NCBI GenBank assembly: GCA_016839585.1
Contig: JAEOTZ010000042.1
Coordinates: forward strand, 24,110-88,109
Direction of reading: 5' to 3'
From: Promethearchaeota archaeon
GTDB taxonomy: Archaea > Asgardarchaeota > Lokiarchaeia > Sigyniarchaeales > SOKP01
DNA length: 64,000 bases
Shown here: in pieces, positions 1 through 64,000 of the stretch
Numbering within the stretch: position 1 is the stretch's first letter
Layout of the letters: every line of letters begins with the position of its first letter
Program-made: the position numbers and the translations under genes
Notes under the pieces: model-generated
What the model saw: the letters and a program-made list of their open reading frames with translations, nothing else
Database searches by the model: none
Told to the model about the DNA's origin: nothing

Positions 1-340
1 GACCAACCGTTTTTAAAATTTTATTTATCTTTTCTTTTTCATGATCATTATGAGATAATTCATGGTTTACCGCTTTTAGTGTTTGAAAGCAACCATTGCA
101 TAAGGATACTATATTTTTTCCTTCTTTTTCGGCAATAGTAAGATTACGTGCACCCATTGCTAACCAACTAGTATGATCTACAGCATTAAACCCAACTGGG
201 TCTGGACAACAAGCAAACGGAGCATCAGATGTTTTTATTCCTAATTTATCAAATACTTTTCTTGCTGAAGCTTCAATAAACGGAATTCTATTTCCAATTG
301 TACACCCTTGGAACATTTTATATTCTTCTGCTTTTGCCAT
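1..340 (-). CDS. hdrB: Heterodisulfide reductase subunit B-like CCG protein (partial, runs off window start; absent from ORF track)
   Basis: Manual translation from ATG at 340: MAKAEEYKMFQGCTIGNRIPFIEASARKVF...ACCPDPVG...WLAMGARNL...SLCNGCFQTL; the GC, CCP and CNGC motifs match HdrB and the paralogue at 43224-44174. Confidence 0.85.
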   Translation of the reverse strand, partial: MAKAEEYKMFQGCTIGNRIPFIEASARKVFDKLGIKTSDAPFACCPDPVGFNAVDHTSWLAMGARNLTIAEKEGKNIVSLCNGCFQTLKAVNHELSHNDHEKEKINKILKTVG

Positions 341-483
341 AATTACTCTCTTCTTTTCTTCTATATTAATTATTTTATTTAATATAGAGTAAATTAAAAA
401 ATTTGTTAATTCATATTTGTTTAAGCCTATTTATAAAATAAAAAAAAAAAGAAAAAGAAAATATTTTTACTCTGATTTTGTTA

Positions 484-915
484 TTAATCTTTCTTTAATT
501 TCATTCGTCCAATAATAGTTAATATAACACCTAAGAAACCATAACTACCATGGATAGTTTCAGTAACAATTTGGTCCAGTTCCTCGAGAATTGAGCCTTC
601 AACTATACCTGTGATTAGAAATATTAATAAACTAATCAATCCCATACCAGCCCCAATTCCAATAATAAATTTACCTAATCTATAATGGTCCATCGCTACG
701 ATTATAGATCCTATAATAACAGAAATTCCTCCTCCTATAGCAATGTATGCTAGAATTTGAATAACAAGGGATACAATCTTAGCAACATCTTCTCCAACGT
801 CAGCCTCTATATAACTAAAAAGCGTTTCAAAAAATGCAACGCTCCCTATAACAGAACTGATAATCATTAAAATTCCGCCAATTATACAAAGCAAAATCCA
901 TCCAAAATTTTTCAT
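484..915 (-). CDS. Gly-rich ~4-TM membrane protein of unknown function, paralogue of 1936-2493
   Basis: Four hydrophobic segments; shares GGIxMIISSxIGS, YRLGKFxIGxG and GVIxxIIGR with 1936-2493. Confidence 0.7.
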   Translation of the reverse strand: MKNFGWILLCIIGGILMIISSVIGSVAFFETLFSYIEADVGEDVAKIVSLVIQILAYIAIGGGISVIIGSIIVAMDHYRLGKFIIGIGAGMGLISLLIFLITGIVEGSILEELDQIVTETIHGSYGFLGVILTIIGRMKLKKD

Positions 916-1001
916 AATATTTTAGACCTTTTTTCAAATTTTTAAATTGATTATAGATTAATATTTATATTTCTAATATTTATAAGTTCTAAGTATTTAA
1001 T

Positions 1002-1817
1002 TTAGATAATAATTCTAGAAGGGTGAGTATAAATATTCATTCTTGCTCCCCTTACAAATCCTATCAATGTAATTCCGTAAGCAAAAGCTAACCTAATACC
1101 AGATTCTATGGCAGCAGATAGGGATGCCACAATCGGAATCTTTGCCCGTATTGCTTTCAATACCGAATCTCCTGTTAATCTGCCTGTTGATACTAATATT
1201 AGGTTTTGAAAATTATGCTCTTTTAACAATAAATCCCCTATGACTTTATCAATTGCGTTGTGTCTACCAATATCTTCTTTAACACTTATTAAATTGCCTT
1301 CCAAATCAAATATAGCTGCACCATGACATCCTCCAGTTTCTCGATATAATTTTGTTTTTGTATGCATTTCTTTAATAGCAGAATAGATTATATCTGATTT
1401 AATTTTAAGAGTTGATTTTCCCTTAAGAGATTCTTTTACTTTATACTTTTCTAGACTGTTCTTTATAACATTTCTCCATGGAGATGAAATTCCACAGGTT
1501 GTATCAACAACTCTACTAACAGGGTTTATCTCAAGATTTTTTACTCTGAAGTCTATGGAATCATCTAATTCAATAAACACTTTCTTTTCTAACTCTTTTA
1601 CATTAACAGATTTTACATCTTTAATTGAGTTGATAATTCCAATAGAGAATAAAAATCCAATACTCAATTCTTTAAGATCTTTTGGCAAACAAATAATATT
1701 AACTAACGCTTCGGAGTTTACAATTATATCTATAGGACTCTCAATAAGAATTAAATCATCTTCCTTGCTTCTTTGATTTTTCTTTATCCGAGTAATATTT
1801 ACCTTTCGCTGAAACAA
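1002..1817 (-). CDS. fdhD: Formate dehydrogenase accessory sulfurtransferase FdhD
   Basis: TCG, TGGCHGAA, EDIGRHNAIDKVIG and TLIGFVRG motifs; TTG start. Confidence 0.93.
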   Translation of the reverse strand: MFQRKVNITRIKKNQRSKEDDLILIESPIDIIVNSEALVNIICLPKDLKELSIGFLFSIGIINSIKDVKSVNVKELEKKVFIELDDSIDFRVKNLEINPVSRVVDTTCGISSPWRNVIKNSLEKYKVKESLKGKSTLKIKSDIIYSAIKEMHTKTKLYRETGGCHGAAIFDLEGNLISVKEDIGRHNAIDKVIGDLLLKEHNFQNLILVSTGRLTGDSVLKAIRAKIPIVASLSAAIESGIRLAFAYGITLIGFVRGARMNIYTHPSRIII

Positions 1818-1935
1818 AATTCTTACCTTGGGATGAATTAAATTCCTTTTTTTAGGATTTCAATATCATTTTTTGTATCAATAATATTTTATTAAAATAA
1901 TAAGTGAAAAAATAAATTCTAAAATTAAATTTCAA

Positions 1936-2493
1936 CTAAGTTTCTTCGCTTTCTTCAAAAATTTCTTCTTTTTCTTCCAGCTTTACTTCTTGTTTTACTT
2001 TTTTAGGTTTTTTAGGTTCCTTTGGTTCTTTAGGTACCTTAGGCTTTTTAATAAACGCTCTTCCAATTATTGCAACTATTACTCCTGTAAATGCTAACCC
2101 CGTATTATAAGAAAAAAAATCTTCTAGTCTATCTAGATAAGCTACAATTTCTGGATCAGTAACTATTTCAAATTCATGTACAACTTCAGAAGTAATCCAA
2201 ATAATAAGAGCTAGCGACCCAAATGTTAATCCAACACCTATTAAGAATTTTCCTAATCTATATTGATTTACCAAAAAAAGGAGTGTTCCAACAATGACTG
2301 CAATACCACCAGTATCTGCTATAATTCTTAAAACTATTATAGCAATTTTCCCTAATGGTACAAAGTCTGGAGGAATTTCTTCAGATACATATCCCCAAAG
2401 AAATTCATAAATACCTATCGACCCGATTGCGGAACTAATAATCATACATATTCCGCCAATAAACAACAAAATTATTCCTGTCTTATGTTTCAT
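1936..2493 (-). CDS. Gly-rich ~4-TM membrane protein with PKxPKE repeat and charged tail, paralogue of 484-915
   Basis: Hydrophobic helices, shared motifs with 484-915, C-terminal PKVPKEPKEPKKPKK. Confidence 0.7.
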   Translation of the reverse strand: MKHKTGIILLFIGGICMIISSAIGSIGIYEFLWGYVSEEIPPDFVPLGKIAIIVLRIIADTGGIAVIVGTLLFLVNQYRLGKFLIGVGLTFGSLALIIWITSEVVHEFEIVTDPEIVAYLDRLEDFFSYNTGLAFTGVIVAIIGRAFIKKPKVPKEPKEPKKPKKVKQEVKLEEKEEIFEESEET

Positions 2494-2548
2494 TTAAACA
2501 CCATTATAAATTTGAAATTTTTAAATAATACTATAAAAAATTATAATT

Positions 2549-3358
2549 TTATGCGGCAATATATAGTTTACCAGTTGATTCTTTACTTACAGAATGATCT
2601 CCACTATACTCAATAAACTTGCCTGTGATTTTTTCTCCATTCGGTAAATCAATTTCTTTAACTTCACCTATTCTTTTAAAAGAAGGGAGTTTTCTTGAAA
2701 CTTTACCCTTAATAACAATGATGCCTCGTGCTTGATCAGCGCCTGCACACCTATCGCAATCTCCTTCTACAACAATAGTACCACCATGATTATGAGTCCC
2801 AAGAAATGGTCCTGCACTTCCACAATACAACATTGGCCATCTATTAGCTGGTTTTGAACTTCTTGCCCAAAGCATGGATTCATTACCGACTTTACCTTTT
2901 ACCTTTATTACTCCATTTTTCATACCCTGCCAGTTACCTCTATACGCTGCCCCGACATAATGACCAGCATCTCCAATTATCTCTAATTCACCCCCTTGCA
3001 GCATGGCTCCTGCCCAATCATCAGCATTTCCATTCACTAAAATTTTTCCGCCTGACATATTATTACCCACATGCATTCCAACATTACCATTTATAATTAT
3101 TTCACCACCACTCATTTGCTCTCCAATTCTTTTCACGTTTGATAGATCTCCATCAATAACTATTTTAGTATTATTCACATTACCAGATTTTCCAGAAACA
3201 CTAAAATAATCTCCTATTACAGTATTTTCGTTTCCATGGTACAAAGGTAACTTTTTAATTGCATCAAGAGTTTTTCCAGCAAAATTATCTGGAGTTATAC
3301 TTTCGGCTTCTAAAGGGAATTTTGGTAGTTTTTTTAATTTCAACTTTATCTCAGTCAT
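2549..3358 (-). CDS. fwdC: Formylmethanofuran dehydrogenase subunit C
   Basis: PLEAESITPD N-terminus, GxxMxGG beta-helix repeats, GAAYRG motif; in operon with fwdB/D. Confidence 0.93.
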   Translation of the reverse strand: MTEIKLKLKKLPKFPLEAESITPDNFAGKTLDAIKKLPLYHGNENTVIGDYFSVSGKSGNVNNTKIVIDGDLSNVKRIGEQMSGGEIIINGNVGMHVGNNMSGGKILVNGNADDWAGAMLQGGELEIIGDAGHYVGAAYRGNWQGMKNGVIKVKGKVGNESMLWARSSKPANRWPMLYCGSAGPFLGTHNHGGTIVVEGDCDRCAGADQARGIIVIKGKVSRKLPSFKRIGEVKEIDLPNGEKITGKFIEYSGDHSVSKESTGKLYIAA

Positions 3359-3361
3359 TAC

Positions 3362-4690
3362 TTACTCTCCTTTTTTTTCCTTTATTTTCTCAATTAATTT
3401 TTCTAATATTTCTTTATCAGATAAACACTTACCAGGAGCATCTTTCACTTTTCTTAATCTTATAGGAACACTATCCATGCGGTAAGCTGTTCCTTCACAT
3501 TCAATCCCTGCAATTGCTGCTGGGAAATTAATATCAGCATTCGCAGAAGTTGGTGTTTCATGCGGTTCAATAGAAATTAAAGGATGCTTAAATAAATTTT
3601 TCACGGAAGCTGCTGGAAAATTACTGGCAGGATCAGATGCAACTATCAAGGAGGCATCAATTTCATCTCTCATTAAAAGATCTACTGATGAAAATTCTCC
3701 CGGATTATATCGGGGATATCCTTTTGAGAAATCAATTGAATAAGCATAACCCGTATTCCAAGCAAAAACAATATTAGCTCCTGTTACGTTATAATGACCC
3801 CGCATAGGCATTAGTAGAAATTTAGTATGATCATTTAATTCTCTAACTAAGGAAATGGCCGCATCAATGTTCCTATGGTGAGCTAAAGATTGAGTTAACC
3901 CCATACCAAAAAATATAACTCCAAAGTTACAAGTTTTCAAAATATTGACTAATTCTTTGATCTTTTCCATTGGAACGCCTGAGATTTCCTTTTCATCTAA
4001 TTCTACTCCTCTTACCATTGCTCTAATAGCATTTAATAATTCATAATCTTCGCTAGGTTTTATTTGAATAAATAGATCTGCTATTTGGGCAGTATGAGTA
4101 TTCCTTGGATCAACAACAACAATAAATCTGTCATTTCTACCATCTTTTCTAAAATACCCCCTTACAAACTCGCTATATCTCCCAAGATGCCTTGGATGAG
4201 CATGGACGGGATTGGATCCCCAAAATATAACAAGATCTGCCCTATTTTTAAAATCTCCTAATGTTGCCATAGGTGCTCCCACATCTTGGATAGCCAATAA
4301 ACTAGGACCATGACAGACTGAAGCGGTGTTATCTAAAATTCCACCTAACAACTCTGCTAACTCAACACCTTTACTTTGAGCTTCACATTCTGTGCTAGAA
4401 AAACCATAAAGTAAAGGTCTTTTAGCACTAATTAATATTTCTGCGGCTTTATCAAAAGCTTCATCCCAAGATACTTCTTTAAATGAATCATTTTCTTTGA
4501 TCCGAGGTTTGGTATATCTATGTCCACTTGGATTTGATGAAAAGAATTTTTTTGTGCCAATTTGACAACCATTCCTTATTTCTACAATCGTTTCTTCTTT
4601 AATATCTACATCAACTTCAAGATCATCACAAAGTGTGCCACAAAAAGGGCAAATAACATCAGAGATTGTTCTTAATTTCCTTTCCACCAT
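3362..4690 (-). CDS. fwdB: Formylmethanofuran dehydrogenase subunit B (Mo/W-pterin, Cys ligand)
   Basis: CPFCGTLCDD, SVCHGPS, WGSNPVHAHPRH, PMRGHYNVTG, GTAYRMD. Confidence 0.95.
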   Translation of the reverse strand: MVERKLRTISDVICPFCGTLCDDLEVDVDIKEETIVEIRNGCQIGTKKFFSSNPSGHRYTKPRIKENDSFKEVSWDEAFDKAAEILISAKRPLLYGFSSTECEAQSKGVELAELLGGILDNTASVCHGPSLLAIQDVGAPMATLGDFKNRADLVIFWGSNPVHAHPRHLGRYSEFVRGYFRKDGRNDRFIVVVDPRNTHTAQIADLFIQIKPSEDYELLNAIRAMVRGVELDEKEISGVPMEKIKELVNILKTCNFGVIFFGMGLTQSLAHHRNIDAAISLVRELNDHTKFLLMPMRGHYNVTGANIVFAWNTGYAYSIDFSKGYPRYNPGEFSSVDLLMRDEIDASLIVASDPASNFPAASVKNLFKHPLISIEPHETPTSANADINFPAAIAGIECEGTAYRMDSVPIRLRKVKDAPGKCLSDKEILEKLIEKIKEKKGE

Positions 4691-4692
4691 TA

Positions 4693-5088
4693 TTATGCCA
4701 CCTTTAACGTTTTTATTAAATCAAGAGCATCTAAAACATTACCATTTTTAACTACTTCTACTTTTGCTTTCATCCCTTTATAAGTCGGTGTACCACAGGA
4801 TTGAGTATCGGGATTTACAACTTGGTTAGCCCAAGGTCCCAGAGGTATAAATATTATACCCTTATGGGGACCTTCTTCAGAAATAGTAGAGTAAACCATT
4901 ACTTCTCCATAATCAGTAATAACTTTAACAGGAGTTCCTACAAGGCAGTCTAACTTCTTGAAATCTTCTTTATCAAATGTACATATGGCAGCAGCTCTCA
5001 CATTTTCTTTTGTTGTTTTACCACCTTCGAGTGCAACTCCCTGATTAATTGTTCTTCCAGTCAGTAAAATCAAGTTGTTTAAACTCAT
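4693..5088 (-). CDS. fwdD: Formylmethanofuran dehydrogenase subunit D
   Basis: LLTGRTINQG, FIPLGPWAN, GTPTYKG; start reassigned to ATG 5088, an ATGA overlap with the fwdF stop. Confidence 0.9.
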   Translation of the reverse strand: MSLNNLILLTGRTINQGVALEGGKTTKENVRAAAICTFDKEDFKKLDCLVGTPVKVITDYGEVMVYSTISEEGPHKGIIFIPLGPWANQVVNPDTQSCGTPTYKGMKAKVEVVKNGNVLDALDLIKTLKVA

Positions 5089-5810
5089 TCTTCTTTCTCC
5101 TCTTTTTCTCTCTCTCTTAAAGTCTTTAATCTTTCTAATAAAGGTTCCCAAAACATTTCACTAAATTTTCCAGATGTTTTAACATCTGTAATTTCTAACT
5201 TGACTGCACCTGTTGGACATCCATTATCACAAGCTCCACAAAATACGCATTTTTCCTCATCCACAACTACATTTGGGACTGTTTCCCAGCCTTTATCAGA
5301 CTTTTTTGGGACTGTAATTGCACCAGATGGACATACTTCGTAGCATGTTTGACATCCACCAGGGCACTCCTCATCAACAATACTTATTTTGCCGTCGGTA
5401 TATTGTTTAACAACCCTCTTAATCGCGTTATAGTTCTCAATCTTTTTAGCTTCAAATTCCAGTCTGGGTACTACTTTTTCTTTTACAATTTGGATGTCTT
5501 CTAACTCAATTACTTCACCATCTTTTTTTAAAGTTAGAGCACTAAAAGGGCACATGTACACACAAGTTCCACAAAAAACACATTTTTTTGGGTCATATAC
5601 CTCTGGTATAATATCTTCTAAAGTTGGGAATCGTCGGGAAGTTCCTACAGGTCCTCTTGAAATTGCCTCTTTAGGACAAACACGAGCACAAGTTCCGCAA
5701 CCAACACATTTAGTTCTATCTAAAATTAATTCTAAACTTTCAGTTAAAAATTGAACTTTTACATGTTCTATTTCTTTACTAATTGTTCTTGATATTTTTG
5801 GAAATGACAT
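5085..5810 (-). CDS. fwdF: Polyferredoxin, FwdF-like (four [4Fe-4S] motifs)
   Basis: Four CxxCxxCxxxCP-type motifs; position in fwd operon; likely start ATG 5810. Confidence 0.75.
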   Translation of the reverse strand: MSFPKISRTISKEIEHVKVQFLTESLELILDRTKCVGCGTCARVCPKEAISRGPVGTSRRFPTLEDIIPEVYDPKKCVFCGTCVYMCPFSALTLKKDGEVIELEDIQIVKEKVVPRLEFEAKKIENYNAIKRVVKQYTDGKISIVDEECPGGCQTCYEVCPSGAITVPKKSDKGWETVPNVVVDEEKCVFCGACDNGCPTGAVKLEITDVKTSGKFSEMFWEPLLERLKTLREREKEEKEE

Positions 5811-5820
5811 ATTTTTTACC

Positions 5821-6078
5821 TCATTTACTTTCAACTAAATGTAATTCAATAGCAGAGACTGGGCAAAATTTAATACAAACACCACATCCATCACAGTTCA
5901 CATCTCTACCCTCAACATATATATCATAAGCCATTCCATTTTTGACTAAGACTACTGCATTTTCTTTAGTTAAATAACCCTTTTGTTTTAATTGTTGAAA
6001 ATTCAAGGGGCAACTTACAACGCAGTCATTACAGCCAATACATGTATTTTTATTAATTTTCAGTCTGTAAATTTGCAT
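5821..6078 (-). CDS. fwdG: 2[4Fe-4S] ferredoxin, FwdG-like
   Basis: CIGCNDCVVSCP and CDGCGVCIKFCP; first gene of the fwd operon. Confidence 0.75.
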   Translation of the reverse strand: MQIYRLKINKNTCIGCNDCVVSCPLNFQQLKQKGYLTKENAVVLVKNGMAYDIYVEGRDVNCDGCGVCIKFCPVSAIELHLVESK

Positions 6079-6361
6079 ATTTTTCCCTCATTGTTAAATG
6101 AAACGGTGAAAGGCATTCAAAATAGCGTAGAACATTTATAGATATATAGACGTTTTATAATATCCGTCAATATATTAAATTTTATATTTAACTTAAATTG
6201 TAGAAAGTATATTTTTTTAAAAAATTTGTTATAGGAATTAGTAAGTCATAAATTAATATAAAATTCTAAACTTTTTTGTTAATTTAAATTTATCATATTA
6301 TTTTATAATATAAATTATCCTTAGTTTAAAAGAAAAAAAGAAATAACCATCTTTTAAAAGT

Positions 6362-6877
6362 TCATTCATTATTAGGACGAATTGACTCCAAATATGGAAA
6401 ATTTTTTATTTCCATCGAAGTACCGGTAGCCTTGATTAATTTTCGGAAATCGGGTTCGGGGATTTGTAAAGTTTCGGTATTAACATTTGGATGACAACAA
6501 ATTTCTTCCGCATTCCATATATTTTCATCTACCATGAAAATCACCTTGTTATTGGTATCATTAACTAATGAAAGCGGAGATACAGCACCAGCGGTAATAC
6601 CTAATATCTCAGAAAGATCTTCAGGTTCGGCAAAACGAACTTTTGGAGCACCTATCAATTTACGGAATTGGTTTAAGTCCAGACGCTTTTCATGAGGTAT
6701 GGTAACTAAATAGAATTGCCCGGATTTTTTATTCTTAAGAAACAAATTTTTGCAATGAGTTCCTGGGATGTGTCCACAATGCACTCTTGCTTCTGGTACA
6801 GTGAACACTGCCGAGTGAGTGTGTAAGACATATCGAATATTATGATCAGCTAACCATCGCTTTAATGAATCTTCCAT
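6362..6877 (-). CDS. YbaK/ProX (PrdX-like) aminoacyl-tRNA deacylase
   Basis: HSAVFTV, CKNLFLK, LGITAGAVSP, CHPNVNT; start likely ATG 6877 (MEDSLK). Confidence 0.88.
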   Translation of the reverse strand: MEDSLKRWLADHNIRYVLHTHSAVFTVPEARVHCGHIPGTHCKNLFLKNKKSGQFYLVTIPHEKRLDLNQFRKLIGAPKVRFAEPEDLSEILGITAGAVSPLSLVNDTNNKVIFMVDENIWNAEEICCHPNVNTETLQIPEPDFRKLIKATGTSMEIKNFPYLESIRPNNE

Positions 6878-7048
6878 TTTCCTTACATTTAAATAAAAAC
6901 CTATCTGCGTTATAAGGTTTAAGAATAAAATCAAAAAAAGAACCTTAAAATTATAAAACATATGTTTATAAATTCTTTAAAATCATTTCATAATATTAAA
7001 AATTAAGATATTTCAAATAAAGAAATCTGAAAAATAGGGATTTATGTT

Positions 7049-8707
7049 ATGAAAAATGATATATTTACTTTTCTTGTTGGCGGAAAAGCAGGAGAAGGCG
7101 TAAAGAAAGCTGGTTCAGTAGCGGCACATATTTTTTCAAGTATGGGACGTCATCTTTTTCAAATGGATGACTATATGAGCTTAATTAGAGGAGGTCATAA
7201 TTTCTCAGTTGTTAGTACTTCCCGAAGATGGATCAGTAGTCATTATATGAAGGCAGATTTAATTGTAAATTTTGATAAAAGAAGCTGCGAAACTCATATT
7301 AACGAAGTTGCTGAGGGAGGGATTGTTATTTTTAATTCAGATGAGCAAGAGGATGTAGAAGGGATTGGAGTACCATTAAGCTCGATAGCTAAAAAATATC
7401 CACTTAAAAGCTTAATGTATGGAGTGGGTGCTGTCGCAGTCTTATCTTCTTTTATAGGTTTCAAGAAAGAAGAAATGAATCACATCATAAAATCTGAGTA
7501 TCCAAGAGGTATTAAAGATAATATCTCTTTTGCTAGTGAGATATATGATATTGTAAATCCTGAATGTGGAAGTAAGTTTCCTTTAGAAAGAGGTGACTAT
7601 AAGAGACCAATCATAACAGGCAACGAAGCAATAAGTTTGGGTGCGATTGCAGGTGGATTAGACACTTATTATGGATATCCAATGACTCCAGCCTCATCAA
7701 TTTTGCATTTTTTAGCTGAACAAGCAGAAAATTTTGGTTTAGCAGTTGTTCATGCTGAAAGTGAAATTGCTGTAATAAATATGGCTATTGGTTCTGCATT
7801 TACAGGTGCAAGATCTATGGTTGGAACAAGTGGAGGGGGCTTTTCTCTTATGACAGAAGGTTTTTCTTTGGCAGGTATGACAGAAACTCCCATATTAGTG
7901 ATATTTTCTCAAAGACCTGGACCTGCCACTGGTGTGCCTACTTATACAGAGCAGGCAGATTTAAATTTTGCTTTATCAGCTAGTCATGGAGATTTCCTGC
8001 GAATTGTGGCATCTCCCGGGACCATAGAAGAAGCATATTACTTAACAGCAGAGATGCTGGACATTGTATGGAAATTTCAAACACCAGGAATTTTACTTAC
8101 TGAAAAACATTTATCAGAATGTAGTATAACTGTGGATCTTGAGATTAATAATGTTAAATGGGCTGAACCTAAGATGCATAAAGGTGGAGAATATAAGAGA
8201 TATCTTGATACTGAGGATGGAGTCTCTCCCATGTTATTCCCTCCATCTAAAGAAGTTATAAAGTGGAATAGTTATGAACACGATGAATTTGGAATCACAA
8301 CTGAAAAAGCTAATCTGATTGAAAAAATGCATGATAAAAGAAAGAAAAAAATTAAAGTAATTCAAGATTATTTGAAAAACTTAAATACTGTTAATATTTT
8401 TGGAAATGGAGAACCAATAATATTCACTTATGGATCTACTACGATGAGTGTATTAGAAGCACTTAAATGCAGGAATATTGAAGCAACTGTAGTTCAACCA
8501 ATATTTTTAAAACCCCTTCCTCTTTGGAATCTTAAAAATTATGTGGATAAAGAAAATATAGTTGTAGAAATGAGTTCAACGGGTCAATTTGCGACTTTAC
8601 TTAAAGAAAAAGTGGGCATCTCTCCTAAAGCAGAGTTAAGACAATATAATGGAAGACCTTTTGATCCTATTGACCTATCAAATAAAATAATGGAGGTGTT
8701 AAAATAA
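7049..8707 (+). CDS. korA: 2-oxoacid:ferredoxin oxidoreductase alpha subunit (gamma-alpha fusion)
   Basis: GGKAGEGV, SLIRGGH, YPMTPAS, ESEIA, TSGGGFSLM, QRPGPATGVPT. Confidence 0.92.
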   Translation: MKNDIFTFLVGGKAGEGVKKAGSVAAHIFSSMGRHLFQMDDYMSLIRGGHNFSVVSTSRRWISSHYMKADLIVNFDKRSCETHINEVAEGGIVIFNSDEQEDVEGIGVPLSSIAKKYPLKSLMYGVGAVAVLSSFIGFKKEEMNHIIKSEYPRGIKDNISFASEIYDIVNPECGSKFPLERGDYKRPIITGNEAISLGAIAGGLDTYYGYPMTPASSILHFLAEQAENFGLAVVHAESEIAVINMAIGSAFTGARSMVGTSGGGFSLMTEGFSLAGMTETPILVIFSQRPGPATGVPTYTEQADLNFALSASHGDFLRIVASPGTIEEAYYLTAEMLDIVWKFQTPGILLTEKHLSECSITVDLEINNVKWAEPKMHKGGEYKRYLDTEDGVSPMLFPPSKEVIKWNSYEHDEFGITTEKANLIEKMHDKRKKKIKVIQDYLKNLNTVNIFGNGEPIIFTYGSTTMSVLEALKCRNIEATVVQPIFLKPLPLWNLKNYVDKENIVVEMSSTGQFATLLKEKVGISPKAELRQYNGRPFDPIDLSNKIMEVLK

Positions 8708-8708
8708 A

Positions 8709-9548
8709 GTGGAAAATTTAAAAAGTAATGCTGAAATTACTTGGTGTCCAGGATGTGGTAATTTTGGGATCTTTACTGCCATTCGGAATGCAGTTCCAAT
8801 ATTAGAAGAGAAAGGAATTTCAAGAGAAAGAATTATAATGACTGCTGGGATTGGATGTCATGCCAAGATATTTGATTATTTAAACTTAAGTGGTTTTTAT
8901 GGTTTACATGGAAGGAATACCTCAAATTCTGAAGGAATTAAAATTGCAAATCCAGATCTAAAAATAATTAATTTTTCTGGAGATGCTAATGGATTAGCAG
9001 AAGGATTGGCACATACCATGTTCGCAGCAAAAAGAAATCAAGATATAACATTTATTTTACATAATAATAGCGTGTATGCTCTTACTACAGGCCAATTCTC
9101 TCCATTAGCAGAAAAGGGATGGAAGGGACCTTCTACACCCAGAGGTAGCTACGAGGAACCGTTTAATCCGATGTCGTTGATGATCGAGGCTGGTGCTACT
9201 TTTGTTGCTAGAGGTTTTGCAGGAGATACAAAGCATCTCACCGATCTCATAGTACAAGGAGTAGAACACGAAGGCTTTGCTTTCATTGAAATCTTACAAC
9301 CTGCCGTTCCGTACCATAAGTGGGAAGAATATAGAGATCGTGTTCAATATCTTGAAAAAGAACCAGAAACATATTGTGAAAGTATTAAGGCTGCCAAGGA
9401 AAAACATAAGTTTACAATTGGAGTATTCTATAGAACTACAAGACCAGTTTATTGTAAAGAGTTATATGGAGATTATAACCCAATTACAAAAAGCTTATCA
9501 AAAGAAGTAAGAATGGAAAGAATAAGAAAAATTCTTGAATCCAAATAA
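8709..9548 (+). CDS. korB: 2-oxoacid:ferredoxin oxidoreductase beta subunit
   Basis: WCPGCGNFG, GIGC, LHGR, TPP-binding GDA...NN, YALTTGQ. Confidence 0.92.
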   Translation: MENLKSNAEITWCPGCGNFGIFTAIRNAVPILEEKGISRERIIMTAGIGCHAKIFDYLNLSGFYGLHGRNTSNSEGIKIANPDLKIINFSGDANGLAEGLAHTMFAAKRNQDITFILHNNSVYALTTGQFSPLAEKGWKGPSTPRGSYEEPFNPMSLMIEAGATFVARGFAGDTKHLTDLIVQGVEHEGFAFIEILQPAVPYHKWEEYRDRVQYLEKEPETYCESIKAAKEKHKFTIGVFYRTTRPVYCKELYGDYNPITKSLSKEVRMERIRKILESK

Positions 9549-9782
9549 CATTACAATCTTAGATGTAAACCAACAAGGAGATACTAAAAATTTATAACTT
9601 TTCCAACAATTAGTTTATTTTACTTTCCCAATTTCATACTATCTCTAAACCTATTTAATTATTTTTGAAAAAGACTGTATATATATGAAAATTTAATTAA
9701 AAAAAAAGAAAGATTTTTTGTTTTTAATTTCTATTAAATTGAATCTTTTATTTTTTAGCTATTAATACTCCGTTACTGATAT

Positions 9783-10985
9783 TCATAAAACGGCATCTAA
9801 AATGAAACCTACTAGGGTACCAGACCTATCATCATCAGAAGTAAAGACCACAACTATGTTGTCTTCTGGAATAACAATTATCCGTTGACCATAAAGACCA
9901 GAAGCTGAATAATAATTAACAGAGGGCCACCATAAATATCCATAATCAAACCAACCACCAAAATAGGGATTATAGCGAGTTATTTGAACACTCGTCGATT
10001 CTTCTATCCATTCTTTCGAAACAACTTGTCTCCACCACCACCAACTCCGCCACTTCCCGTCATTTAAGCACATCAATCCAATACGAGCCATTGCTCTATG
10101 TGTCATGAAAAGTCCGAAACCTCCATGATTTTTAATTGCAAGATCTCCAGTTCCCCATGTTGAAGCTCCTTCCCACCAATCCCATTCGCTATCTAGGATT
10201 TTAAGTGGTCTAAATAGATATTTTCGAGCAAAATCAGCCATTGTCATCCCACTCTTATTGGCGATCATCACTGATAACATTTCTGCATTTCCACTTGAAT
10301 ATGTAAATGCATAAGAATGCTCGAATCCAGGTTCGTAAGACATATTCCTGGTAAGATAATCATCGAGTCTAAAATCATTAAAATACCAAGGCCACCAGTC
10401 GCCCAGCTCATTCCATTCAATACCAGCATTTTGTAAGAGCAAATTTTCTACAGTTATATCTAATTTTGCATCACCAAAAACGGGATCACCATATATTGTA
10501 GGATTCCATCTATCTGGGAAAACTTCGAAGAATGTAGTGTCTAAATCGAAAAGTCCCTGTTCAATAGCTATTCCAGTAAGCAGAGATACGATGGATTTAG
10601 TAACACTCCATAGACAATGCAAATTACCGTTTCGAAGCTGTATAAATGGATCGGCTTCAGGCCATTCATAACTCTTTTGCTCCATGCGTTTAGAATCATT
10701 AAGGTATTCTTCATTAACTATGTATCCATTGCGAATAATTAAAGCACTATGAAGATCAATTTCGTTTGCTTCGACAAAATCATACATTTCCTCTATCTTG
10801 CTTGAATTCATGCCTTGTCTTTCGGGACTTGTTTGACTCCACCAAAACCAACCAGGGAAATAATCTCGCCTTCTAAATCCACCACATGCAACTGTCTGAT
10901 ATGGGAAAAGTCCAAGAAAGATGATGACGGCAAAAGAAATTCCAATAATAGTTAATTTTGAACTACGTTTCATAATCATTTTCAC
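9783..10985 (-). CDS. Exported serine hydrolase, beta-lactamase class C / AmpC-like family
   Basis: N-terminal hydrophobic signal, SVTK (SxxK), YSS, MARIG, YGYLWW, ASGLYGQ. Confidence 0.85.
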   Translation of the reverse strand: MKMIMKRSSKLTIIGISFAVIIFLGLFPYQTVACGGFRRRDYFPGWFWWSQTSPERQGMNSSKIEEMYDFVEANEIDLHSALIIRNGYIVNEEYLNDSKRMEQKSYEWPEADPFIQLRNGNLHCLWSVTKSIVSLLTGIAIEQGLFDLDTTFFEVFPDRWNPTIYGDPVFGDAKLDITVENLLLQNAGIEWNELGDWWPWYFNDFRLDDYLTRNMSYEPGFEHSYAFTYSSGNAEMLSVMIANKSGMTMADFARKYLFRPLKILDSEWDWWEGASTWGTGDLAIKNHGGFGLFMTHRAMARIGLMCLNDGKWRSWWWWRQVVSKEWIEESTSVQITRYNPYFGGWFDYGYLWWPSVNYYSASGLYGQRIIVIPEDNIVVVFTSDDDRSGTLVGFILDAVL

Positions 10986-11002
10986 TTATTTCTTTGAATT
11001 TT

Positions 11003-11020
11003 TGCGACAAAATTGTCGCA
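11003..11020. promoter_or_regulatory. Palindromic operator candidate upstream of the serine hydrolase
   Basis: TGCGACAA-AA-TTGTCGCA, a perfect 8-bp inverted repeat, GC-rich in AT-rich intergenic DNA. Confidence 0.6.
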
Positions 11021-11322
11021 TAACATATATTATATTATTGTATTTAAAACTACTCATTTACATTTTTGTAAATTAAATCTATCGACAAATAGAGAAAAGA
11101 GAAAAGAAAAGTTTGGTAAGATTAAGAAGTATCAATAGAGTAATGATATGAAAGAAATGATAAAAAGTAATGCGCAAAATACTTGGATCTAAATGAAGAA
11201 ATAGTCCTATTTTTAATAATTTTCTGTTTTTATTTTGTTTTTAACAGTACACTTATTAATTCTTGCACGAATTTTTAATTAAGTATATATATTGTTATGA
11301 AATTTTTAGTTAGAAGATAAGC

Positions 11323-12477
11323 ATGGAAATAACAAGAAGTGAAGATTGTCTAATATTTAATGGTCTTACACCTGAAATTACTAAGATGGATAGCGTCTAT
11401 AATGCCCTCGCAGAATTCATGAAAAAAAAACAAGCGAATGATCCATCCGATAGATTTAATTTTATAGTGTTTCAAGAAGATGGTCCAAATTATTTAAATA
11501 ATTTTACTTTATACCCTGAATATATTATAGATACTTTAAAATCGTTAAATGCTACAATAACTAGGGCTAATGTAGCGGGAGGAATCTTTGTGGCTGTAAC
11601 ATTCATAATTGATGTATTTAAAAAAATTTCTGATAAATTTTTTCGTTTAATTATTCTTGTGGATGAAGGTTCTCGAAAAATTCCGCCTCAATTTATTCCT
11701 GTTTTGGAAGACCTAATTGGTAAAGTTAAAGATATGCCTTTTTTCATAGATGTTATACGTATTAATGACTATAATTTTCAAGAAGGAGAAAAACTGAATA
11801 AATTGGCTAAAACATGTAATGGTAAATTATATCAAATTGATAGAATTCGAGATCTTTTTCCGTTATTAGACGAACTTTCAGAAAAAAAATATGTAAAAAT
11901 ACCTGAGTTTTATTTTAAACCAAGTGCTCCCTATATTCCAAACGAAAATCAGCCATTTTATATTAATCTGGCTGATGCCCCAATAGAAGTAGAGAAAACG
12001 TCAACATGTGCTATTTGCTTTCAAAAAGATAATTATAATATTGTACAATGCCCATCATGTGAAATTTTAGCTCATAAGACATGTTGGGCTCAATGGGCTA
12101 AAACTACTAATATTGGAATTCCACATGTCTTTAGGTGTCATAATTGTTTTAATATTTTAAAACTTGATAGTGATTTTGTTCATGATGTTCACGCAGGGAA
12201 AATACCTACAGCAGAACAATTAAGAGAAATAAAAGTACGGAATATTGTTGAATATTTACAGGATTTAGAGGCGGAGAAAAAACCAGAAATCATTCATGTT
12301 CCAGACCCAATGGCCCTGGAAGGTGTAGCTAACGAATATATTGAAGACGTTCCTCTAGAGAATAATATAAATGCGAGAAAAAAATCTGATATTAACGTAA
12401 TAATTTGCCCTAATTGTAGTAAAATTGCTACAAGTATGAAAAAAAAATGTCCCTATTGTGGATTTCAATTATTTTAA
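11323..12477 (+). CDS. vWA-like domain + C4HC3 RING/PHD-type zinc finger + C-terminal zinc ribbon
   Basis: vWA-like strands DPSDRFNFIVF and LIILVDEG; CAIC...CPSC...HKTC...CHNC; C-terminal CPNC...CPYC. Confidence 0.65.
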   Translation: MEITRSEDCLIFNGLTPEITKMDSVYNALAEFMKKKQANDPSDRFNFIVFQEDGPNYLNNFTLYPEYIIDTLKSLNATITRANVAGGIFVAVTFIIDVFKKISDKFFRLIILVDEGSRKIPPQFIPVLEDLIGKVKDMPFFIDVIRINDYNFQEGEKLNKLAKTCNGKLYQIDRIRDLFPLLDELSEKKYVKIPEFYFKPSAPYIPNENQPFYINLADAPIEVEKTSTCAICFQKDNYNIVQCPSCEILAHKTCWAQWAKTTNIGIPHVFRCHNCFNILKLDSDFVHDVHAGKIPTAEQLREIKVRNIVEYLQDLEAEKKPEIIHVPDPMALEGVANEYIEDVPLENNINARKKSDINVIICPNCSKIATSMKKKCPYCGFQLF

Positions 12478-12708
12478 ATTATTATCTCAAATATTCTAAA
12501 TTTAATCTATAATTGGTTTATTTCTGAGAGTTATCTCTCTTTTAATTTAACAGGGGAGAAATTCCAAATTGTTATATCATGATAGTCATGAAATAAAGAA
12601 AAAGTGTGAATATATTTAGCAAGTCTATTTATACTGTGATTGTTTATCTCTCTATTAATATTTTCAAATTGAATTACAAATAGATAAAAAATTTTATAAA
12701 TTTGTAAA

Positions 12709-13905
12709 ATGTATTTGTATATCATGAGATGTTTTTTCACCAAAAAAAGGGCAATATTTTTAATTTGGATGTTTATAATCATATTAATTACAGGATGTTT
12801 GGAACTAACTAAGGATAAATCTAAAGCTTCGATAGAATTTAGCACTAACATAGAAAAAAACCTAAAACTACCCTCTTTCTGGAATTTAACGGGAACTTTT
12901 ATGGAGACATATGTATACCATAATGGAGATATAGTAACTGAAGAACAGTACAAAACAGTTGCTGGAATATTAATTGATGAAACATTAGAAAATTTCACTT
13001 GGAGTAAAACAGTCGCAACTTATCCTTGGTGCAATGGTTCTGGGACTAAAGAGGACCCCTATATAATTGAAAAAGTATATATAGATGGGCAATTTGCAGG
13101 AACCACATATTTGATCTACTCAAATATTTTAATTAGACATTCTAGAGCATATTTCACTATCAGAGACAGTAGTTTACATAAAGCGGGACCAAATGATAAT
13201 GCTGGGATTTACTTGTATAATACTACAAATGGAGTACTAACAAGAAATAATTGTACTTACAATCGCAATGGAATATATCTATTTGAGAGTCATAATAATT
13301 CAATTACATATAATAGAATGCTAAGTAATCACAGTCTTATTGTGGGTACAGGTAAAGCAATTTTTTTAGATGGATATGGAAATGGAAATGGGAGTTGTAA
13401 TAACACTGTAGAAGATAATATTATAATAAATCACTACGATGGAATTGGTGTATGGTTTAGTTTAAATAATAAGATTAATAGGAATTTCTTAAATAATACT
13501 TTATTTGGACACTTCCCTGACACAGGACTATATCTTTGCGACTCTAATTATAGCTATATAACTTTTAACACATTTGCAGGAGATTACGCTGATTATTCAA
13601 ATCCCTACGGGGATTCTATAATTAACGAACAAAATTGTGTAGGAAATACAATAGAAAATAATTTTGGAGGAAGCGGTACGAGTATTAGTTCTAGTTTGAA
13701 AATCCAAAACTCTGAATCTTGGTTTTATTTAGAAAATAGCAATTATAATTATATTTATGGAAATAAATTAATAAGAACTCATCCAATCACAAAATCAGTA
13801 ATCCCTGGGTACATTATCTACATTATAATTATCATTGAAGTAATGAGTGTAATCGCTATCTCCATACTTTTCAAGAAAAAGTTAACTAATGTAATAGAAA
13901 AATAA
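12709..13905 (+). CDS. Cell-surface parallel beta-helix (NosD/PbH1) glycoprotein with IPGY-TM-basic sorting tail
   Basis: GxGTKEDPYIIE, repeated GIYL..S.NN.I..N, many N-x-S/T sequons, C-terminal IPGY + hydrophobic helix + KKK; start may be 12724. Confidence 0.8.
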   Translation: MYLYIMRCFFTKKRAIFLIWMFIIILITGCLELTKDKSKASIEFSTNIEKNLKLPSFWNLTGTFMETYVYHNGDIVTEEQYKTVAGILIDETLENFTWSKTVATYPWCNGSGTKEDPYIIEKVYIDGQFAGTTYLIYSNILIRHSRAYFTIRDSSLHKAGPNDNAGIYLYNTTNGVLTRNNCTYNRNGIYLFESHNNSITYNRMLSNHSLIVGTGKAIFLDGYGNGNGSCNNTVEDNIIINHYDGIGVWFSLNNKINRNFLNNTLFGHFPDTGLYLCDSNYSYITFNTFAGDYADYSNPYGDSIINEQNCVGNTIENNFGGSGTSISSSLKIQNSESWFYLENSNYNYIYGNKLIRTHPITKSVIPGYIIYIIIIIEVMSVIAISILFKKKLTNVIEK

Positions 13906-13969
13906 CTTTTTTCTTTTTTAATTAGTTGTTAAGTTAATAATTAGGAGAATAAAATTAATTTCCAATCTG

Positions 13970-15328
13970 TTAAATTAAGTCTATTCGACCTATAGCTCTA
14001 AAAGGTAGTTCTATATTGAATTCATCATAGTTATATATTCGTCTACCATCTACAAGATTTGGGTTTTTCATCAATTTCTTAAAATCAATGGGATTTAATG
14101 TTTTAAACTCTTCCCACTCAGTAATTAGGAAAGCACATTCAGAATCTTTTAATGCATCTTCTACGGTTCCAGCATATTGAATTTTATCTCCAAATACTTC
14201 TCTAGCTGTTTGATTCGCTTTAGGGTCATAACCTATAATATCAGTAACATTTCGTTTTAATAATTCATTAACAATCCTAATACTTGCTGCTTCTCTCATA
14301 TCATCTGTGCCTGGTTTAAATGAAAGACCTAAAAGTGTTACTCTTCTCCCTGCTAATTTACCAGCTAATTCTTCACCAATATTAACAATTTTAACAGCCT
14401 GATCATCATTTATACCCAGAACTGCTTCTAATAATCTAGAATGATATCCCTTAGCTTTTGCCCAAGCTTTAATAGCATTAACATCTTTATGAAAGCAAGA
14501 ACCACCAAAACCTACTCCGGCACCCAAGAATCTTGGATTAAGTCTGTAATCTAACCCTACACCCTTCATAACTTGGACGACGTCAACATTGGGTACTAGT
14601 TGAGCAAAATTAGCAAATTCATTGGCATAACTAATTTTTGTAGAGAGCAAGCAATTATTTCCATATTTTACTAATTCCGCACTTTCAAGATTCATTCGTA
14701 AAATAGGGCAGTTTTGAAGGTGTTCTCCATAGAAATATTCATAAAATTCTTGAAGCATTGCCCCACTCCTTTCATCAAATTCTCCAATAACGATTCTATC
14801 AGGATGTAAAGTATCTTCAATTGACCGACCTTCAGCTAAAAATTCTGGTTGCATACATAATCCAAAATCTTTCCCTGGTTCTTTTCCTGATATTTCTCTA
14901 ATTATTTTGCCTACTAAATTTCTCGTCGTTCCGGGAACAACTGTAGATCTGACAACAACCAAATGATATTTATCTTTTTTCTTTAAGCTTTCACCTATTT
15001 CTCTTGCTGTACTCTCAATGAAACTTAGATCAATACTTTTATCTTCTCTCATTGGAGTTCCTTGAGTAATCATTGAAATGTCTGTTTCCATTACTGCTCT
15101 TATAGGATCTGTAAGGCATTGTAAAAGGTGGGGCATTTTTCTCTTAATTTCATCCATTATTTCTTGTAGGCCTGCTTCAAAAAAAGGAGCTTTACCTTCA
15201 TTAATCTTCGCTGCCTTTTTTTCATTATGAGTAGAAGCTAATACTTTGATATCTTTGTTAGCAAAGCAAGCCGCTGAGCAAAGTCCAATAAATCCAGTCC
15301 CTAGGATTGAAACACTATATTTATACAT
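13970..15328 (-). CDS. ugd: UDP-glucose/GDP-mannose 6-dehydrogenase family
   Basis: GTGFIG, STVVPGTT, PEFLAEG, GFGGSCFHKD, GLSFKPGTDDMRE. Confidence 0.9.
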   Translation of the reverse strand: MYKYSVSILGTGFIGLCSAACFANKDIKVLASTHNEKKAAKINEGKAPFFEAGLQEIMDEIKRKMPHLLQCLTDPIRAVMETDISMITQGTPMREDKSIDLSFIESTAREIGESLKKKDKYHLVVVRSTVVPGTTRNLVGKIIREISGKEPGKDFGLCMQPEFLAEGRSIEDTLHPDRIVIGEFDERSGAMLQEFYEYFYGEHLQNCPILRMNLESAELVKYGNNCLLSTKISYANEFANFAQLVPNVDVVQVMKGVGLDYRLNPRFLGAGVGFGGSCFHKDVNAIKAWAKAKGYHSRLLEAVLGINDDQAVKIVNIGEELAGKLAGRRVTLLGLSFKPGTDDMREAASIRIVNELLKRNVTDIIGYDPKANQTAREVFGDKIQYAGTVEDALKDSECAFLITEWEEFKTLNPIDFKKLMKNPNLVDGRRIYNYDEFNIELPFRAIGRIDLI

Positions 15329-15489
15329 AATAATTAGTTTTTTTTTTTAATTATATTAGTTTATAATATTAAAGTTTTAATATTGTTTTCCGCATTAAAT
15401 TAAATTATTCTGAAAAAGAAATTTCAAAAATCTTAAAATAATAAGAAAATAGTATTACATTTATGAAATTTCAAAGGAGATTTTAGAAA

Positions 15490-16776
15490 ATGAAAGAATT
15501 AAGAAAAAAACTAAAAATCACAAGTAAAGCGTTAGATACAGTAAATAAATTTCTTGTTGATGAAAATAATATTCTAATCAATAATTTATTTGAAATAATC
15601 GAAAAATATGGTGGCGTTGATGAAATCAATAAGAAAGCTAAAGAAGCAAGTGAATTAGATAATCTACTAAGTAAACTAAAAAATAAGAAGCCTGATTATG
15701 CGCAGGATATAGAATGGTTAATTGAACAAAGAGATAATAACGCTTTTATTAGCATACCTGAATATAGAAAGAAAATCCTGGGAGAAAAATTTTCAGAAAT
15801 GAGCTTTAATAAGGATTATGCTGTTACTTTAGAGCTTTCAGCTTGCCAGTACTTTCCATTTTTTATGGATATAGCAAGAGCCGCTATTGAAGATCAGAAT
15901 TTAATGCCAGGTAGAATAATTCGTGTAAGAAAAATGAAGGAACAAGAAGTAGATGGGGATCTATTAGCAATGGCGACTGCTATGCAAATTATAGGGGCAA
16001 CCTATGTCGAAACACTTGATACCAAGGGAACTGCTCCTGGTCCTGATGGATTTCCTGTAAATGTCCATTTAGGAGGACCAGAAACTATAACGGGTTATTT
16101 TGGTGGAGTGGGGCAACCTAATGATTTTGCTTTAAAGTGGGTTGATGAATATCTTTATTATTATACTAATTATGGTATCAAGCAAGTTCTAAATGTTAAT
16201 CCAGGAACGGTTTTACTAGGATATTTTATTCATAAATTAGGGATTAATAACGAATTTAAAATATCAGTATATATGGGAAATGATAATCCATATTCTTGCC
16301 TGTGGACTCTTTTAACAGCTAAACTATTCGCCAGAGAAGACGGAACAAGTCCGTTGATTGGTTTTAATCTTGCTAACTCAGTAAATAATGAAACAATTGA
16401 ACTCACTGCTCATATTAGAAAAGCATTTGATTTTGAAGATGTTGTCAGATTTGAACATCATGTGATTGAAACACAGAAAAGTATTGTACGCCAACCATAT
16501 GATCGAAGAGAAGATTTATTGGAAGTTGCTATGAAAGTGAAAAATGTCAGTGCTAAACATGAAGGCGGTGATGTAGAAATAGATAAGAATAGAGAACATC
16601 CTTCAGATATTTTAGATTATTTTAGGGATAAGCAAGAGATTATTGATTCAGGTCATTGGGAATTTATGCGTAGAAATCACCTTGATAGATATATTGCTAT
16701 TAATACTACGGCTAAAGTATTAACTGAAAACGGTATTGATATTATTGCTGCCCAAAATCTTCATCAAGTTGATTAA
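15490..16776 (+). CDS. Uncharacterised soluble enzyme-like protein, co-transcribed with the DapA-Fae fusion
   Basis: 428-aa ORF with GGAG RBS; Gly/His/acidic motifs (DTKG, NVHLGG, TITGYFGG, FEHH, KHEGG); 22-bp gap to next gene. Confidence 0.75.
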   Translation: MKELRKKLKITSKALDTVNKFLVDENNILINNLFEIIEKYGGVDEINKKAKEASELDNLLSKLKNKKPDYAQDIEWLIEQRDNNAFISIPEYRKKILGEKFSEMSFNKDYAVTLELSACQYFPFFMDIARAAIEDQNLMPGRIIRVRKMKEQEVDGDLLAMATAMQIIGATYVETLDTKGTAPGPDGFPVNVHLGGPETITGYFGGVGQPNDFALKWVDEYLYYYTNYGIKQVLNVNPGTVLLGYFIHKLGINNEFKISVYMGNDNPYSCLWTLLTAKLFAREDGTSPLIGFNLANSVNNETIELTAHIRKAFDFEDVVRFEHHVIETQKSIVRQPYDRREDLLEVAMKVKNVSAKHEGGDVEIDKNREHPSDILDYFRDKQEIIDSGHWEFMRRNHLDRYIAINTTAKVLTENGIDIIAAQNLHQVD

Positions 16777-16798
16777 ATAATAGAGGTTCGAAGAAAAG

Positions 16799-18286
16799 AT
16801 GAGTAAGTTTGACTTTAGACCCTCGGGAGTCATGCCAGCAATGGTAACACCATTTAATAAAGATGAATCGATAAACGAAGACCAATTAAGAAATTTAGTT
16901 AATCATCTTATTGAACAAGGGGTTACAGGATTAGTCCCTGTCGGTACTACCGGAGAATTTGTAAATATGACTTTTGAGGAACGTATAAAAGTAATTGAAA
17001 TTGTAGTGGATGAAACAAATGGTAGAGTTCCGGTTATAGCAGGAACAGGAGAGACAGGAACTAAGTTAGTAATTGATGCTACTAAGGCCGCAACTGATAT
17101 TGGTGCTGATGCAGTTTTAATAGTTACACCGTATTATTTAAAGCCAAAGGCAAAAGGGTTATATGATCATTACTTTACAATTACTGAAAAAACAGACATC
17201 CCTATAGTACTATATAATATCCCTGCTTGTACGGGCGTAGAATTGCCTTGGACTGTTGTGGAAGATCTCGTAGATATCGAAAATATTGTTGCTATTAAAG
17301 ATTCTAGTGGTGATTATAAATACTTTTCAGCATTATTGGAAAAAGTAAGTGATAAGATTTCAGTCCTTATTGGATGGGATGAAAATGTTCTAGGAGCTTT
17401 AGCTGGAGGTGCTGCTGGCTGTATCTTAGGTTCTGCAAATGTGTTCCCTAAAATTTGGCTCGAAATTTATAATCATGTAAAAAATAATCGTCTAGAAGAA
17501 GCTCAAGTACTTCAAAAGAAGGTCCAAAAAATAGCAAGACTTTTAATAAACTCAGGAGCATTAGGAGTTAAATCTTGTTTAAATATAATGAAAGTACCGG
17601 TTGGAAAAACTAGACAGCCCATTGTTATAGGAGACGCTCTTTCTTATGAAATAAAAGATGAATTAAGAGTTGAGCTTGAGAAATTAGGATTGATAGAAAA
17701 AATAGAAATCCAATTTGAATTAGGAGAAAAAACACTAACAAGTCGTTTTTATGCTGTTGGAATTACACCGAGGAAAATCATAAATTTCAAGTTAAAAGTC
17801 GGGGAATCTTTAGTAGGAAATCGCGTTGAACTTGCACATATTGATCTTTTAATTGGTGAAAAAGATGGACCTGTTGGACAAGCTTACGCTCAAGCTTTAA
17901 CTAGTCCTGAAGAAGGACGTGAAGGACTTCAGGTCATACTTGAGCCTAATATGCAAGTAAAACCACCCACAATCATGATTCCTACAGTTCGTCCGGTCTC
18001 TCTACGTCACGCAAGTTTAACTTATGGGCCTGCTCAAGCAGCAATAGCTAAAGCAGTGATGCAATGTGTAGAAGATGGAATTCTTCCAAAAGAATTAGCT
18101 GATGACATTGTTTTAATTGTAAATGTTTTTGTTCATCCAAGTGCGAGTGCAAGAAAAAGAATCTTCATTAACAATTATAAGGCAACTCGTAATGCGATTC
18201 GAAAAGCAATGGAAGGCTTACCAACTGTAGAAGATGGTATTGAAAATGCTGAAAGTGCCAGACATCCATTTAGAAACGATCCTTAA
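16799..18286 (+). CDS. DapA/NanA-family pyruvate aldolase fused to formaldehyde-activating enzyme (Fae)
   Basis: N-term: GTTGE, TPYY, LYNIP, AIKDSSG. C-term: GESLVG...AHIDLLIG..DGPVG, VKPPT, GPAQAAIAKAV, NYKAT, HPF. Confidence 0.88.
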   Translation: MSKFDFRPSGVMPAMVTPFNKDESINEDQLRNLVNHLIEQGVTGLVPVGTTGEFVNMTFEERIKVIEIVVDETNGRVPVIAGTGETGTKLVIDATKAATDIGADAVLIVTPYYLKPKAKGLYDHYFTITEKTDIPIVLYNIPACTGVELPWTVVEDLVDIENIVAIKDSSGDYKYFSALLEKVSDKISVLIGWDENVLGALAGGAAGCILGSANVFPKIWLEIYNHVKNNRLEEAQVLQKKVQKIARLLINSGALGVKSCLNIMKVPVGKTRQPIVIGDALSYEIKDELRVELEKLGLIEKIEIQFELGEKTLTSRFYAVGITPRKIINFKLKVGESLVGNRVELAHIDLLIGEKDGPVGQAYAQALTSPEEGREGLQVILEPNMQVKPPTIMIPTVRPVSLRHASLTYGPAQAAIAKAVMQCVEDGILPKELADDIVLIVNVFVHPSASARKRIFINNYKATRNAIRKAMEGLPTVEDGIENAESARHPFRNDP

Positions 18287-18475
18287 AAAGTGAGTACCTT
18301 TTTTTCATCTTTTTATATTTTATTAATTTAAATCTTTTAAAATATTAAATTAGTAAACTCTTTTTATAGAAATCTAATACATTATAAAGCGTATATTGAT
18401 AATTTCAAGAATTTATTTATAATTAATATTAATAGTAAATTTAAAAATAATTGAATAATAGAGCTGAACTATAAA

Positions 18476-18958
18476 ATGACACAGGTAATCGATTTGGAAG
18501 TAGGAAATAAAGCACCTGAATTTACACTCCCAGATAAAGATAATAAAGAAGTATCTTTAAGAGACTTTAAAGGAAAATATGTTATACTTTATTTTTACCC
18601 GAAAGATAATACGCCAGCATGCACAACTGAGGCTATTGGTTTTACAGGAATTTTACCAGCATTACAAAAATTAGATGCTGTTGTTATTGGAATTAGTCCT
18701 GATACACCTGAATCTCATGCGAAATTCATTGAAAAGAAAAATTTGAATGTAATTCTCTTAAGTGATGTGGATAAAAAAGTAATTAAAAAATATGGTAAAT
18801 GGGGAAAGAAAAAATTTAGGGGGAAAGAGTATATAGGGGTTATTCGAAGTACTTTTTTAATAGATCCAGATGGAAAGATTGCACACATTTGGCCTAAGGT
18901 TTCTGTAAAAGGGCATCCAGAAGATGTTGAAAGAGTATTAAAAGAATTAATAAAATAA
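18476..18958 (+). CDS. bcp: Peroxiredoxin Bcp/PrxQ (1-Cys)
   Basis: YFYPKDNTPACTTEA, GISPD, RSTFLID; no resolving Cys. Confidence 0.92.
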   Translation: MTQVIDLEVGNKAPEFTLPDKDNKEVSLRDFKGKYVILYFYPKDNTPACTTEAIGFTGILPALQKLDAVVIGISPDTPESHAKFIEKKNLNVILLSDVDKKVIKKYGKWGKKKFRGKEYIGVIRSTFLIDPDGKIAHIWPKVSVKGHPEDVERVLKELIK

Positions 18959-19025
18959 GTTTCTTTTTTATCTTATATATTCTATGAAATCTATTTAATT
19001 AGAAAAATCAAATTAATTTTATATT

Positions 19026-19592
19026 ATGAATGTTATAGATGCTATAAAAGAAAGGAGAGCCTTCCGGTCTCTTGAATTTGTTGACATCTCAGATGAATTA
19101 ATTAATGACTTGGCTAGTAAAGCACAAATTGCTCCTTCATGTATGAACAAGCAACCTTGGAATTTTATTTTTATAAGAGAAAAAGAACAACTAGAAAGAT
19201 TATTTACAACTCTCTCGACTGGAAATAAATGGGTTGAAAAAGCTTCCATGATAATTGCTGTATTAAGTAAACCTGATAATGATTGTATAATTGGAGAACG
19301 CCTTTATTACTTATTTGATACAGGATTAGCAACTGCATTTATAATTCTACGTGCTACAGAATTGGGTCTAGTTGCGCATCCTATTGCTGGCTTTAAAGAA
19401 GAAGAAGCAAAGAAGATTCTGAATATCCCTGAAGACTTTAGGCTTATTACCCTAGTCAATATTGGAAAACATTCTGAAACCATTAATCCAGTTCTTTCTG
19501 AAGCAATGAAATTAGGAGAGAAACAAAGACCTCCAAGAAAAGATTTAGAGGAGTTTGTTTTTATAAACAGTTATAAAAGTAACTCTAAATAA
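19026..19592 (+). CDS. Nitroreductase family protein
   Basis: RRAFR, APSCMNKQPW, DTG..A..LGL. Confidence 0.9.
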   Translation: MNVIDAIKERRAFRSLEFVDISDELINDLASKAQIAPSCMNKQPWNFIFIREKEQLERLFTTLSTGNKWVEKASMIIAVLSKPDNDCIIGERLYYLFDTGLATAFIILRATELGLVAHPIAGFKEEEAKKILNIPEDFRLITLVNIGKHSETINPVLSEAMKLGEKQRPPRKDLEEFVFINSYKSNSK

Positions 19593-19613
19593 ATATGATA
19601 CAGATAAGAGTCT

Positions 19614-20216
19614 TTAATTAAATAAGCCTGAAATCCCTTTAATATGATATTTTATTAAGAAATCTATATTGGAATCGACCCACTCATCATTTTTATAATG
19701 TTTTGCTAATTCAAGTAAGCCCTCTAATAAATTAGTGGCAATGATATGCATACCAAATGAATGGTTTAAATTATTATCTTTTGTTTCCTTCTGGTGAACA
19801 GTACTCTCTGTAAAATGCGATTCGATTTGCTTAATTAAATTTTCTTTAAAATTTTCATATTTCGTTCCTTCACTTCTATCCATAAGAATTATTAGTTCTT
19901 TTGGGTTCTCTTTAATTATTTCACCGACTGGATGAGCAAGAAGATCTGAAAACTGTTTGAAAAATTCATCCTCACCTAGATTTCTCTCTGTCTCAAATAA
20001 TTTAAATAGTAATTTTTTAGTTCTATTATATACAGGATCAATTAGAGAAGAAAACAAATAATCTTTACTTTTAAAGTAATTGTATATATTGCTAGTACTT
20101 ACTCGTGCTTTTTTTGCAATATTTCGCATTGAAGTCTTGGTAAAACCATATTCTAGGAAGTCTTCACGAGCTGCATTTTCTATTCTTTTTTTTATCTTTT
20201 CTTTTTTTATTTGCAT
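19614..20216 (-). CDS. TetR/AcrR family transcriptional regulator
   Basis: GFTKTSMRNIAKKARVSTSNIYNYFKSKDYLF HTH. Confidence 0.92.
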   Translation of the reverse strand: MQIKKEKIKKRIENAAREDFLEYGFTKTSMRNIAKKARVSTSNIYNYFKSKDYLFSSLIDPVYNRTKKLLFKLFETERNLGEDEFFKQFSDLLAHPVGEIIKENPKELIILMDRSEGTKYENFKENLIKQIESHFTESTVHQKETKDNNLNHSFGMHIIATNLLEGLLELAKHYKNDEWVDSNIDFLIKYHIKGISGLFN

Positions 20217-20291
20217 GAAAATTTCCTTTTAATGTTTAAAAAAAAATAGATTTAGATATTTTTTATTTTTTAACTTTGTTTTTTAATTTAT

Positions 20292-21203
20292 TTATGAATA
20301 AACATATGATTTGGGATTTTCATTACTGACTAATGGACCTCGCCCATTCATTGCATTTTCAAGCATATTATTCAATCTTGTCCAATTTGTATTAACATTT
20401 ATTGCATTAAATTGACATTCAAGAATACATGCTACACAATGGATGCAAAAAGGCTTATCCAAGAGTATAGGCCCGTCATCTGTCATTTCAATACAATTTA
20501 CTGGACAAATATCTATACACCGTTCACATTTTTGACATAGATCATGGTTAAAAATAAGTTTTGGGTACAAATAATTATGCCAGAACTTTTCTCTGAAAAT
20601 AATCTTTGCTTTCATTCTATTCTTTAATTTCTGATAATTTAATTTCTTTGTAATATCCTTCGACTTATTAATAACTCCATAATTGAACTGGACTATCTTA
20701 TCTGCTAATTCCTCTATAGTTGGTAGAGCTTCTTCTCCGGGCATTCCTTCATTTATTTTAATATTGATCTGTGGTAAAGCAGTCATACAATGGAATGCAT
20801 TTATCTTCATACTCAAGATTGTGATTCGCCCTGACTTTTTCAAAAGGTTTGCCGCTTCGTGAAGAGCCACCCCAGAATTTATTGCTCCATAAGTTACAAA
20901 TGGAACTGCTAACCGTGCCCATCCATTTTCTGGTTTAGGTAAAGCTTTTATGATGTTTTTTACATTATAATGTAAATGATGGGCATAAACAGGAGATCCA
21001 ATACATAAAAGATCGTGTTCCTTAATATTTTCTCTTAAAAAAGATTTCATATTGTCATTTCGAAAAATCATATCATTTCCAGTAAAATTATATAATTGAA
21101 CATCGAAATTTCTGGATATTAATTGTTTTTCTAGCATTTGCCCAACTTTTAATGTATTTCCAGTTGGGCTAAAAACTATAATTGCTGCTTTCAAGAGTCT
21201 CAC
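20292..21203 (-). CDS. EFR1-type flavodoxin + 2[4Fe-4S] ferredoxin fusion
   Basis: FSPTGNT, GSPVY, FVTYG; CQKCERCIDICP and CIHCVACILEC. Confidence 0.88.
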   Translation of the reverse strand: MRLLKAAIIVFSPTGNTLKVGQMLEKQLISRNFDVQLYNFTGNDMIFRNDNMKSFLRENIKEHDLLCIGSPVYAHHLHYNVKNIIKALPKPENGWARLAVPFVTYGAINSGVALHEAANLLKKSGRITILSMKINAFHCMTALPQINIKINEGMPGEEALPTIEELADKIVQFNYGVINKSKDITKKLNYQKLKNRMKAKIIFREKFWHNYLYPKLIFNHDLCQKCERCIDICPVNCIEMTDDGPILLDKPFCIHCVACILECQFNAINVNTNWTRLNNMLENAMNGRGPLVSNENPKSYVYS

Positions 21204-21227
21204 CTCTAAAGATGTTATTTATTATTT

Positions 21228-21280
21228 AATAACGAACAATCGTTCGCTATTTATTAATAAAAAAGAACAAATGTTCTCTT
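21228..21280. promoter_or_regulatory. Tandem GAAC-N4-GTTC operators, probably bound by the co-transcribed TetR
   Basis: AATAACGAAC-AATC-GTTCGCTATT (21228-21251) and AAAAGAAC-AAAT-GTTCTCTT (21261-21280), just upstream of the EFR1-tetR pair. Confidence 0.65.
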
Positions 21281-21501
21281 TTAAACTTTATGGTTTAAAA
21301 ATGCAGAAATCTAAATATTGTCTAAAAAACGTGATAAGTCCTTTATCTTTACTTTTGGATTAAAATACAAATAATGTACTTCAGAGGTTTCTAATTTATA
21401 ATTAAGTGAATATCTAAAGTTTATAGATTTAAGACAATTTTAACAAAAATTAATAGACTATAACCGAGATTTTGATATTTGAGTTAAGTATTAATAACCA
21501 T

Positions 21502-23610
21502 ATGATTACAAAAGAAACAAAAAAAAATCATCTATTCAATGAAAAAAGCCCTTATTTACTTCAACATGTTGAAAATCCTGTTGATTGGTACCCATGGGGA
21601 GAGGAAGCCTTTAAAAAAGCTAAAGAGGAGAATAAGACTATCTTCTTGTCAATAGGATATTCTACTTGCCACTGGTGCCATGTTATGGCCCATGAATCTT
21701 TTGAGGACGACGAAGTAGCAGAATTAATGAATGAAGTATTTGTATCAATAAAAGTAGATAGAGAAGAACGTCCAGATATTGATAAGATTTATATGACAGT
21801 CTGTCAAATGATGACAGGAAGTGGAGGATGGCCATTAACCATAATGATAACACCTGACAAGAAGCCTTTCTTTGCAGGTACCTACTTTCCGAAAGAAAGT
21901 CGCTTTGGGCGTATAGGACTTATTGATTTAATTAAAAGAGTAAAAAATCTCTGGAATAATAATAAAAATGAAATATTAAATTCCGCTGATCAGATTACAA
22001 TGACTCTACAGAATATTGATCAAGAAGCTCCAGGAGATAATTTCAGTAAAACAATATTAAATAAAGCTTATAAGCAGCTAAAAAACAATTTTGATGAAAA
22101 AAATGGTGGATTTAGCGAACGTCCAAAATTTCCGACACCTCATAATCTTTTATTCTTACTTCGATACTGGAAGCGAACAGGAGAGAAGGAAGTTTTAGAA
22201 ATGGTAGAAAAGACACTTCAAGCAATGAGAAGAGGTGGAATTTATGATCATATTGGTTTTGGAATCCATCGATATTCAACAGATTCAACTTGGCTTGTTC
22301 CTCATTTTGAAAAAATGCTTTATGATCAAGCATTAGTTGCCATGGCATATATAGAGGCATATCAAGCTACAAAAAATCCGGAATACAGAAAAACTACTCA
22401 AGAAATATTTGAATATGTTTTACGTGATATGACTTCTCCTGAAGGAGGATTCTATTCGGCAGAAGATGCTGATAGCGAGGGAGAAGAAGGAAAGTTTTAT
22501 GTATGGTCAAAAAATGATGTTGATAAGATTCTTGATAAGAATGAATTTGATTTAGTTATGAAAGTTTTTAATATTAAAAAATCTGGTAATTATTTAGAAG
22601 AATCAATAGGAAGAAAAACTGGGCAAAATATATTACATTTGACTGCTCCTTTAACAAAAATTTCAAGCGATCTTAGCATTTCGGAAAAAGAATTAGTATC
22701 AAAAATTGAAAATATACGTAGAAAGCTGTTTGAAGTACGTGAGAAGAGAGTTCATCCTCATAAAGATGATAAAATCTTAGTAGATTGGAATGGATTAATG
22801 ATCGCAGCATTAGCTAAAGGAGCACAAATCTTTAATGAAAGAAAATATCTGAAAATGGCTATAAAAGCTTCTGAATTTATATTATCATCATTACGTTTAC
22901 CTAATGGTAGATTACTGCATCGATATAGGGAAGGAGTAGGTGAAATCAATGGATACTTATCGGATTACGCTTTCTTAATTTCGGGATTAATTGAATTGTA
23001 CGAAGCTACTTTTGATATTTATTTTCTTAAAACTGCGCTGGAACTCCATGAAATTCAATTAAAACATTTTTGGGACAATAATATTGGTGGTTTTTTTCTC
23101 ACGGCGGACGATAGTGAAAAGTTATTAACGAGACAAAAAGAAATCTATGATGGTGCAATACCATCTGGAAATTCTGTAGCAATGTTAAATTTATTACGTT
23201 TAAGTTATCTCACAGGTGATCACAAATTAGAAGAAAAGGCAGATATAATAGGTAGAGTATTTACGGAAAAATTAAGTAATACACCTATAGCTTATACACA
23301 TTTCATGATAGCAGCAGATTTTGCAATAGGACCAACATATTCTTTGGTAATTGCTGGAAATACAAATAGTAAAGATACTAATGAGATGATAACAACAATA
23401 CGAAATGAGTATATTCCTAATAAAGTCCTAATGCAAAGAAAAACAGAACAAAATCCACCAGATATAGACGAATTCTCAAACTTTGTTGAATACTTTGATA
23501 ATCTTGAGGGGAAAGCTACGGCATATGTCTGTGTTAATAAAACATGTAAACCTCCAACCCATAATCTGGATCAAATGATTGAATTTCTTAAATCAGATTG
23601 GAGCAATTAG
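21502..23610 (+). CDS. yyaL: YyaL/SSP411 (SPATA20-like) thioredoxin + alpha/alpha-barrel protein
   Basis: [55 protein letters not shown]. Confidence 0.92.
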
Positions 23611-23753
23611 TTTGTATGAGCATGACAATGTAATTTATCATTAATAGAACAATTTGAACACTCTGAGATATTTTTCCAAATACAAATTCCACGAGTATTG
23701 GTGTTTATTTCTTCATCTTCTATATTAGATTTAAAATTATTATTATTTTTCAT
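23607..23753 (-). CDS. 48-aa Cys/His-rich small protein or N-terminal remnant of a longer gene
   Basis: Manual translation [48 protein letters not shown]; stop overlaps the yyaL stop. Confidence 0.45.
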
Positions 23754-23853
23754 CAAATTAACAAATATATTAGTTGAATAATGTAAAATTCATGCTTGCA
23801 TTAAATTATAGAAATAAAAAAAAATAAATTTTTATAGTTTTTAAAAGTAGTAT

Positions 23854-24144
23854 TTATTTTTCTCTAAAATCTTCGCCCTCGACAATTTGCATTTCTGCGA
23901 TGGAATCTATTCCAATCCCCTTCATATTTTCATCCCATACTTTTCGGATTGATTCTGCATCTTTCGCATTCCATTCACAATATAACTTTTCATGATCTAG
24001 TACTGCCCAAGTTCTTATCCAATAGGCATCAAAATTACAAGCTTTTCTCACATTAATAATCATTTTATTTTGTTCTGGGGGAATTTCTGCCATTTGTTCC
24101 AACTGTTTTCTTGGTACAGAATGAACTACAATAAATTTTGGCAT
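23854..24144 (-). CDS. DUF4242/SCO4226-like small alpha/beta protein
   Basis: MPKFIVVH...WIRTW...KLYCEWNAKDAESIRK pattern; GAGG RBS. Confidence 0.65.
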   Translation of the reverse strand: MPKFIVVHSVPRKQLEQMAEIPPEQNKMIINVRKACNFDAYWIRTWAVLDHEKLYCEWNAKDAESIRKVWDENMKGIGIDSIAEMQIVEGEDFREK

Positions 24145-24476
24145 TTTTAAACCTCTCTTTAAATTTTTTTAATATTTAAAATATATTTTTGAATTTCTAT
24201 AGAAAATTGGTTCTATTATATATTTATGTACAAATATAATATATATTTTTTTAAAAAATTAAATTAGTAGACTTATTTAAACCTATTTAGAATATCCTTC
24301 TTAGAATTTTAATTTTATACTATTAATTTGATTAAAATTGTTATGTTTTTTATATAAATTAAAAGATTTTTGACAACTAATTATCTTAAATAAATCTAAA
24401 TTTCTTATTTGAGAAGTGAATTTAAAAAGAAGAATTAACTCTAGATCATCGAATAAAATTTAAAAAATGTAAATCA

Positions 24477-25721
24477 ATGCCGAAAGGACAAATTGAAAAA
24501 ATTGAATTAATAAGTAAGTTCTTAGATAAAGCCAAAGTGATAAACTTTGATAAATTAAATACAGTTGATGATATAATCAAATTACCAATTTCAACTTTTA
24601 ATTTCTTGAGTGATGCTGATGTAGAATTAATTTATGATTTATTCGAAATTAGTAGTATAGGACAATTTTCATCTTTGGATTATTTACAACCATTCAAAAT
24701 TTTATATAAAGACAAAAAAACTAAAAGAAAAATTGAGCATATATTACAAACAGATTTAGAAATCGAAGATAAGGTAAAAAAAGCAGTTGCTATAAGCAAA
24801 ATTATATACCAAATAAAAGAAGAATCAATCTCCTTTTTAACAAAAGAGCAAAAAGTTATTGTTGTTGGTTTAAGTAATGCGGGAAAAACAACAATATTGA
24901 AAAAATTTGGTGGACAAATTGGTATAAAAGATCTAGCTAAATTAAGTCCAACAAAAGGAGTGGAACGTCATGAAATAATAACTTCAGATTTAGTTTTAAT
25001 AGTTTGGGATTTTGGTGGTCAGCAAGAATACAGAAAAATGTATCTTCATGAACCTGATAAATATTTTTTAAAAGTTGATTTAATAATGTATGTCATAGAC
25101 CTTCAAGATCCAGAAAAATATGAAGAAAGTATAAAATATTTTAAAGAATTAATTGATATTATCGAAAAACTTGAAGAAAATCCTTACATCTTAATTTTTA
25201 TACATAAATTTGATCCCGATATAAAAGATAATCCGGAAATATTGCTTAATATTGAAGTTGTAAAGGATTTAATTAAAAATGTTTTCAGGGATAAAAAGAA
25301 ATATGATTATGACATATATTTAAGTTCTATATATTCAATATTAGCAAAAGAACCAAAATTTTCAAGATATCTTAAAGATACTATGGTAAAAACTGCAACA
25401 TTAACAGATCATAAATTAGAAGGAATGGCATCAATTTTAGAGTCATCCTTAAATGGAATTATTAGATTATCAGAAACAGTAATGACACAATTTAATGAAA
25501 TTGATAATCGAATAAGAATACTAGAAGGTGAAGAGCCAATCTCAAATAGGGCACCTTCTTCAATACCCTCTCCAGAATATTCTTCCATACCTCCATTTGC
25601 TTCACATTCAAGTACCAATATTGGAAAAAAAGTCATACCTAATAGAATTAAAAATGTAAGAGTTGCTGTTCTTGATGAACTAAAAGAATTACTTGAAAAA
25701 AGAAATAAAAAATTACTATAA
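24477..25721 (+). CDS. Rag/Arf-like small GTPase with N-terminal helical extension, coiled coil, Pro/Ser-rich linker and C-terminal amphipathic helix
   Basis: G1 GLSNAGKTT, G2 PTKG, G3 WDFGGQ, G4 HKFD, G5 SSIY. Confidence 0.88.
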   Translation: MPKGQIEKIELISKFLDKAKVINFDKLNTVDDIIKLPISTFNFLSDADVELIYDLFEISSIGQFSSLDYLQPFKILYKDKKTKRKIEHILQTDLEIEDKVKKAVAISKIIYQIKEESISFLTKEQKVIVVGLSNAGKTTILKKFGGQIGIKDLAKLSPTKGVERHEIITSDLVLIVWDFGGQQEYRKMYLHEPDKYFLKVDLIMYVIDLQDPEKYEESIKYFKELIDIIEKLEENPYILIFIHKFDPDIKDNPEILLNIEVVKDLIKNVFRDKKKYDYDIYLSSIYSILAKEPKFSRYLKDTMVKTATLTDHKLEGMASILESSLNGIIRLSETVMTQFNEIDNRIRILEGEEPISNRAPSSIPSPEYSSIPPFASHSSTNIGKKVIPNRIKNVRVAVLDELKELLEKRNKKLL

Positions 25722-25739
25722 TATAAATTATTATTCAAT

Positions 25740-25892
25740 ATGGCAAAAAAAAAAGAGAATCTCTCTGAAGATGAATTGGATGATTTACTCGATCAAACAT
25801 TTAAAAGACAGGATATAATCCATCATAAATGCCAAATCAGAGACGATCCGGCAAAAAAGCAAGCAGAATGGAAAAAAAAGTATGAAAAATAA
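25740..25892 (+). CDS. 50-aa charged small protein, missed by ORF track
   Basis: MAKKKENLSEDELDDLLDQTFKRQDIIHHKCQIRDDPAKKQAEWKKKYEK*, 18 bp after the GTPase stop. Confidence 0.6.
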   Translation: MAKKKENLSEDELDDLLDQTFKRQDIIHHKCQIRDDPAKKQAEWKKKYEK

Positions 25893-25972
25893 TTAATTCT
25901 TTGCTAATAATTAATCAAGAAAGCCAAATTTTTTTGATCTATCAATATTTCTCATAATATTGATAATTTTTA

Positions 25973-26464
25973 TTACCATCTGGATTTTTCTCCTAATTTA
26001 ATATCTAAAACGGGTGTTCCATCTATAGCATCCAAATTTTTAACAAACAGGGTTGTATTTTCAATCTTAATAAGTTTTACATTTGTAATGCCAATTCGAG
26101 ATAAACGTATTGGTGTTCTAGAGGCGAATATACCCACACTTTTTCCATCAAGCCCTCGAGGAAAAACAGAACGAATTTGCCGCTGTTTATGAAAATAATA
26201 TACAATCGTAATCCATTTTTCATCCTCTAATCTGTAAAGAAAGGATTCTTGGGATTTAAATAGGTGAATCTTAGAAATATTATCCCGACTTCCTCTAAGC
26301 CCAAATTTATGCCCTCGTGTTAGTTGGTTCTCAACAAATCCAATTGGATAAATTTTGAATGGTTTATGATTATTATATAAACACGAATGGCAAATGAATT
26401 TACCATCAATTTTTTCCATATGAGGTAAATCTTTTTCTTTTTTACATATATTACAAATTGGCAT
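25973..26464 (-). CDS. TsaA/TrmO-like SAM-binding protein with N-terminal C2C2 zinc finger
   Basis: YPIGFV, VYYFH, GIFASRTP, LDAIDGTPVLDIK; CNIC...CHSC. Confidence 0.75.
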   Translation of the reverse strand: MPICNICKKEKDLPHMEKIDGKFICHSCLYNNHKPFKIYPIGFVENQLTRGHKFGLRGSRDNISKIHLFKSQESFLYRLEDEKWITIVYYFHKQRQIRSVFPRGLDGKSVGIFASRTPIRLSRIGITNVKLIKIENTTLFVKNLDAIDGTPVLDIKLGEKSRW

Positions 26465-26622
26465 ATAAACTTCAATTATGTTAATATGAAAACATTTTTA
26501 GTATTTATTCCAAAAAATCTTTAATTTCACTAGTAATATCAAAATAATAATTATATAAAATCTGAAAAATAAACAAATTAAACAATATGTTAAAGAAATT
26601 CTTCCACATGGAACATAAAGAT

Positions 26623-27387
26623 TCAATTATTTTGAGTATTAGTAGAATTCAAATATTTTTTTAATTTCATAAATACTTCTGTTGCTTTTCCTTTTAAAAG
26701 AATATCGACAATTGTCTGAGTATATTTGGTTGGTTCAATATTGACTTCAATAATTCGTGCACCTTTTTCTCTTGCAACATACGGAATTAAAGAAGCAGGA
26801 AATATTTCTCCAGTCGTCCCGACTAATATAAATAGTTCTGCCATTGATGTATACTTATTAGAAAGAATCTGAGTTTCAGGTGGAATTGGTTCATTAAAAA
26901 ATACAAAATTAGGTTTTAGCAAACCATCACAATGGGGGCAATGAGGAGGTAATTTTTCTTTATTTATAAGTTTATTACTATTAACTTTTTGAGCACAATT
27001 TAAACAAGTTAAGGTTCTTGATGTTCCATGATATTCAACAATATTTTTACTTCCAGCATTTTGATGTAGATTATCTATATTTTGGGTAATTATTGCATTA
27101 ATTAACCCTTTTTTTTCTAATTCTGCAATTATATAATGAGCGTCATTTGGATTTGCTTTATTGAAAAAATCATAAAAAATCTTATATATTAATTCCCAGG
27201 ATTCTTTTGGATGTTCCTTAAAATAGCTCATTAATAAAAAAGATGGATTATATTTGCTCCATAGCCCATTTTCACCGCGAAAGGGTGGGATCCCGCTTTC
27301 GACGGAAATTCCTGCCCCTGTAAAAAGTACAGTATATTTGGATTCTAAAATCCATTCTGCAGCTAATTGATAGTCATCAATTTTCAA
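26623..27387 (-). CDS. cobB: NAD-dependent protein deacylase (Sir2 family)
   Basis: TGAGISVESGIPPFRG, TQNIDNLHQ, HG, two CxxC, GTTGEIFPA. Confidence 0.93.
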   Translation of the reverse strand: MKIDDYQLAAEWILESKYTVLFTGAGISVESGIPPFRGENGLWSKYNPSFLLMSYFKEHPKESWELIYKIFYDFFNKANPNDAHYIIAELEKKGLINAIITQNIDNLHQNAGSKNIVEYHGTSRTLTCLNCAQKVNSNKLINKEKLPPHCPHCDGLLKPNFVFFNEPIPPETQILSNKYTSMAELFILVGTTGEIFPASLIPYVAREKGARIIEVNIEPTKYTQTIVDILLKGKATEVFMKLKKYLNSTNTQNN

Positions 27388-27425
27388 GCTAAATTCACTT
27401 TTTAGACAAAATTAATAGTAATATA

Positions 27426-27668
27426 ATGTATATAAATGATATGGAGAAAAATTTTTGTCGCTGGTATGATAAAACCTCAGCAATAAAACGAGCTTATGAT
27501 AAAGGATTAATCAATAAGAAATGGGTTGAAAATTATTGTTGGACTGGTGGAAAAAATTGTGTTAGAAAAAGAAGATTTGAAAGGGAAGGATATGTATCTC
27601 CTAATTATGTTCTTCCAGATGGAACTGAAGATTCTAAGTTAAAAGAATATTATTCTAATATTCATTAA
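27426..27668 (+). CDS. Small Cys-containing hypothetical protein
   Basis: CRWY...WVENYC...CVR...LPDG pattern; start may be 27441. Confidence 0.6.
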   Translation: MYINDMEKNFCRWYDKTSAIKRAYDKGLINKKWVENYCWTGGKNCVRKRRFEREGYVSPNYVLPDGTEDSKLKEYYSNIH

Positions 27669-27751
27669 ACCTGTTAAAATTAACCCTATTAATTAAAAAA
27701 TCATAAGAACTTTTAAAAAAGCTTAAATTTCTCCTTATTTATTTTCGAATT

Positions 27752-28327
27752 ATGGCAAAGAAAAAAGAGATTGATCCTAAAAATTATGCACTATGTTTCA
27801 TTCCCGTACCTGTTTACCTTATTTCTACAATAAGTGAAGATAATATCTTTAACATTGCTCCTTATGGAATGGTAATGCCTGTTTCTTATAACCCATTAAT
27901 TATTAGTGTCGGATCTGCGAGAAATAGAGATACTTATAAAAATATTGTGGATACTCATGAATTTGTATTAAATGTTCCAAGTACTGAACTTTTGAGGAAA
28001 GTAAATAGAACTGCCGATCCCATTCCATCGGAGGATGACGAATTTATTCATGCCGGACTAACCCCTATCGATTCAAAAACTGTTAAAGCTCCAAGGATTA
28101 AAGAATGTAGCGCTCATTTTGAATGTAAAACGATTTGGATAAGGGAAATATCAAAAGAAGCTAAAAATAGGGATATAATAATAGCAAAAGTAGTTGCTTT
28201 ATCTCTTGACAAAAATCTTTTTTTAAAAAACATATGTAAACAAAAAGGACTTATGAGTCCCATATATTATGAGAGAGATTCATATTTTACTCTTGGATCT
28301 TATATAGGAAATCGAAGAATGAGATGA
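27752..28327 (+). CDS. Flavin reductase-like FMN-binding protein (flavoredoxin type)
   Basis: PVPVYLIST, NIAPY, DTYKNI, EFVLNVP, APRIKEC..HFEC. Confidence 0.88.
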   Translation: MAKKKEIDPKNYALCFIPVPVYLISTISEDNIFNIAPYGMVMPVSYNPLIISVGSARNRDTYKNIVDTHEFVLNVPSTELLRKVNRTADPIPSEDDEFIHAGLTPIDSKTVKAPRIKECSAHFECKTIWIREISKEAKNRDIIIAKVVALSLDKNLFLKNICKQKGLMSPIYYERDSYFTLGSYIGNRRMR

Positions 28328-28434
28328 ATAAAATAATATTATGTTAATCTGTTCCATGAATATTCTTAAACAGGAAGTTATATCATCCATATGAACCGGA
28401 ATTGATAATATCATAACCTTTGTTTTCTTTAATT

Positions 28435-29076
28435 TTAAATCTCTCCATTTTCCCTTAAAGTATCGATCCATTTCGTCATTAATTGAAGAAATTGGTGCCT
28501 TGCGGTTCTGATATGTTCAGGAAGTTGGCTAACTAGTTTTCTCTTTTCTTCCATACCGTTGTCTTTGCAGTCCCATATTTTATTAGTCCCACAAAAACAG
28601 AGAGGCATATCTGATTTTCCATCCCAGTTCTCTGTAGTGAAAAATCCAAGTTTTTTAAGTGGTTTATCAATTGTTACATCTATCTGTATCCATTTCCCAT
28701 TTACTAGAATTTTAATATAGTTATGAAAGTCTATAATTTCATTCTGTTTTAGCATATATTTTAAATCTTCAGAAAAGTTTACTATTTCATATCTCCCTGT
28801 AGGAAACCATATCAAATCCTTCCAACGTTGCATACAGATCATATCTTTTGTTTTTAATTCGATACCTTTATATAACTCTCTTAATAGGAAATGTTTTCCT
28901 GAACATGTACCTTTATTTGATTTATAAATATCCATAGGATTTCTAGAACCGATGCTACCAAAGCGAATATCCCTTACTTTTTCAAAAACTTTTACTATTT
29001 GATCATCTATGGATAATTCGTAAATATCCCATGTTTTTAGAATTTTAATTCTTTCTTTTTGACTTAAAAACTCCAT
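28435..29076 (-). CDS. Transglutaminase-like (Cys-His-Asp) protein
   Basis: GTCSGKH, DFHNY, WIQIDVT. Confidence 0.72.
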   Translation of the reverse strand: MEFLSQKERIKILKTWDIYELSIDDQIVKVFEKVRDIRFGSIGSRNPMDIYKSNKGTCSGKHFLLRELYKGIELKTKDMICMQRWKDLIWFPTGRYEIVNFSEDLKYMLKQNEIIDFHNYIKILVNGKWIQIDVTIDKPLKKLGFFTTENWDGKSDMPLCFCGTNKIWDCKDNGMEEKRKLVSQLPEHIRTARHQFLQLMTKWIDTLRENGEI

Positions 29077-29126
29077 TTTAAAGAAACCTCCAATTTTTTC
29101 TAAACTTAATATAAAAGAAAAAAAAT

Positions 29127-29864
29127 TTAATACAATCTAAGAATCTGACCACATGAATATTCCCCTAACCCCGAGAGCCAAAGATTTACTGTCCAAATGA
29201 TTCTTTTAGGATCATTTTTATAATTAGGTCCAAGAGCTATTCCATTTACAGAAACTCCTTGAGGGATAATATCTGCTGCTATTGAAGTCATCATTCCTGT
29301 AATTCCACTTGAGCAAGCACTTTCATGGATAGATCCGTTAAGTGTTATGTCTCCTTCTCCTTCTCCTTCTCCAGTATATCCATTGGTTGTATTAAAAAAA
29401 ACTACTCTCCCACTTTCTGCTTGGATCATTAAGGGAACAACGGCTTTCAGCACTAAAAAGTAATTAACTATCCAATCTTGAAATAAGTAATCCCATGTTT
29501 CTAAAGATAGATCCTCTGGTTTTATATTACGTTTTACATCATCGATATAGTAAGAACAAATCAAATAGTTAATATCACCAAAATAGCTATATATTCCTTC
29601 AACAGCATCAATTATATTATCTTTATTACCAGATTTTACTATCTTATAAATGACTTCATTGTATTTTTTTAAATTATCCACGTCTCCACTGTTTTTATGA
29701 GAATCAAGATCAATCAAACCTAGATTAACATTTTTTTGAGCAAGAAACTTACTGATCGTTTTTCCAACAAAACTATTTGCTCCAAATATAATACAATTCT
29801 GTCCTTTATAGAATTGATCCTTGATAATCTTCCACCTCTTTTTAAAGATATGTGATTCCTCCAT
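29127..29864 (-). CDS. Atypical short-chain dehydrogenase/reductase lacking YxxxK
   Basis: Rossmann-like GANSFVG, VSVNGIALG, GQIL; HESACS where YxxxK is expected. Confidence 0.7.
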   Translation of the reverse strand: MEESHIFKKRWKIIKDQFYKGQNCIIFGANSFVGKTISKFLAQKNVNLGLIDLDSHKNSGDVDNLKKYNEVIYKIVKSGNKDNIIDAVEGIYSYFGDINYLICSYYIDDVKRNIKPEDLSLETWDYLFQDWIVNYFLVLKAVVPLMIQAESGRVVFFNTTNGYTGEGEGEGDITLNGSIHESACSSGITGMMTSIAADIIPQGVSVNGIALGPNYKNDPKRIIWTVNLWLSGLGEYSCGQILRLY

Positions 29865-30633
29865 CCGAAAGGAGTGTCAAACCGTTAATTTTCGGTGATT
29901 TAGCTAAAGAAAAGTATACATATATCTCTGCCACCTCTTTTGGAGTTATCATTTTACCGGTTCTGGATTTTTTGTTTAATTCTTCGATACCCTTTTCAAC
30001 ATCCACTCCTCTTGCTTTCATAACTCTCCTTATCATTGGAGTATCACAATGCCTTAAGACTAAAGTAAACGTTCTAATATCATATTCTTTGTATTTTTTA
30101 GAGATGTACTTTGCTAAACCGATAAAACCAGATTTACCAGCAAGATATGGACAAGGAATTCCAGAAGAAGATAAAGGTGCCCCAGTAAAAAGTATCCTCC
30201 CCCATCTATTTTTCTTCATATAGGGAATTGCCATGAGAGTACAATACATTGCACCAGAAAGATCAATCTTAATTGTTTTTAGAAACTCATCATAAGAAAT
30301 TTCAGGAAAATCACCTTTACCGTGAACGGCAGCATTATTGATGAGAATATCTACTCCCTCTTTTTCTTTTGATATCTTCTGGTACATATCTTTTACTTTT
30401 ACTTTGCTTGAAATATCACATGGGACTGACATTGATCTTGGTTCTTCATATTGCTCATTTATATAATTAGCTAGTTCTACAGTACTTTTAATATCACAAA
30501 TATAAACAAAAGATCCTAATTCTGCAAATCTTTTACAAATTGCTGAACCGATGCCGCCAGTTGCTCCTGTGACAAGAGTCACTTTCCCTTTTAAAGACTC
30601 TTTCTCTTCGTATGATACATTCTTCTTCTTCAT
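29842..30633 (-). CDS. Short-chain dehydrogenase/reductase
   Basis: VTGATGGIG, DILINNAA, YLAGK, DTPM, SDGG. Confidence 0.88.
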   Translation of the reverse strand: MKKKNVSYEEKESLKGKVTLVTGATGGIGSAICKRFAELGSFVYICDIKSTVELANYINEQYEEPRSMSVPCDISSKVKVKDMYQKISKEKEGVDILINNAAVHGKGDFPEISYDEFLKTIKIDLSGAMYCTLMAIPYMKKNRWGRILFTGAPLSSSGIPCPYLAGKSGFIGLAKYISKKYKEYDIRTFTLVLRHCDTPMIRRVMKARGVDVEKGIEELNKKSRTGKMITPKEVAEIYVYFSLAKSPKINGLTLLSDGGITYL

Positions 30634-30959
30634 TTTAGTAAGTAGTAAAAAACTTGTTCATTTTTGATTTTTATGATCAGCATCTTTTTATTCCTTTCAT
30701 TTTTTAATTCTGGTGGAGGTGATTAAAGAAAATGTGAAAGAAAGTAGAACTTTTGTAGCTCTTATATTATAAGAAATATTCTTATCTTATAGTTGGAGGG
30801 TATATCTATTATCATAAGATTATTTTATCTGATTTTTTATTAGAATTTTTAGAAGCAAATACTTTATTCATGCTTTTATCAAGTTTTCAGTTAGAATTTT
30901 CAATATTTATGTATTTACAAATAAATCTTTAGATATTTATATATACACTTGGAATGTTA

Positions 30960-31400
30960 TCAATCACTTTTCTTTTTGAACTTCTTAATTGCTCTTCTTA
31001 AAGTTCTTACTGCTAATGTTGCACAATGCTTATGATCTTCTGGTAAGCCACCCAAAGAAACATCGATATCTTCAGCTGTTAATTTTTCTGTAAATTCTAA
31101 TGATTTTCCTTCAACAAGTATCGTAGTATGGCTAGCGGTTGCTACAGAAGCGCCACAGCCGTCTGTGATAAACCAAGCATTCTTTATAGTTTTATCTTTA
31201 ATATTTAAAAAGAATGTCATTGTATCTCCACAAGGACCAGTATATGATTCTGTAATAGATACTTTATTATCAGGGGGTTTTCCCCAATTTTTGGGTTTAT
31301 GAAATAAATCAACGATATATTCGTTATATTCTTCTATTTCCTTTTGTTTGATTTCTTCTTGAAGCTTTTTTACGAACTTCTCAAAATTGTCATCAACCAT
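30960..31400 (-). CDS. iscU: IscU/NifU-N Fe-S scaffold protein
   Basis: PKNWG, GPCGD, GCGAS, KHCA. Confidence 0.88.
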   Translation of the reverse strand: MVDDNFEKFVKKLQEEIKQKEIEEYNEYIVDLFHKPKNWGKPPDNKVSITESYTGPCGDTMTFFLNIKDKTIKNAWFITDGCGASVATASHTTILVEGKSLEFTEKLTAEDIDVSLGGLPEDHKHCATLAVRTLRRAIKKFKKKSD

Positions 31401-31577
31401 TTTTTTACCATTCGTATTCTAATATTCTTATTAAAAATATCATTTATAATAATCACTCTTTTTAAAACAAAACATAAATTAGAAAAATATAGTAAATTTA
31501 TCTTATACAGATAAATTAATGAATTTTATTTTAGAAAAATAATAACATCTAAGGATAGGATTACTAATAATTAGTAG

Positions 31578-32783
31578 GTGAATAACATTTCAGGGGATAA
31601 AATAAAAAATATAATTGCTATGGCAAATTATTGTTATAGTTGTAATCGATGTGTTAATGTATGTCCACTTTCCCACATAGATGTTTTCTATCCCCAAAAA
31701 TTGGTAGTAGATTTACTTTTTTCACCATTAAAAGAGGTTTTAGAAAATCATAATATATGGGATTGTCTTACGTGTGGTCAATGCACCAATTACTGTCCAA
31801 TGACTCAAGAAAGAGTTGGTGTGAGATTCCCAGAATTAATATTAGAATTGAGAAAACTAGCTTTTAATGACATAACTCAATTAGATAAAATCATTCAGTG
31901 TGAAACACATGATGAAATATTTCCACTCATTTCAAAAATTATGTCGGATGATAACTTACATCCCAATAAATTGGAATTTTTGGAAAAGACCTCTTTAAAG
32001 ACGATAAATTCAGGTGAAATTGCATATTTTGTTGGATGTTTACCTCTTATGGAAACTATTTTTTATAAATCAGATATCAAATATATAAATACACCAAAGA
32101 CTATAATAGGTCTACTTAATGAAGCAAATATCGTGCCGGTTGTATTGAATGAAAAATGCTGTGGACATGATACTTTATGGAGAGGGGATATTAATACCTT
32201 TAAAAAGCTCGCCGAATATAATGTTAAACTTTATAGAGATGCTGGGGTTAAAACAATTATCTTAGGATGTGCTGAAGGATATAGGACTTGGAAGTTTGAT
32301 TATCCAAAGATTATAAAAGATTATGACTTTAAGATTATACATTTCTCTGAGTTTTTTCTCAAAGAAAAAATCCTTGATAATGTTAGATTTCCACAAGAAA
32401 CAAAGATAAAAGTTACATATCACGATGCATGCCGATTAGGACGCTTAGGAGGAAAATTATATGATGCTCCACGGGAATTACTTAAACAAATTCCTGGAGT
32501 TGAACTAATTGAAATGGAAAATATTAGAGATGATGCAAATTGCTGTGGGGTCTCAGCTTTTATGGGATGTAATGAATCAACTCGTATTTTTAGACAGAAC
32601 CGCATTAATGAAGCATTGGAAACAGGGGCTGAATATTTACTTGTGCCTTGTCCAAAGTGTTTAACACATTTCGATTGTTATCTTAATGAACCATCCTTAG
32701 AAGATGATAATAAAAATTTAATAAATAAAATTAAAGTTGTAGATTTAGCAAGCTTTATTGGAGAATTACTTTTCCTTGTTTAG
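31578..32783 (+). CDS. hdrD: HdrD-like Fe-S oxidoreductase (two [4Fe-4S] + two CCG domains)
   Basis: CYSCNRCVNVCP, CLTCGQCTNYCP, EKCCG, TYHDACRLGR, CCG, CPKC. Confidence 0.82.
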   Translation: MNNISGDKIKNIIAMANYCYSCNRCVNVCPLSHIDVFYPQKLVVDLLFSPLKEVLENHNIWDCLTCGQCTNYCPMTQERVGVRFPELILELRKLAFNDITQLDKIIQCETHDEIFPLISKIMSDDNLHPNKLEFLEKTSLKTINSGEIAYFVGCLPLMETIFYKSDIKYINTPKTIIGLLNEANIVPVVLNEKCCGHDTLWRGDINTFKKLAEYNVKLYRDAGVKTIILGCAEGYRTWKFDYPKIIKDYDFKIIHFSEFFLKEKILDNVRFPQETKIKVTYHDACRLGRLGGKLYDAPRELLKQIPGVELIEMENIRDDANCCGVSAFMGCNESTRIFRQNRINEALETGAEYLLVPCPKCLTHFDCYLNEPSLEDDNKNLINKIKVVDLASFIGELLFLV

Positions 32784-32871
32784 AAACGACAAAGTGTATA
32801 AAAAATGATATATAACTTTTTTTTAAAAAACCGTATGAACTTAAGGAATTTTCAATAATAGAGGGATATAA

Positions 32872-35800
32872 TTGAGCGAAAAAAATAAAGTGGGGTCTGT
32901 AATGATTGTTGGAGCAGGGATAGGGGGATGCCAAGCGGCATTAGACTTAGCAGATTCTGGTATCAAGGTCTATCTTGTTGACAAGGAACCTTCCATCGGA
33001 GGAGTTATGGCCCAATTAGATAAAACATTCCCAACAAATGACTGTTCGATGTGCATTTTAGCTCCAAAACTCGTAGCTGTAGATAGACATCCTAATATTG
33101 AATTGATTACCTATGCAGATGTCCTAAATCTGGAGGGTGAAGCGGGTAATTTTAATGCAACGATTAATAAAAAAACAAGATATATTCATGAAGATAAATG
33201 TACGGGTTGTGGGGATTGCGTTCAGGAATGCCCTGTTCAAGTTCCTGATGAATTCAATCAGAAATTGAATAATAGAAAGGCAATATATCTTCAATTTCCC
33301 CAAGCTGTTCCTTTTAAAGTATTAATTGATAAGCAAGGGATTCCTCCTTGTAAGGATGCGTGTCCTGCTCACGTAAATGCCCAAGGATATATTGCTTTAA
33401 TTTCTAAAAAAAGTTATCAAGAAGCCTTGAATCTAATTAGAGAAAGATGTCCCCTACCCTCTGTTATAGGTCGCATTTGTCCTCGATTCTGTGAAATGGT
33501 GTGTAATAGAGCTGAATTAGATACTCCTATTAATATCTGCGGTTTAAAAAGATTTGTAGCTGATTATGTAAGGGATAATCTTGAGGAAGAGATCATATTC
33601 TTAGAAGATCAAAAGGAAGAAAAGGTTGCCATTGTTGGCTCAGGTCCAGCTGGACTTACTGTTGCATATCATCTTGCAAGACGTGGATATTCCGTAACTA
33701 TTTTTGAAAAAGAAGCTTTTGCTGGTGGAATGCTAAGACTAGGGATTCCAGATTACAGGTTACCCCCAGATATTTTAGAAAGTGATATTGAACATATTAA
33801 GAAATTTGGGGTTGAGATAAAAACTAATACACCAATAGGTTCTGATTTAACTTTTGAAGATTTGAAAAAACAGGGTTTTAAAGCTATATTTATAGCTATA
33901 GGTCTTCATAATAGTCGTAAAATGGATTTTGAATGTAAAGATATTGAAGATGTAATATATGGTGTTGAGTTTCTAAAAGAATTAAATTTATCCAGAAATG
34001 TACCTAATCTTAAAGATAAAATTGTAGGAGTAGTGGGCGGAGGAGATGTTGCAATGGATGCAGCACGATCATCAATAAGATTAGGCGCTAAAAAAGTCAT
34101 AATTATCTATAGACGATCTGAACAAGAAATGCCCGCTTCAAGGGAAGAAATAGAAAGAGCAAGAGAAGAGGGTATTGAATTCAAATTTTTAACAGTTCCT
34201 ACCAGAGATGCCAGTGGTAAGGGGGGTAAACTTTCTGAAATTGAATGTGTTGAAATGAAACTTGGTGAACCGGATGAATCTGGAAGGCGAAGACCTATTT
34301 CAATTGAAGGTTCTGAATTCAAAATGAAGATAGATACTTTAATCCTTTCTATAGGACAAGAACCAGATTGCTCTCTAATAGAATCTGCTTCTAAAAAGAA
34401 ATTAAATATTAATAAATGGGGTTACATTGAATCAGATAAAATATCTTTTGAAACTAATATCCCTGGCGTGTTTGCTGGTGGAGAGATCGTTGAGGGCGCT
34501 GGTTCTGCTATAGAAGCGATAGCAACAGGAAATAAAGCTGCTATAGTGATAGAGAAATATCTAAAAGGAGAAGATATTTCCGAATTAAAAGAAACCATTC
34601 CAGATTATAAAGTAACGGATATAATTACTAGTGCTGGTATTCAAGATATTGAGAGTTTTTCATGTCAAGATAGGAATGAGTTCACAATATGTCTACCAGA
34701 GGAACGTATATACAATTTTAATGAAGTCGCTAATGGTATGGATGAAGAATCTTCTATTGAAGAAGCATTACGTTGTCTCAATTGCGGATCTTGCTGTGAG
34801 TGCTTTGAATGCGTGAGAGCATGTCAAGCTGACGCTGTTGATCATAGCTTAACTGATGAGACTATTTCTATCAATATTGGGGCTGTGATATTAGCTCTTG
34901 GCTCTGATGAATATAGACCAAAAATAGGGAATGTTTATGGATATGGTGAATATCCAAATGTTATAACAAGTATAGAATTAGAACGTATACTCAATGCATC
35001 TGGTCCATTTAATGGAGAAGTCATTCGTCTTTCAGATAACACACATCCTAAAAAAATAGCATTTCTGCAATGTATTGGTTCTCGAGATAAAAAAATAGGT
35101 CATGAATATTGTTCTTCAATGTGTTGTATGTATACTACAAAAGAGGCTGTTATAGCTAAAGAGCATTTGAGTACTCTTGAACCCACTATTTTTAGCATGG
35201 ATATAAGAGCATACGGAAAAGATTTTGACAAATATATTGAACGAGCTAAAGAAGATTATGGTGTAAGATATATTAGAAGTAGAATAGCTGCTATTAAAGA
35301 AATACCGGAATCTAATGATTTAAAAATTAGGTATGAGACTGAAGAAGGAAAAATTATCGAAGAAATTTTTAACATGGTTGTTCTGTCCGTAGGATTACAA
35401 CCTAATCCAAATACTGCAGCATTTGCAAAAAAATTAAATATTGAATTAAATGAATATGGTTTTTGTAAGACTACCAATTTTAATCCAATTGAGACTTCGC
35501 GACCAGGAATATATGTATGCGGAACATTTAAAGAGCCTAAGGATATTCCAGAAACCGTTATTGAAGCTAGTGCGGCTGCTGGAGCTGTTAATGTTCTATT
35601 ATCTGATGTTAGAAATACATTAATTGCTGAAAAGAAAGATTATGAAGAAATTGACATCAGTGGAGAGCCACCTCGAATTGGAGTCTTTATTTGCCATTGT
35701 GGAATTAATATTGGAGGTGTTGTTGATGTTCCTGAAGTAGTTGAATACGCAAGCAAATTACCAGATGTAGTTTATTCTGAAAGAAATTTATATACTTGCT

Positions 35801-37818
35801 CAGCTGATACACAAACGATTATTAAAGAAAAAATAAAAGAAAATCATTTAAATAGAGTAATCGTTGCTTCTTGTACGCCTAGAACACATGAACCATTATT
35901 CCAAGCAACTATTAGAGAAGCAGGTTTAAACAAATATCTTTTTGATTTAGCAAATATTAGGGATCAATGCTCCTGGGTACATAAGCATGAACCAGAGGAA
36001 GCTACAATGAAAGCTAAAGATTTAGTTAGAATGTCTGTTGCTAAAGCTAGAAATTTAGTTCCTTTAAAAGAACAAAAAGTAGAAGTAATTCATAAAGGAA
36101 TAGTTATTGGAGGTGGCGTAGCAGGAATGACTGCTGCTTTAAATTTAGCAGATCAAGGGTATGATATATATCTAATAGAAAAAAATGATAAATTGGGGGG
36201 TATCGCAAATTCTATTTATCAAACTTTGGAAAACAATGATGTTCAAAAATTAATTGGAAATTTAATAGAAAAAGTAAACAATCATAAATTAATTACCGTT
36301 TTTCTCGAAGCTAATATTAATTCTGTAAGTGGATATATAGGAAATTTTACCACAGATATAACCTATGGTAAAAAAAAAGAAGAGAAGAAATTTGATCATG
36401 GGATTATTATTGTAGCTACAGGAGCAAAAGAATATATACCTAAGGATGATGAATTTCTATTTAATCAAGATAAAAGAATTACAACCCAGTCAAACCTAGA
36501 AGAAATTCTTTTTACAAACGAAAAAAAGATAAGAGAATTGAAATCAATTGTAATGATCCAATGTATTGGATCTAGAAACGAAGAACATCCTTATTGCAGC
36601 AGGATGTGCTGCGCAGAAGCTATAAAAAATGCGTTAAAAGCAAAAGAGATTAACCCAGATATCAATATTATAATTTTATTTCGTGATATTAGGACTTATG
36701 GCTTTAAGGAAAAATACTATAATTTAGCCAGAGAAAAAGGAATAATTTTCATCAGGTTTGATGAAAAAAAGCCACCCGAAGTTGTTAAAGAGGATAATCA
36801 ATTACAAGTCTTACTAAATAAGCCAGATGTAGGAGAACTTAAAATTAATTCTGATTTAATAGTATTAAGTGCAGGAATTGTACCTCCTGAAGGAAATTCA
36901 GAGTTAGCTAAAATACTAAAAGTCCCTCTTAATGAGGACAATTTCTTTTTAGAAGCTCATGTTAAATTGAGACCATCTGATTTTGCAACAGATGGAATCT
37001 TTTTATGTGGAACTGCACGAGGAGCGGCCAATATAAGCGAAAGTATAGCTCAAGCGAATTCTGCCGCTGCTAGAGCAATGACAATATTATCAAAAGAGAT
37101 TTTGGAAACAGAAGGCATAACTTCCTATGTTAATGAAGATAAATGCATAGGTTGTGGTCGATGTGCTGAAGTTTGTCCTTATAATGCTATTGAATTGGTT
37201 GAGACTACAAAACAAATGGGTTTATATAGTAATGACATAAAAAAAGCTCAAGTAATTAAAGCTGTTTGTAAAGGCTGTGGAACATGCTTCGCAGAATGTC
37301 CTACCTCTGCAATTTCGATGAGTCATTTTGGAAATGCGCAGATTAAGCCAATGATTGAGGAAGCTGTGAAATCTGATGAGATCGGTTGGGAACCACGAAT
37401 AATTGCGTTTCTCTGTAATTGGTGTTCTTATGCTGGCGCTGATTTAGCTGGTGTAAGTCGATATCAGTATCCTCCAAATGTAAGGGTTATAAGAGTAATG
37501 TGCTCGGGAGGTATGTCTAAAAGTTTCATTTTACAAGCATTTTTAGAGGGTGCAGACGGAATATTTATAGCAGGGTGTCATCTAGGGGATTGCCATTACA
37601 TTAGTGGAAATGAAAATGCCTATCTCCGCTTGGAAAATCTTAAAGAATTATTAAAAATGATTGGAATTGAAGAAGAAAGAATTCAAATTAATCAGATTTC
37701 CGCGAGTGAGGGAAAACAATTCTCAGAACTTATAACTGAATTTACAGATAAGATCAAAGCATTAGGAGAATCGAAGATGCCTAAGAAAATAAGTAAAGCG
37801 AAAATTGAATCTAGCTAG
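32872..37818 (+). CDS. hdrA: Giant HdrL-type flavoprotein: HdrA + inserted GltD/NfnB-like NAD(P)H module + second HdrA + ferredoxin + C-terminal MvhD
   Basis: GAGIGG/MAQLDKTFPTNDC; PCKDACP..GRICPRFCE; GSGPAG, GGGDVAMD; CIGSRD..CSSMCC; FICHCG; GGGVAG; FLCNWCSYAGAD..GCHLGDCHY. Confidence 0.9.
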   Translation: MSEKNKVGSVMIVGAGIGGCQAALDLADSGIKVYLVDKEPSIGGVMAQLDKTFPTNDCSMCILAPKLVAVDRHPNIELITYADVLNLEGEAGNFNATINKKTRYIHEDKCTGCGDCVQECPVQVPDEFNQKLNNRKAIYLQFPQAVPFKVLIDKQGIPPCKDACPAHVNAQGYIALISKKSYQEALNLIRERCPLPSVIGRICPRFCEMVCNRAELDTPINICGLKRFVADYVRDNLEEEIIFLEDQKEEKVAIVGSGPAGLTVAYHLARRGYSVTIFEKEAFAGGMLRLGIPDYRLPPDILESDIEHIKKFGVEIKTNTPIGSDLTFEDLKKQGFKAIFIAIGLHNSRKMDFECKDIEDVIYGVEFLKELNLSRNVPNLKDKIVGVVGGGDVAMDAARSSIRLGAKKVIIIYRRSEQEMPASREEIERAREEGIEFKFLTVPTRDASGKGGKLSEIECVEMKLGEPDESGRRRPISIEGSEFKMKIDTLILSIGQEPDCSLIESASKKKLNINKWGYIESDKISFETNIPGVFAGGEIVEGAGSAIEAIATGNKAAIVIEKYLKGEDISELKETIPDYKVTDIITSAGIQDIESFSCQDRNEFTICLPEERIYNFNEVANGMDEESSIEEALRCLNCGSCCECFECVRACQADAVDHSLTDETISINIGAVILALGSDEYRPKIGNVYGYGEYPNVITSIELERILNASGPFNGEVIRLSDNTHPKKIAFLQCIGSRDKKIGHEYCSSMCCMYTTKEAVIAKEHLSTLEPTIFSMDIRAYGKDFDKYIERAKEDYGVRYIRSRIAAIKEIPESNDLKIRYETEEGKIIEEIFNMVVLSVGLQPNPNTAAFAKKLNIELNEYGFCKTTNFNPIETSRPGIYVCGTFKEPKDIPETVIEASAAAGAVNVLLSDVRNTLIAEKKDYEEIDISGEPPRIGVFICHCGINIGGVVDVPEVVEYASKLPDVVYSERNLYTCSADTQTIIKEKIKENHLNRVIVASCTPRTHEPLFQATIREAGLNKYLFDLANIRDQCSWVHKHEPEEATMKAKDLVRMSVAKARNLVPLKEQKVEVIHKGIVIGGGVAGMTAALNLADQGYDIYLIEKNDKLGGIANSIYQTLENNDVQKLIGNLIEKVNNHKLITVFLEANINSVSGYIGNFTTDITYGKKKEEKKFDHGIIIVATGAKEYIPKDDEFLFNQDKRITTQSNLEEILFTNEKKIRELKSIVMIQCIGSRNEEHPYCSRMCCAEAIKNALKAKEINPDINIIILFRDIRTYGFKEKYYNLAREKGIIFIRFDEKKPPEVVKEDNQLQVLLNKPDVGELKINSDLIVLSAGIVPPEGNSELAKILKVPLNEDNFFLEAHVKLRPSDFATDGIFLCGTARGAANISESIAQANSAAARAMTILSKEILETEGITSYVNEDKCIGCGRCAEVCPYNAIELVETTKQMGLYSNDIKKAQVIKAVCKGCGTCFAECPTSAISMSHFGNAQIKPMIEEAVKSDEIGWEPRIIAFLCNWCSYAGADLAGVSRYQYPPNVRVIRVMCSGGMSKSFILQAFLEGADGIFIAGCHLGDCHYISGNENAYLRLENLKELLKMIGIEEERIQINQISASEGKQFSELITEFTDKIKALGESKMPKKISKAKIESS

Positions 37819-37840
37819 TTAAATAATAAAAAAATTTTAT

Positions 37841-38680
37841 TTAATATTCATTAGGTATTTTTTTAAGCTCTGCCAGAGAGAACACTGGGCCATCAATACA
37901 GACGAATTTATTACCGATATTACATCTTCCACATTTACCAACCCCGCACTTCATTCTCATCTCTAATGAATTTAAAATTTGCTCATCCTTCCAACCTAGA
38001 TTTACCAATTCAGCCACGGCAGTTCTAATCATTATGGGCGGCCCACAGACTACTGCTATAGCGTTATCAGGAGATGGAGCAACCTTCTTAACTACTGCTG
38101 CAACAAACCCTACTTCGCGAGTCCATCCTTCCTCTTCGCGATCAATCGTTAGGACTACGTTAATATCATCTCTTTTTTCCCATTCTTCAAGGATATCTCG
38201 ATATAATACTTCACCAGAATCACGGTTACCATAAATCACAGTAATATCTTTATAATTGTTTCTATATCTTTCATCTAAAAAGTATACGACTAGAGATCTT
38301 AAGGTTGAAAATGCAAATCCGCCCCCGATGATCACGATATTCTTGCCTTTCATTTCTTCAATTGGCCAGCCATTACCTAAAGGACCTCTTACCCCTACAG
38401 TATCTCCAATTTCAACATTGTGAAATCCTGTAGTTACTGTTCCCATCTTCTTGATCGTAAATTTAATAGACCCTTCTTCAGTTGGAGATGAGGCAATACC
38501 TATTGGGCATTCTCCTTTTCCAATTAGACTAATTTCTGCAAATTGTCCTGGATTGTAATCAAAACTTTTCAAATCTTCTTCTTTCTTAAATACTAATTCG
38601 AGAGTTTTTATATCGTTTACTTTATTTTCTGAAACAACAGTTTTAATTTTCGTAAGCATGGGAATATACGGATTAGGCAC
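37841..38680 (-). CDS. flxA: FlxA/AsrB/PyrK-like FAD/NAD-binding [2Fe-2S] subunit
   Basis: PGQF, RGPLGNG, GGG, CGPPIM, MKCGVGKCGRC, CIDGPVF. Confidence 0.85.
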   Translation of the reverse strand: MPNPYIPMLTKIKTVVSENKVNDIKTLELVFKKEEDLKSFDYNPGQFAEISLIGKGECPIGIASSPTEEGSIKFTIKKMGTVTTGFHNVEIGDTVGVRGPLGNGWPIEEMKGKNIVIIGGGFAFSTLRSLVVYFLDERYRNNYKDITVIYGNRDSGEVLYRDILEEWEKRDDINVVLTIDREEEGWTREVGFVAAVVKKVAPSPDNAIAVVCGPPIMIRTAVAELVNLGWKDEQILNSLEMRMKCGVGKCGRCNIGNKFVCIDGPVFSLAELKKIPNEY

Positions 38681-39731
38681 TTACTTTCTCCTCCCTTTTT
38701 GGTTCAATTTTCTTAATTTTTTCAATTATTGTTCTAAGGTCATTATTAACGGGACATAATTGAACACATCGTCCACATCCAACACACCCTAACATGCCGT
38801 AATTCTCAGGATAATAACAAAATTTATGTAAAATTCTATTTCTAACCCTTTGTATACAACTATTACGTGGATTATGACCACTTGTATGTAACGTATAAAG
38901 GCAAGATTGGCACGTATCCCATATTCTAATTCTTCTTCCACGATTCTTGTTTGGAACATTTTCATCAATTACATCAAAACAGGTACATGTTGGACATAGG
39001 AATGAACATGTTCCACATCCTATACAAGTTTCACTTACTTCTTTCCATATTGGATGATCAAAATTTGGATCTAAAATTTTGTCGATATCCTTTAAATCTA
39101 ATTTTGTTGTAATTGATTCTTCTGCCTGTTTTTTTAATTCTTGAGCCTTTTCTATATCCATCTCTTTAGCATCAGCAAGCCACGAAAGCTTTTTAATTAA
39201 ATCTTTACCTTTATCACTAATTCCCTCAACAAGATATTCATTTTGTAAGTCAACTAAAAATACATCCATATAATCCTTTTGAAATGGATTTCCTTCTACT
39301 GATGTACAGAAACAAGTACTTTTAGGAGTATTGCAACCAATTCCTATTAAAATTGTATTTTTCCTTCTATTTATAATAATTTCGTCTTTGAAATCTCCTT
39401 GAGAGAAAAAGTTTACTAACAAGACAAAACTATGAGCGTCACAGGGTCTTATCCCAAAAATTATATTTTGTTCATTTAAATTTTTAGGTTCTTCAAGCTC
39501 TATCTCATTATCATTAATTTTATATTCAAAAAGAATATCTTTCTCCGGAAATAGTATTTCTTTCGGTGGAACTTTAGAATTTAGATAGTCCAGCACTATT
39601 TCTTCGGGATTTGTTATTTTTCTAAAAACTATATTTCTCTTTTCTTTAATTGGAGCAAAAAAATTATAATCTTTTGTTAAATCATTATATAACTTTATGA
39701 TTTGATCTTTTTTTAGAATTTTGTATTCCAT
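38673..39731 (-). CDS. flxB: FlxB/AsrA-like Fe-S subunit
   Basis: FGIRPCD, CFC, CIGCGTCSFLCPTCTCF, WDTC, CVGCGRCVQLCP. Confidence 0.82.
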   Translation of the reverse strand: MEYKILKKDQIIKLYNDLTKDYNFFAPIKEKRNIVFRKITNPEEIVLDYLNSKVPPKEILFPEKDILFEYKINDNEIELEEPKNLNEQNIIFGIRPCDAHSFVLLVNFFSQGDFKDEIIINRRKNTILIGIGCNTPKSTCFCTSVEGNPFQKDYMDVFLVDLQNEYLVEGISDKGKDLIKKLSWLADAKEMDIEKAQELKKQAEESITTKLDLKDIDKILDPNFDHPIWKEVSETCIGCGTCSFLCPTCTCFDVIDENVPNKNRGRRIRIWDTCQSCLYTLHTSGHNPRNSCIQRVRNRILHKFCYYPENYGMLGCVGCGRCVQLCPVNNDLRTIIEKIKKIEPKREEKVSA

Positions 39732-39747
39732 TTTTCAAGTCCCCTTT

Positions 39748-40758
39748 TTAATCTTCCTCCATCATAAATTCTTCTTTATCCTCTATATCATAAGCCATCA
39801 TAGGAGGCAAGCTTCTTGGATCAATACCGGTTGTAAAATTAAACCTTTCTTTTGCGATTTTTTCTAAAGATCTGTTTATTAAATTCAAATCAATTCCCAT
39901 CGGGCACGCACTGCTGCAAGCTCCACAACCTACACATCGACCTGCCATATGCATTGCGCGAACTAAATGAAATACAAAAATATCAGAATAACCCGTTGTT
40001 TTTCCAAACCAAACAGGTTGGTTTTGATCTACAAAACATAGATTACAATAGCACATAGGACATGCTTCTCTGCAAGCATAACATCGAGTACAAGTCTCTA
40101 AAAGACTTTTTATATATTCCCATTTTTCTTCAGTAGTTTTTGAATCAAATTCAGCAATATCAGAAAAATCATCTTCAATAACAGGATTTTCTAAACATTC
40201 ACCAACACATATATCTTCTAAAAATGGAGGTGATTTAACTTGGCATACTTTACATAATTCATTCATATATTCATTAAAAGGAAATACTTTTTCGAAGTCC
40301 CTGCCTTTTACTATGATATTATCACCAGATACTGAGATATCAAAGATTTCTCTTTCTCCTATTTCATCTTCAATTTTCTTCCTATTTATAATTCCATTAC
40401 AAGGAATTCCAATTATTTTTATGCTTTCAAGATCGAGTTGATGCTCTACCGATAAATGAATTAAAGCCCTGCCGACACAACCTTTTGATACAATACCTAC
40501 TTTCAATTTTTGACCTTCTTCATTCATAAGTGTTGGTATTCGAGGGACCAAATATTTGGCCAAATTTATATAACATAAATTATTCCAAATTAATTTATCT
40601 ACATCCTCTGCTTTATCTATCACAATTGGTGATGAACTTAAAGGAACAGTACCTTCTGTGTATCCAATAATAACATCAACTTGTTTTTCTTCAAGTAGTT
40701 TTCCAGCTAAATCTCTTATTAATTGCTCAATTTCTTTATTTTCATTTTCAATTACCAT
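39748..40758 (-). CDS. flxC: FlxC/FdhB-like Fe-S subunit
   Basis: FrhB/FdhB-like N-terminus, CTRCYACREACPMCYC, HMAGRCVGCGACSSACP; start likely ATG 40758. Confidence 0.8.
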   Translation of the reverse strand: MVIENENKEIEQLIRDLAGKLLEEKQVDVIIGYTEGTVPLSSSPIVIDKAEDVDKLIWNNLCYINLAKYLVPRIPTLMNEEGQKLKVGIVSKGCVGRALIHLSVEHQLDLESIKIIGIPCNGIINRKKIEDEIGEREIFDISVSGDNIIVKGRDFEKVFPFNEYMNELCKVCQVKSPPFLEDICVGECLENPVIEDDFSDIAEFDSKTTEEKWEYIKSLLETCTRCYACREACPMCYCNLCFVDQNQPVWFGKTTGYSDIFVFHLVRAMHMAGRCVGCGACSSACPMGIDLNLINRSLEKIAKERFNFTTGIDPRSLPPMMAYDIEDKEEFMMEED

Positions 40759-40763
40759 AAAAA

Positions 40764-41213
40764 TCACCACTCCGTTTCAAATTTTTTGTTTGGTCCAAGT
40801 TTCTTTACATTATTTGTTACTTTTTTAATTAAAGTCGCAAATCTATCACCTTCTGATGCAGAAGACCACATGAAAGTAACTCTATCAGGATCTATCCCGA
40901 AAAGTTTTAATAAATCTTGTAAAATCGCAAAACGTCTTCTTGCAACTAAATTTCCACTAATGTAATGGCAATCACCTGGATGACATCCCGAGACAACAAC
41001 ACCATCCCAGCCTCTTAATAAACTTTTAATTATGAAAAAAGGATTTACTCTTCCTGAACATGGAACCCTTACTATTCTAATATTTGAGGGATATTGGATT
41101 CTACTAACACCTGCTAAATCCGCTCCAGCATAAGAACACCAATTACAGAGAAATGCAATTATTTTTGGCTCCCATTCTTTTTTATCTTCTGATTGTGTTT
41201 TTACTTTACTCGT
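40764..41213 (-). CDS. mvhD: MvhD/FlxD [2Fe-2S] subunit with apparent ACG start (missed by ORF track)
   Basis: Manual translation (M)SKVKTQSEDKKEWEPKIIAFLCNWCSYAGADLAG...RVPCSGRVNP...SGCHPGDCHYISGN...WSSASEG...FETEW*; 150 codons; no canonical start before the conserved N-terminus. Confidence 0.9.
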   Translation of the reverse strand, partial: TSKVKTQSEDKKEWEPKIIAFLCNWCSYAGADLAGVSRIQYPSNIRIVRVPCSGRVNPFFIIKSLLRGWDGVVVSGCHPGDCHYISGNLVARRRFAILQDLLKLFGIDPDRVTFMWSSASEGDRFATLIKKVTNNVKKLGPNKKFETEW

Positions 41214-43213
41214 TAAAGTTCACCCCCCATTATTATTGAAAATATCTGTTCGCCAGTAAAGCCAATGATATCTATTGCTGAACATCTACAATTACCAGAA
41301 CAAGCACCACACCCTTTACATAGAGCTTCATTTATTTTAGCTACTGTACCAAACCATTTATCCTCAACAAGCTCAATAGCCCCATAAGCACAATTTTCAA
41401 CGCACATACCACAACCAATACAACGTTCAGGGCGAACGACAGCAAAAAATGGTTCTATCTCAACTTCACCCTGAGACATTAACACAGCTGCGCTTGAAGC
41501 GGCTCCTTTAGCCTGAGCAACAGCATCAGGAATATCTTTTGGACCTTGCGCAACACCAGCTATAAAGATACCCTCTGTTAAAGTGTCTACTGGTCGCAAT
41601 TTTGGATGGGCTTCTAAAAAAAATCCATCTGCTGATCTTTGTATTCTTAATAGAGAAGTTATTATATCTGCATCTGCTCGAGGCTCTAAACCACAAGATA
41701 AAACAAACAAATTTACTGTTAATTCAATTGGTTGTTGAAGTAAAGTATCTTCAGCTCTTATGATAATATTGTGATCATCATCTTCGATTACCTCTGCTAT
41801 TCTTCCTCTCATAAAATTGATTCCGTAATTTTGCCCTGCAGATTCGTAAAATTCTTCATAACCTTTTCCAAAAGCTCGAATATCCATATAAAAAATATAA
41901 ATATCTGCATCTGGATGCTTTTCCTTATATTGCCTTGCTTGCTTGGTTGCATACATACAGCAAACTCTTGAACAATATTGATTTCCTCCTTCTCTGAAAT
42001 TTCTACTTCCCACACATTGAAGAAAGGCAATGCTATGGGGTTCTTTAAGATCCGAAGGTCTAACAGGCTTTCCTATAACTGGTCCAAAAGAACTTAATAA
42101 ACGCTCCATTTGAAGTCCAGTAATAACATTAGGGTATCTCCCATAGCCATATTGTTTGAGTTCAGTAGGATCATATAAATCCCATCCTGTAGCAACGATT
42201 ATTGTGCCTACCTTAATTTTCAAATATTCTGGTTTATCATCAAAATTAATCGCTTCAGGTTCACATACATCTATTCTTGCACATATTCCGCATTTAATAC
42301 AATTGTCCATATCAATCGTATATTGTCCAGGTATAGCTTGAGGGAATGGAATGTAAATTGCTTTTCTTGTGGCTAATCCGAGTTCAAATTCGTTTCCAAC
42401 GACAACAGGACAATAATCAACACATACTCCGCAACCAGTACATTTCTCTTGATCTACGTAATGTGGTTTTTTTAAAATAGTAACTTCGAAATTTCCTATA
42501 AAACCAGAGACTTCTACTACTTCGGAATAGGTTAAAAGTTCAATATTTTTCTCACGTGAAATCTCAGACATTTTGGGGGTAAGTATACAACTCGAACAAT
42601 CCATAGTTGGGAACGTTTTATCAAGTTGAGCCATATGACCACCTATTGTAGGCGTTTTTTCAATTAAATATACTTTATAACCCTCTGTAGCCAGGTCCAA
42701 TGCAGCATTCATTCCTGCAACTCCTCCTCCTATTATTAAACAAGAGGGTTCTACTTTCACTTTCTGGACTTCTAGTGGTTTTAACTCCCTTGCTTTTGCT
42801 ACAGCCATTCTAATATGGTCTTTAGCGATTTCATATGCTCCTTCTGGATCTCTCATATGAACCCATGTTGAGTGTTCTCTAATATTTGCCATTTCAAATA
42901 AAAATTGGTTCAAACCAGCTTCTTTACAAGTGATTCTAAAAGTAGGTTCATGCATCCTTGGAGAACATGCAGCAACAACAACTCTATTTACCAATCCCGC
43001 TTCAATATCTTCCTTTATAATCTTCTGCCCTACATCAGAACAAAAGAATTTATATTCTTGTGCTACTTCTACGTTTGGAAGTGTTTTTGTATATTCTACC
43101 AAATCTGGAACTGAAACAACACCACCAATGTTGACACCGCAATGACATATATAAACTCCAATTTTAGGTCTTTCATTACCAGTAACTTTTATTTCTTTTT
43201 TAGCTTCTGTCAT
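41213..43213 (-). CDS. hdrA: Heterodisulfide reductase subunit A (Cys form)
   Basis: YICHCG, AACSP, GGGVAG, MAQLDKTFPTMDC, CVGSR..CSRVCC, FLEAHPKLRP, C-terminal ferredoxin. Confidence 0.95.
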   Translation of the reverse strand: MTEAKKEIKVTGNERPKIGVYICHCGVNIGGVVSVPDLVEYTKTLPNVEVAQEYKFFCSDVGQKIIKEDIEAGLVNRVVVAACSPRMHEPTFRITCKEAGLNQFLFEMANIREHSTWVHMRDPEGAYEIAKDHIRMAVAKARELKPLEVQKVKVEPSCLIIGGGVAGMNAALDLATEGYKVYLIEKTPTIGGHMAQLDKTFPTMDCSSCILTPKMSEISREKNIELLTYSEVVEVSGFIGNFEVTILKKPHYVDQEKCTGCGVCVDYCPVVVGNEFELGLATRKAIYIPFPQAIPGQYTIDMDNCIKCGICARIDVCEPEAINFDDKPEYLKIKVGTIIVATGWDLYDPTELKQYGYGRYPNVITGLQMERLLSSFGPVIGKPVRPSDLKEPHSIAFLQCVGSRNFREGGNQYCSRVCCMYATKQARQYKEKHPDADIYIFYMDIRAFGKGYEEFYESAGQNYGINFMRGRIAEVIEDDDHNIIIRAEDTLLQQPIELTVNLFVLSCGLEPRADADIITSLLRIQRSADGFFLEAHPKLRPVDTLTEGIFIAGVAQGPKDIPDAVAQAKGAASSAAVLMSQGEVEIEPFFAVVRPERCIGCGMCVENCAYGAIELVEDKWFGTVAKINEALCKGCGACSGNCRCSAIDIIGFTGEQIFSIIMGGEL

Positions 43214-43223
43214 ATAATTCCTC

Positions 43224-44174
43224 CTAAATTAATTGTTCTTTAACTATATTTAAGAACGGATCTATAGAAATAAAAGGAGAAACACCTTGTAACTCATGAT
43301 TTTTAATTAATCCTAATAAATTAGGATCCATTCCGAAGGCTACTCCCAGGAGTTGAGTAATATATATTACAGGAATATGAAATGGTTCTCCAATTACATC
43401 TCCATAAAAATTATTTACCTCAACCTGCCCTAGGTCCAATTGAAGGTGGCAGAAAGGACAGCAGTTAATAATAATATCTACGCCTGCATCTCTCATATTC
43501 ACTAATTTCTCCCGTGTAAAATCGGCTGCAACCTCTTTAACAGCAGTTCTAACAGCTCCACCAGCCCCACAACACATATATTTATCTTTGTAATCAATAC
43601 TTTTTGCCCCTGTTATCTCAACAATTTCATCAAGAAATCTAGGAGCCTCATATTCACCATTCCAAGGTCTTTTTTCACTTGGTTTTACAATATGGCAACC
43701 ATAATGTACGGCTACCTTTAAATCTGAGAATTTAAGTTTGATAAAATCCTTTAAATAGTCCAATCCCATATCAAGATAAAAAGCTTGAATAACATGCTTT
43801 GGTTCGAAATTACCTTTATATGTACGTCCAATTTTAGCAAGATATTCATTAACTTCTTTTTTTTTATCATAATCATGTTCAAGCTCATACCAAGCATCTC
43901 TAAGAGTTCCATAACATCCATTACAACCAGTAATTGGACTTACTCCTAGTTCTTCCGCAATAGAAATATTTCTTGCAGCAATTACAAACCAAGTTGGTAT
44001 ATGAAAAGCTCTAAATACACCAGGGGCAGGACAACATGAAGCACCGGGTAAATCTAAAAGCTCGGCACCAAGATAATCGAAAACATTTCTAATCGAGGCT
44101 TCAATCATTGGATAACGATTAGGTATTACACATCCCAAAAAAAAACCATATCTCCATTTGTAATCTTCACTCAT
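43224..44174 (-). CDS. hdrB: Heterodisulfide reductase subunit B
   Basis: FLGCVIPNRYP, SCCPAPG, CNGCYG, HYGCH, CCGAGG, CPFCHLQLD. Confidence 0.95.
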   Translation of the reverse strand: MSEDYKWRYGFFLGCVIPNRYPMIEASIRNVFDYLGAELLDLPGASCCPAPGVFRAFHIPTWFVIAARNISIAEELGVSPITGCNGCYGTLRDAWYELEHDYDKKKEVNEYLAKIGRTYKGNFEPKHVIQAFYLDMGLDYLKDFIKLKFSDLKVAVHYGCHIVKPSEKRPWNGEYEAPRFLDEIVEITGAKSIDYKDKYMCCGAGGAVRTAVKEVAADFTREKLVNMRDAGVDIIINCCPFCHLQLDLGQVEVNNFYGDVIGEPFHIPVIYITQLLGVAFGMDPNLLGLIKNHELQGVSPFISIDPFLNIVKEQLI

Positions 44175-44176
44175 AT

Positions 44177-44779
44177 TTATTCCTCCTTATCTTTTTTCGC
44201 TGCTTGTGCTCTTTCTTCTTTCAATTTTGCTGCATTATCCAGTAATTTTCTAAATCCAACAGCATTCATCAATTCTTGGCATTCTTTTACAGCTTCAGGA
44301 TAAGAATGGACAGTTGGTGGTAATGGTGGCAACCCATAGGATTCCCTTAAATCCCTCCATTTTTTATTATTTTCACCAGTTGCAGGTACACCATGTCCTG
44401 TAGCATAAAAAATATCATTAGCTAATCCAAAATGAGAATCTAAAATATAACCTTCTTCCACCGCAATATTTCTAAGTTTGATTATCATATCAGTGACAGG
44501 AATATCTCTAGGACAGCGCTCATAGCAATAATAACAAGTTGAACATAACCATATATCAATATCTTTTAGTACAGATTCATCTCCAGTTAAAGCTCTTCTA
44601 ATAGCAGAACGTGTTCGATAAGCAGTTCTTCTGCCAGAAGGACAACTACCAGTACAAGTACCACAATTAATACATGCCCTAATCTTTTCTAATCCTGCAT
44701 CAACAAATTTTTGAGCAATCCTAGAACTCGTAGATTTGTATACTTTTCTTTTAATATACTTTTCCACATTTTCACTCAT
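44177..44779 (-). CDS. hdrC: Heterodisulfide reductase subunit C
   Basis: CINCGTCTGSCPSGRRT, WLCSTCYYCYERCPR. Confidence 0.93.
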   Translation of the reverse strand: MSENVEKYIKRKVYKSTSSRIAQKFVDAGLEKIRACINCGTCTGSCPSGRRTAYRTRSAIRRALTGDESVLKDIDIWLCSTCYYCYERCPRDIPVTDMIIKLRNIAVEEGYILDSHFGLANDIFYATGHGVPATGENNKKWRDLRESYGLPPLPPTVHSYPEAVKECQELMNAVGFRKLLDNAAKLKEERAQAAKKDKEE

Positions 44780-44858
44780 ATTTAATTCAAATCACTTAAA
44801 TAATTTTAAACTTGATTTGCATTTTTGTAAAAAAAGTCTAAGCTTTACTTTTTTAACA

Positions 44859-44872
44859 TGTTTGATCAAACA
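44859..44872. promoter_or_regulatory. Perfect 14-bp palindrome upstream of the hdrCBA-flx operon
   Basis: TGTTTGATCAAACA, about 80 bp upstream of hdrC. Confidence 0.5.
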
Positions 44873-45020
44873 GTTTTAATTAACAATCTTAAGAAGTGAA
44901 AAGTACTTTTATTAAAAAAATTTGTTATCGATATTTAATAACCAAATTCATTGTATTAGTTATTTCTTATATCTAATAATTTTATAAGAAAATTGGATTG
45001 GGATTCAAAAATTATTATCC

Positions 45021-45251
45021 TCAATTATAAATCCTATACATTTCTTCTAAATATTTGATTTGCTTTTTCTCAGATAAAAAAGCAAGTTCTTTTATTATAG
45101 ATTTCTTCTTTTTTTCAGAAACATTTAAATTCTTCAATTTTTCTCGAATATCTTTTTGCAAAACTGAATAGATTCTTTTCCAATAAGCTTTAACTTCTTT
45201 AATTTCTTCAAAATCTTCATTACTTATATCATCACTAATTTTTAACACCAA
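45021..45251 (-). CDS. Small helical hypothetical protein
   Basis: 76-aa ORF with protein-like charged composition; start uncertain (TTG/GTG). Confidence 0.5.
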   Translation of the reverse strand: MVLKISDDISNEDFEEIKEVKAYWKRIYSVLQKDIREKLKNLNVSEKKKKSIIKELAFLSEKKQIKYLEEMYRIYN

Positions 45252-45434
45252 ATTTTTTCAAATTTATTTGTGAGATTTAATAAAAGAATAACAGATTTTT
45301 TTAATAAAAAAATTGGAGTCCAATCCTTCATAATTAAAAGTCTCAGAAAATTGAAAATTTCATTAGAAATATTAATTATCTCTTCACGATATTAAAAATT
45401 AGAATTTATTAATGTTATGACTAATATAATTTCT

Positions 45435-46145
45435 CTACAAATTTTGTCCTATTCCATAATAAATCAATAAACCAGCAGGTACAACTACTAAGGAGAGAAA
45501 AGTCCAAATCCTTTTAAATAAAAGTTCCTCCCAGGTATTATAAAGAAGTAAACCATAATAGGCAAAAAATATTATAATAATACCCAGAATAAAATATCGT
45601 AATTTTCTTTTCAAATTTTTATCTTCAAATCTTTTATACAATTTCACTGAAAGTAAAATAGTGGGCACAACAACATAAAATGCTGTTAGAAAACATAATG
45701 CGATAAAAAAATTCCAACTCCATTTAGGTACCCATTCTGTTTGTTCACTAATTGTAATACCTCCAGGAAAAAAAAGCACAAAAAGAATTAATGTGCCATA
45801 TGAGACAATAATAAGCCAATTTTGTTTTGAAAAAAAATTTGCTTCTAATTTAAGAAGATTTTTAATAAAAATTACTAAAAAAATAGCTCCAAAAATAATT
45901 AGAAAAGCAGCAATAATATAAATGATATGTCCTATTAGATACGAGCTAAGAGGTAAAAAAATAACATTTAAGATAAAACCAATCCCCGTAAAAATGTAAA
46001 AAACACTTAAAGTGAGTGTAGTTGGATTAAAGTTTCTTTTCAAGACTTTAAATGCTAAATAAAAGAAGAAACCAGATACAAATAATTGTGTAATCAAGAT
46101 AAGAGAAAACCTAGACAAATCTATGTCTGGTGCTTGCAATATCAA
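45435..46145 (-). CDS. Stand-alone seven-TM membrane protein (HisKA_7TM-like sensor without kinase)
   Basis: Seven hydrophobic segments, basic loop KRFEDKNLKRKLR before TM6, no cytoplasmic output domain; GAGGA RBS + TTG. Confidence 0.72.
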   Translation of the reverse strand: MILQAPDIDLSRFSLILITQLFVSGFFFYLAFKVLKRNFNPTTLTLSVFYIFTGIGFILNVIFLPLSSYLIGHIIYIIAAFLIIFGAIFLVIFIKNLLKLEANFFSKQNWLIIVSYGTLILFVLFFPGGITISEQTEWVPKWSWNFFIALCFLTAFYVVVPTILLSVKLYKRFEDKNLKRKLRYFILGIIIIFFAYYGLLLYNTWEELLFKRIWTFLSLVVVPAGLLIYYGIGQNL

Positions 46146-46309
46146 TTGTTCCTCATTTTATAAAATTCAATTCTAATTTAATTAATTATGATTGTATTAA
46201 TGTTAAATAACATGAATTTAACTTATATAAAATATCTATTGTAATATTAATATATAAATACTTTCTTAAGGGAATAATAATAATTTTAAATTCCTAATTT
46301 AATATCCTT

Positions 46310-47230
46310 TTAAATCTCCTTAGTAATCTTATTAGATTTCTTAATATTTCGTAGAAAGTTGAATTTAATTGGTTTCATCCGGAAATAATCATAACCAATA
46401 ACTATTGGTGCTAAAACCATCTTTTTCGTTTTTAATATCCCTGAAAAAATAACTTCAAAAGCAAGATAAGAAGCTGTTATCCTTACGATTGGAGCAAGTG
46501 ATACGAGGGCTATTTCTCCCGAAATCATTCCTTCTATTGTATTTTGAATCCTATTATATGTCTCCTTTATTCCAGGAAATTGCATTAATCTAATTAACAC
46601 CCTTTCTTTAAAATTCAATAATGATTTATGTGTCTTTTTAATTTCTTTAATCGGAATTCCTTGGGTGTTAAAATTATAGCATGTTTCATAATCTATACTT
46701 TCTGAAGTAAACCACCAAGCCCAAAGATAAGGGATTCCCCATGATTCTATCATAGGAATTTTCTTTTCTACACATGCCCTTGAAATAATAATAGATGCAA
46801 TAGGATCATCTAAAGTTAGAATAGCAATAGCAGGTTTTTCTAACATCTCAAATATGTTACTTTCATTAATTTCATAATATTTTTGAATCTTAATTTCGGG
46901 ATTAATTTTTTTAAGGTAATTTTTAGTAATATCAACTTTAAGCTTTCCTATATCTTCTCTAGTACATATTTGCCTATTCAAATTTGATTCTTGGAATATA
47001 TCATCATCACAGATTATTATTCTCTCACATCCAGATCTAACAAGCTGTTCTGCCAAAGGACCCCCAAGGCCACCAATGCCAAATATAATAATAGTTGTAT
47101 TACGTATTTTTTCTTGCTCTGAGAAATTTATAAGACCTATATTTCTTTTTATAAGACCATTGTAAGTTTTAGACCAATTTATATTATTTTCAAATTCAGA
47201 CAAATTAATCTCACTTTTATTTATATCCAA
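46310..47230 (-). CDS. ThiF/HesA/MoeB-family adenylyltransferase (E1-like) without CxxC zinc site
   Basis: RNIGL..EQEKI, GIGGLG, DDDIFQESNLNRQ, GKLKV, INPEI. Confidence 0.85.
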   Translation of the reverse strand: MDINKSEINLSEFENNINWSKTYNGLIKRNIGLINFSEQEKIRNTTIIIFGIGGLGGPLAEQLVRSGCERIIICDDDIFQESNLNRQICTREDIGKLKVDITKNYLKKINPEIKIQKYYEINESNIFEMLEKPAIAILTLDDPIASIIISRACVEKKIPMIESWGIPYLWAWWFTSESIDYETCYNFNTQGIPIKEIKKTHKSLLNFKERVLIRLMQFPGIKETYNRIQNTIEGMISGEIALVSLAPIVRITASYLAFEVIFSGILKTKKMVLAPIVIGYDYFRMKPIKFNFLRNIKKSNKITKEI

Positions 47231-47317
47231 TGTTATTAGATCTACATAAATATTAATAGTCTAAAATTAATTTTTATCAATATAATATTAAAACAAAAAT
47301 AAACTTAGTAGACTAAT

Positions 47318-48361
47318 CTAAGTCTTAAATTCTAAAATTAAATGAGTTCTACCTTTTGATCCACCAAGAACTTTAGCAACTCCTGTATTAGCTATATTAT
47401 CACTCGGAATTGGTCCAGAACCATATATTACTTTTTTTTTAAAAAGTTGTAGAGAAGTTGCACCATACATTAACATAGTTATTCCTTTCCTTCGATGTTT
47501 GGGATCAACTACCCAAGTATAAATAACGCACGAATCATAATTTCCTTTGGTATCTTTTCTAAAGGGATTAGGTAAATATGAACCACACGCTATAATTTCT
47601 TCAGTTGGAATGTATCTAACAAAAAATAACATACAATTATGCCCATATTCAAAGATATATCTAATATAATTATCAACAACTCCAACGACATCTGGAGTAA
47701 TTCTAGAAGATGGAGGTAAATTTTCAGTATGAAGCCTTAAGAAATCAGTTTTTAATTTTAAAAATTCATTAAAATCATTTGGATTGAAATATTCATAGTC
47801 GCTAAAATCATACTGTTTCATTTTCCATGGATTAATTCTAGGTAAAGGGCTCCCTTCCCATGTTATATCTTCATGTTTAATTAAAAATCCCTTTTTTAGA
47901 AATAACTTTTGATATATCGGAGGATTTACAGGTTTACAAGCATATAAATTGTTTAAACTTCCTGCTTTCATAAATCCCCATCCGTAAATAATTACAGGTA
48001 TATTTATAGGTCCTAAAATGAATTTAAAATTATTATCTCTTGCATAATCGATAATTAAATCAATTAAAAATAGGATTTTATCTGTTTCATTATTGATAAC
48101 TCCAAAATATCCGAAATATAAAGTTTCATGTCCATCATCAAAAATTAAAGAATTTCCAATTAGATTTCCATCTTCATATAAAAGAAATGATTTAGCTTGA
48201 TAATATTCTAAATCATTTAAAATATATTTATCGAATTCTGACCAAATCGGAATATTTATACCGATTTGTAAGTATTTTAAAATCTCCTTCGGATTATTTA
48301 GAATATTATGAGTTAATTCATATCTTAAAACATTTCTGTCATAATATTTAATAAAATTCAA
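47318..48361 (-). CDS. Tandem-GNAT acyltransferase, YghO/bacterial ceramide synthase-like motif set
   Basis: YFGYFG, ILGPIN, GF, NPPIYQKLF..KGF..ED; C-terminal acyl-CoA motif VDPKHRRKG. Confidence 0.65.
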   Translation of the reverse strand: MNFIKYYDRNVLRYELTHNILNNPKEILKYLQIGINIPIWSEFDKYILNDLEYYQAKSFLLYEDGNLIGNSLIFDDGHETLYFGYFGVINNETDKILFLIDLIIDYARDNNFKFILGPINIPVIIYGWGFMKAGSLNNLYACKPVNPPIYQKLFLKKGFLIKHEDITWEGSPLPRINPWKMKQYDFSDYEYFNPNDFNEFLKLKTDFLRLHTENLPPSSRITPDVVGVVDNYIRYIFEYGHNCMLFFVRYIPTEEIIACGSYLPNPFRKDTKGNYDSCVIYTWVVDPKHRRKGITMLMYGATSLQLFKKKVIYGSGPIPSDNIANTGVAKVLGGSKGRTHLILEFKT

Positions 48362-48467
48362 CCTCTATTTTAAATTATATCTGAGTTATGATTTCCTTTA
48401 ATTACACATATGTTATATTTATACATTATTTAAAAGATATTATTAGAAGTTTAATTCTCTTAGGATA

Positions 48468-49682
48468 TTAAGAAAAAGAAATTTTTAAATTTTGAAGAAG
48501 TTCTATAGTCTCTGGTATTAATTTTATATTTACATCAATATTTCCTTTAAAAAGATTAAAAACCACACGATCTTCAAAAACCTTTTTTTTCTTATTATAG
48601 TCCCAACTAAAAATATAACCTCTTGGTTTCAAACCAGCATCAAAGAAAATTTTTTGTTGGATACAATTATATGGAGAAACATAGCACTCAAAATAGCGAA
48701 TATCTAATTTTTTCATTAAATACTTTACTTCTTGGAGAAAAGTATATAATTCTTCTGAATACTTAACTTTATATTTAGTTTTTTCAAATGATTGAATATA
48801 TGAGTTATAGAGAAATTTAAAATACGAAGTAGTATTTTTGATCGAAAAAGTTATAATTTTATTACCATATTTATCTTTTTCTGTTCTTTTAATTATCCCT
48901 TTTTTTATATTGGCCAATTTTTTCTTATTATAATTCAACTTAGGGTTTGCTACTTTAGGTGAACCTAGTCTAAATCTATTATTAGAATATACATAACTAC
49001 CTAGGATCTGACGAATTATCTTAGGTTTTTCCTTGCTGCGATATTTATGTAAAGCTTCTTCAGTATAAATAACATGCAAAACTTCTGATTCGATTTTATT
49101 TAAAAAAATATCTTTATTAGGTAAAAAAGCAATAGGTTTTAATCCATAGGACGAAGTTATAAACTGTGGAGAAGTGTCATTTGTACGAATCTCTCCATAC
49201 CACAATAATATTTTATCTTTATATTTATTACACACAAATAATAGGCAACCGACAAAAGTTTTTAGAGTATCAACAATTTTTTGATATTTTTTTTTTAATA
49301 CAAATCCAAAAAGAAGACCTCTTTTCTTTTCTAATTCTAATTGAACCCCAAAACATCCAATAGCTTCATTTGAACTTACTTTAAATAAGAACCAATGAAA
49401 ATTTGGACTTCTTATCATATTTTCAACTTCTTGGGCATCTTCCATTTGTTTATAAGGATAAGTTCCTTTATATACTTCTTTAAATAGATTTGAGATATTC
49501 TCAGCATTTTCTGATTTTGCTAAATGAATAATGGGGCTAATTTTCTGATTTTGATAATTGATATTTAATTCAAAATCAAGTTGTAATATCTTTTGAAAGT
49601 CAAGAGGTGTACTTTCATGAAAACTATCTAACAAATCGTTAACACTAATGACTGGTTTAACACTTAATTTATTCAAAAGCAT
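48468..49682 (-). CDS. Divergent duplicated GNAT-fold protein
   Basis: LFKEVYKGTYPY, FVLKKKYQ, GLKPIAFLP and a repeated GLKPRGYI. Confidence 0.6.
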   Translation of the reverse strand: MLLNKLSVKPVISVNDLLDSFHESTPLDFQKILQLDFELNINYQNQKISPIIHLAKSENAENISNLFKEVYKGTYPYKQMEDAQEVENMIRSPNFHWFLFKVSSNEAIGCFGVQLELEKKRGLLFGFVLKKKYQKIVDTLKTFVGCLLFVCNKYKDKILLWYGEIRTNDTSPQFITSSYGLKPIAFLPNKDIFLNKIESEVLHVIYTEEALHKYRSKEKPKIIRQILGSYVYSNNRFRLGSPKVANPKLNYNKKKLANIKKGIIKRTEKDKYGNKIITFSIKNTTSYFKFLYNSYIQSFEKTKYKVKYSEELYTFLQEVKYLMKKLDIRYFECYVSPYNCIQQKIFFDAGLKPRGYIFSWDYNKKKKVFEDRVVFNLFKGNIDVNIKLIPETIELLQNLKISFS

Positions 49683-49726
49683 TTTTATTTACTTCTTTAC
49701 ATTAAGAATTTCATCATTTTTAAAAA

Positions 49727-50119
49727 TCAAAAAAATGGACCATGTTTTATATAAGTTTGGATTAAAGTATTGCGTAAAAATTGAAGTTTAGTATTAGATG
49801 GATTTAACTGCCCCGCTTTTTCAATTGTTCTTTTTGCTAGATCTAGATCTCCTTGATCAACATAAGTGATAGTAAGTAAACCCCATGCTTCTTCCTTTGA
49901 TCCATTAAGTTTCGTTGTTGTTTTAAAACATTCAATAGCTTTTTTTAGATTTCCTATACGACGATTTGCAATACCGAGAAGAAGGCAAGCTTCAACATTA
50001 GAAGGATCTTTTGATATAATTTTATTTAAAATTTTAACTGCTTTGATATTTTTTCTCTCATCTAAATATTCTGTAGCTTTATCAATTTGTTTTTCTAGTG
50101 TAATTTTATTAAGTTGCAT
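49727..50119 (-). CDS. Tetratricopeptide repeat protein
   Basis: About three TPR units (A..LLG...G..KKA..CF; AWGLL...Y...G...A....A..LNP). Confidence 0.85.
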   Translation of the reverse strand: MQLNKITLEKQIDKATEYLDERKNIKAVKILNKIISKDPSNVEACLLLGIANRRIGNLKKAIECFKTTTKLNGSKEEAWGLLTITYVDQGDLDLAKRTIEKAGQLNPSNTKLQFLRNTLIQTYIKHGPFF

Positions 50120-50460
50120 AATTTCGTCTACCTAAAAATAATTTAAACCTTATTTTAAATTTACCAAATCATATATTTATAGATTTACCTTTTTTTAAAT
50201 ATTTCCAATTTAATTAAATTTTTTCTCAAAAAAATAAAAAATTGAGAAGTATATAAAGGAAAAAAACATCCAGATACTTGTATTACTAATTTTAATATAA
50301 ATTAATTTGTGTGTAAAATTTATTATCATAAAAAGTAAAAATCTAAGATGACTTCAATCAGAAGTTATATTTACATTTACTCTATAAAAATAAATATTGA
50401 AATCTAAAATGATCTTTAATCAAATATATTACTCAAAATCCTTGAGAAATCTATATTAAC

Positions 50461-50709
50461 TTATGAAATCTCTGGATGTTTTTTCTCAATATTGTTTAAA
50501 GTATAAACTAATTCAGTCAGTAATTTTTCATTAGGATAAGCGTTTATCGTTTCGCTTAAAACATTTAGAATTTGATTAGCAAGAGATTTTTCTTGTTCGG
50601 TAAGTATAGATTTGCCATTGAATAACAAATCGAATTCCTCTTCAAACCAAAGTAAATCTCTTCTAAATTCGCTCTTTAATATTTTATGATAGTCATAACT
50701 TAAAGTCAT
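50461..50709 (-). CDS. Small helical hypothetical protein
   Basis: GAGGAG RBS before ATG 50709 (MTLSYDY). Confidence 0.7.
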   Translation of the reverse strand: MTLSYDYHKILKSEFRRDLLWFEEEFDLLFNGKSILTEQEKSLANQILNVLSETINAYPNEKLLTELVYTLNNIEKKHPEIS

Positions 50710-50938
50710 ACGTCTCCTCAAACGTATATAAATTCAAATAGCCTAACATAATAATTAAAGTACCCATTTAAAAATTTATGCACTTTATTGGTTTTTCAAG
50801 ATAGTAATTTGAAAAGTAAGAATTTAATCTAGAATAGTTAAATTACGTCGGATTTATTAACAATTTTCCTTTAAGATTATAATTAAACATGATAAAATGT
50901 TTTGATTAATTTATACAATCTTTTAATCAGAATAACCA

Positions 50939-51313
50939 TTAGAAAGGAAAATTCGGATTTACTTTAAATAGATCTTTACCATGAATAATTTCTTTTAGCT
51001 CGGTTAAAATTGTCTTCATATCCTCATTTCCTTCTACTTTTGATTTATATATCTGAGAAAATTCTGGAGTATGTCTACTATTCTGAATTTCAAATGAGGT
51101 GATTGAATAATTAGCTTTTTTATGAGAGCCTGAAAGCACAAAAAGACGAGGATATTTTCTTTTCGGATAGGGCTTTTTTTCTCTTAACGTTATTTTAAAT
51201 ACATTATCAGAATCTTTAACATCTTCTAAAGATATATTTTTCCACTTCTCAATTTTCTTAATAAGATTTCTCAATTCACTATTAACTTCTTGCTTTCTAG
51301 TAAATATACCCAT
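50939..51313 (-). CDS. Hypothetical protein
   Basis: GAGGAG RBS before ATG 51313 (MGIFTRK). Confidence 0.7.
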   Translation of the reverse strand: MGIFTRKQEVNSELRNLIKKIEKWKNISLEDVKDSDNVFKITLREKKPYPKRKYPRLFVLSGSHKKANYSITSFEIQNSRHTPEFSQIYKSKVEGNEDMKTILTELKEIIHGKDLFKVNPNFPF

Positions 51314-51466
51314 TTGTCTCCTCAAAAACCAATATAAACCAAAAATGTTTATGGTCTACCATAAATAATAAAGTTCATATTTAAAAAATTACATTTTTTC
51401 GAAATAGTAATGCGAAAAAAAGGAATTTCAATAGGTTTTTTATATTAGGTGATTAGATATTAGTAA

Positions 51467-54283
51467 TCAATTTTTTGTTCGTGGAATAGAAAAATAAAAT
51501 GTACTTCCCTTATTTCTTCCCTCTGATTCAACCCAAATTTTTCCGCCATGTAATTCTATAATTTTTTTTGATATATATAATCCAAGGCCAGTCCCTTGTA
51601 TCTCCACATCCCATCCTTGTCCGTATCTTTCGATTTTACCAAATTGTTTAAACAATTGACTTTTTTCTTCTTCAGTAAGTCCAATTCCACTATCTTTAAC
51701 AGAAATTATAAAAAAATTATCTTCTATTTCAGATTTAATAGTTATATTTCCACTCGGGGGTGTATATTTTATTGCGTTTATTAACAAATTTGAAATTACT
51801 TCATGAATCCTTTCTTTATCAAATTCTGCTTTTAGCTTGTCATGCAAAATAAATGATAAAGCTTGATTTCTTAATTTGGCTAAACCTTGTAGCTCTTTTA
51901 CTGAAAATTTAATTAAGAAATTCAAATCTTCTTCAGTAATATTTAATTGTAATTGACCTTGGTCTAGCTTTGAGCTTTGTAAAAGTAGATTAATAATTTT
52001 TTCTAATCGTCTACTTCCGTCTTTGATTTCTTCTAAAACTTTAATAACTTCAGTATCAAATTTAGATTTATGGAGTGTTAATAAAAGTTCAGTAAATCCT
52101 TTAATTGAAATTAATGGGGTTTTCAATTCATGCGAGGTTCTTGATAATAACTCTGTTTTTAATTTATTTATTTCATTTAACATGATATTTTGTGCCTCTA
52201 AGTCTTGTTGTACTTGCCATCGTTTCTGTTCAATTTCAATAGCATCGGAGATTAAAAATAACACTAATTTATCTTGATTAGTTATTATTGGATTATTTTT
52301 ATAGAATATGCAAACCCCACTATTAAATTGATTTTGAGAAGGAATTAATTTTCCATAACATCCTATTAAATTAGTATTTTCAATAAATCGATCAATTTTA
52401 GCATATTTAGTTTCATTTATATTAAAAAATGTTTGAGGAAAATCATGACTTTCATGAAATAATTCACTCACAAAAAGTTTGTCAAAAAAATCATCAGGAT
52501 CGTAATTAAACACTCTTTTATCTGAAGTAATTATCTGATACTGTTCTTTTTCATTATAAATACTTTTGTGTATATATAAGATAAGATCCCCGTTTAATAA
52601 TTTATTACAAGTTTTTAATAATAATTGGATATTCTTTTGGATCTTTGTTGTAAAACTTAAGAAATTAATATTTAATTCATAAATTAATTCTTCATACATC
52701 TTCTTTTCAGTAACATCTTCCACCCATAATCTAAAACTAATTAATTCCCCTTTTTCGTTATAATGATTCACTTTTTTTCCAGAAAGCCATTTTAATTTTC
52801 CTTCTTTATGAATTATCCTAAATTCCAATTCTCTATCTTCAGTTGACTTGAAAAATTTGTTAATATCATCAGGATGGATGATATTAACCATCATTTCTTC
52901 ATTTTTCAATTCATCATGCTCATAACCAAATATATTCAATAATCTTGGATTAATATAGGAAATATCTTTATTTACTAAATTAACTTCCATTACTCCTACT
53001 GAGGATGTATATAATAAATCTCTATATTTTTCCTCTGATTCTCTTAATTTTTCCTCTGCTTCTTTTTTTTTAGTAATATCCTGAACAATAGCTTGGAAAA
53101 AGGTTTTATCTCCAAAATCTAATAAAGTTATTTGTGTATTAACCCAATTTGAACTGCCATCTTTTTTAAAAACTTGAAATTCCGTAGGTTCTACTTTCTC
53201 TCCTTTATATATTCGCCCTAATTTTTTATTTAGAATTGTGTATATTTCTGATGGATGAAGAGGTAAATGTATATAGGATTTTCCTATAAATTCTTCCTTA
53301 CTATATCCAAATAATTTTTCTGTAGTAGAATTATAATCAATGATTTCACCCTTTAGATCAAAAAGAATAATAGAATAGGGAGAAGATTCGATTAAATGAC
53401 GATATTTTTCTTCAGATTCTTTTAGTTTTTGCTCTGAAAGTTGCCTTTCAGTTATATCTTCAAGAGTGACTAAAATTCCAGCAACTTTATCTTCTGAATC
53501 GTAGAGGGGTATCCTATTTGTATCAACCCAAATCAATTCTCCATTATCTAATACCCAAGACTCAACTTTATGAAATTCAGGTTCTCGTGTCTCCATAACA
53601 ATAGTTTCATGCTTCTTAAGTTGATTTACTTTATCTTCATTAGAGAAAATGTCAATATCAGTTTTACCTATTATATCCTCGGCTTGTTCAATATTTACAA
53701 GGGTAGCAAAATTATGATTACAACCTAAATACAGAGAATTAATGTCTTTCCAAAAAATATACTGAGGTATATTTTCCATAACCATCTGTAGCATTTCATA
53801 AGAGCTCCGTAATGCTTCTTCATATTTTTTCGGATTGATTAATTTCCAAAAACGAATTTCTGGAATCGTTGTAGTCAGTTTTTGGAATCTTTCCTCGTTC
53901 TCATGTAATTTTTCTTCCAAATCTTTAATCTTAGAAATATTTTTTAAAACAACTAATAATTTTTTTTGATGATTTTCATCTTTAATTTTTTTTACTTTTA
54001 TTTCAAACCATATATGTTTGTTGTTTTTATGCTTAACCCTAATTTCTTGTGAGTGGTCTTCAGATTCAGTTCCTCTCTTTAAAACCCTAATTACTTTCTT
54101 TATATCATCAGGATGTAAAATTCTCAAAATTGATATGCCGATTAAATCTTTATTTGAATATCCCAGCATATTTTGATAATTATGCTCATTAATGAAATCA
54201 AATTTGAATTCATTATCTATTTCCACAACACCTATTAAATCATTGACGTATTCAAGATAGGTCTGCGGCTTATAATCGCTCAA
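51467..54283 (-). CDS. Cytoplasmic multi-PAS (four) + GAF-like sensor histidine kinase
   Basis: HPDD/PAC repeats (DITE), H-box SHELKTP, NLLINAIKY, DSGIG, GTGLGL. Confidence 0.92.
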   Translation of the reverse strand: MSDYKPQTYLEYVNDLIGVVEIDNEFKFDFINEHNYQNMLGYSNKDLIGISILRILHPDDIKKVIRVLKRGTESEDHSQEIRVKHKNNKHIWFEIKVKKIKDENHQKKLLVVLKNISKIKDLEEKLHENEERFQKLTTTIPEIRFWKLINPKKYEEALRSSYEMLQMVMENIPQYIFWKDINSLYLGCNHNFATLVNIEQAEDIIGKTDIDIFSNEDKVNQLKKHETIVMETREPEFHKVESWVLDNGELIWVDTNRIPLYDSEDKVAGILVTLEDITERQLSEQKLKESEEKYRHLIESSPYSIILFDLKGEIIDYNSTTEKLFGYSKEEFIGKSYIHLPLHPSEIYTILNKKLGRIYKGEKVEPTEFQVFKKDGSSNWVNTQITLLDFGDKTFFQAIVQDITKKKEAEEKLRESEEKYRDLLYTSSVGVMEVNLVNKDISYINPRLLNIFGYEHDELKNEEMMVNIIHPDDINKFFKSTEDRELEFRIIHKEGKLKWLSGKKVNHYNEKGELISFRLWVEDVTEKKMYEELIYELNINFLSFTTKIQKNIQLLLKTCNKLLNGDLILYIHKSIYNEKEQYQIITSDKRVFNYDPDDFFDKLFVSELFHESHDFPQTFFNINETKYAKIDRFIENTNLIGCYGKLIPSQNQFNSGVCIFYKNNPIITNQDKLVLFLISDAIEIEQKRWQVQQDLEAQNIMLNEINKLKTELLSRTSHELKTPLISIKGFTELLLTLHKSKFDTEVIKVLEEIKDGSRRLEKIINLLLQSSKLDQGQLQLNITEEDLNFLIKFSVKELQGLAKLRNQALSFILHDKLKAEFDKERIHEVISNLLINAIKYTPPSGNITIKSEIEDNFFIISVKDSGIGLTEEEKSQLFKQFGKIERYGQGWDVEIQGTGLGLYISKKIIELHGGKIWVESEGRNKGSTFYFSIPRTKN

Positions 54284-54424
54284 CGTCTTAATTTTAAACC
54301 TAATATATAGTATGTTTGAAAGTCTATTCCTTTTTATAAATGTAAAAAAACTTCTTAAATATATATATTCGCTTATTTAACACTTACGTAACAAATAAAT
54401 ATACAAAAAATCTAGTTTGTAAAT

Positions 54425-54856
54425 ATGAAACTAAGTAGTGTTGATTTTAAAAATAATGAAATGTTGGATAAGAAATTTTCATTTAGAGCTGATAATATAT
54501 CTCCGCACTTAAAATGGGAAGATGCTCCTGGAAATGCTAAGAGTTTTGCTATTTCTTGTAATGATCCTGATGCACCTGTAGGTGATTGGATTCATTGGTT
54601 AGTACATGATATTCCTGTCAATGTAGAAGAGATACCTCAAGGTGGACCTGTTCCTGGAATTGAAATTGAAAATGATTATAGACAAAAAGGCTATGGTGGT
54701 CCCGCCCCACCTTCAGGTACACATCGATATTTTTTTAGGGTCTATGCGCTTGACATTGAGGAATTAGAGGGAGTCACTAAAAAGAATTTTATGGAGAAAG
54801 TTAAAGAGCATACAATTGAATCGGCAGAAATTATTGGATTATATAAATCTAAGTGA
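54425..54856 (+). CDS. YbhB/YbcL PEBP (Raf kinase inhibitor-like) protein
   Basis: SPHLKW, DPDAP..WIHW, GYGGPAPPSGTHRYFF. Confidence 0.92.
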   Translation: MKLSSVDFKNNEMLDKKFSFRADNISPHLKWEDAPGNAKSFAISCNDPDAPVGDWIHWLVHDIPVNVEEIPQGGPVPGIEIENDYRQKGYGGPAPPSGTHRYFFRVYALDIEELEGVTKKNFMEKVKEHTIESAEIIGLYKSK

Positions 54857-54877
54857 AGTAATAGGTTTTGTTCAGAT

Positions 54878-56041
54878 TTAATATTTTCTTAATTGGTTAA
54901 TGGCTTTAGTAATATCTTCAAAATTATTATAATAATTAAATGCAAATCTTAAAAGTGTGCTTCTAGAGAAATTTGGATATTTTTTTAAAGTCACATATAT
55001 ATTGTTTTTTACTAAATGTTCATAAATTATTTCTGCTTTCTCATGTTCAAGAGTAATGATTCCGGATCTGGATTCAATTTCAAGAGGGGTAATTATTCTA
55101 TAACTTAAATTTTTTATTTCATCTAAAAATTTGGTTGTTAATAATATTATTCTCTCTTGTATTTTTTTAACCCCATTTTGAATATTCCCATTTCCGATTT
55201 TATTTTTAATTAAGTCTAATCCCCCTTTTAATGATAGTAGTGCAGCAAAATTGGGACATCCTCCAAAAGCATCCATATATCGTGTTTTATTTAGAACTCT
55301 CATATTTTCATTATCGAGTGAATATGGATCCTCAACACTCAACCAACTTGAAAAAGGGATCCCCTTTTCTTTAATCAGTTTTTCATTTATATATAAAATT
55401 CCTGCCCCATAACCACATGCTGCCCATTTTACAGCATTACTAACAATTATATCAATATTTTGTTTTATAACATCAATTTCAAAAGAAAAAAAAGATTGCG
55501 TAGCATTAATTATATTAATAAGTCTATGTTCCTTACAAAAATCTCCTAATTCATTAAGATTTTGTTTAAAACCGGTAAGAGATTGAACATGACTATGAAT
55601 GATATATTTAGTATTTTTAGTAATCATCTTTTTAATATCTTCTATTAAATATTTATTATCCCATGGAGGAATTCTTTTACAATTAAAGCCTAATCGTCTA
55701 AAGATATGAATTGAAGCAGGAAATTCAATAGAGGGATACAAAATCTCGCCTTTTTCTAATAGACGCGCAATAACATTCATACACGAAGATGTGTTAGTTA
55801 AAAATGCTATTTCTTCAGGTTCAGCATTAATATAATGAGCAATATTCTCTCTTGCTAAATCAATCTCATCCATAAAATCATCAAAATGAATATCTCCATA
55901 ACTTAACATGTCATTAAAATAAGCAATTCCCTTCTCATAAGCACTTTTACTTATTGGAGATGCTGAAGCAGCCATTATATATACTAAATTTTTAAGTGCT
56001 GGAAACTGATCATGACGAATTTCTTCCCAATCAACAGACAT
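54878..56041 (-). CDS. Aminotransferase class V PLP enzyme (NifS/CefD-like, no desulfurase catalytic Cys)
   Basis: FPAL, NTS, EFPAS, NATQS, SNAVKW (PLP Lys), RSGII, LRFAFNYYN. Confidence 0.82.
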   Translation of the reverse strand: MSVDWEEIRHDQFPALKNLVYIMAASASPISKSAYEKGIAYFNDMLSYGDIHFDDFMDEIDLARENIAHYINAEPEEIAFLTNTSSCMNVIARLLEKGEILYPSIEFPASIHIFRRLGFNCKRIPPWDNKYLIEDIKKMITKNTKYIIHSHVQSLTGFKQNLNELGDFCKEHRLINIINATQSFFSFEIDVIKQNIDIIVSNAVKWAACGYGAGILYINEKLIKEKGIPFSSWLSVEDPYSLDNENMRVLNKTRYMDAFGGCPNFAALLSLKGGLDLIKNKIGNGNIQNGVKKIQERIILLTTKFLDEIKNLSYRIITPLEIESRSGIITLEHEKAEIIYEHLVKNNIYVTLKKYPNFSRSTLLRFAFNYYNNFEDITKAINQLRKY

Positions 56042-56206
56042 ATTATTTCATAATTAAGGTTTATTTATTAAATAAATGATCTGGTTTAGTATATGATAGA
56101 ATTCAATTTAATCTTGCAGAAATTTATGATTTATAACCGTTAAATATTTGAAATCAATAAGGTTAATTCATTATATATCAAAATTAATCAAAAAAAAGTG
56201 AAATAG

Positions 56207-57052
56207 ATGGGGATGGAAGATTTTTTACAATGTTTAAGTTGCGGTAAAAAATTAGGTCCTAAATCAAAAGAAAGAGCTAGTCAATGCACAGAATGCATAT
56301 TAAAATTGGATTTTAAGACAAAAGATTTGGATCATATTTATATAGATAGAAATCTTCAGAAAATATTAGATTTTTTTATATCTGATGTAAATGCTGCTTT
56401 TAATAAAGATCCTGCAGCTCATACTTTAATCGAAGTCTTAACTAGTTATCCAGGAATAAAAGCACTATTATTATATAGGATTGCTCATTTCTTTTGGAAA
56501 TTAGGAATGCCATATATTCCAAGATATATATCTGATATTGCAAGAGAATTAACAACTATCGAAATACATCCTGGTGCTGAAATTGGAAGTGATTTCTTTA
56601 TCGATCATGGCGCTGGTGTCGTTATTGGAGAAACTGCTGAAATAGGAAAAAATGTTACTATATATGCTGGAGTGGTTTTAGGAGGAACAAGATTGGAACA
56701 AAAAAAGAGGCACCCAACCTTAGGAAACAATGTTGTTGTAGGAACTGGTGCTAAAATATTAGGACCTATTATCATTGGTGATAATGTAAGAGTTGGAGCT
56801 AATTCAGTCGTAGTAAATGATGTCCCTTCAAATTCTGTTGTAGTTGGAGTTCCAGGCAAAATTATTTCAAGAAAGGGTGAAAAAATTGAGAGAATTGATC
56901 TAAGACATGGAGACCTACCAGATCCTATAGCAATCGCAGTATCGAGCTTAGAAAAACGAATAAGAGAATTAGAGAAAAGTCTTCCAAACAATCGGCAAAA
57001 AATAAGTGAAGATATAGAAATTTTTTATGGAGAAAATGGTGGAGGTATATGA
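56207..57052 (+). CDS. cysE: Serine O-acetyltransferase with N-terminal C2C2 extension
   Basis: DPAA, YPG, EIHPGA.IG..FFIDHG, KRHPTLG, VGVPG; ATGA overlap with cysK. Confidence 0.93.
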   Translation: MGMEDFLQCLSCGKKLGPKSKERASQCTECILKLDFKTKDLDHIYIDRNLQKILDFFISDVNAAFNKDPAAHTLIEVLTSYPGIKALLLYRIAHFFWKLGMPYIPRYISDIARELTTIEIHPGAEIGSDFFIDHGAGVVIGETAEIGKNVTIYAGVVLGGTRLEQKKRHPTLGNNVVVGTGAKILGPIIIGDNVRVGANSVVVNDVPSNSVVVGVPGKIISRKGEKIERIDLRHGDLPDPIAIAVSSLEKRIRELEKSLPNNRQKISEDIEIFYGENGGGI

Positions 57053-57993
57053 AAAAAATGGTAAATTATTATAATAATATTATTGAGACGATTGGAAAAA
57101 CTCCCTTAGTAAAATTGAATAGAATCGTTAAGGATATTGATCCAAAACCTAATATATTCGCAAAATTAGAATATTTTAATCCAGGTGGTAGCGTTAAAGA
57201 TAGGATTGGAATGGCTATGATTGAAAAAGCTGAAGAAGAAGGGATAATAAGTAAAGATATCACAATAGTTGAACCTACATCTGGAAATACAGGAATAGGA
57301 TTAGCGTTGGTATGTGCTGCTAAAGGCTATAAATTAATTCTCACCATGCCAGATAATGTTTCAATTGAAAGGACACAAATTATAAAAGCATATGGAGCAG
57401 AAGTACTTCTGACTCCGAAAGAAAATGGAATGAAAGGAGCAATTGATAAAGCAGAGGAAATAGCGAAAGAGAAAGTAAGAATTTTTATTCCTCAACAATT
57501 TAAGAATTTAGCAAATCCAGAGATTCATCGAAGAACGACTGCTAAAGAGATATTTAATGATTTAGCGGGTCAAGTTGATGGATTTGTTGCTGGTGTTGGA
57601 ACAGGGGGGACTATAACTGGAGTAGGTGAAATTTTAAAAGACAGAGTAGGGGCTAGATTAAAGGTATATGCTGTTGAACCTAAAGACTCTCCGGTTTTGT
57701 CTGGTGGAAGTCCTGGGCCTCATAAGATACAGGGAATTGGAGCAGGGTTTATTCCAGAAGTTCTTAATACGAAAATATATGATAAAATTATTAAAGTTGC
57801 GTATGAGGATGCTATTATTACTGCTCGAAAATTAGCACAATTAGAAGGTATTTTTGCTGGAATTAGTTCAGGAGCAATAGCATGGGCAGCTATTAATGTA
57901 GCATCAAAAGATTTTGAAGATGGTAAAAATCTTGTATTTATTATTTGTGATACAGGGGAAAGATATTTATCAACTGAATTATATCAATTCTAA
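57049..57993 (+). CDS. cysK: Cysteine synthase A
   Basis: NPGGSVKDR, EPTSGNTG, GVGTGGT, HKIQGIGAGF, DTGERYLST. Confidence 0.95.
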   Translation: MKKMVNYYNNIIETIGKTPLVKLNRIVKDIDPKPNIFAKLEYFNPGGSVKDRIGMAMIEKAEEEGIISKDITIVEPTSGNTGIGLALVCAAKGYKLILTMPDNVSIERTQIIKAYGAEVLLTPKENGMKGAIDKAEEIAKEKVRIFIPQQFKNLANPEIHRRTTAKEIFNDLAGQVDGFVAGVGTGGTITGVGEILKDRVGARLKVYAVEPKDSPVLSGGSPGPHKIQGIGAGFIPEVLNTKIYDKIIKVAYEDAIITARKLAQLEGIFAGISSGAIAWAAINVASKDFEDGKNLVFIICDTGERYLSTELYQF

Positions 57994-57998
57994 TTTTG

Positions 57999-58907
57999 TT
58001 ATGGATTTGAAATTTGTGGAGTAGTTAAAATCTCAAGAATCTTATCCCAATATAGTTCTATATTCCAATTTATATTACTCTTTAAATTTTCAGAAATTTC
58101 TTTAAATATCTCTTTAATTCTTAAGGATTCAAAATAATTTATCTCTGGAGCAATTAAGGATAGCATATACTGTCTTTCGCCATACCTCTCACCTTCTTTT
58201 TTAAAAGAATCAAAAAAGACAAACCCTTTATTTTTAATATTTTCAATATTAAGCAAAATTCCTTGTTCTTTAGTTATATTTTCATGTCCATAAATCGAAG
58301 TGGCAGCATGAAATAATTGATTTCCTAAAGTTTTAATTGGTATCGAAAAATCTTTTTCTCTTGGATAAAAATCCTTTAGTACAGGCCCAATTTTATCGTC
58401 CCACTCGACTAATAATAAACAGACTAATTTTTTTTGTTCTTCAGAAATAGATGGTTTGAAATCTATTGATAAAGAATCAAGCAACTCTTTAATTTTTTTA
58501 TTGATGTTCTTTATGTCTTTATTTCTTAAAATTTTTCCAGAAATAGTAGCTAGTAAATCATCTTCATCAAAAGGTTTTGTAATATAATCATCTACACCCA
58601 ACATCTTACCTAATCTAATATCTTCTGGAGTAGATTTTGCTGTTAAAAAAAGAAATGGTATGTGATTCCATTTTAAATTATGGGATACATGCTCGAAAAA
58701 ATCATATCCGTCTATTCCTGGCATCATTATATCACTAATAATTAACTCAGGAAGTATATCTAAATTTGAGAGAATTTGAATTGCTTGTTTTCCACTAATT
58801 GCTGTAATTACTCTATAATCTTTAGATTCTAATAATAATTTTATATTGTATAATATATCTTGGTTATCATCAACTAATAAAATAAGGGGTTTCACAGATG
58901 AGCTCAA
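57999..58907 (-). CDS. Response-regulator receiver fused to a uDENN/longin-like domain
   Basis: REC: LVDD, D59 in SDIMMP, FLTAK, K111 in TKPF. C-term: LLLVEWDDKIGPVLKDFYP...FVFFDSFKKEGERYGERQYMLSLI. Confidence 0.8.
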   Translation of the reverse strand: MSSSVKPLILLVDDNQDILYNIKLLLESKDYRVITAISGKQAIQILSNLDILPELIISDIMMPGIDGYDFFEHVSHNLKWNHIPFLFLTAKSTPEDIRLGKMLGVDDYITKPFDEDDLLATISGKILRNKDIKNINKKIKELLDSLSIDFKPSISEEQKKLVCLLLVEWDDKIGPVLKDFYPREKDFSIPIKTLGNQLFHAATSIYGHENITKEQGILLNIENIKNKGFVFFDSFKKEGERYGERQYMLSLIAPEINYFESLRIKEIFKEISENLKSNINWNIELYWDKILEILTTPQISNP

Positions 58908-58972
58908 TTGAATACCCTTAAAAAATTATCTTTTACTGTTGATTAATATCAATTGAGTTTATATAAAAATTT

Positions 58973-61300
58973 TTATTTTTCAGAATGATTTAAACGTGGA
59001 AGAAATATGTAAAAAGTAGATCCTTCATTTAATTTACTCTCAACAAATACTTTACCTATATGAAGTTGAATTAATTCCTCTGCTATAGATAATCCTAAAC
59101 CTGATCCCGGGATTTCACTAACATTTTTTGACCTATAAAATCTTTCAAATATGTGAGGTAACTCATCTTCAGAAATTCCTATACCGGTATCTTTAAATTG
59201 GAAGAGAACTCCATTATTTCCATTTATATTATATTCTCCTTTATAATCATCAAATGCATTAATCTCAATTGTAGAATTCTCTTTTGAATACTTTATAGCA
59301 TTATCAATAAAAATACGAAATATTTGATCAATTCGTTTCGGATCTCCTTTTAACATAAGATTTTTGTGAATATCAATCTTAAAGTCTAAATTTTTCTCTT
59401 TACCAATCGGTTCCATAAGTGTTAATATATTATTAATTATTTCTAATGGATAATATTCAATCCAATCGATATCTACTCTCTTCTCATCGATTCTCGATAT
59501 CATTAAAATATTTTCCGCTAATTTATGAAGTAATTTAACATTTCTATCAATCCCATCCATAAGTTTTACTTCTACTTCAGGTTGAAGATCCTTCTTATAA
59601 TTTTTTAAGTAATCCATTGACATTAATAAAACGGTAATTGGGGTCCTTAATTCATGAGAAACTGTTGATATTAATCGTTTTAATCTATCTTCAGCTTTCT
59701 TTTTCTCGGTAATATCTCGAGCGATTGTGGATGCTCCAATAATTTTATTATTTCTATCTTTTATCGGTGAAATTGTAAGAGAGACATTAACTTTTGATCC
59801 ATCTTTCCTTATTCTTTCAGTTTCAAAACCTTCAAGTTTTTCTCCACTTTTAATTCTTGTTAATATTTCAAGGATCTCACTTTTTTGGTTAGGAGGTGAA
59901 AAAAGCTCGATTGATTTTCCCAATACTTCTTCAGTAGAATAATAATAAATTTTCTCAGCAGCTTTATTCCAGCTGGTAATTATTCCATCTAATGTTTTAC
60001 CTATTATTGCATCCTCGGATGATTCTACAATAGACGCTAATCTCGTTTTTAATTCTGCTGCTTTCTTTTGCTCTGTTATATCTCGAAATATTGATTGAAA
60101 ATAATTTTTTCCAGATAAAGATATTAATTTAGTTCTTATATAAATATCCTTAATTTCTCCGCTTTTAGTGCGAAATTTCGACTCGAAATCATTACTTCCA
60201 TCTCTTATTACCTTTTCAGTATGGCGTCTTGTCTCAGAAGGGGTTTCCATAACATCATAATCATTTACTTGTAATTTTTCAAATTCTTCATGTGTATAAC
60301 CTAATATTTTACATGCTGCATCATTAAATTCGACTGCTCTTAAAGTTTCAAGATCTATGACTAGAATACCATCAGGAGATTGTTCAAAAATGGTACGATA
60401 TCTTAATTCTGCCTCTTTAAGCAGTAAATTAGCTTTTTCAAGGTCACTCGCTTTAGAAATTAAATTTTTTTCACTTAATTTTAACTTTCTAAATAAAAGA
60501 TTAATAGGATTTTCTAAACCAATATTTATAATAGCTTTATACAAAAAGAAGAAAGAGATGATTTTAAAAATATGTCCAATTAAATTTGGAATTCCATAAG
60601 CAGTTATATAAAGTGTAAAAGATAACTCGGATATTATAGTTGCTATAATTGAGTATAATAAAGTTAAGTAAATTTTTCTTTCAAATAAAACTCGATGTCT
60701 ATAAATCATGAAAATTGTTATAAAAAGTAAAAAATCAATAATATATTCACTAATTATTTTAAAAGGCGTTAAACCAGTTCCTTCAATAAAACAGTCAGGA
60801 AAAATTCTTGAAAAAATTAATACTAATAAGATAAATGTAATTATAATGTAAAATATGATCAGATAGTTGATTTTAATTTTTTTATTTATTATTATAGATG
60901 CAAAAAGGAAAGATCCTGCCTGCATATAACGTGCTGCTATCCAGAGTTGTGCAGCTAAGTTTGTATCATAATCAGGAAATATTTCCATTCCAGGATATGC
61001 TAAAGAATGAACTAAATCTAAAAAACCAACATATAAGAAAGATACACCAATTACCAGAAAAAATGAATTATCAATACGTTTTCGAGAATTCCAACAAATT
61101 ATAAAAATCCCTCCTCCAATAACAATACTGAAGAATTCAGCAATTGTATGGAAAAGGAGATAATTATAAAATATAGTCAAGTAGGTTAAAAATAATATTA
61201 TCAGAAAAACATAAATTTCTACACGATAATTCTTTTTTTCAGAATTTTTTTGAGTTTTTGTAGTATCTGAGTAGAGATTATTTATTTGTTCATCAACCAT
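58973..61300 (-). CDS. MASE3 membrane sensor + two PAS + histidine kinase
   Basis: YLLFHTIAEFFSI, DLVHSLAYPGM, QLWIAAR, GLTPFKIISEY, GHIFK; SSEDAII/SWNKAAE; SHELRTP, DNAIKY, GSGLGL. Confidence 0.92.
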   Translation of the reverse strand: MVDEQINNLYSDTTKTQKNSEKKNYRVEIYVFLIILFLTYLTIFYNYLLFHTIAEFFSIVIGGGIFIICWNSRKRIDNSFFLVIGVSFLYVGFLDLVHSLAYPGMEIFPDYDTNLAAQLWIAARYMQAGSFLFASIIINKKIKINYLIIFYIIITFILLVLIFSRIFPDCFIEGTGLTPFKIISEYIIDFLLFITIFMIYRHRVLFERKIYLTLLYSIIATIISELSFTLYITAYGIPNLIGHIFKIISFFFLYKAIINIGLENPINLLFRKLKLSEKNLISKASDLEKANLLLKEAELRYRTIFEQSPDGILVIDLETLRAVEFNDAACKILGYTHEEFEKLQVNDYDVMETPSETRRHTEKVIRDGSNDFESKFRTKSGEIKDIYIRTKLISLSGKNYFQSIFRDITEQKKAAELKTRLASIVESSEDAIIGKTLDGIITSWNKAAEKIYYYSTEEVLGKSIELFSPPNQKSEILEILTRIKSGEKLEGFETERIRKDGSKVNVSLTISPIKDRNNKIIGASTIARDITEKKKAEDRLKRLISTVSHELRTPITVLLMSMDYLKNYKKDLQPEVEVKLMDGIDRNVKLLHKLAENILMISRIDEKRVDIDWIEYYPLEIINNILTLMEPIGKEKNLDFKIDIHKNLMLKGDPKRIDQIFRIFIDNAIKYSKENSTIEINAFDDYKGEYNINGNNGVLFQFKDTGIGISEDELPHIFERFYRSKNVSEIPGSGLGLSIAEELIQLHIGKVFVESKLNEGSTFYIFLPRLNHSEK

Positions 61301-61337
61301 TGATTTACTTTAATTCTCTTAAATTTTTAAATTATTT

Positions 61338-61892
61338 TTAAAACAAGCGCGATTTTTCAAAAATAGTATATATCGAAGTTTTATGGATTGAGTAATTAAA
61401 GTTTGGAGGTATTTTTTCATTTATTAAATTAATTATATCTTTTACAGTATTCTCATTAACCTTTTTATTATATTGTTCTAAATCGGGGTCAAATTTGTGT
61501 AAAAATATTGAAAAATCTACGCTTCTGTCATATTCTTTTAAATGTTTAATTATTTCTTCCAAGTAATTCAATGCTAAATTATAGCGTTCAATATCTTGAA
61601 TATCAATTACATAAATTATTTTACTTGTCCCAATAATATATTGATTAAAGTTTTCTAAATACTCCTCTCGGAAAGCTTCTTGACCTCCAAAATCCCAAAT
61701 ACTGTAGTTTAAGTCTGAAATCTTAAAAGCTACAACATCCGCTCCCTTTGTTGGTCTAATAGAATAAAAAGATAAGAGGTTTTTAATACCTTTTAAACAT
61801 AACAATATCGAAGTTTTTCCACTATTATCTAATCCCATAATGAGTATTTTTTTAGCATTTTTTCCTTCAAAATCTTTATCCTTTTTAGCCAT
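61338..61892 (-). CDS. Stand-alone Rag/Arf-like small GTPase
   Basis: LIMGLDNSGKTS, PTKG, WDFGGQ, HKFD, TSIY; start likely ATG 61892. Confidence 0.9.
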   Translation of the reverse strand: MAKKDKDFEGKNAKKILIMGLDNSGKTSILLCLKGIKNLLSFYSIRPTKGADVVAFKISDLNYSIWDFGGQEAFREEYLENFNQYIIGTSKIIYVIDIQDIERYNLALNYLEEIIKHLKEYDRSVDFSIFLHKFDPDLEQYNKKVNENTVKDIINLINEKIPPNFNYSIHKTSIYTIFEKSRLF

Positions 61893-61944
61893 GATTGATT
61901 TTGATAACAATATTTAATTTAAATTTCATACTATTTTCATATTA

Positions 61945-62280
61945 TCAAGATAATGTATCTAATACATCTAAATCTCTTAATTCTTTCAGTTTTTCTTTAT
62001 TAATTTCATTCGCAAAATCACTAATTGAGGAAATTAATGGAAAAATATCTAGATTTTTAATTTTATAATGATTTAAATTACTCTTTTTTTCAGATATGAT
62101 GAGATTGTAATTTAGTAATAGTTTAAGATGTTGAGAAATAGTAGATTGCGATTTATTTAATGCTTTTTGTATTTTTAGGGATGTTTTACCACCACTTCTT
62201 AATAACTCTAAAATTTCTAAACGTGTTGGATCTGCTAAAATTTTTAAAAAGTCGATTAAATATTTTTTCAATTCACTCAT
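61945..62280 (-). CDS. ArsR/SmtB family transcriptional regulator
   Basis: LADPTRLEILELL, SQSTISQHLKLL. Confidence 0.9.
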   Translation of the reverse strand: MSELKKYLIDFLKILADPTRLEILELLRSGGKTSLKIQKALNKSQSTISQHLKLLLNYNLIISEKKSNLNHYKIKNLDIFPLISSISDFANEINKEKLKELRDLDVLDTLS

Positions 62281-62447
62281 TACTTATAAAACATCCCTTT
62301 AAGTTTTAATTCAAACGTCTTTATTTTTAAAAATATTTCTAATTTTTTATTAATGTTTTTATAAAAATATATAAAGATGCAAATATTTAAATATCACCAT
62401 ATCGTTATATAGCAATAATAATAAAAAATTAAAAATTTGACAAAAAA

Positions 62448-62960
62448 ATGAGTAGTAAAATTTTCAAAATAGATGAAGTTGATCGAAATATAATTCAATT
62501 AGTCCAAAATGAACCCACACTTACTCATACTGAAATTGCGAAAAAAGTTAACAGAAGCCAGCCAACTGTAGGCATGAGAATAAAGAAACTAGAATCTTCG
62601 GGAGTATTAAAATTTCAAGCAGGTATAAATATAAAAACAATGGATTTGTTTCTTGGGCGAGTTGAGATTCAAACATTACAACCAAGAAAAATATTAGATC
62701 TGGTAAAAAAATGCCCATACATGCTAAATGCCTTCAGATTAAGTGGAACATCAAATATTAGTATTTTACTCGTCGGACCGAAATTTGAATATCTTGATAA
62801 TATTGTAAATCATCACTTTAGAAAAAATCCTAATATTACAAATGTTTATTTAGATATCATAACTGATGTTGAAAATGATTTTGTATTGCCTTTTGATTTT
62901 GATTATGAAAAATGTGGAGCACAGCCAGATGGAGAATGTTGTGGTAAGTGTACACGATAA
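62448..62960 (+). CDS. Lrp/AsnC family regulator with Cys-rich C-terminus
   Basis: IDEVDRNII, EIAKKV..SQPTVGMRIKKLE, RAM-like domain, C-terminal CGAQPDGECCGKC. Confidence 0.88.
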   Translation: MSSKIFKIDEVDRNIIQLVQNEPTLTHTEIAKKVNRSQPTVGMRIKKLESSGVLKFQAGINIKTMDLFLGRVEIQTLQPRKILDLVKKCPYMLNAFRLSGTSNISILLVGPKFEYLDNIVNHHFRKNPNITNVYLDIITDVENDFVLPFDFDYEKCGAQPDGECCGKCTR

Positions 62961-63113
62961 TTTTTCTTATTCTATTAAGATTTCTATCTTTATATATTAT
63001 TTGTAAGATTATGTCTAGATAATTTTTTAAGTTCTAACCATAAGGTTTTAGATAAACTGATAACTAATTTAATAAAATTTAAATTAGAAAAGATAATAAA
63101 AAATATATTCAAC

Positions 63114-63186
63114 GCCAGCGTATCCGAGTAGTTAAGGAGGCGGCCTGCAGAGCCGTTATACGAGGGTGCAAATCCCTCCGCTGGCT
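63114..63186 (+). tRNA. tRNA-Cys(GCA), intronless, CCA not encoded
   Basis: Acceptor GCCAGCG/CGCTGGC + U discriminator; anticodon arm GCGGC-CTGCAGA-GCCGT; T arm GAGGG-TGCAAAT-CCCTC. Confidence 0.95.
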
Positions 63187-63199
63187 CTTATTTATTCTT

Positions 63200-63772
63200 T
63201 TATAAATTTTTTCTTACAATATAAAAATTTTCCAATTCTTTATATATATTAAAATCCTCTGATTTATAAAGCGAAATTGGACCACGATATTGGTGTGCAT
63301 CAGATAGCTTTTCGCCCTTTCTAGGATATGCTTCAATACAATCATAACCCTTATCTTTAAAATCTATACAGACATATTGAAGTAATTTCCTTGCTATTCC
63401 TTTCCTTCTATGAAGATGAGAAATTACAAAACAGACAATTGAAGCCAATTTTCCATCAAAAATTGTTTTCAATTCTTCCATATATGATATTTTTTGAAAA
63501 TTTTCTTTTAAATTTGCATTACACCAACCAACTGGTTTATTATCTATATATGCAAAATATCCGTTCATTTTTCCGGATTGTATCAAATTTATAGAAGCAT
63601 TGCGATTTTCTTCTCCAGTTCTTTTCATCCACTCTTTATTTGAGCCATTAAAATGATAAAAATTGCAATAACAAACACTCCAATCAGGATTGTCTTTAAA
63701 TGCTACATTATCAAAAAAGTATAAGAAATCATCAATGAGTTCTGGTTCTATTGACTTTATCTTAATTTCCAT
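63200..63772 (-). CDS. GNAT family N-acetyltransferase
   Basis: WSVCYC, PVGWC, IVCFVI...RRKGIARKLL, IEAYP. Confidence 0.85.
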   Translation of the reverse strand: MEIKIKSIEPELIDDFLYFFDNVAFKDNPDWSVCYCNFYHFNGSNKEWMKRTGEENRNASINLIQSGKMNGYFAYIDNKPVGWCNANLKENFQKISYMEELKTIFDGKLASIVCFVISHLHRRKGIARKLLQYVCIDFKDKGYDCIEAYPRKGEKLSDAHQYRGPISLYKSEDFNIYKELENFYIVRKNL

Positions 63773-64000
63773 TACTAAGCCACCTTAAAAATCTGATATT
63801 TTATTTTAATAAAAATTTATGTCTCATAAATATTTTAATGTATATATTTAGTTTGTATAATCTTCAATTCATTAGTTTTAAAAAAATATCAATAACAAAT
63901 ATTAATATTATTAAACATTCTCCTTTCTTAATAGATTTTAATTACTAATCATTTTAATATGAAAGTTTACAATAGTTTAACGTTTAAAAAAGAAGAATTT

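Follow-up and report, generated by a model that had tools for sequence, protein, structure and literature searches.

The aldolase-Fae fusion gene

The analyzed window, a stretch of 64,000 nucleotides from a Promethearchaeota archaeon, carries on its forward strand a gene of 495 aa (P0001, positions 16799..18286, +) in which a Pfam DHDPS domain is joined to a Fae domain. The AF2 model of the product had a pLDDT of 87.6. Directly upstream and on the same strand lies the ORF of U428 (15490..16776, +), which ends 22 bp before the fusion gene. Its 428-aa product belongs to no known family and represents the conserved, putative operon partner of the fusion. The 22-bp spacer (16777..16798, +) contains a GAGG ribosome-binding-like site at 16783-16786, 12 nt before the ATG. 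U428 and the fusion gene are presumably co-transcribed.

The N-terminal part is a class I pyruvate aldolase domain of the DHDPS/NAL family, spanning residues 8-293 (16820..17677, +; PF00701, E 1.1e-78) and covering positions 2-286 of the 289 profile positions in Pfam. The Schiff-base Lys167 (17297-17299, +, as aligned to 2yxg) opens the KDSSG motif at residue 167. Further motifs of this domain are GTTGE at 49-53 with Thr50/Thr51, PYY at 111-113 and Tyr139 in YNIP. According to the alignment, Lys167, Tyr139, the Thr-Thr pyruvate-carboxylate motif and the Tyr contributed by the neighbouring subunit (PYY) are the same residues as in solved DapA structures, and Foldseek placed the aldolase domain of the AF2 model on M. 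jannaschii DapA (2yxg) with a target TM-score of 0.96 and an rmsd of 1.4 Å. The position of Arg138 in E. coli DHDPS, the residue contacting the aspartate-semialdehyde carboxylate, is occupied by Cys144 (17228-17230, +), located within the YNIPACTG motif that starts at residue 139.

A linker of residues 294-333 (17678..17797, +) follows, in which the AF2 secondary structure predicts a beta-hairpin at 301-320 (pLDDT 59-88 in this region). It leads into a complete Fae domain of residues 334-491 (17798..18271, +; PF08714, E 3.5e-55, profile positions 1-158 of 159). This domain scored 186.8 bits against PF08714 (cut-off 27) and 186.6 bits against TIGR03126 (NCBIfam one_C_fae, cut-off 118), the latter profile being matched end to end. 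The AHIDL motif at residue 346 provides His347 (17837-17839, +, as aligned to 1y5y) and Asp349; the other motifs are YGPAQ at 409 (Gln413), FVHP at 444 and a C-terminal ARHPF arm at 487. When aligned to M. extorquens Fae (1y5y), the Fae part of the fusion spans residues 5-166 of 169, and AHIDL, YGPAQ with its Gln413, and ARHPF match the corresponding residues. In the M. extorquens enzyme we take His22, Asp24, Gln88 and the C-terminal arm to be the residues of the H4MPT/formaldehyde site. Both active sites in the fusion look intact. The initial annotation of a DapA-family aldolase fused to a complete Fae was thus confirmed by Pfam, NCBIfam and a check of the ORF, and the Schiff-base motifs, the Cys of YNIPACTG and the His of AHIDL were all found at the positions given there.

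Distribution and phylogeny of the fusion

More than 120 proteins of 84-95% identity from independent assemblies contain the same two domains. The fusion is therefore real and not unique to one assembly, a possibility that the initial annotation had allowed for; it is widespread beyond the source genome. Members of the fusion clade were found in Asgard archaea, Bathyarchaeia, Korarchaeia, Thermoplasmata and Chloroflexota. Sediment archaea commonly carry the fusion, and its occurrence is patchy even inside one genus.

In a tree of aldolase domains all fusions (109/109) formed a single clade with a support of 0.996, and the DapA of the source genome was placed outside of it. No member of this clade (0) carried an Arg at the position of E. 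coli Arg138, so the loss of the residue that binds aspartate semialdehyde, first noted for the single sequence, holds for the entire clade. Almost every fusion sequence, from several phyla, has retained GTTGE, the catalytic Tyr and KDSSG. The exception is the lineage of locus L010, where the Schiff-base Lys and GTTGE are gone in both tandem paralogs, with AH[IV]DL, FVHP and the C-terminal arm retained. Since both of these paralogs lack the Schiff-base Lys, aldolase chemistry does not extend to every member of the fusion family. Among stand-alone relatives of the DHDPS family, KDS was present in 58 of 125.

Full-text literature searches yielded no paper on a DHDPS-Fae fusion or on a natural route through 4-hydroxy-2-oxobutanoate (HOB), and as far as we found the aldolase-Fae fusion was previously undescribed.

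Related genes of the source genome

A canonical dapA (YNVPSRTG, with the Arg kept) is clustered with dapB and lysA on contig C88 of the same genome, apart from the fusion; the initial annotation had suggested looking for such genes elsewhere. A separate Fae-Hps gene is also encoded (locus L001, 709-2004). The lysine pathway is served by the separate dapA-dapB-lysA cluster, and the ribulose-5-P-linked handling of formaldehyde by the separate Fae-Hps. The source genome further encodes Mch as well as panB (371 bits). Given this strong panB of its own, a reading of the fusion as a PanB analogue acting on alpha-ketoisovalerate and methylene-H4MPT was set aside.

Homoserine dehydrogenase (HSD) is absent from the source genome, ThrB was not found in it, and no threonine synthase was detected above the curated cut-off (best ThrC-like protein 322 bits vs 421). 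The source organism may be a threonine auxotroph. Its genome alone gives no clean pathway hole, and the homoserine argument developed below rests on the wider census.

Putative operon partner U428 and gene neighbourhood

In profile searches U428 had no match in Pfam, NCBIfam or PDB sequences. It is an abundant and highly conserved protein family without assigned fold or function, with 60-79% identity between Asgard archaea and Bathyarchaeia. The AF2 model reached a pLDDT of 55.7, a fold comparison with 48,161 chains (VIA-align) returned only weak barrel-like matches (Z ≤6.1), and the ESM Atlas feature search gave a score of 0.75. Prediction of a complex between the fusion and U428 returned no verdict (score 0.00).

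U428 was located upstream of the fusion and on the same strand in 22/22 close Asgard loci, two of which had two inserted genes, and it was found in 20 of 29 Bathyarchaeia fusion loci. Within family f1, 12 genomes carried both genes and seven carried neither; the two discordant cases were both at contig ends. Inside this family the two genes have come and gone as a pair. Either gene is, however, also known from genomes that lack the other.

In lineages with neither the fusion nor the H4MPT pathway, the gene after U428 encodes an AspAT-like aminotransferase in 14/14 loci. In those Asgard lineages a bona fide HSD (429 bits vs a cut-off of 373) and the aldehyde:ferredoxin oxidoreductase AOR adjoin U428 or lie nearby; in Thorarchaeia the neighbour of U428 is threonine synthase, likewise bona fide (319 bits vs a cut-off of 303). 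Regarding the idea that U428 is the missing homoserine kinase, canonical ThrB was detected in 10 of 121 Asgard genomes and is rare also in lineages without U428, and two genomes contained ThrB and U428 together. Two further ideas on U428 were rejected. That it is a highly diverged copy of the degenerate paralog received a hhalign probability of 0.2%; that the two are mutually exclusive does not hold, as both occur, unlinked, in Thorarchaeia, in a Thermoplasmata genome and in a Thermodesulfobacteriota genome.

Besides U428 no conserved neighbour of the fusion emerged across 87 loci. This includes transporters and upstream dehydratases, none of which was conserved beside the fusion, and an aminotransferase for the conversion of HOB to homoserine, which is not encoded beside it. 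No sugar-acid genes were conserved near the fusion either, and nothing was found for the link to sugar-acid metabolism that had been suggested initially. Fwd-like genes do occur inside the window; the proposed link to them is not borne out, as they lie about 11 kb off on the opposite strand and their proximity is conserved only among close relatives. In the close Asgard clade the fusion is accompanied by genes for a UDP-sugar dehydrogenase, a peroxiredoxin and a nitroreductase, which we judged to be lineage synteny and not pathway partners. The same was concluded for a TrmI-type tRNA methyltransferase downstream of the fusion in Bathyarchaeia. Neighbours in other lineages include RibD_C (DmrA-like), MoaA/MoaC, MtnA/MtnB-like and AdoHcy hydrolase genes.

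Phyletic pattern of the fusion, the H4MPT pathway and HSD

About 50 of the 53 Asgard genomes with the fusion encode Mch, and in Mch-negative Asgard families no fusion was found. Among Asgard archaea the fusion is confined to lineages with the H4MPT pathway.

The fusion and HSD were largely complementary across Asgard genomes. In the 61 genomes of family f1, 24 had the fusion without HSD, 10 both, 23 only HSD and four neither (odds ratio 13.8), and the corresponding counts for 121 Asgard genomes were 45, 8, 41 and 27; because the association is imperfect and the counts are phylogenetically clustered, Fisher p-values are too strong and overstate it. Three f1 genomes of good quality (G053, G162 and G167) had neither gene.

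All families which possess threonine synthase and lack HSD carry the fusion (HSD in 1/22 genomes of f7, 0/14 of f12, 0/3 of f13 and 0/2 of f20). Conversely, the families with threonine synthase that have no fusion (f3, f4, f8, f18, f14 and f5) possess HSD. Outside the Asgard archaea, HSD was absent from two complete Bathyarchaeia chromosomes bearing the fusion, and a Thermoplasmata chromosome with a tandem fusion contained no threonine synthase, HSD or U428. Among five bacterial genomes with the fusion HSD was kept in four, and Mch together with Ftr was found in only two.

Proposed reaction and alternative explanations

From the domain architecture, the motifs, the loss of the DHDPS Arg, the phylogeny, the gene contexts and the phyletic patterns observed here, we infer the substrates, the coupling of the two domains, the reaction direction and what U428 does. 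The combination of domains, the gene contexts and the phyletic pattern suggest a HOB aldolase reaction, pyruvate + methylene-H4MPT ↔ HOB + H4MPT, that would feed homoserine. We estimate the probability of this reading at roughly 45%. The aldolase domain would form a pyruvate enamine on Lys167 by the class I (Schiff base) mechanism and the Fae domain would interconvert methylene-H4MPT with H4MPT and formaldehyde. If coupled, both domains would catalyze pyruvate + methylene-H4MPT + H2O ↔ HOB + H4MPT with no release of free formaldehyde. In Asgard archaea and Bathyarchaeia the direction would most likely be synthetic. HOB could then be transaminated to homoserine, serving threonine synthase and possibly the synthesis of methionine, and in genomes without HSD this route would replace the step from aspartate semialdehyde to homoserine. 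U428 might act on the same C4 branch. Several observations count against this reading: the f1 genomes with both genes or with neither, the missing threonine synthase of the source genome, the Thermoplasmata chromosome with the tandem fusion, the bacteria that keep HSD and mostly lack Mch and Ftr, the lack of an aminotransferase gene beside the fusion, the L010 paralogs, and the occurrence of U428 and the fusion apart from each other.

The link to HOB and homoserine is drawn because U428 elsewhere adjoins an aminotransferase, HSD, AOR and threonine synthase, and because of the complementarity of the fusion and HSD. The same two lines of evidence lend independent support, purely genomic in kind, to the initial suggestion that HOB is interconverted with pyruvate and formaldehyde in connection with H4MPT. 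The catabolic direction which that suggestion implied gained no support; the phyletic pattern favours biosynthesis instead. A wider proposal, to be taken as one and put forward more tentatively than the reaction itself, is that many Asgard archaea and Bathyarchaeia may make homoserine and threonine without HSD by hydroxymethylation of pyruvate through the aldolase-Fae enzyme, with a C1 unit derived from methylene-H4MPT; that U428 may constitute a new enzyme family in this branch; and that in other lineages the enzyme may consist of two paralogs which have complementarily degenerated Fae interfaces and form an obligate heteromer.

The main rival explanation is that the same chemistry is run catabolically. 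HOB, originating from homoserine, a C4 sugar acid or the product of U428, would be cleaved to pyruvate and formaldehyde, and Fae would trap the latter as methylene-H4MPT, with the C1 unit passing to oxidation or acetogenesis. In the Fae-Hps of methanogens Fae scavenges formaldehyde set free by aldol cleavage, and this analogy, together with the presence of Fae-Hps in the source genome, speaks for a catabolic role. So do the character of the fusion as an accessory gene that is patchy within one genus, as catabolic modules often are, and the retention of HSD by fusion-bearing bacteria (4/5); the cluster of U428, aminotransferase, HSD and AOR can likewise be read as catabolism of homoserine or HOB to aspartate. 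We nevertheless regard this direction as unlikely: the environment offers no evident abundant supply of HOB or homoserine, no conserved transporter or upstream dehydratase adjoins the fusion, and its presence in all lineages with threonine synthase but without HSD would be left unexplained. It is also doubtful that the enzyme uses another pair of substrates, for instance a different 2-oxo acid nucleophile in a PanB-like hydroxymethyl transfer, a different aldehyde or the substrates of a step in cofactor synthesis, with Fae supplying or removing the C1 unit or merely binding H4MPT. The substrate pocket is unreadable from sequence, KDSSG and G[HW]DE are common to many uncharacterised proteins of the DHDPS family, and the RibD_C, MoaA/MoaC, MtnA/MtnB-like and AdoHcy hydrolase neighbours in other lineages would agree with such a role. 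But panB is already in the genome, U428 is the sole conserved neighbour across the 87 loci, and both the homoserine/threonine contexts of U428 and the HSD complementarity would become mere coincidence.

A mainly architectural fusion, in which the dimer- or tetramer-forming aldolase domain would scaffold or regulate a Fae oligomer, or vice versa, with no coupling of the two activities, appears improbable. Since Fae forms pentamers and DHDPS dimers of dimers, an unusual assembly is to be expected of the fusion, and the L010 tandem paralogs have intact Fae motifs despite the missing Schiff-base Lys and GTTGE; both points would fit such a role. L010 aside, the catalytic motifs of the aldolase are retained in nearly all fusions across phyla, a pattern that points to selection for catalytic activity. 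A genuine 4-hydroxy-tetrahydrodipicolinate synthase (DapA) that happens to carry Fae is the reading of the NCBI and JGI names, and we consider it extremely improbable. The fusion scored 251.1 bits against the NCBIfam dapA equivalog TIGR00674, above the cut-off of 206.15, which explains the public naming, and the closest solved structure is the DapA of M. jannaschii. Against this stand Cys144 at the Arg138 position with an Arg nowhere in the clade, the separation of this clade from the genome's own DapA, the canonical dapA adjoining dapB and lysA elsewhere in the genome, and the lack of the fusion in many close relatives, in which lysine synthesis is presumably intact.

Comparison with known enzymes

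The proposed HOB-forming enzyme resembles Fae-Hps (NF009833) in that Fae is fused to an aldolase-type enzyme using or yielding formaldehyde in H4MPT-using archaea, the presumed logic being that formaldehyde is kept bound to H4MPT. However, Fae is C-terminal in the fusion and N-terminal in Fae-Hps, and the partner is a class I pyruvate aldolase of the DHDPS family instead of a hexulose-6-phosphate synthase of the OMP-decarboxylase fold. NF009833 was accordingly matched only at positions 2-161 of 392, its Fae half, with 149.8 bits vs a cut-off of 274. The proposed metabolic link of the fusion is a C3/C4 2-oxo acid and not a pentose phosphate. With DapA (2yxg; E. coli 1dhp) the fusion shares the fold, the Schiff-base Lys, the catalytic Tyr, the Thr-Thr motif and PYY, and it differs by Cys144 in place of Arg138, KDSSG in place of K-E-A/S, a clade of its own, the absence of an adjacent dapB and the added Fae.

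In the 2-keto-3-deoxy-sugar-acid aldolases and N-acetylneuraminate lyase (NanA) of the DHDPS family the Ser/Thr two residues past the Schiff-base Lys binds the 4-OH of the substrate. Such a residue is shared by the fusion with KDG aldolase, YagE/YjhH and NanA, which likewise perform (retro-)aldol chemistry on 4-hydroxy-2-oxo acids, but its scores are far below the cut-offs for NanA (166 bits vs 382) and archaeal KDG aldolase (113 vs 390). PanB (ketopantoate hydroxymethyltransferase) converts a pterin-bound methylene group into a hydroxymethyl group on C3 of a 2-oxo acid, as is proposed for the fusion; in contrast, it has an unrelated fold, is metal-dependent and uses methylene-tetrahydrofolate and alpha-ketoisovalerate.

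RhmA and YfaU are class II metal-dependent aldolases. Recruited by engineering, these promiscuous enzymes carry out the HOB steps of the synthetic homoserine cycle, in which pyruvate and free formaldehyde are converted via HOB to homoserine in engineered E. coli (PMC8879981). The chemistry proposed for the fusion, from pyruvate and formaldehyde over HOB and homoserine to threonine, is that of the synthetic cycle (PMC8879981), whereas the fusion would be a dedicated natural class I aldolase coupled to H4MPT.

Implications

If the proposed HOB reaction is correct, systematic misannotation as DapA in public records would be corrected, and synthetic methylotrophy would gain a natural, dedicated HOB aldolase. 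A hole in metabolic reconstructions would be filled for Thorarchaeia and several other Asgard families with threonine synthase and without HSD. The enzyme would represent a new exit from the methyl branch of the archaeal Wood-Ljungdahl pathway and a natural counterpart to part of the synthetic homoserine cycle. Through it, carbon from formaldehyde or from the H4MPT branch (Wood-Ljungdahl) would enter the aspartate family of amino acids directly at C4, by a route that costs neither ATP nor NADPH. It would operate in some of the archaea that are most abundant and most limited in energy in marine sediments, close kin of the eukaryotic ancestor among them.

Domain architecture and annotation of the fusion gene

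The ORF at 16799-18286 (+) is open across 495 codons. In its product, here referred to as P0001, Pfam assigns residues 8-293 to the DHDPS family (E 1.1e-78) and residues 334-491 to Fae (E 3.5e-55), the latter domain being complete (profile positions 1-158 of 159). The Fae half reached 186.6 bits against an NCBIfam cut-off of 118 bits. All motifs listed in the initial annotation were recovered, namely GTTGE (position 49), PYY (111), YNIPACTG (139), KDSSG (167) and AHIDL (346). In an AlphaFold2 model built from a 60-row alignment (mean pLDDT 87.6) the aldolase domain superposed on M. jannaschii DapA (2yxg) with a target TM-score of 0.96 and an rmsd of 1.4 Å, and the C-terminal part aligned with M. 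extorquens Fae over residues 5-166 out of 169. A modelled linker of approximately 40 residues, including a predicted beta-hairpin, joins the two domains.

The N-terminal half also passes the cut-off of the dapA equivalog model in NCBIfam (251 vs 206 bits), which accounts for the public name DapA; records at NCBI and JGI call the protein '4-hydroxy-tetrahydrodipicolinate synthase'. This label is probably a systematic misannotation affecting hundreds of archaeal MAGs, and the fusion is very probably not an enzyme of the lysine pathway. The genome of the window (3.45 Mb, 99.2% complete) carries three further genes related to the halves of the fusion. One is the separate canonical dapA that the initial annotation had proposed to look for: it encodes a 304-aa DapA with the motif YNVPSRTG and adjoins dapB and the end of lysA. 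The second encodes a canonical Fae-Hps of 431 aa. The third, on another contig (C62; L005, 193-2271, minus strand), encodes a 692-aa DHDPS-like fusion with 82 bits over a diverged N-terminal domain, an N at the position of the Schiff-base Lys and a long, kinase-like C-terminal region.

Distribution and phylogeny

The fusion is no artefact, nor is it unique to one assembly, a concern raised in the initial annotation. Both domains were present in more than 120 proteins (84-95% identity) encoded in independent assemblies, which carry the labels Promethearchaeota, Hod-, Thor-, Heimdall- and Hermodarchaeota. An exhaustive search across 1.84 billion cluster representatives recovered the complete fusion, at 34-51% identity, in about 13 additional clusters defined at 50% identity. 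In a scan of species-representative genomes, identity to P0001 was 76-95% in Lokiarchaeia-type Asgard, 50-60% in Bathyarchaeia, 48% in Borr-/Heimdallarchaeia, 46% in Thermoplasmata, 43-49% in Chloroflexota/Anaerolineae and 41-44% in Thorarchaeia; one MAG of the Thermodesulfobacteriota carried the fusion as well. A separate search identified it in Korarchaeia.

A FastTree phylogeny was computed for 238 distinct aldolase domains. The 109 fusion proteins all fell into one clade of 114 tips (support 0.996), and the DapA of the window's own genome fell outside. The closest stand-alone relatives were uncharacterised proteins with K-D-S/T and without the Arg. No member of the fusion clade carried an Arg at the position of DHDPS Arg138, which was mostly occupied by C, V, A, T or L.

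Single and tandem architectures

In Lokiarchaeia-type Asgard and in Bathyarchaeia the fusion is present once per locus, and its Fae domain retains all canonical motifs (AH[IV]DL, YGPAQ, FVHP and the C-terminal arm [AS][RK]HPF). Two tandem paralogs were found in Thorarchaeia, Korarchaeia, Thermoplasmata, Chloroflexota and others (loci L009-L012 and L065-L094, e.g. L075 at 2573-5454), and here the Fae motifs have degenerated in a complementary manner. The first paralog lacks the His of AH[IV]DL and the C-terminal arm, has a mostly altered FVHP (TVHP, DIDL) and retains YGPxQ; the second retains the former three, with YGPxQ absent or altered. His22/Asp24, Gln88 and the C-terminal arm of Fae presumably line the H4MPT site between adjacent subunits, and it is to these elements of M. 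extorquens Fae that the degenerating motifs correspond (alignment to 1y5y). The complementary loss suggests that the two tandem proteins would work only as a heteromer, with a Fae interface built from both. Since the degenerate paralogs are monophyletic (35 tips, support 0.984, FastTree), the duplication is old.

The aldolase motifs are whole in both tandem paralogs with the sole exception of one lineage (L010, 7544-10449, GCA_003560875.1). There, the Schiff-base Lys (LDATG, ADSSG) and GTTGE are gone from both proteins, and one of the two still has the His of the Fae domain along with FVHP and the C-terminal arm. By its motifs this pair resembles a pseudo-aldolase scaffold. The gene immediately upstream of it is of the RibD_C (DmrA-like) type, and MtnA/MtnB-like genes lie downstream.

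The partner gene U428

ORF clustering over 87 loci revealed a single neighbour of the fusion conserved across phyla. In the window it is located upstream at 15490-16776 (+) and encodes a protein of 428 aa, here named U428. It was found upstream on the same strand in 22/22 Lokiarchaeia-type loci, two of them with two genes inserted before the fusion. The inserted genes, in one Asgard lineage (L006 and L007, 6550-7983), encode a polysaccharide deacetylase and a hexapeptide-repeat acyltransferase. At Bathyarchaeia loci U428 was present in 20 of 29, in 15 of them as the immediate, divergently oriented neighbour. Asgard and Bathyarchaeia copies share 60-79% identity, and a large number of His, Asp, Glu, Lys and Arg positions are invariant. 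Sequence searches of Pfam, NCBIfam and PDB gave no match, the structure model was poor and structural matches were only weak and barrel-like. Metagenomes contained thousands of homologues, and judged by sequence U428 is probably an enzyme of an abundant family.

Within a sample of 121 Asgard genomes, 12 genomes of the window's family (f1) carried both fusion and U428 and seven carried neither; the latter are 89-100% complete and include a congener at 99%. Both discordant cases lay at contig ends. This joint gain and loss marks the pair as an accessory module made up of the two genes.

U428 was also present in genomes of this sample lacking the fusion. In the families f5, f21, f22 and f2, which have neither fusion nor Mch, the next gene encoded a class I/II aminotransferase of the AspAT-like type in 14/14 loci. 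The conserved cluster (L105-L117; e.g. L114 at 7153-13724, L106 at 6304-11759) continues with homoserine dehydrogenase (HSD; bona fide by NF004912, 429 bits vs a cut-off of 373) and aldehyde:ferredoxin oxidoreductase (AOR), directly in f21, where a PatB-type C-S lyase is added, and at a distance of a few genes in f5. It may represent an unusual aspartate/homoserine route using AOR. At one f2 locus the gene before U428 is a diverged DHDPS-like one. In two f2 orthologs of U428 (G090:C21:21163-22416 and G094:C112:1330-2589) a single in-frame TAA interrupts a match that is full-length otherwise; stop-codon recoding or pseudogenes could account for this.

In all six examined Thorarchaeia loci (L095, L097, L121-L124) the gene directly before U428 encodes an ECF S-component (PF07155), and in four of these a threonine synthase was called divergent from the pair. 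Threonine synthase (bona fide by NF006050, 319 vs 303 bits) adjoins U428 divergently in 8/8 loci with both genes placed. Two metabolites link aminotransferase, HSD, AOR and threonine synthase with a pyruvate/formaldehyde aldolase: homoserine and the corresponding 2-oxo acid, 4-hydroxy-2-oxobutanoate (HOB).

Relation to homoserine dehydrogenase and H4MPT

The HSD profile PF00742 matched in 14/14 control genomes and gave no match in four fusion carriers, i.e. the window's genome, two complete Bathyarchaeia chromosomes and one Thermoplasmata chromosome. Among 61 f1 genomes, 24 had the fusion without HSD, 10 both, 23 HSD only and four neither (odds ratio 13.8); for the 121 Asgard genomes the numbers were 45, 8, 41 and 27 (odds ratio 8.5), with Fisher p-values overstated because the genomes are related. 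The complementarity recurs in at least 4-5 family-level lineages. Within f1, HSD occurred in all 18 genomes of the six genera without any fusion; three other genera carry the fusion throughout, and HSD was absent from all six of their genomes. Four families with threonine synthase have essentially no HSD (f7/Thor 1/22, f12 0/14, f13 0/3, f20 0/2), and all have the fusion; HSD is present in the families that have threonine synthase and no fusion (f3, f4, f8, f18, f14 and f5). Counted from the tables, the approximately 70 genomes with a threonine synthase match comprised about 29 with HSD only, 21 with the fusion only, seven with both and 13 with neither. The canonical homoserine kinase ThrB (TIGR00191) was above cut-off in only 10 of the 121 genomes.

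Mch was present in about 50 of 53 Asgard fusion genomes, the three exceptions being among the most fragmented, and no Mch-negative family of the sample had the fusion. In Asgard the fusion is confined to H4MPT lineages.

Proposed function

Based on these patterns, the fusion may interconvert pyruvate + methylene-H4MPT and HOB + H4MPT, running towards HOB in these archaea; we give this reading a probability of roughly 45%. Full-text literature searches revealed neither a described DHDPS-Fae fusion nor a natural route through HOB. Papers dealing with Asgard archaea or Bathyarchaeia assign 'fae' to formaldehyde detoxification or cite Fae-Hps alone. The step from pyruvate and formaldehyde to HOB and on to homoserine works in vivo in engineered E. 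coli with promiscuous enzymes, where HOB is called a non-native metabolite (PMC8879981).

Several observations weaken a role in HOB synthesis. In the window's genome the ThrC-like gene remains below threshold (322 vs 421 bits) and ThrB was not found, and plain threonine auxotrophy may be the explanation. Within f1 both routes coexist in ten genomes, and three genomes of good quality lack both; threonine synthase is absent from one Thermoplasmata carrier. Among five bacterial carriers, four kept HSD and just two have Mch + Ftr. Furthermore, the aminotransferase needed for the step from HOB to homoserine is not linked to the fusion. The same reaction might instead run in the catabolic direction, which we consider less likely. 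The pattern of fusion and HSD could also be confounded by lifestyle: peptide-dependent auxotrophs might gain a catabolic module.

The nearest known system is Fae-Hps, from which the fusion differs in aldolase class and, as proposed, in metabolic destination. In the preferred direction P0001 would convert pyruvate and methylene-H4MPT into HOB and H4MPT in these archaea, and an aminotransferase would then convert HOB into homoserine.

Follow-up and report, generated by a model that had tools for sequence, protein, structure and literature searches.

A conserved Asgard gene cassette links a two-component system to a Rag-like small GTPase

In Asgard archaea, a conserved gene cassette connects a sensor kinase and response regulator of bacterial style with a Rag-like small GTPase. 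We describe this cassette from a window of 64,000 nucleotides, the whole stretch of a Promethearchaeota contig (JAEOTZ010000042.1) that was analyzed. Judging from sequence and structural models, the output of the two-component system is most likely a small-GTPase regulator, not a transcription factor. Asgard genomes carry small GTPases by the dozen along with numerous longins and roadblocks, almost none of which can be paired. A lack of operons hampers the matching of GTPases to GAPs or GEFs (Tran et al. 2024). The cassette provides one fixed candidate GTPase-longin pair, input kinase included.

The cassette encodes a complete two-component system and a Rag-like G domain

The four genes lie on the minus strand in the order ArsR, GTPase, kinase and receiver-longin regulator, separated by gaps of 34, 37 and 65 nt (Table 1). 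An earlier note on this DNA had described a tight co-oriented run with gaps of about 35-65 bp, and all four open reading frames are present at the coordinates in the table. The GTPase is 190 aa long when read from its TTG codon, and probably 184 aa if translation begins at the ATG at 61892; homologues favor this second start, at codon 7, which would widen the ArsR-GTPase gap to 52 nt. The ArsR protein scores 66 bits against NCBIfam HTH_metalloreg, where the cut-off is 55.

Table 1. Window coordinates of the cassette genes, their divergent neighbor and the domains and residues discussed in the text
Feature	Position	Strand	Basis
Lrp/AsnC-type regulator, 170 aa, divergently transcribed, Cys-rich C-terminal tail	62448..62960	+	Pfam HTH_24 2e-14, HTH_AsnC-type 6e-11, AsnC_trans_reg weak 2.6e-4
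ArsR/SmtB-family winged-helix regulator, 111 aa, cassette gene 1	61945..62280	-	Pfam HTH_5 5e-12
Rag/Arf-like small GTPase, G domain only	61338..61910	-	Gtr1_RagA 8.9e-24, Arf 1.7e-21
Membrane sensor histidine kinase, 775 aa, MASE3-PAS-PAS-HisKA-HATPase_c	58973..61300	-	Pfam, NCBIfam MASE3_PAS_HK 2e-129
Kinase MASE3 domain	60506-61171	-	Pfam 6.5e-83
Kinase HisKA, H-box SHELRTP with His549	codon 59654-59656	-	HisKA 4e-10
Kinase HATPase_c	58994-59347	-	Pfam 8.5e-25
Response regulator, 302 aa: receiver, long linker helix, predicted longin output	57999..58907	-	Response_reg 1.6e-24; AF2 model
Receiver (REC) domain, residues 9-122; phospho-acceptor D59 at codon 58731-58733	58542..58883	-	Response_reg 1.6e-24
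Predicted longin domain, FLCN/NPRL2/SMCR8/C9orf72 type, residues 163-295	58023..58421	-	AF2 domain model and structural matches
WDDKIGP, WD and GP motifs at the beta1-beta2 turn	58383..58403	-	Conservation, alignment on C9orf72
R241, beta4-beta5 loop, candidate arginine finger	58185..58187	-	Conservation and domain model

Two PAS domains were identified in the kinase by Pfam, and its hydrophobic segments were located in the sequence. The earlier note had also claimed an intact kinase H-box and an intact receiver phospho-site (D59, K111). The H-box histidine and both receiver residues are in place, as are the N, G1 and G2 boxes of the kinase (NAIKYS, DTGIG and GSGLG) and D13, D14 and T89 of the receiver, such that the catalytic residue set of a HisKA-type kinase with its receiver is complete. 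D14, D59 and K111 are each at least 90% conserved in the regulator family alignment. In the AF2 model of the full-length regulator (pLDDT 83.8), a helix over residues 115-145 bridges the receiver and the longin domain.

Among Pfam families the GTPase matches Gtr1_RagA best, at 84.6 bits versus 76.9 bits for Arf. The Rag-type motifs previously read in its sequence (LIMG..SGKTS, WDFGGQ, HKFD and TSIY) were all located, the full set being GLDNSGKTS (G1), T54, WDFGGQ with Q77, HKFD and KTSIY. HKFD is an HKxD G4 box of the Rag/Gtr type and is conserved together with KTSIY; across 35 operon orthologues, all of them 172-189 aa long, motifs G1 to G5, T54 and Q77 are invariant. The closest solved structures are 8yl2_A (2e-24) and then the Asgard Rag-like LokiRagM, 8zla/9m28 (7e-21). 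Chains of RagC and RagD can be aligned from residue 13 to 185, G4 and G5 among them; alignment with Arf chains stops at about residue 140. The catalytic switch-II glutamine, Q77, is present, and the GTPase itself lacks an arginine at this site. No C-terminal roadblock domain was found in the protein, which ends about 10 residues past G5 and is therefore Rag-like in its G domain only.

The regulator output domain is predicted to be a longin

Pfam returned nothing significant over residues 140-302 of the regulator, an output domain of about 150 aa. The AF2 model of the domain (pLDDT 88, pTM 0.83) has the strand-helix order b1-b2-a1-b3-b4-b5-a2-a3, which is exactly that of the longin fold. The best Foldseek matches are chains of three KICSTOR-GATOR1 entries (9v0j_A, 9o5a_H and 9o5d_D), with about 362-370 modelled residues and E values of 3e-5 to 6e-5. 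Other top matches are SEA-complex chains, a Loki longin, FLCN-FNIP2 entries and DENND proteins, and chains in the GATOR1 and FLCN-FNIP2 entries reach a Foldseek probability of 1.0. VIA gave Z scores of 12.6 for the Lokiarchaeal longin 8yqg, 11.5 for the Lst4 longin, 10.9 for a chain of the FLCN-FNIP2 entry 6nzd, 10.6 for C9orf72-SMCR8 and 10.2 for the SEA complex; the longins of Mon1-Ccz1, DENND1 and TRAPP matched at Z 7 to 9.5, and roadblocks at about 7. In the structure atlas, the domain neighbors clusters that have Pfam Folliculin, NPR2 or SMCR8_C in 19-100% of their members. The AF2 model and the Foldseek and VIA matches bear out the longin/uDENN-like output that had been claimed from the letters.

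Sequence comparisons reach less far. Pfam Folliculin (PF11704), NPR2 (PF06218) and C9orf72-like gave no match to the regulator at E up to 1, and among 101 diverse family members two matched Folliculin, weakly. The regulator family profile matched the human C9orf72 longin over the whole domain at a marginal E of 0.025, a match that was lost when a broader family profile was used, and searches from the longin family did not reach FLCN, NPRL2 or SMCR8. Together, modeled structure and sequence support the assignment of the C-terminal domain as a longin of the FLCN/NPRL2/SMCR8/C9orf72 type.

Motifs of GAP-type longins are conserved in the regulator family

The catalytic arginine fingers of FLCN, NPRL2 and SMCR8 are R164, R78 and R147, respectively. 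The candidate in the regulator, R241, falls between strands 87-97 and 105-114 of the longin domain model, in a loop with a motif that may resemble the FLCN/SMCR8 loop. This residue is invariant in family alignments A1, A2 and A5 and is kept in only 74 of the 101 diverse members. W169, D171, G174 and P175 are invariant in alignment A1, and the diverse members retain the W in 97 cases, the G in 96 and the P in 93. G174-P175 open strand 2 of the model and align on G38-P39 of C9orf72, where the family profile puts WDDKLGP on WDNILGP of the human protein. The GP and WD motifs were defined in PMC12290439, where a GP motif with an arginine finger is the hallmark of GAP-type longins and is absent from the non-GAP longins of adaptins, TRAPP and DENND. 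The same study (Traffic 2025) ascribes an FLCN/SMCR8-like structure to Asgard longins with the GP motif and arginine, and proposes that they have GAP activity.

The longin domain could instead bind the co-encoded GTPase without being a GAP, promoting nucleotide exchange, serving as a scaffold or sensing the GTP state as an effector. GEF or scaffold roles are the commoner ones for longin domains, and we know of no Asgard longin with demonstrated GAP activity. Mon1-Ccz1, TRAPP, DENN and Ragulator proteins offer precedents, as does RomR-RomX with MglA; three of these kinds of longin are among the VIA matches given above, and the linkage and fusion evidence described below would apply equally to such binding. 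RomRX is reported to be an effector that binds MglA-GTP, not a GEF (PMC13408092). However, the GP motif and loop arginine are confined to GAP longins according to PMC12290439, and GAP-type longin proteins are among the best structural matches, GEF-type longins scoring lower. We regard binding without GAP activity as rather unlikely.

The GTPase and regulator genes mostly stay together across Asgard genomes

Conservation of the gene adjacency in Asgard genomes, which the earlier note had left to be checked, was found: of 62 informative loci from species representatives, 56 have the GTPase next to the kinase and regulator, and rearranged versions occur in distant families. The full ArsR-GTPase-kinase-regulator order is present in 51 of the 62, and in four the kinase and regulator lack this GTPase upstream. 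Because the order recurs in 51 loci even though 22 genes of the 3.45 Mb host genome score for Gtr1_RagA, the cassette is more than a chance arrangement. In other Asgard families, a receiver-longin gene stands beside different Gtr1_RagA-type GTPases in changed gene orders. The longin family also includes a direct fusion to a Ras-type GTPase (P0146), kinase-receiver-longin hybrid proteins, and fusions to GAF and DUF1638 domains. Within the cassette's own family, both genes occur in 103 genomes, neither in 11, the regulator only in 17 and the GTPase only in three, counts that come from related and thus non-independent genomes. Homologues of the regulator number about 133, at about 300 aa, and among the 120 listed all source names are Asgard.

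The genes flanking the cassette are conserved to a lesser degree than the cassette itself. Of 77 loci, 51 have a homologue of the Lrp/AsnC gene, and in each of these it is transcribed divergently from ArsR. We suggest that the ArsR and divergent Lrp/AsnC genes probably provide transcriptional control of the cassette, or output from it. A convergent cysE-cysK pair is retained in 26 loci. Part of the cassette synteny may be inherited, not selected.

The gene neighborhood bears on two further explanations. In one, the target of the longin is another protein or a membrane site, and the GTPase is just co-regulated or syntenic by descent. The four loci lacking this GTPase upstream, the GAF and DUF1638 fusions and the persistence of cysE-cysK beside the cassette would fit such a separation, as would the report that GTPase genes of MK-D1 do not, as a rule, share operons with longin genes (Tran et al. 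2024). Linkage to a Rag-type GTPase nevertheless survives gene-order reshuffling in distant families, and the GTPase and regulator genes tend to be present or absent together, leaving an unrelated target improbable. In the other, the GTPase works upstream, on the phosphorelay or ArsR, for example with its GTP-bound form modulating the kinase or phosphotransfer, and the longin is a docking or dimerization module. The linkage always takes in the kinase and usually ArsR, beyond the regulator alone, and the cassette has no obvious downstream effector of the GTPase, both of which speak for this arrangement. The Ras GTPase-longin fusion and the conservation of the longin motifs suggest instead that longin-GTPase contact is the conserved interaction, and we give an upstream GTPase only a slight chance.

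A phosphorylation-gated longin GAP as a working model

We hypothesize that a phosphorylation-gated longin GAP acts on the co-encoded Rag-like GTPase, the likeliest of the readings considered here and one to which we assign an even chance. The earlier note had proposed a phosphorylation-gated GAP/GEF for the small GTPase, and those points of its reading that computation can address (longin fold, conserved adjacency, full catalytic residue sets) were all borne out. The kinase would phosphorylate D59, which would alter dimerization or free the longin domain via the long linker helix. The longin domain, probably homodimeric, would then dock onto the GTP-bound GTPase, and R241, given in trans, would stimulate hydrolysis. 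Through this step the GTP/GDP state of the GTPase would be set by an extracellular or membrane signal. Against the GAP reading, the regulator lacks a C-terminal DENN part and a second, different longin subunit.

More tentatively, the regulator could be a homodimeric GAP for the co-encoded GTPase that combines a C9orf72-like WD-GP pocket and an SMCR8/FLCN/NPRL2-like arginine finger in one chain, making it a present-day model of the one-gene ancestor from which the heterodimeric Rag/Arf GAPs of eukaryotes arose. In this extended form, a histidine kinase would replace the nutrient sensors, and Lrp/AsnC and ArsR would replace TOR as output; we consider the whole of it possible, if doubtful.

Since eukaryotic longins of this kind switch off Rag/Arf GTPases, the cassette names a testable regulator-target pair. 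It addresses whether Rag-GAP chemistry is older than eukaryotes and what governed that chemistry before TOR. All its parts are small and, save for the membrane domain of the kinase, probably soluble, and these questions are therefore directly testable at the bench.

Comparison with known systems

The earlier note held the arrangement to be undescribed. That does not stand for the fusion itself, as NPRL2-like longins fused to two-component domains in Asgard have been published (Liu et al., bioRxiv 10.1101/2020.10.19.343400, Fig. 5c); the fixed operon with a Rag-like GTPase was not found in the literature searched, for Liu et al. in the passages considered here. As in those fusions, the regulator has its two-component domain and its NPRL2-like longin on a single Asgard polypeptide, and the two accounts share the idea of Asgard growth control via two-component systems with eukaryote-like regulators. 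In contrast to the cassette, most such fusion genes lie outside conserved neighborhoods according to their text, and the same passages contain no fixed cassette of ArsR, Rag-like GTPase, MASE3 kinase and receiver-longin genes and name no partner GTPase.

With its GP motif and candidate arginine, the regulator carries the motif pair of the Asgard longins in PMC12290439. That study leaves undecided if their partner GTPases are of the Arf-related or the Rag/Gtr kind, and a search of it by term turned up neither receiver fusions nor gene context. Unlike those longins, the cassette supplies a specific candidate GTPase partner. Thaumarchaeal REC-NitrOD3 (Galperin et al. 2018, PMC5847659) is likewise an archaeal receiver with an output of the roadblock/LC7 kind and no DNA-binding domain. 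Its output domain and phylum differ, and a term search of the paper found no GTPase.

The MglA/MglB/RomR-RomX module of Myxococcus xanthus, with its Frz phosphorelay, is similar in placing a prokaryotic small GTPase under a roadblock-superfamily GAP, and there too the GTPase switch receives input from a phosphorelay and from RomR, a protein with a receiver domain. It differs in that MglB is a roadblock, neither a longin nor fused to a receiver, the output of RomR is not a longin, and the genes are arranged differently from the cassette.

The eukaryotic longin GAP complexes and their clients are FLCN-FNIP (RagC/D), GATOR1 with NPRL2-NPRL3 (RagA/B) and C9orf72-SMCR8 (Arf). The regulator resembles them in its predicted longin fold, in a GP motif where beta2 begins, in the WD motif known from C9orf72 and in having a conserved arginine in a loop, and its putative client is a Rag/Arf-type GTPase with a catalytic glutamine. 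Besides the missing DENN part and second longin subunit, the archaeal system departs from the eukaryotic ones in its receiver-domain input and in a putative client that lacks the C-terminal roadblock of Rags. Finally, a single archaeal chain combines the WD motif known from C9orf72 with a candidate for the arginine known from SMCR8, FLCN and NPRL2.

Organization of the cassette

The four cassette ORFs lie head to tail, with intergenic gaps of 34, 37, and 65 nt, and searches against Pfam and NCBIfam upheld the domain calls made for all four genes in an earlier note, which had proposed a two-component system tied to a Rag-like GTPase through a longin output. The motifs quoted there are all present as well: GLDNSGKTS, T54, WDFGGQ with Q77, HKFD, and KTSIY in the GTPase; His549 within SHELRTP and the N, G1, and G2 boxes in the kinase; and D13, D14, D59, T89, and K111 in the receiver. 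By the ORF rule, both the GTPase and the response regulator initiate at TTG (61908-61910 and 58905-58907, respectively). The TTG start of the response regulator is backed by homologues of equal length with MSLSVKPLI, and GTPase homologues favour a start at codon seven, an ATG at 61892, which makes the first gap 52 nt. Gene spacing and conserved order suggest that the cassette is co-transcribed.

Genes of the cassette and features discussed with it (window positions)
Feature	Position	Strand	Domains or remarks
Gtr1_RagA-scoring gene, 414-aa ORF	24477-25721	plus	match at 24852-25337
Second histidine kinase, 938 aa	51467-54283	minus	large, multi-PAS
Serine acetyltransferase (cysE-like) and cysteine synthase (cysK-like) genes	56207-57993	plus	convergent on the response-regulator gene
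Response regulator, 302 aa	57999-58907	minus	Pfam Response_reg, residues 9-122
Histidine kinase, 775 aa	58973-61300	minus	MASE3 (6.5e-83), two PAS domains, HisKA, HATPase_c
Small GTPase, 190 aa	61338-61910	minus	Pfam Gtr1_RagA (8.9e-24), Arf (1.7e-21)
ArsR-type regulator	61945-62280	minus	Pfam HTH_5
Lrp/AsnC-type gene	62448-62960	plus	divergent from ArsR

Several observations concern the flanking genes. The cysK-like gene ends 5 nt from the response-regulator gene, and 26 other loci have a convergent cysE-cysK pair 5-51 nt downstream of the regulator, an arrangement that may be inherited synteny or may hint at a link to sulfur amino acids. The Lrp/AsnC-type regulator has a Cys-rich C-terminal tail (C-x8-CC-x2-C), and at least four Cys fall within the final 25 residues in 36 of the 76 strong homologues from the loci. 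Lrp/AsnC proteins are typically amino-acid sensors, and finding a regulator of this type beside a Rag-like module is suggestive. The second histidine kinase lies 3.7 kb downstream of the cassette, and many related loci have a kinase of about 950 aa at a similar distance.

The response regulator output is predicted to be a longin domain

Residues 140-302 of the response regulator gave no significant match in Pfam or NCBIfam. A search with these residues recovered about 133 proteins with lengths near 300 aa; almost all combine a receiver with the same domain, and the sources named among the 120 matches listed were all Asgard. Among 1.8 billion representative proteins searched exhaustively, only 163 clusters matched. 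Because Foldseek with the full response-regulator model returned receiver domains only, we modelled the output domain alone with 34 homologues (pLDDT 88, pTM 0.83). The model runs strand-strand-helix-strand-strand-strand-helix-helix, which is the longin order.

As a query against the PDB in Foldseek, this model best matched chains of KICSTOR-GATOR1 entries with approximately 362-370 modelled residues (E 3e-5), probably NPRL2 to judge by their length. Next in rank were SEA-complex chains, the longin of a Lokiarchaeal Roadblock-Longin protein, FLCN-FNIP2 entries, DENND10, and Lst4. VIA, which is independent of Foldseek, matched the model to the Loki longin 8yqg (Z 12.6), Lst4 (Z 11.5), a chain of the FLCN-FNIP2 entry 6nzd (Z 10.9), C9orf72-SMCR8 (Z 10.6), and the SEA complex (Z 10.2). 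Neighbours in the ESM Atlas included Asgard clusters with Pfam Folliculin or NPR2 in 19-23% of members, together with eukaryotic SMCR8, NPRL2, and FLCN clusters. Since three independent fold searches concur on the modelled domain, we consider the C-terminal longin fold, originally assigned from raw sequence, to be correct. We also considered a roadblock (MglB-like) fold, which we rejected because roadblock proteins including MglB reached a Z of only about 7, as against 10 to 12.6 for longins, and because the helices follow the longin order.

The regulator and the GTPase are linked across Asgard genomes

Scanning prokaryotes with each species represented by one genome, we obtained 77 loci, which we annotated with the window's proteins, and upstream sequence was sufficient for judgement in 62. 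ArsR, GTPase, MASE3 kinase, and receiver-longin genes occur in identical order in 51 of these, so the adjacency to which the earlier note had pointed is conserved. Three more loci lack ArsR alone, two have the GTPase divergent from the kinase, four keep the kinase and regulator but lack this GTPase upstream, and two show other arrangements. Counted by gene, the GTPase recurs in 56 loci, the Lrp/AsnC gene in 51, and ArsR in 50. The flanks recur less (the gene upstream of the Lrp/AsnC gene in 1 locus, downstream genes in 4 to 26), and the conserved block therefore has edges. The window's genome has 22 Gtr1_RagA-scoring genes in 3.45 Mb, and we roughly estimate that chance would place a GTPase within two genes only a few percent of the time. 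The parts of the system are present and their linkage is conserved; the cassette is real. In one locus, L058 (DATKTW010000054.1), the Asgard cassette is complete, with its kinase ORF split, and sits on a contig labelled 'Candidatus Nanopelagicaceae bacterium', which is probably mis-binned.

Elsewhere among Asgard families, the receiver-longin gene is once more next to GTPase genes, in other orders. These GTPases have other architectures (172 to 462 aa), and the best Pfam match was Gtr1_RagA for 7 of the 10 scanned, with the others Arf- or Ras-type. Fusion partners of the longin family also include a Ras-type GTPase (P0146), an entire kinase-receiver unit (P0180, P0184), and GAF and DUF1638 (P0268, P0129/P0119). 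Such varied fusions, one of them to a GTPase, argue that the longin is an output module that serves different inputs and works with GTPases.

Across 400 Asgard species genomes, the longin family occurs in 161. It is present in 120 of the 134 genomes of the window's family and in all 22 of one family belonging to another class; in many other Asgard families among these 400 it was not found. With E no higher than 1e-50, the short GTPase family occurs in 116 of the 400, all within the window's class. By genome, the window's family has both genes in 103, neither in 11, the regulator only in 17, and the GTPase only in 3, and the genomes lacking both belong to at least six genera, one of which contributes four that are 90-100% complete. 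Relatedness makes the genomes non-independent, and we therefore treat this co-occurrence as supporting evidence, not as a statistic.

Features of the GTPase and the longin bear on a proposed GAP function

For the GTPase, Gtr1_RagA scores just ahead of Arf in Pfam, and the nearest relatives of known structure are 8yl2_A and the Rag-like LokiRagM of Asgard archaea (8zla/9m28). RagC/RagD chains align over the full G domain, and Arf chains only to about residue 140. The protein terminates soon after G5 and lacks a C-terminal roadblock domain, so its resemblance to Rag is confined to the G domain and it falls short of full Rag/Gtr family membership. Another Gtr1_RagA-scoring gene, the 414-aa ORF, is also in the window and belongs to the genome's set of 22. 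The switch-II glutamine of the cassette GTPase is invariant and the protein has no built-in arginine, a combination that would be expected of a GTPase needing an arginine in trans.

On the longin side, W169, D171, G174, P175, R241, and a few core residues are invariant in the family alignments, and in a set of 101 diverse members, 97 retain the W, 96 the G, 93 the P, and 74 the R. The model starts strand 2 at G174-P175 and places R241 in the loop between strands 4 and 5, and from loop position and conservation we regard R241 as a candidate arginine finger. The consensus of this loop, D-x-x-V-R-G-G-x-R-x-F-M, probably resembles the FLCN and SMCR8 loops. Our narrower family profile matches the human C9orf72 longin over its full length, with WDDKLGP on WDNILGP, at a marginal E of 0.025. 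Against PDB sequences, the broader profile (101 sequences) gave no match, losing that to C9orf72, and the single members P0249 and P0129 matched nothing as queries; the C9orf72 link thus rests on the narrower profile. The Pfam Folliculin and NPR2 profiles did not recognise the output domain. Pfam Folliculin also had no match in the window's genome, which is uninformative because control genomes were equally matchless.

In a family of another Asgard class, two tandem receiver-longin paralogues lie between two kinases (loci L091:1168-3042 and L092:7566-9437), and in L091 this block is followed by four GTPase-like genes. Both paralogues keep the WD, the GP, and the loop arginine, and they could form a heterodimer.

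We hypothesize the following course for phosphotransfer, binding, the regulatory direction, and GAP chemistry. Kinase activity would be set by a membrane or PAS-sensed signal, and the kinase would phosphorylate D59. Phosphorylation would then change dimerisation or exposure of the longin by way of the long receiver-longin helix (residues 115-145 in the full-length model), allowing the longin to dock on the GTP-bound GTPase, where R241 would stimulate GTP hydrolysis. We judge the chance that the longin is a kinase-controlled GAP for the co-encoded GTPase to be about even. Rival readings of the same parts are that the longin serves as an exchange factor, scaffold, or effector, that the GTPase instead acts on the relay, or that the longin output is aimed at an unrelated target.

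Comparison with known systems

Liu et al. (bioRxiv 10.1101/2020.10.19.343400) report many NPRL2-like longin fusions with two-component domains, and suggest that two-component systems are still at the centre of Asgard growth control. Both the fusion and the broader idea have therefore already been published, and the earlier note's view of the system as undescribed does not hold for the receiver-longin fusion; it appears to stand for the cassette and its fixed partner GTPase, of which we found no description. We found no mention of either in the searched text of Liu et al., PMC12290439, or an archaeal two-component census, nor in Tran et al. 2024, an Arf-family preprint, or two papers from 2026. 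Literature searches on MASE3 in Asgard archaea and on Rag-like GTPases added nothing, nor did any relevant paper emerge for the structures 8YL2, 8ZLA, and 9M28, although coverage fell short of all journals and a prior description is possible. Tran et al. 2024 reported that MK-D1 GTPase genes are generally outside operons with longin genes. The receiver-longin protein thus belongs to a published class, and its well-conserved gene context appears not to have been described before.

The 2025 survey of eukaryotic longin GAPs (PMC12290439) defines a GP motif at the same place as G174-P175 and adjoining the catalytic arginine; FLCN, NPRL2, SMCR8, and C9orf72 have it, non-GAP longins do not, and W33-D34 of C9orf72 is essential. 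The survey, which covers 15 Asgard longins, also describes a class of Asgard longins with the GP motif and arginine, for which the client GTPase was left open, and the gene context of the cassette makes this open question testable. In the eukaryotic pair the WD motif is contributed by C9orf72 and the arginine by SMCR8, whereas the receiver-longin carries a WD motif and a candidate arginine on one chain, which would be consistent with a homodimeric precursor of the heterodimers seen in eukaryotes.
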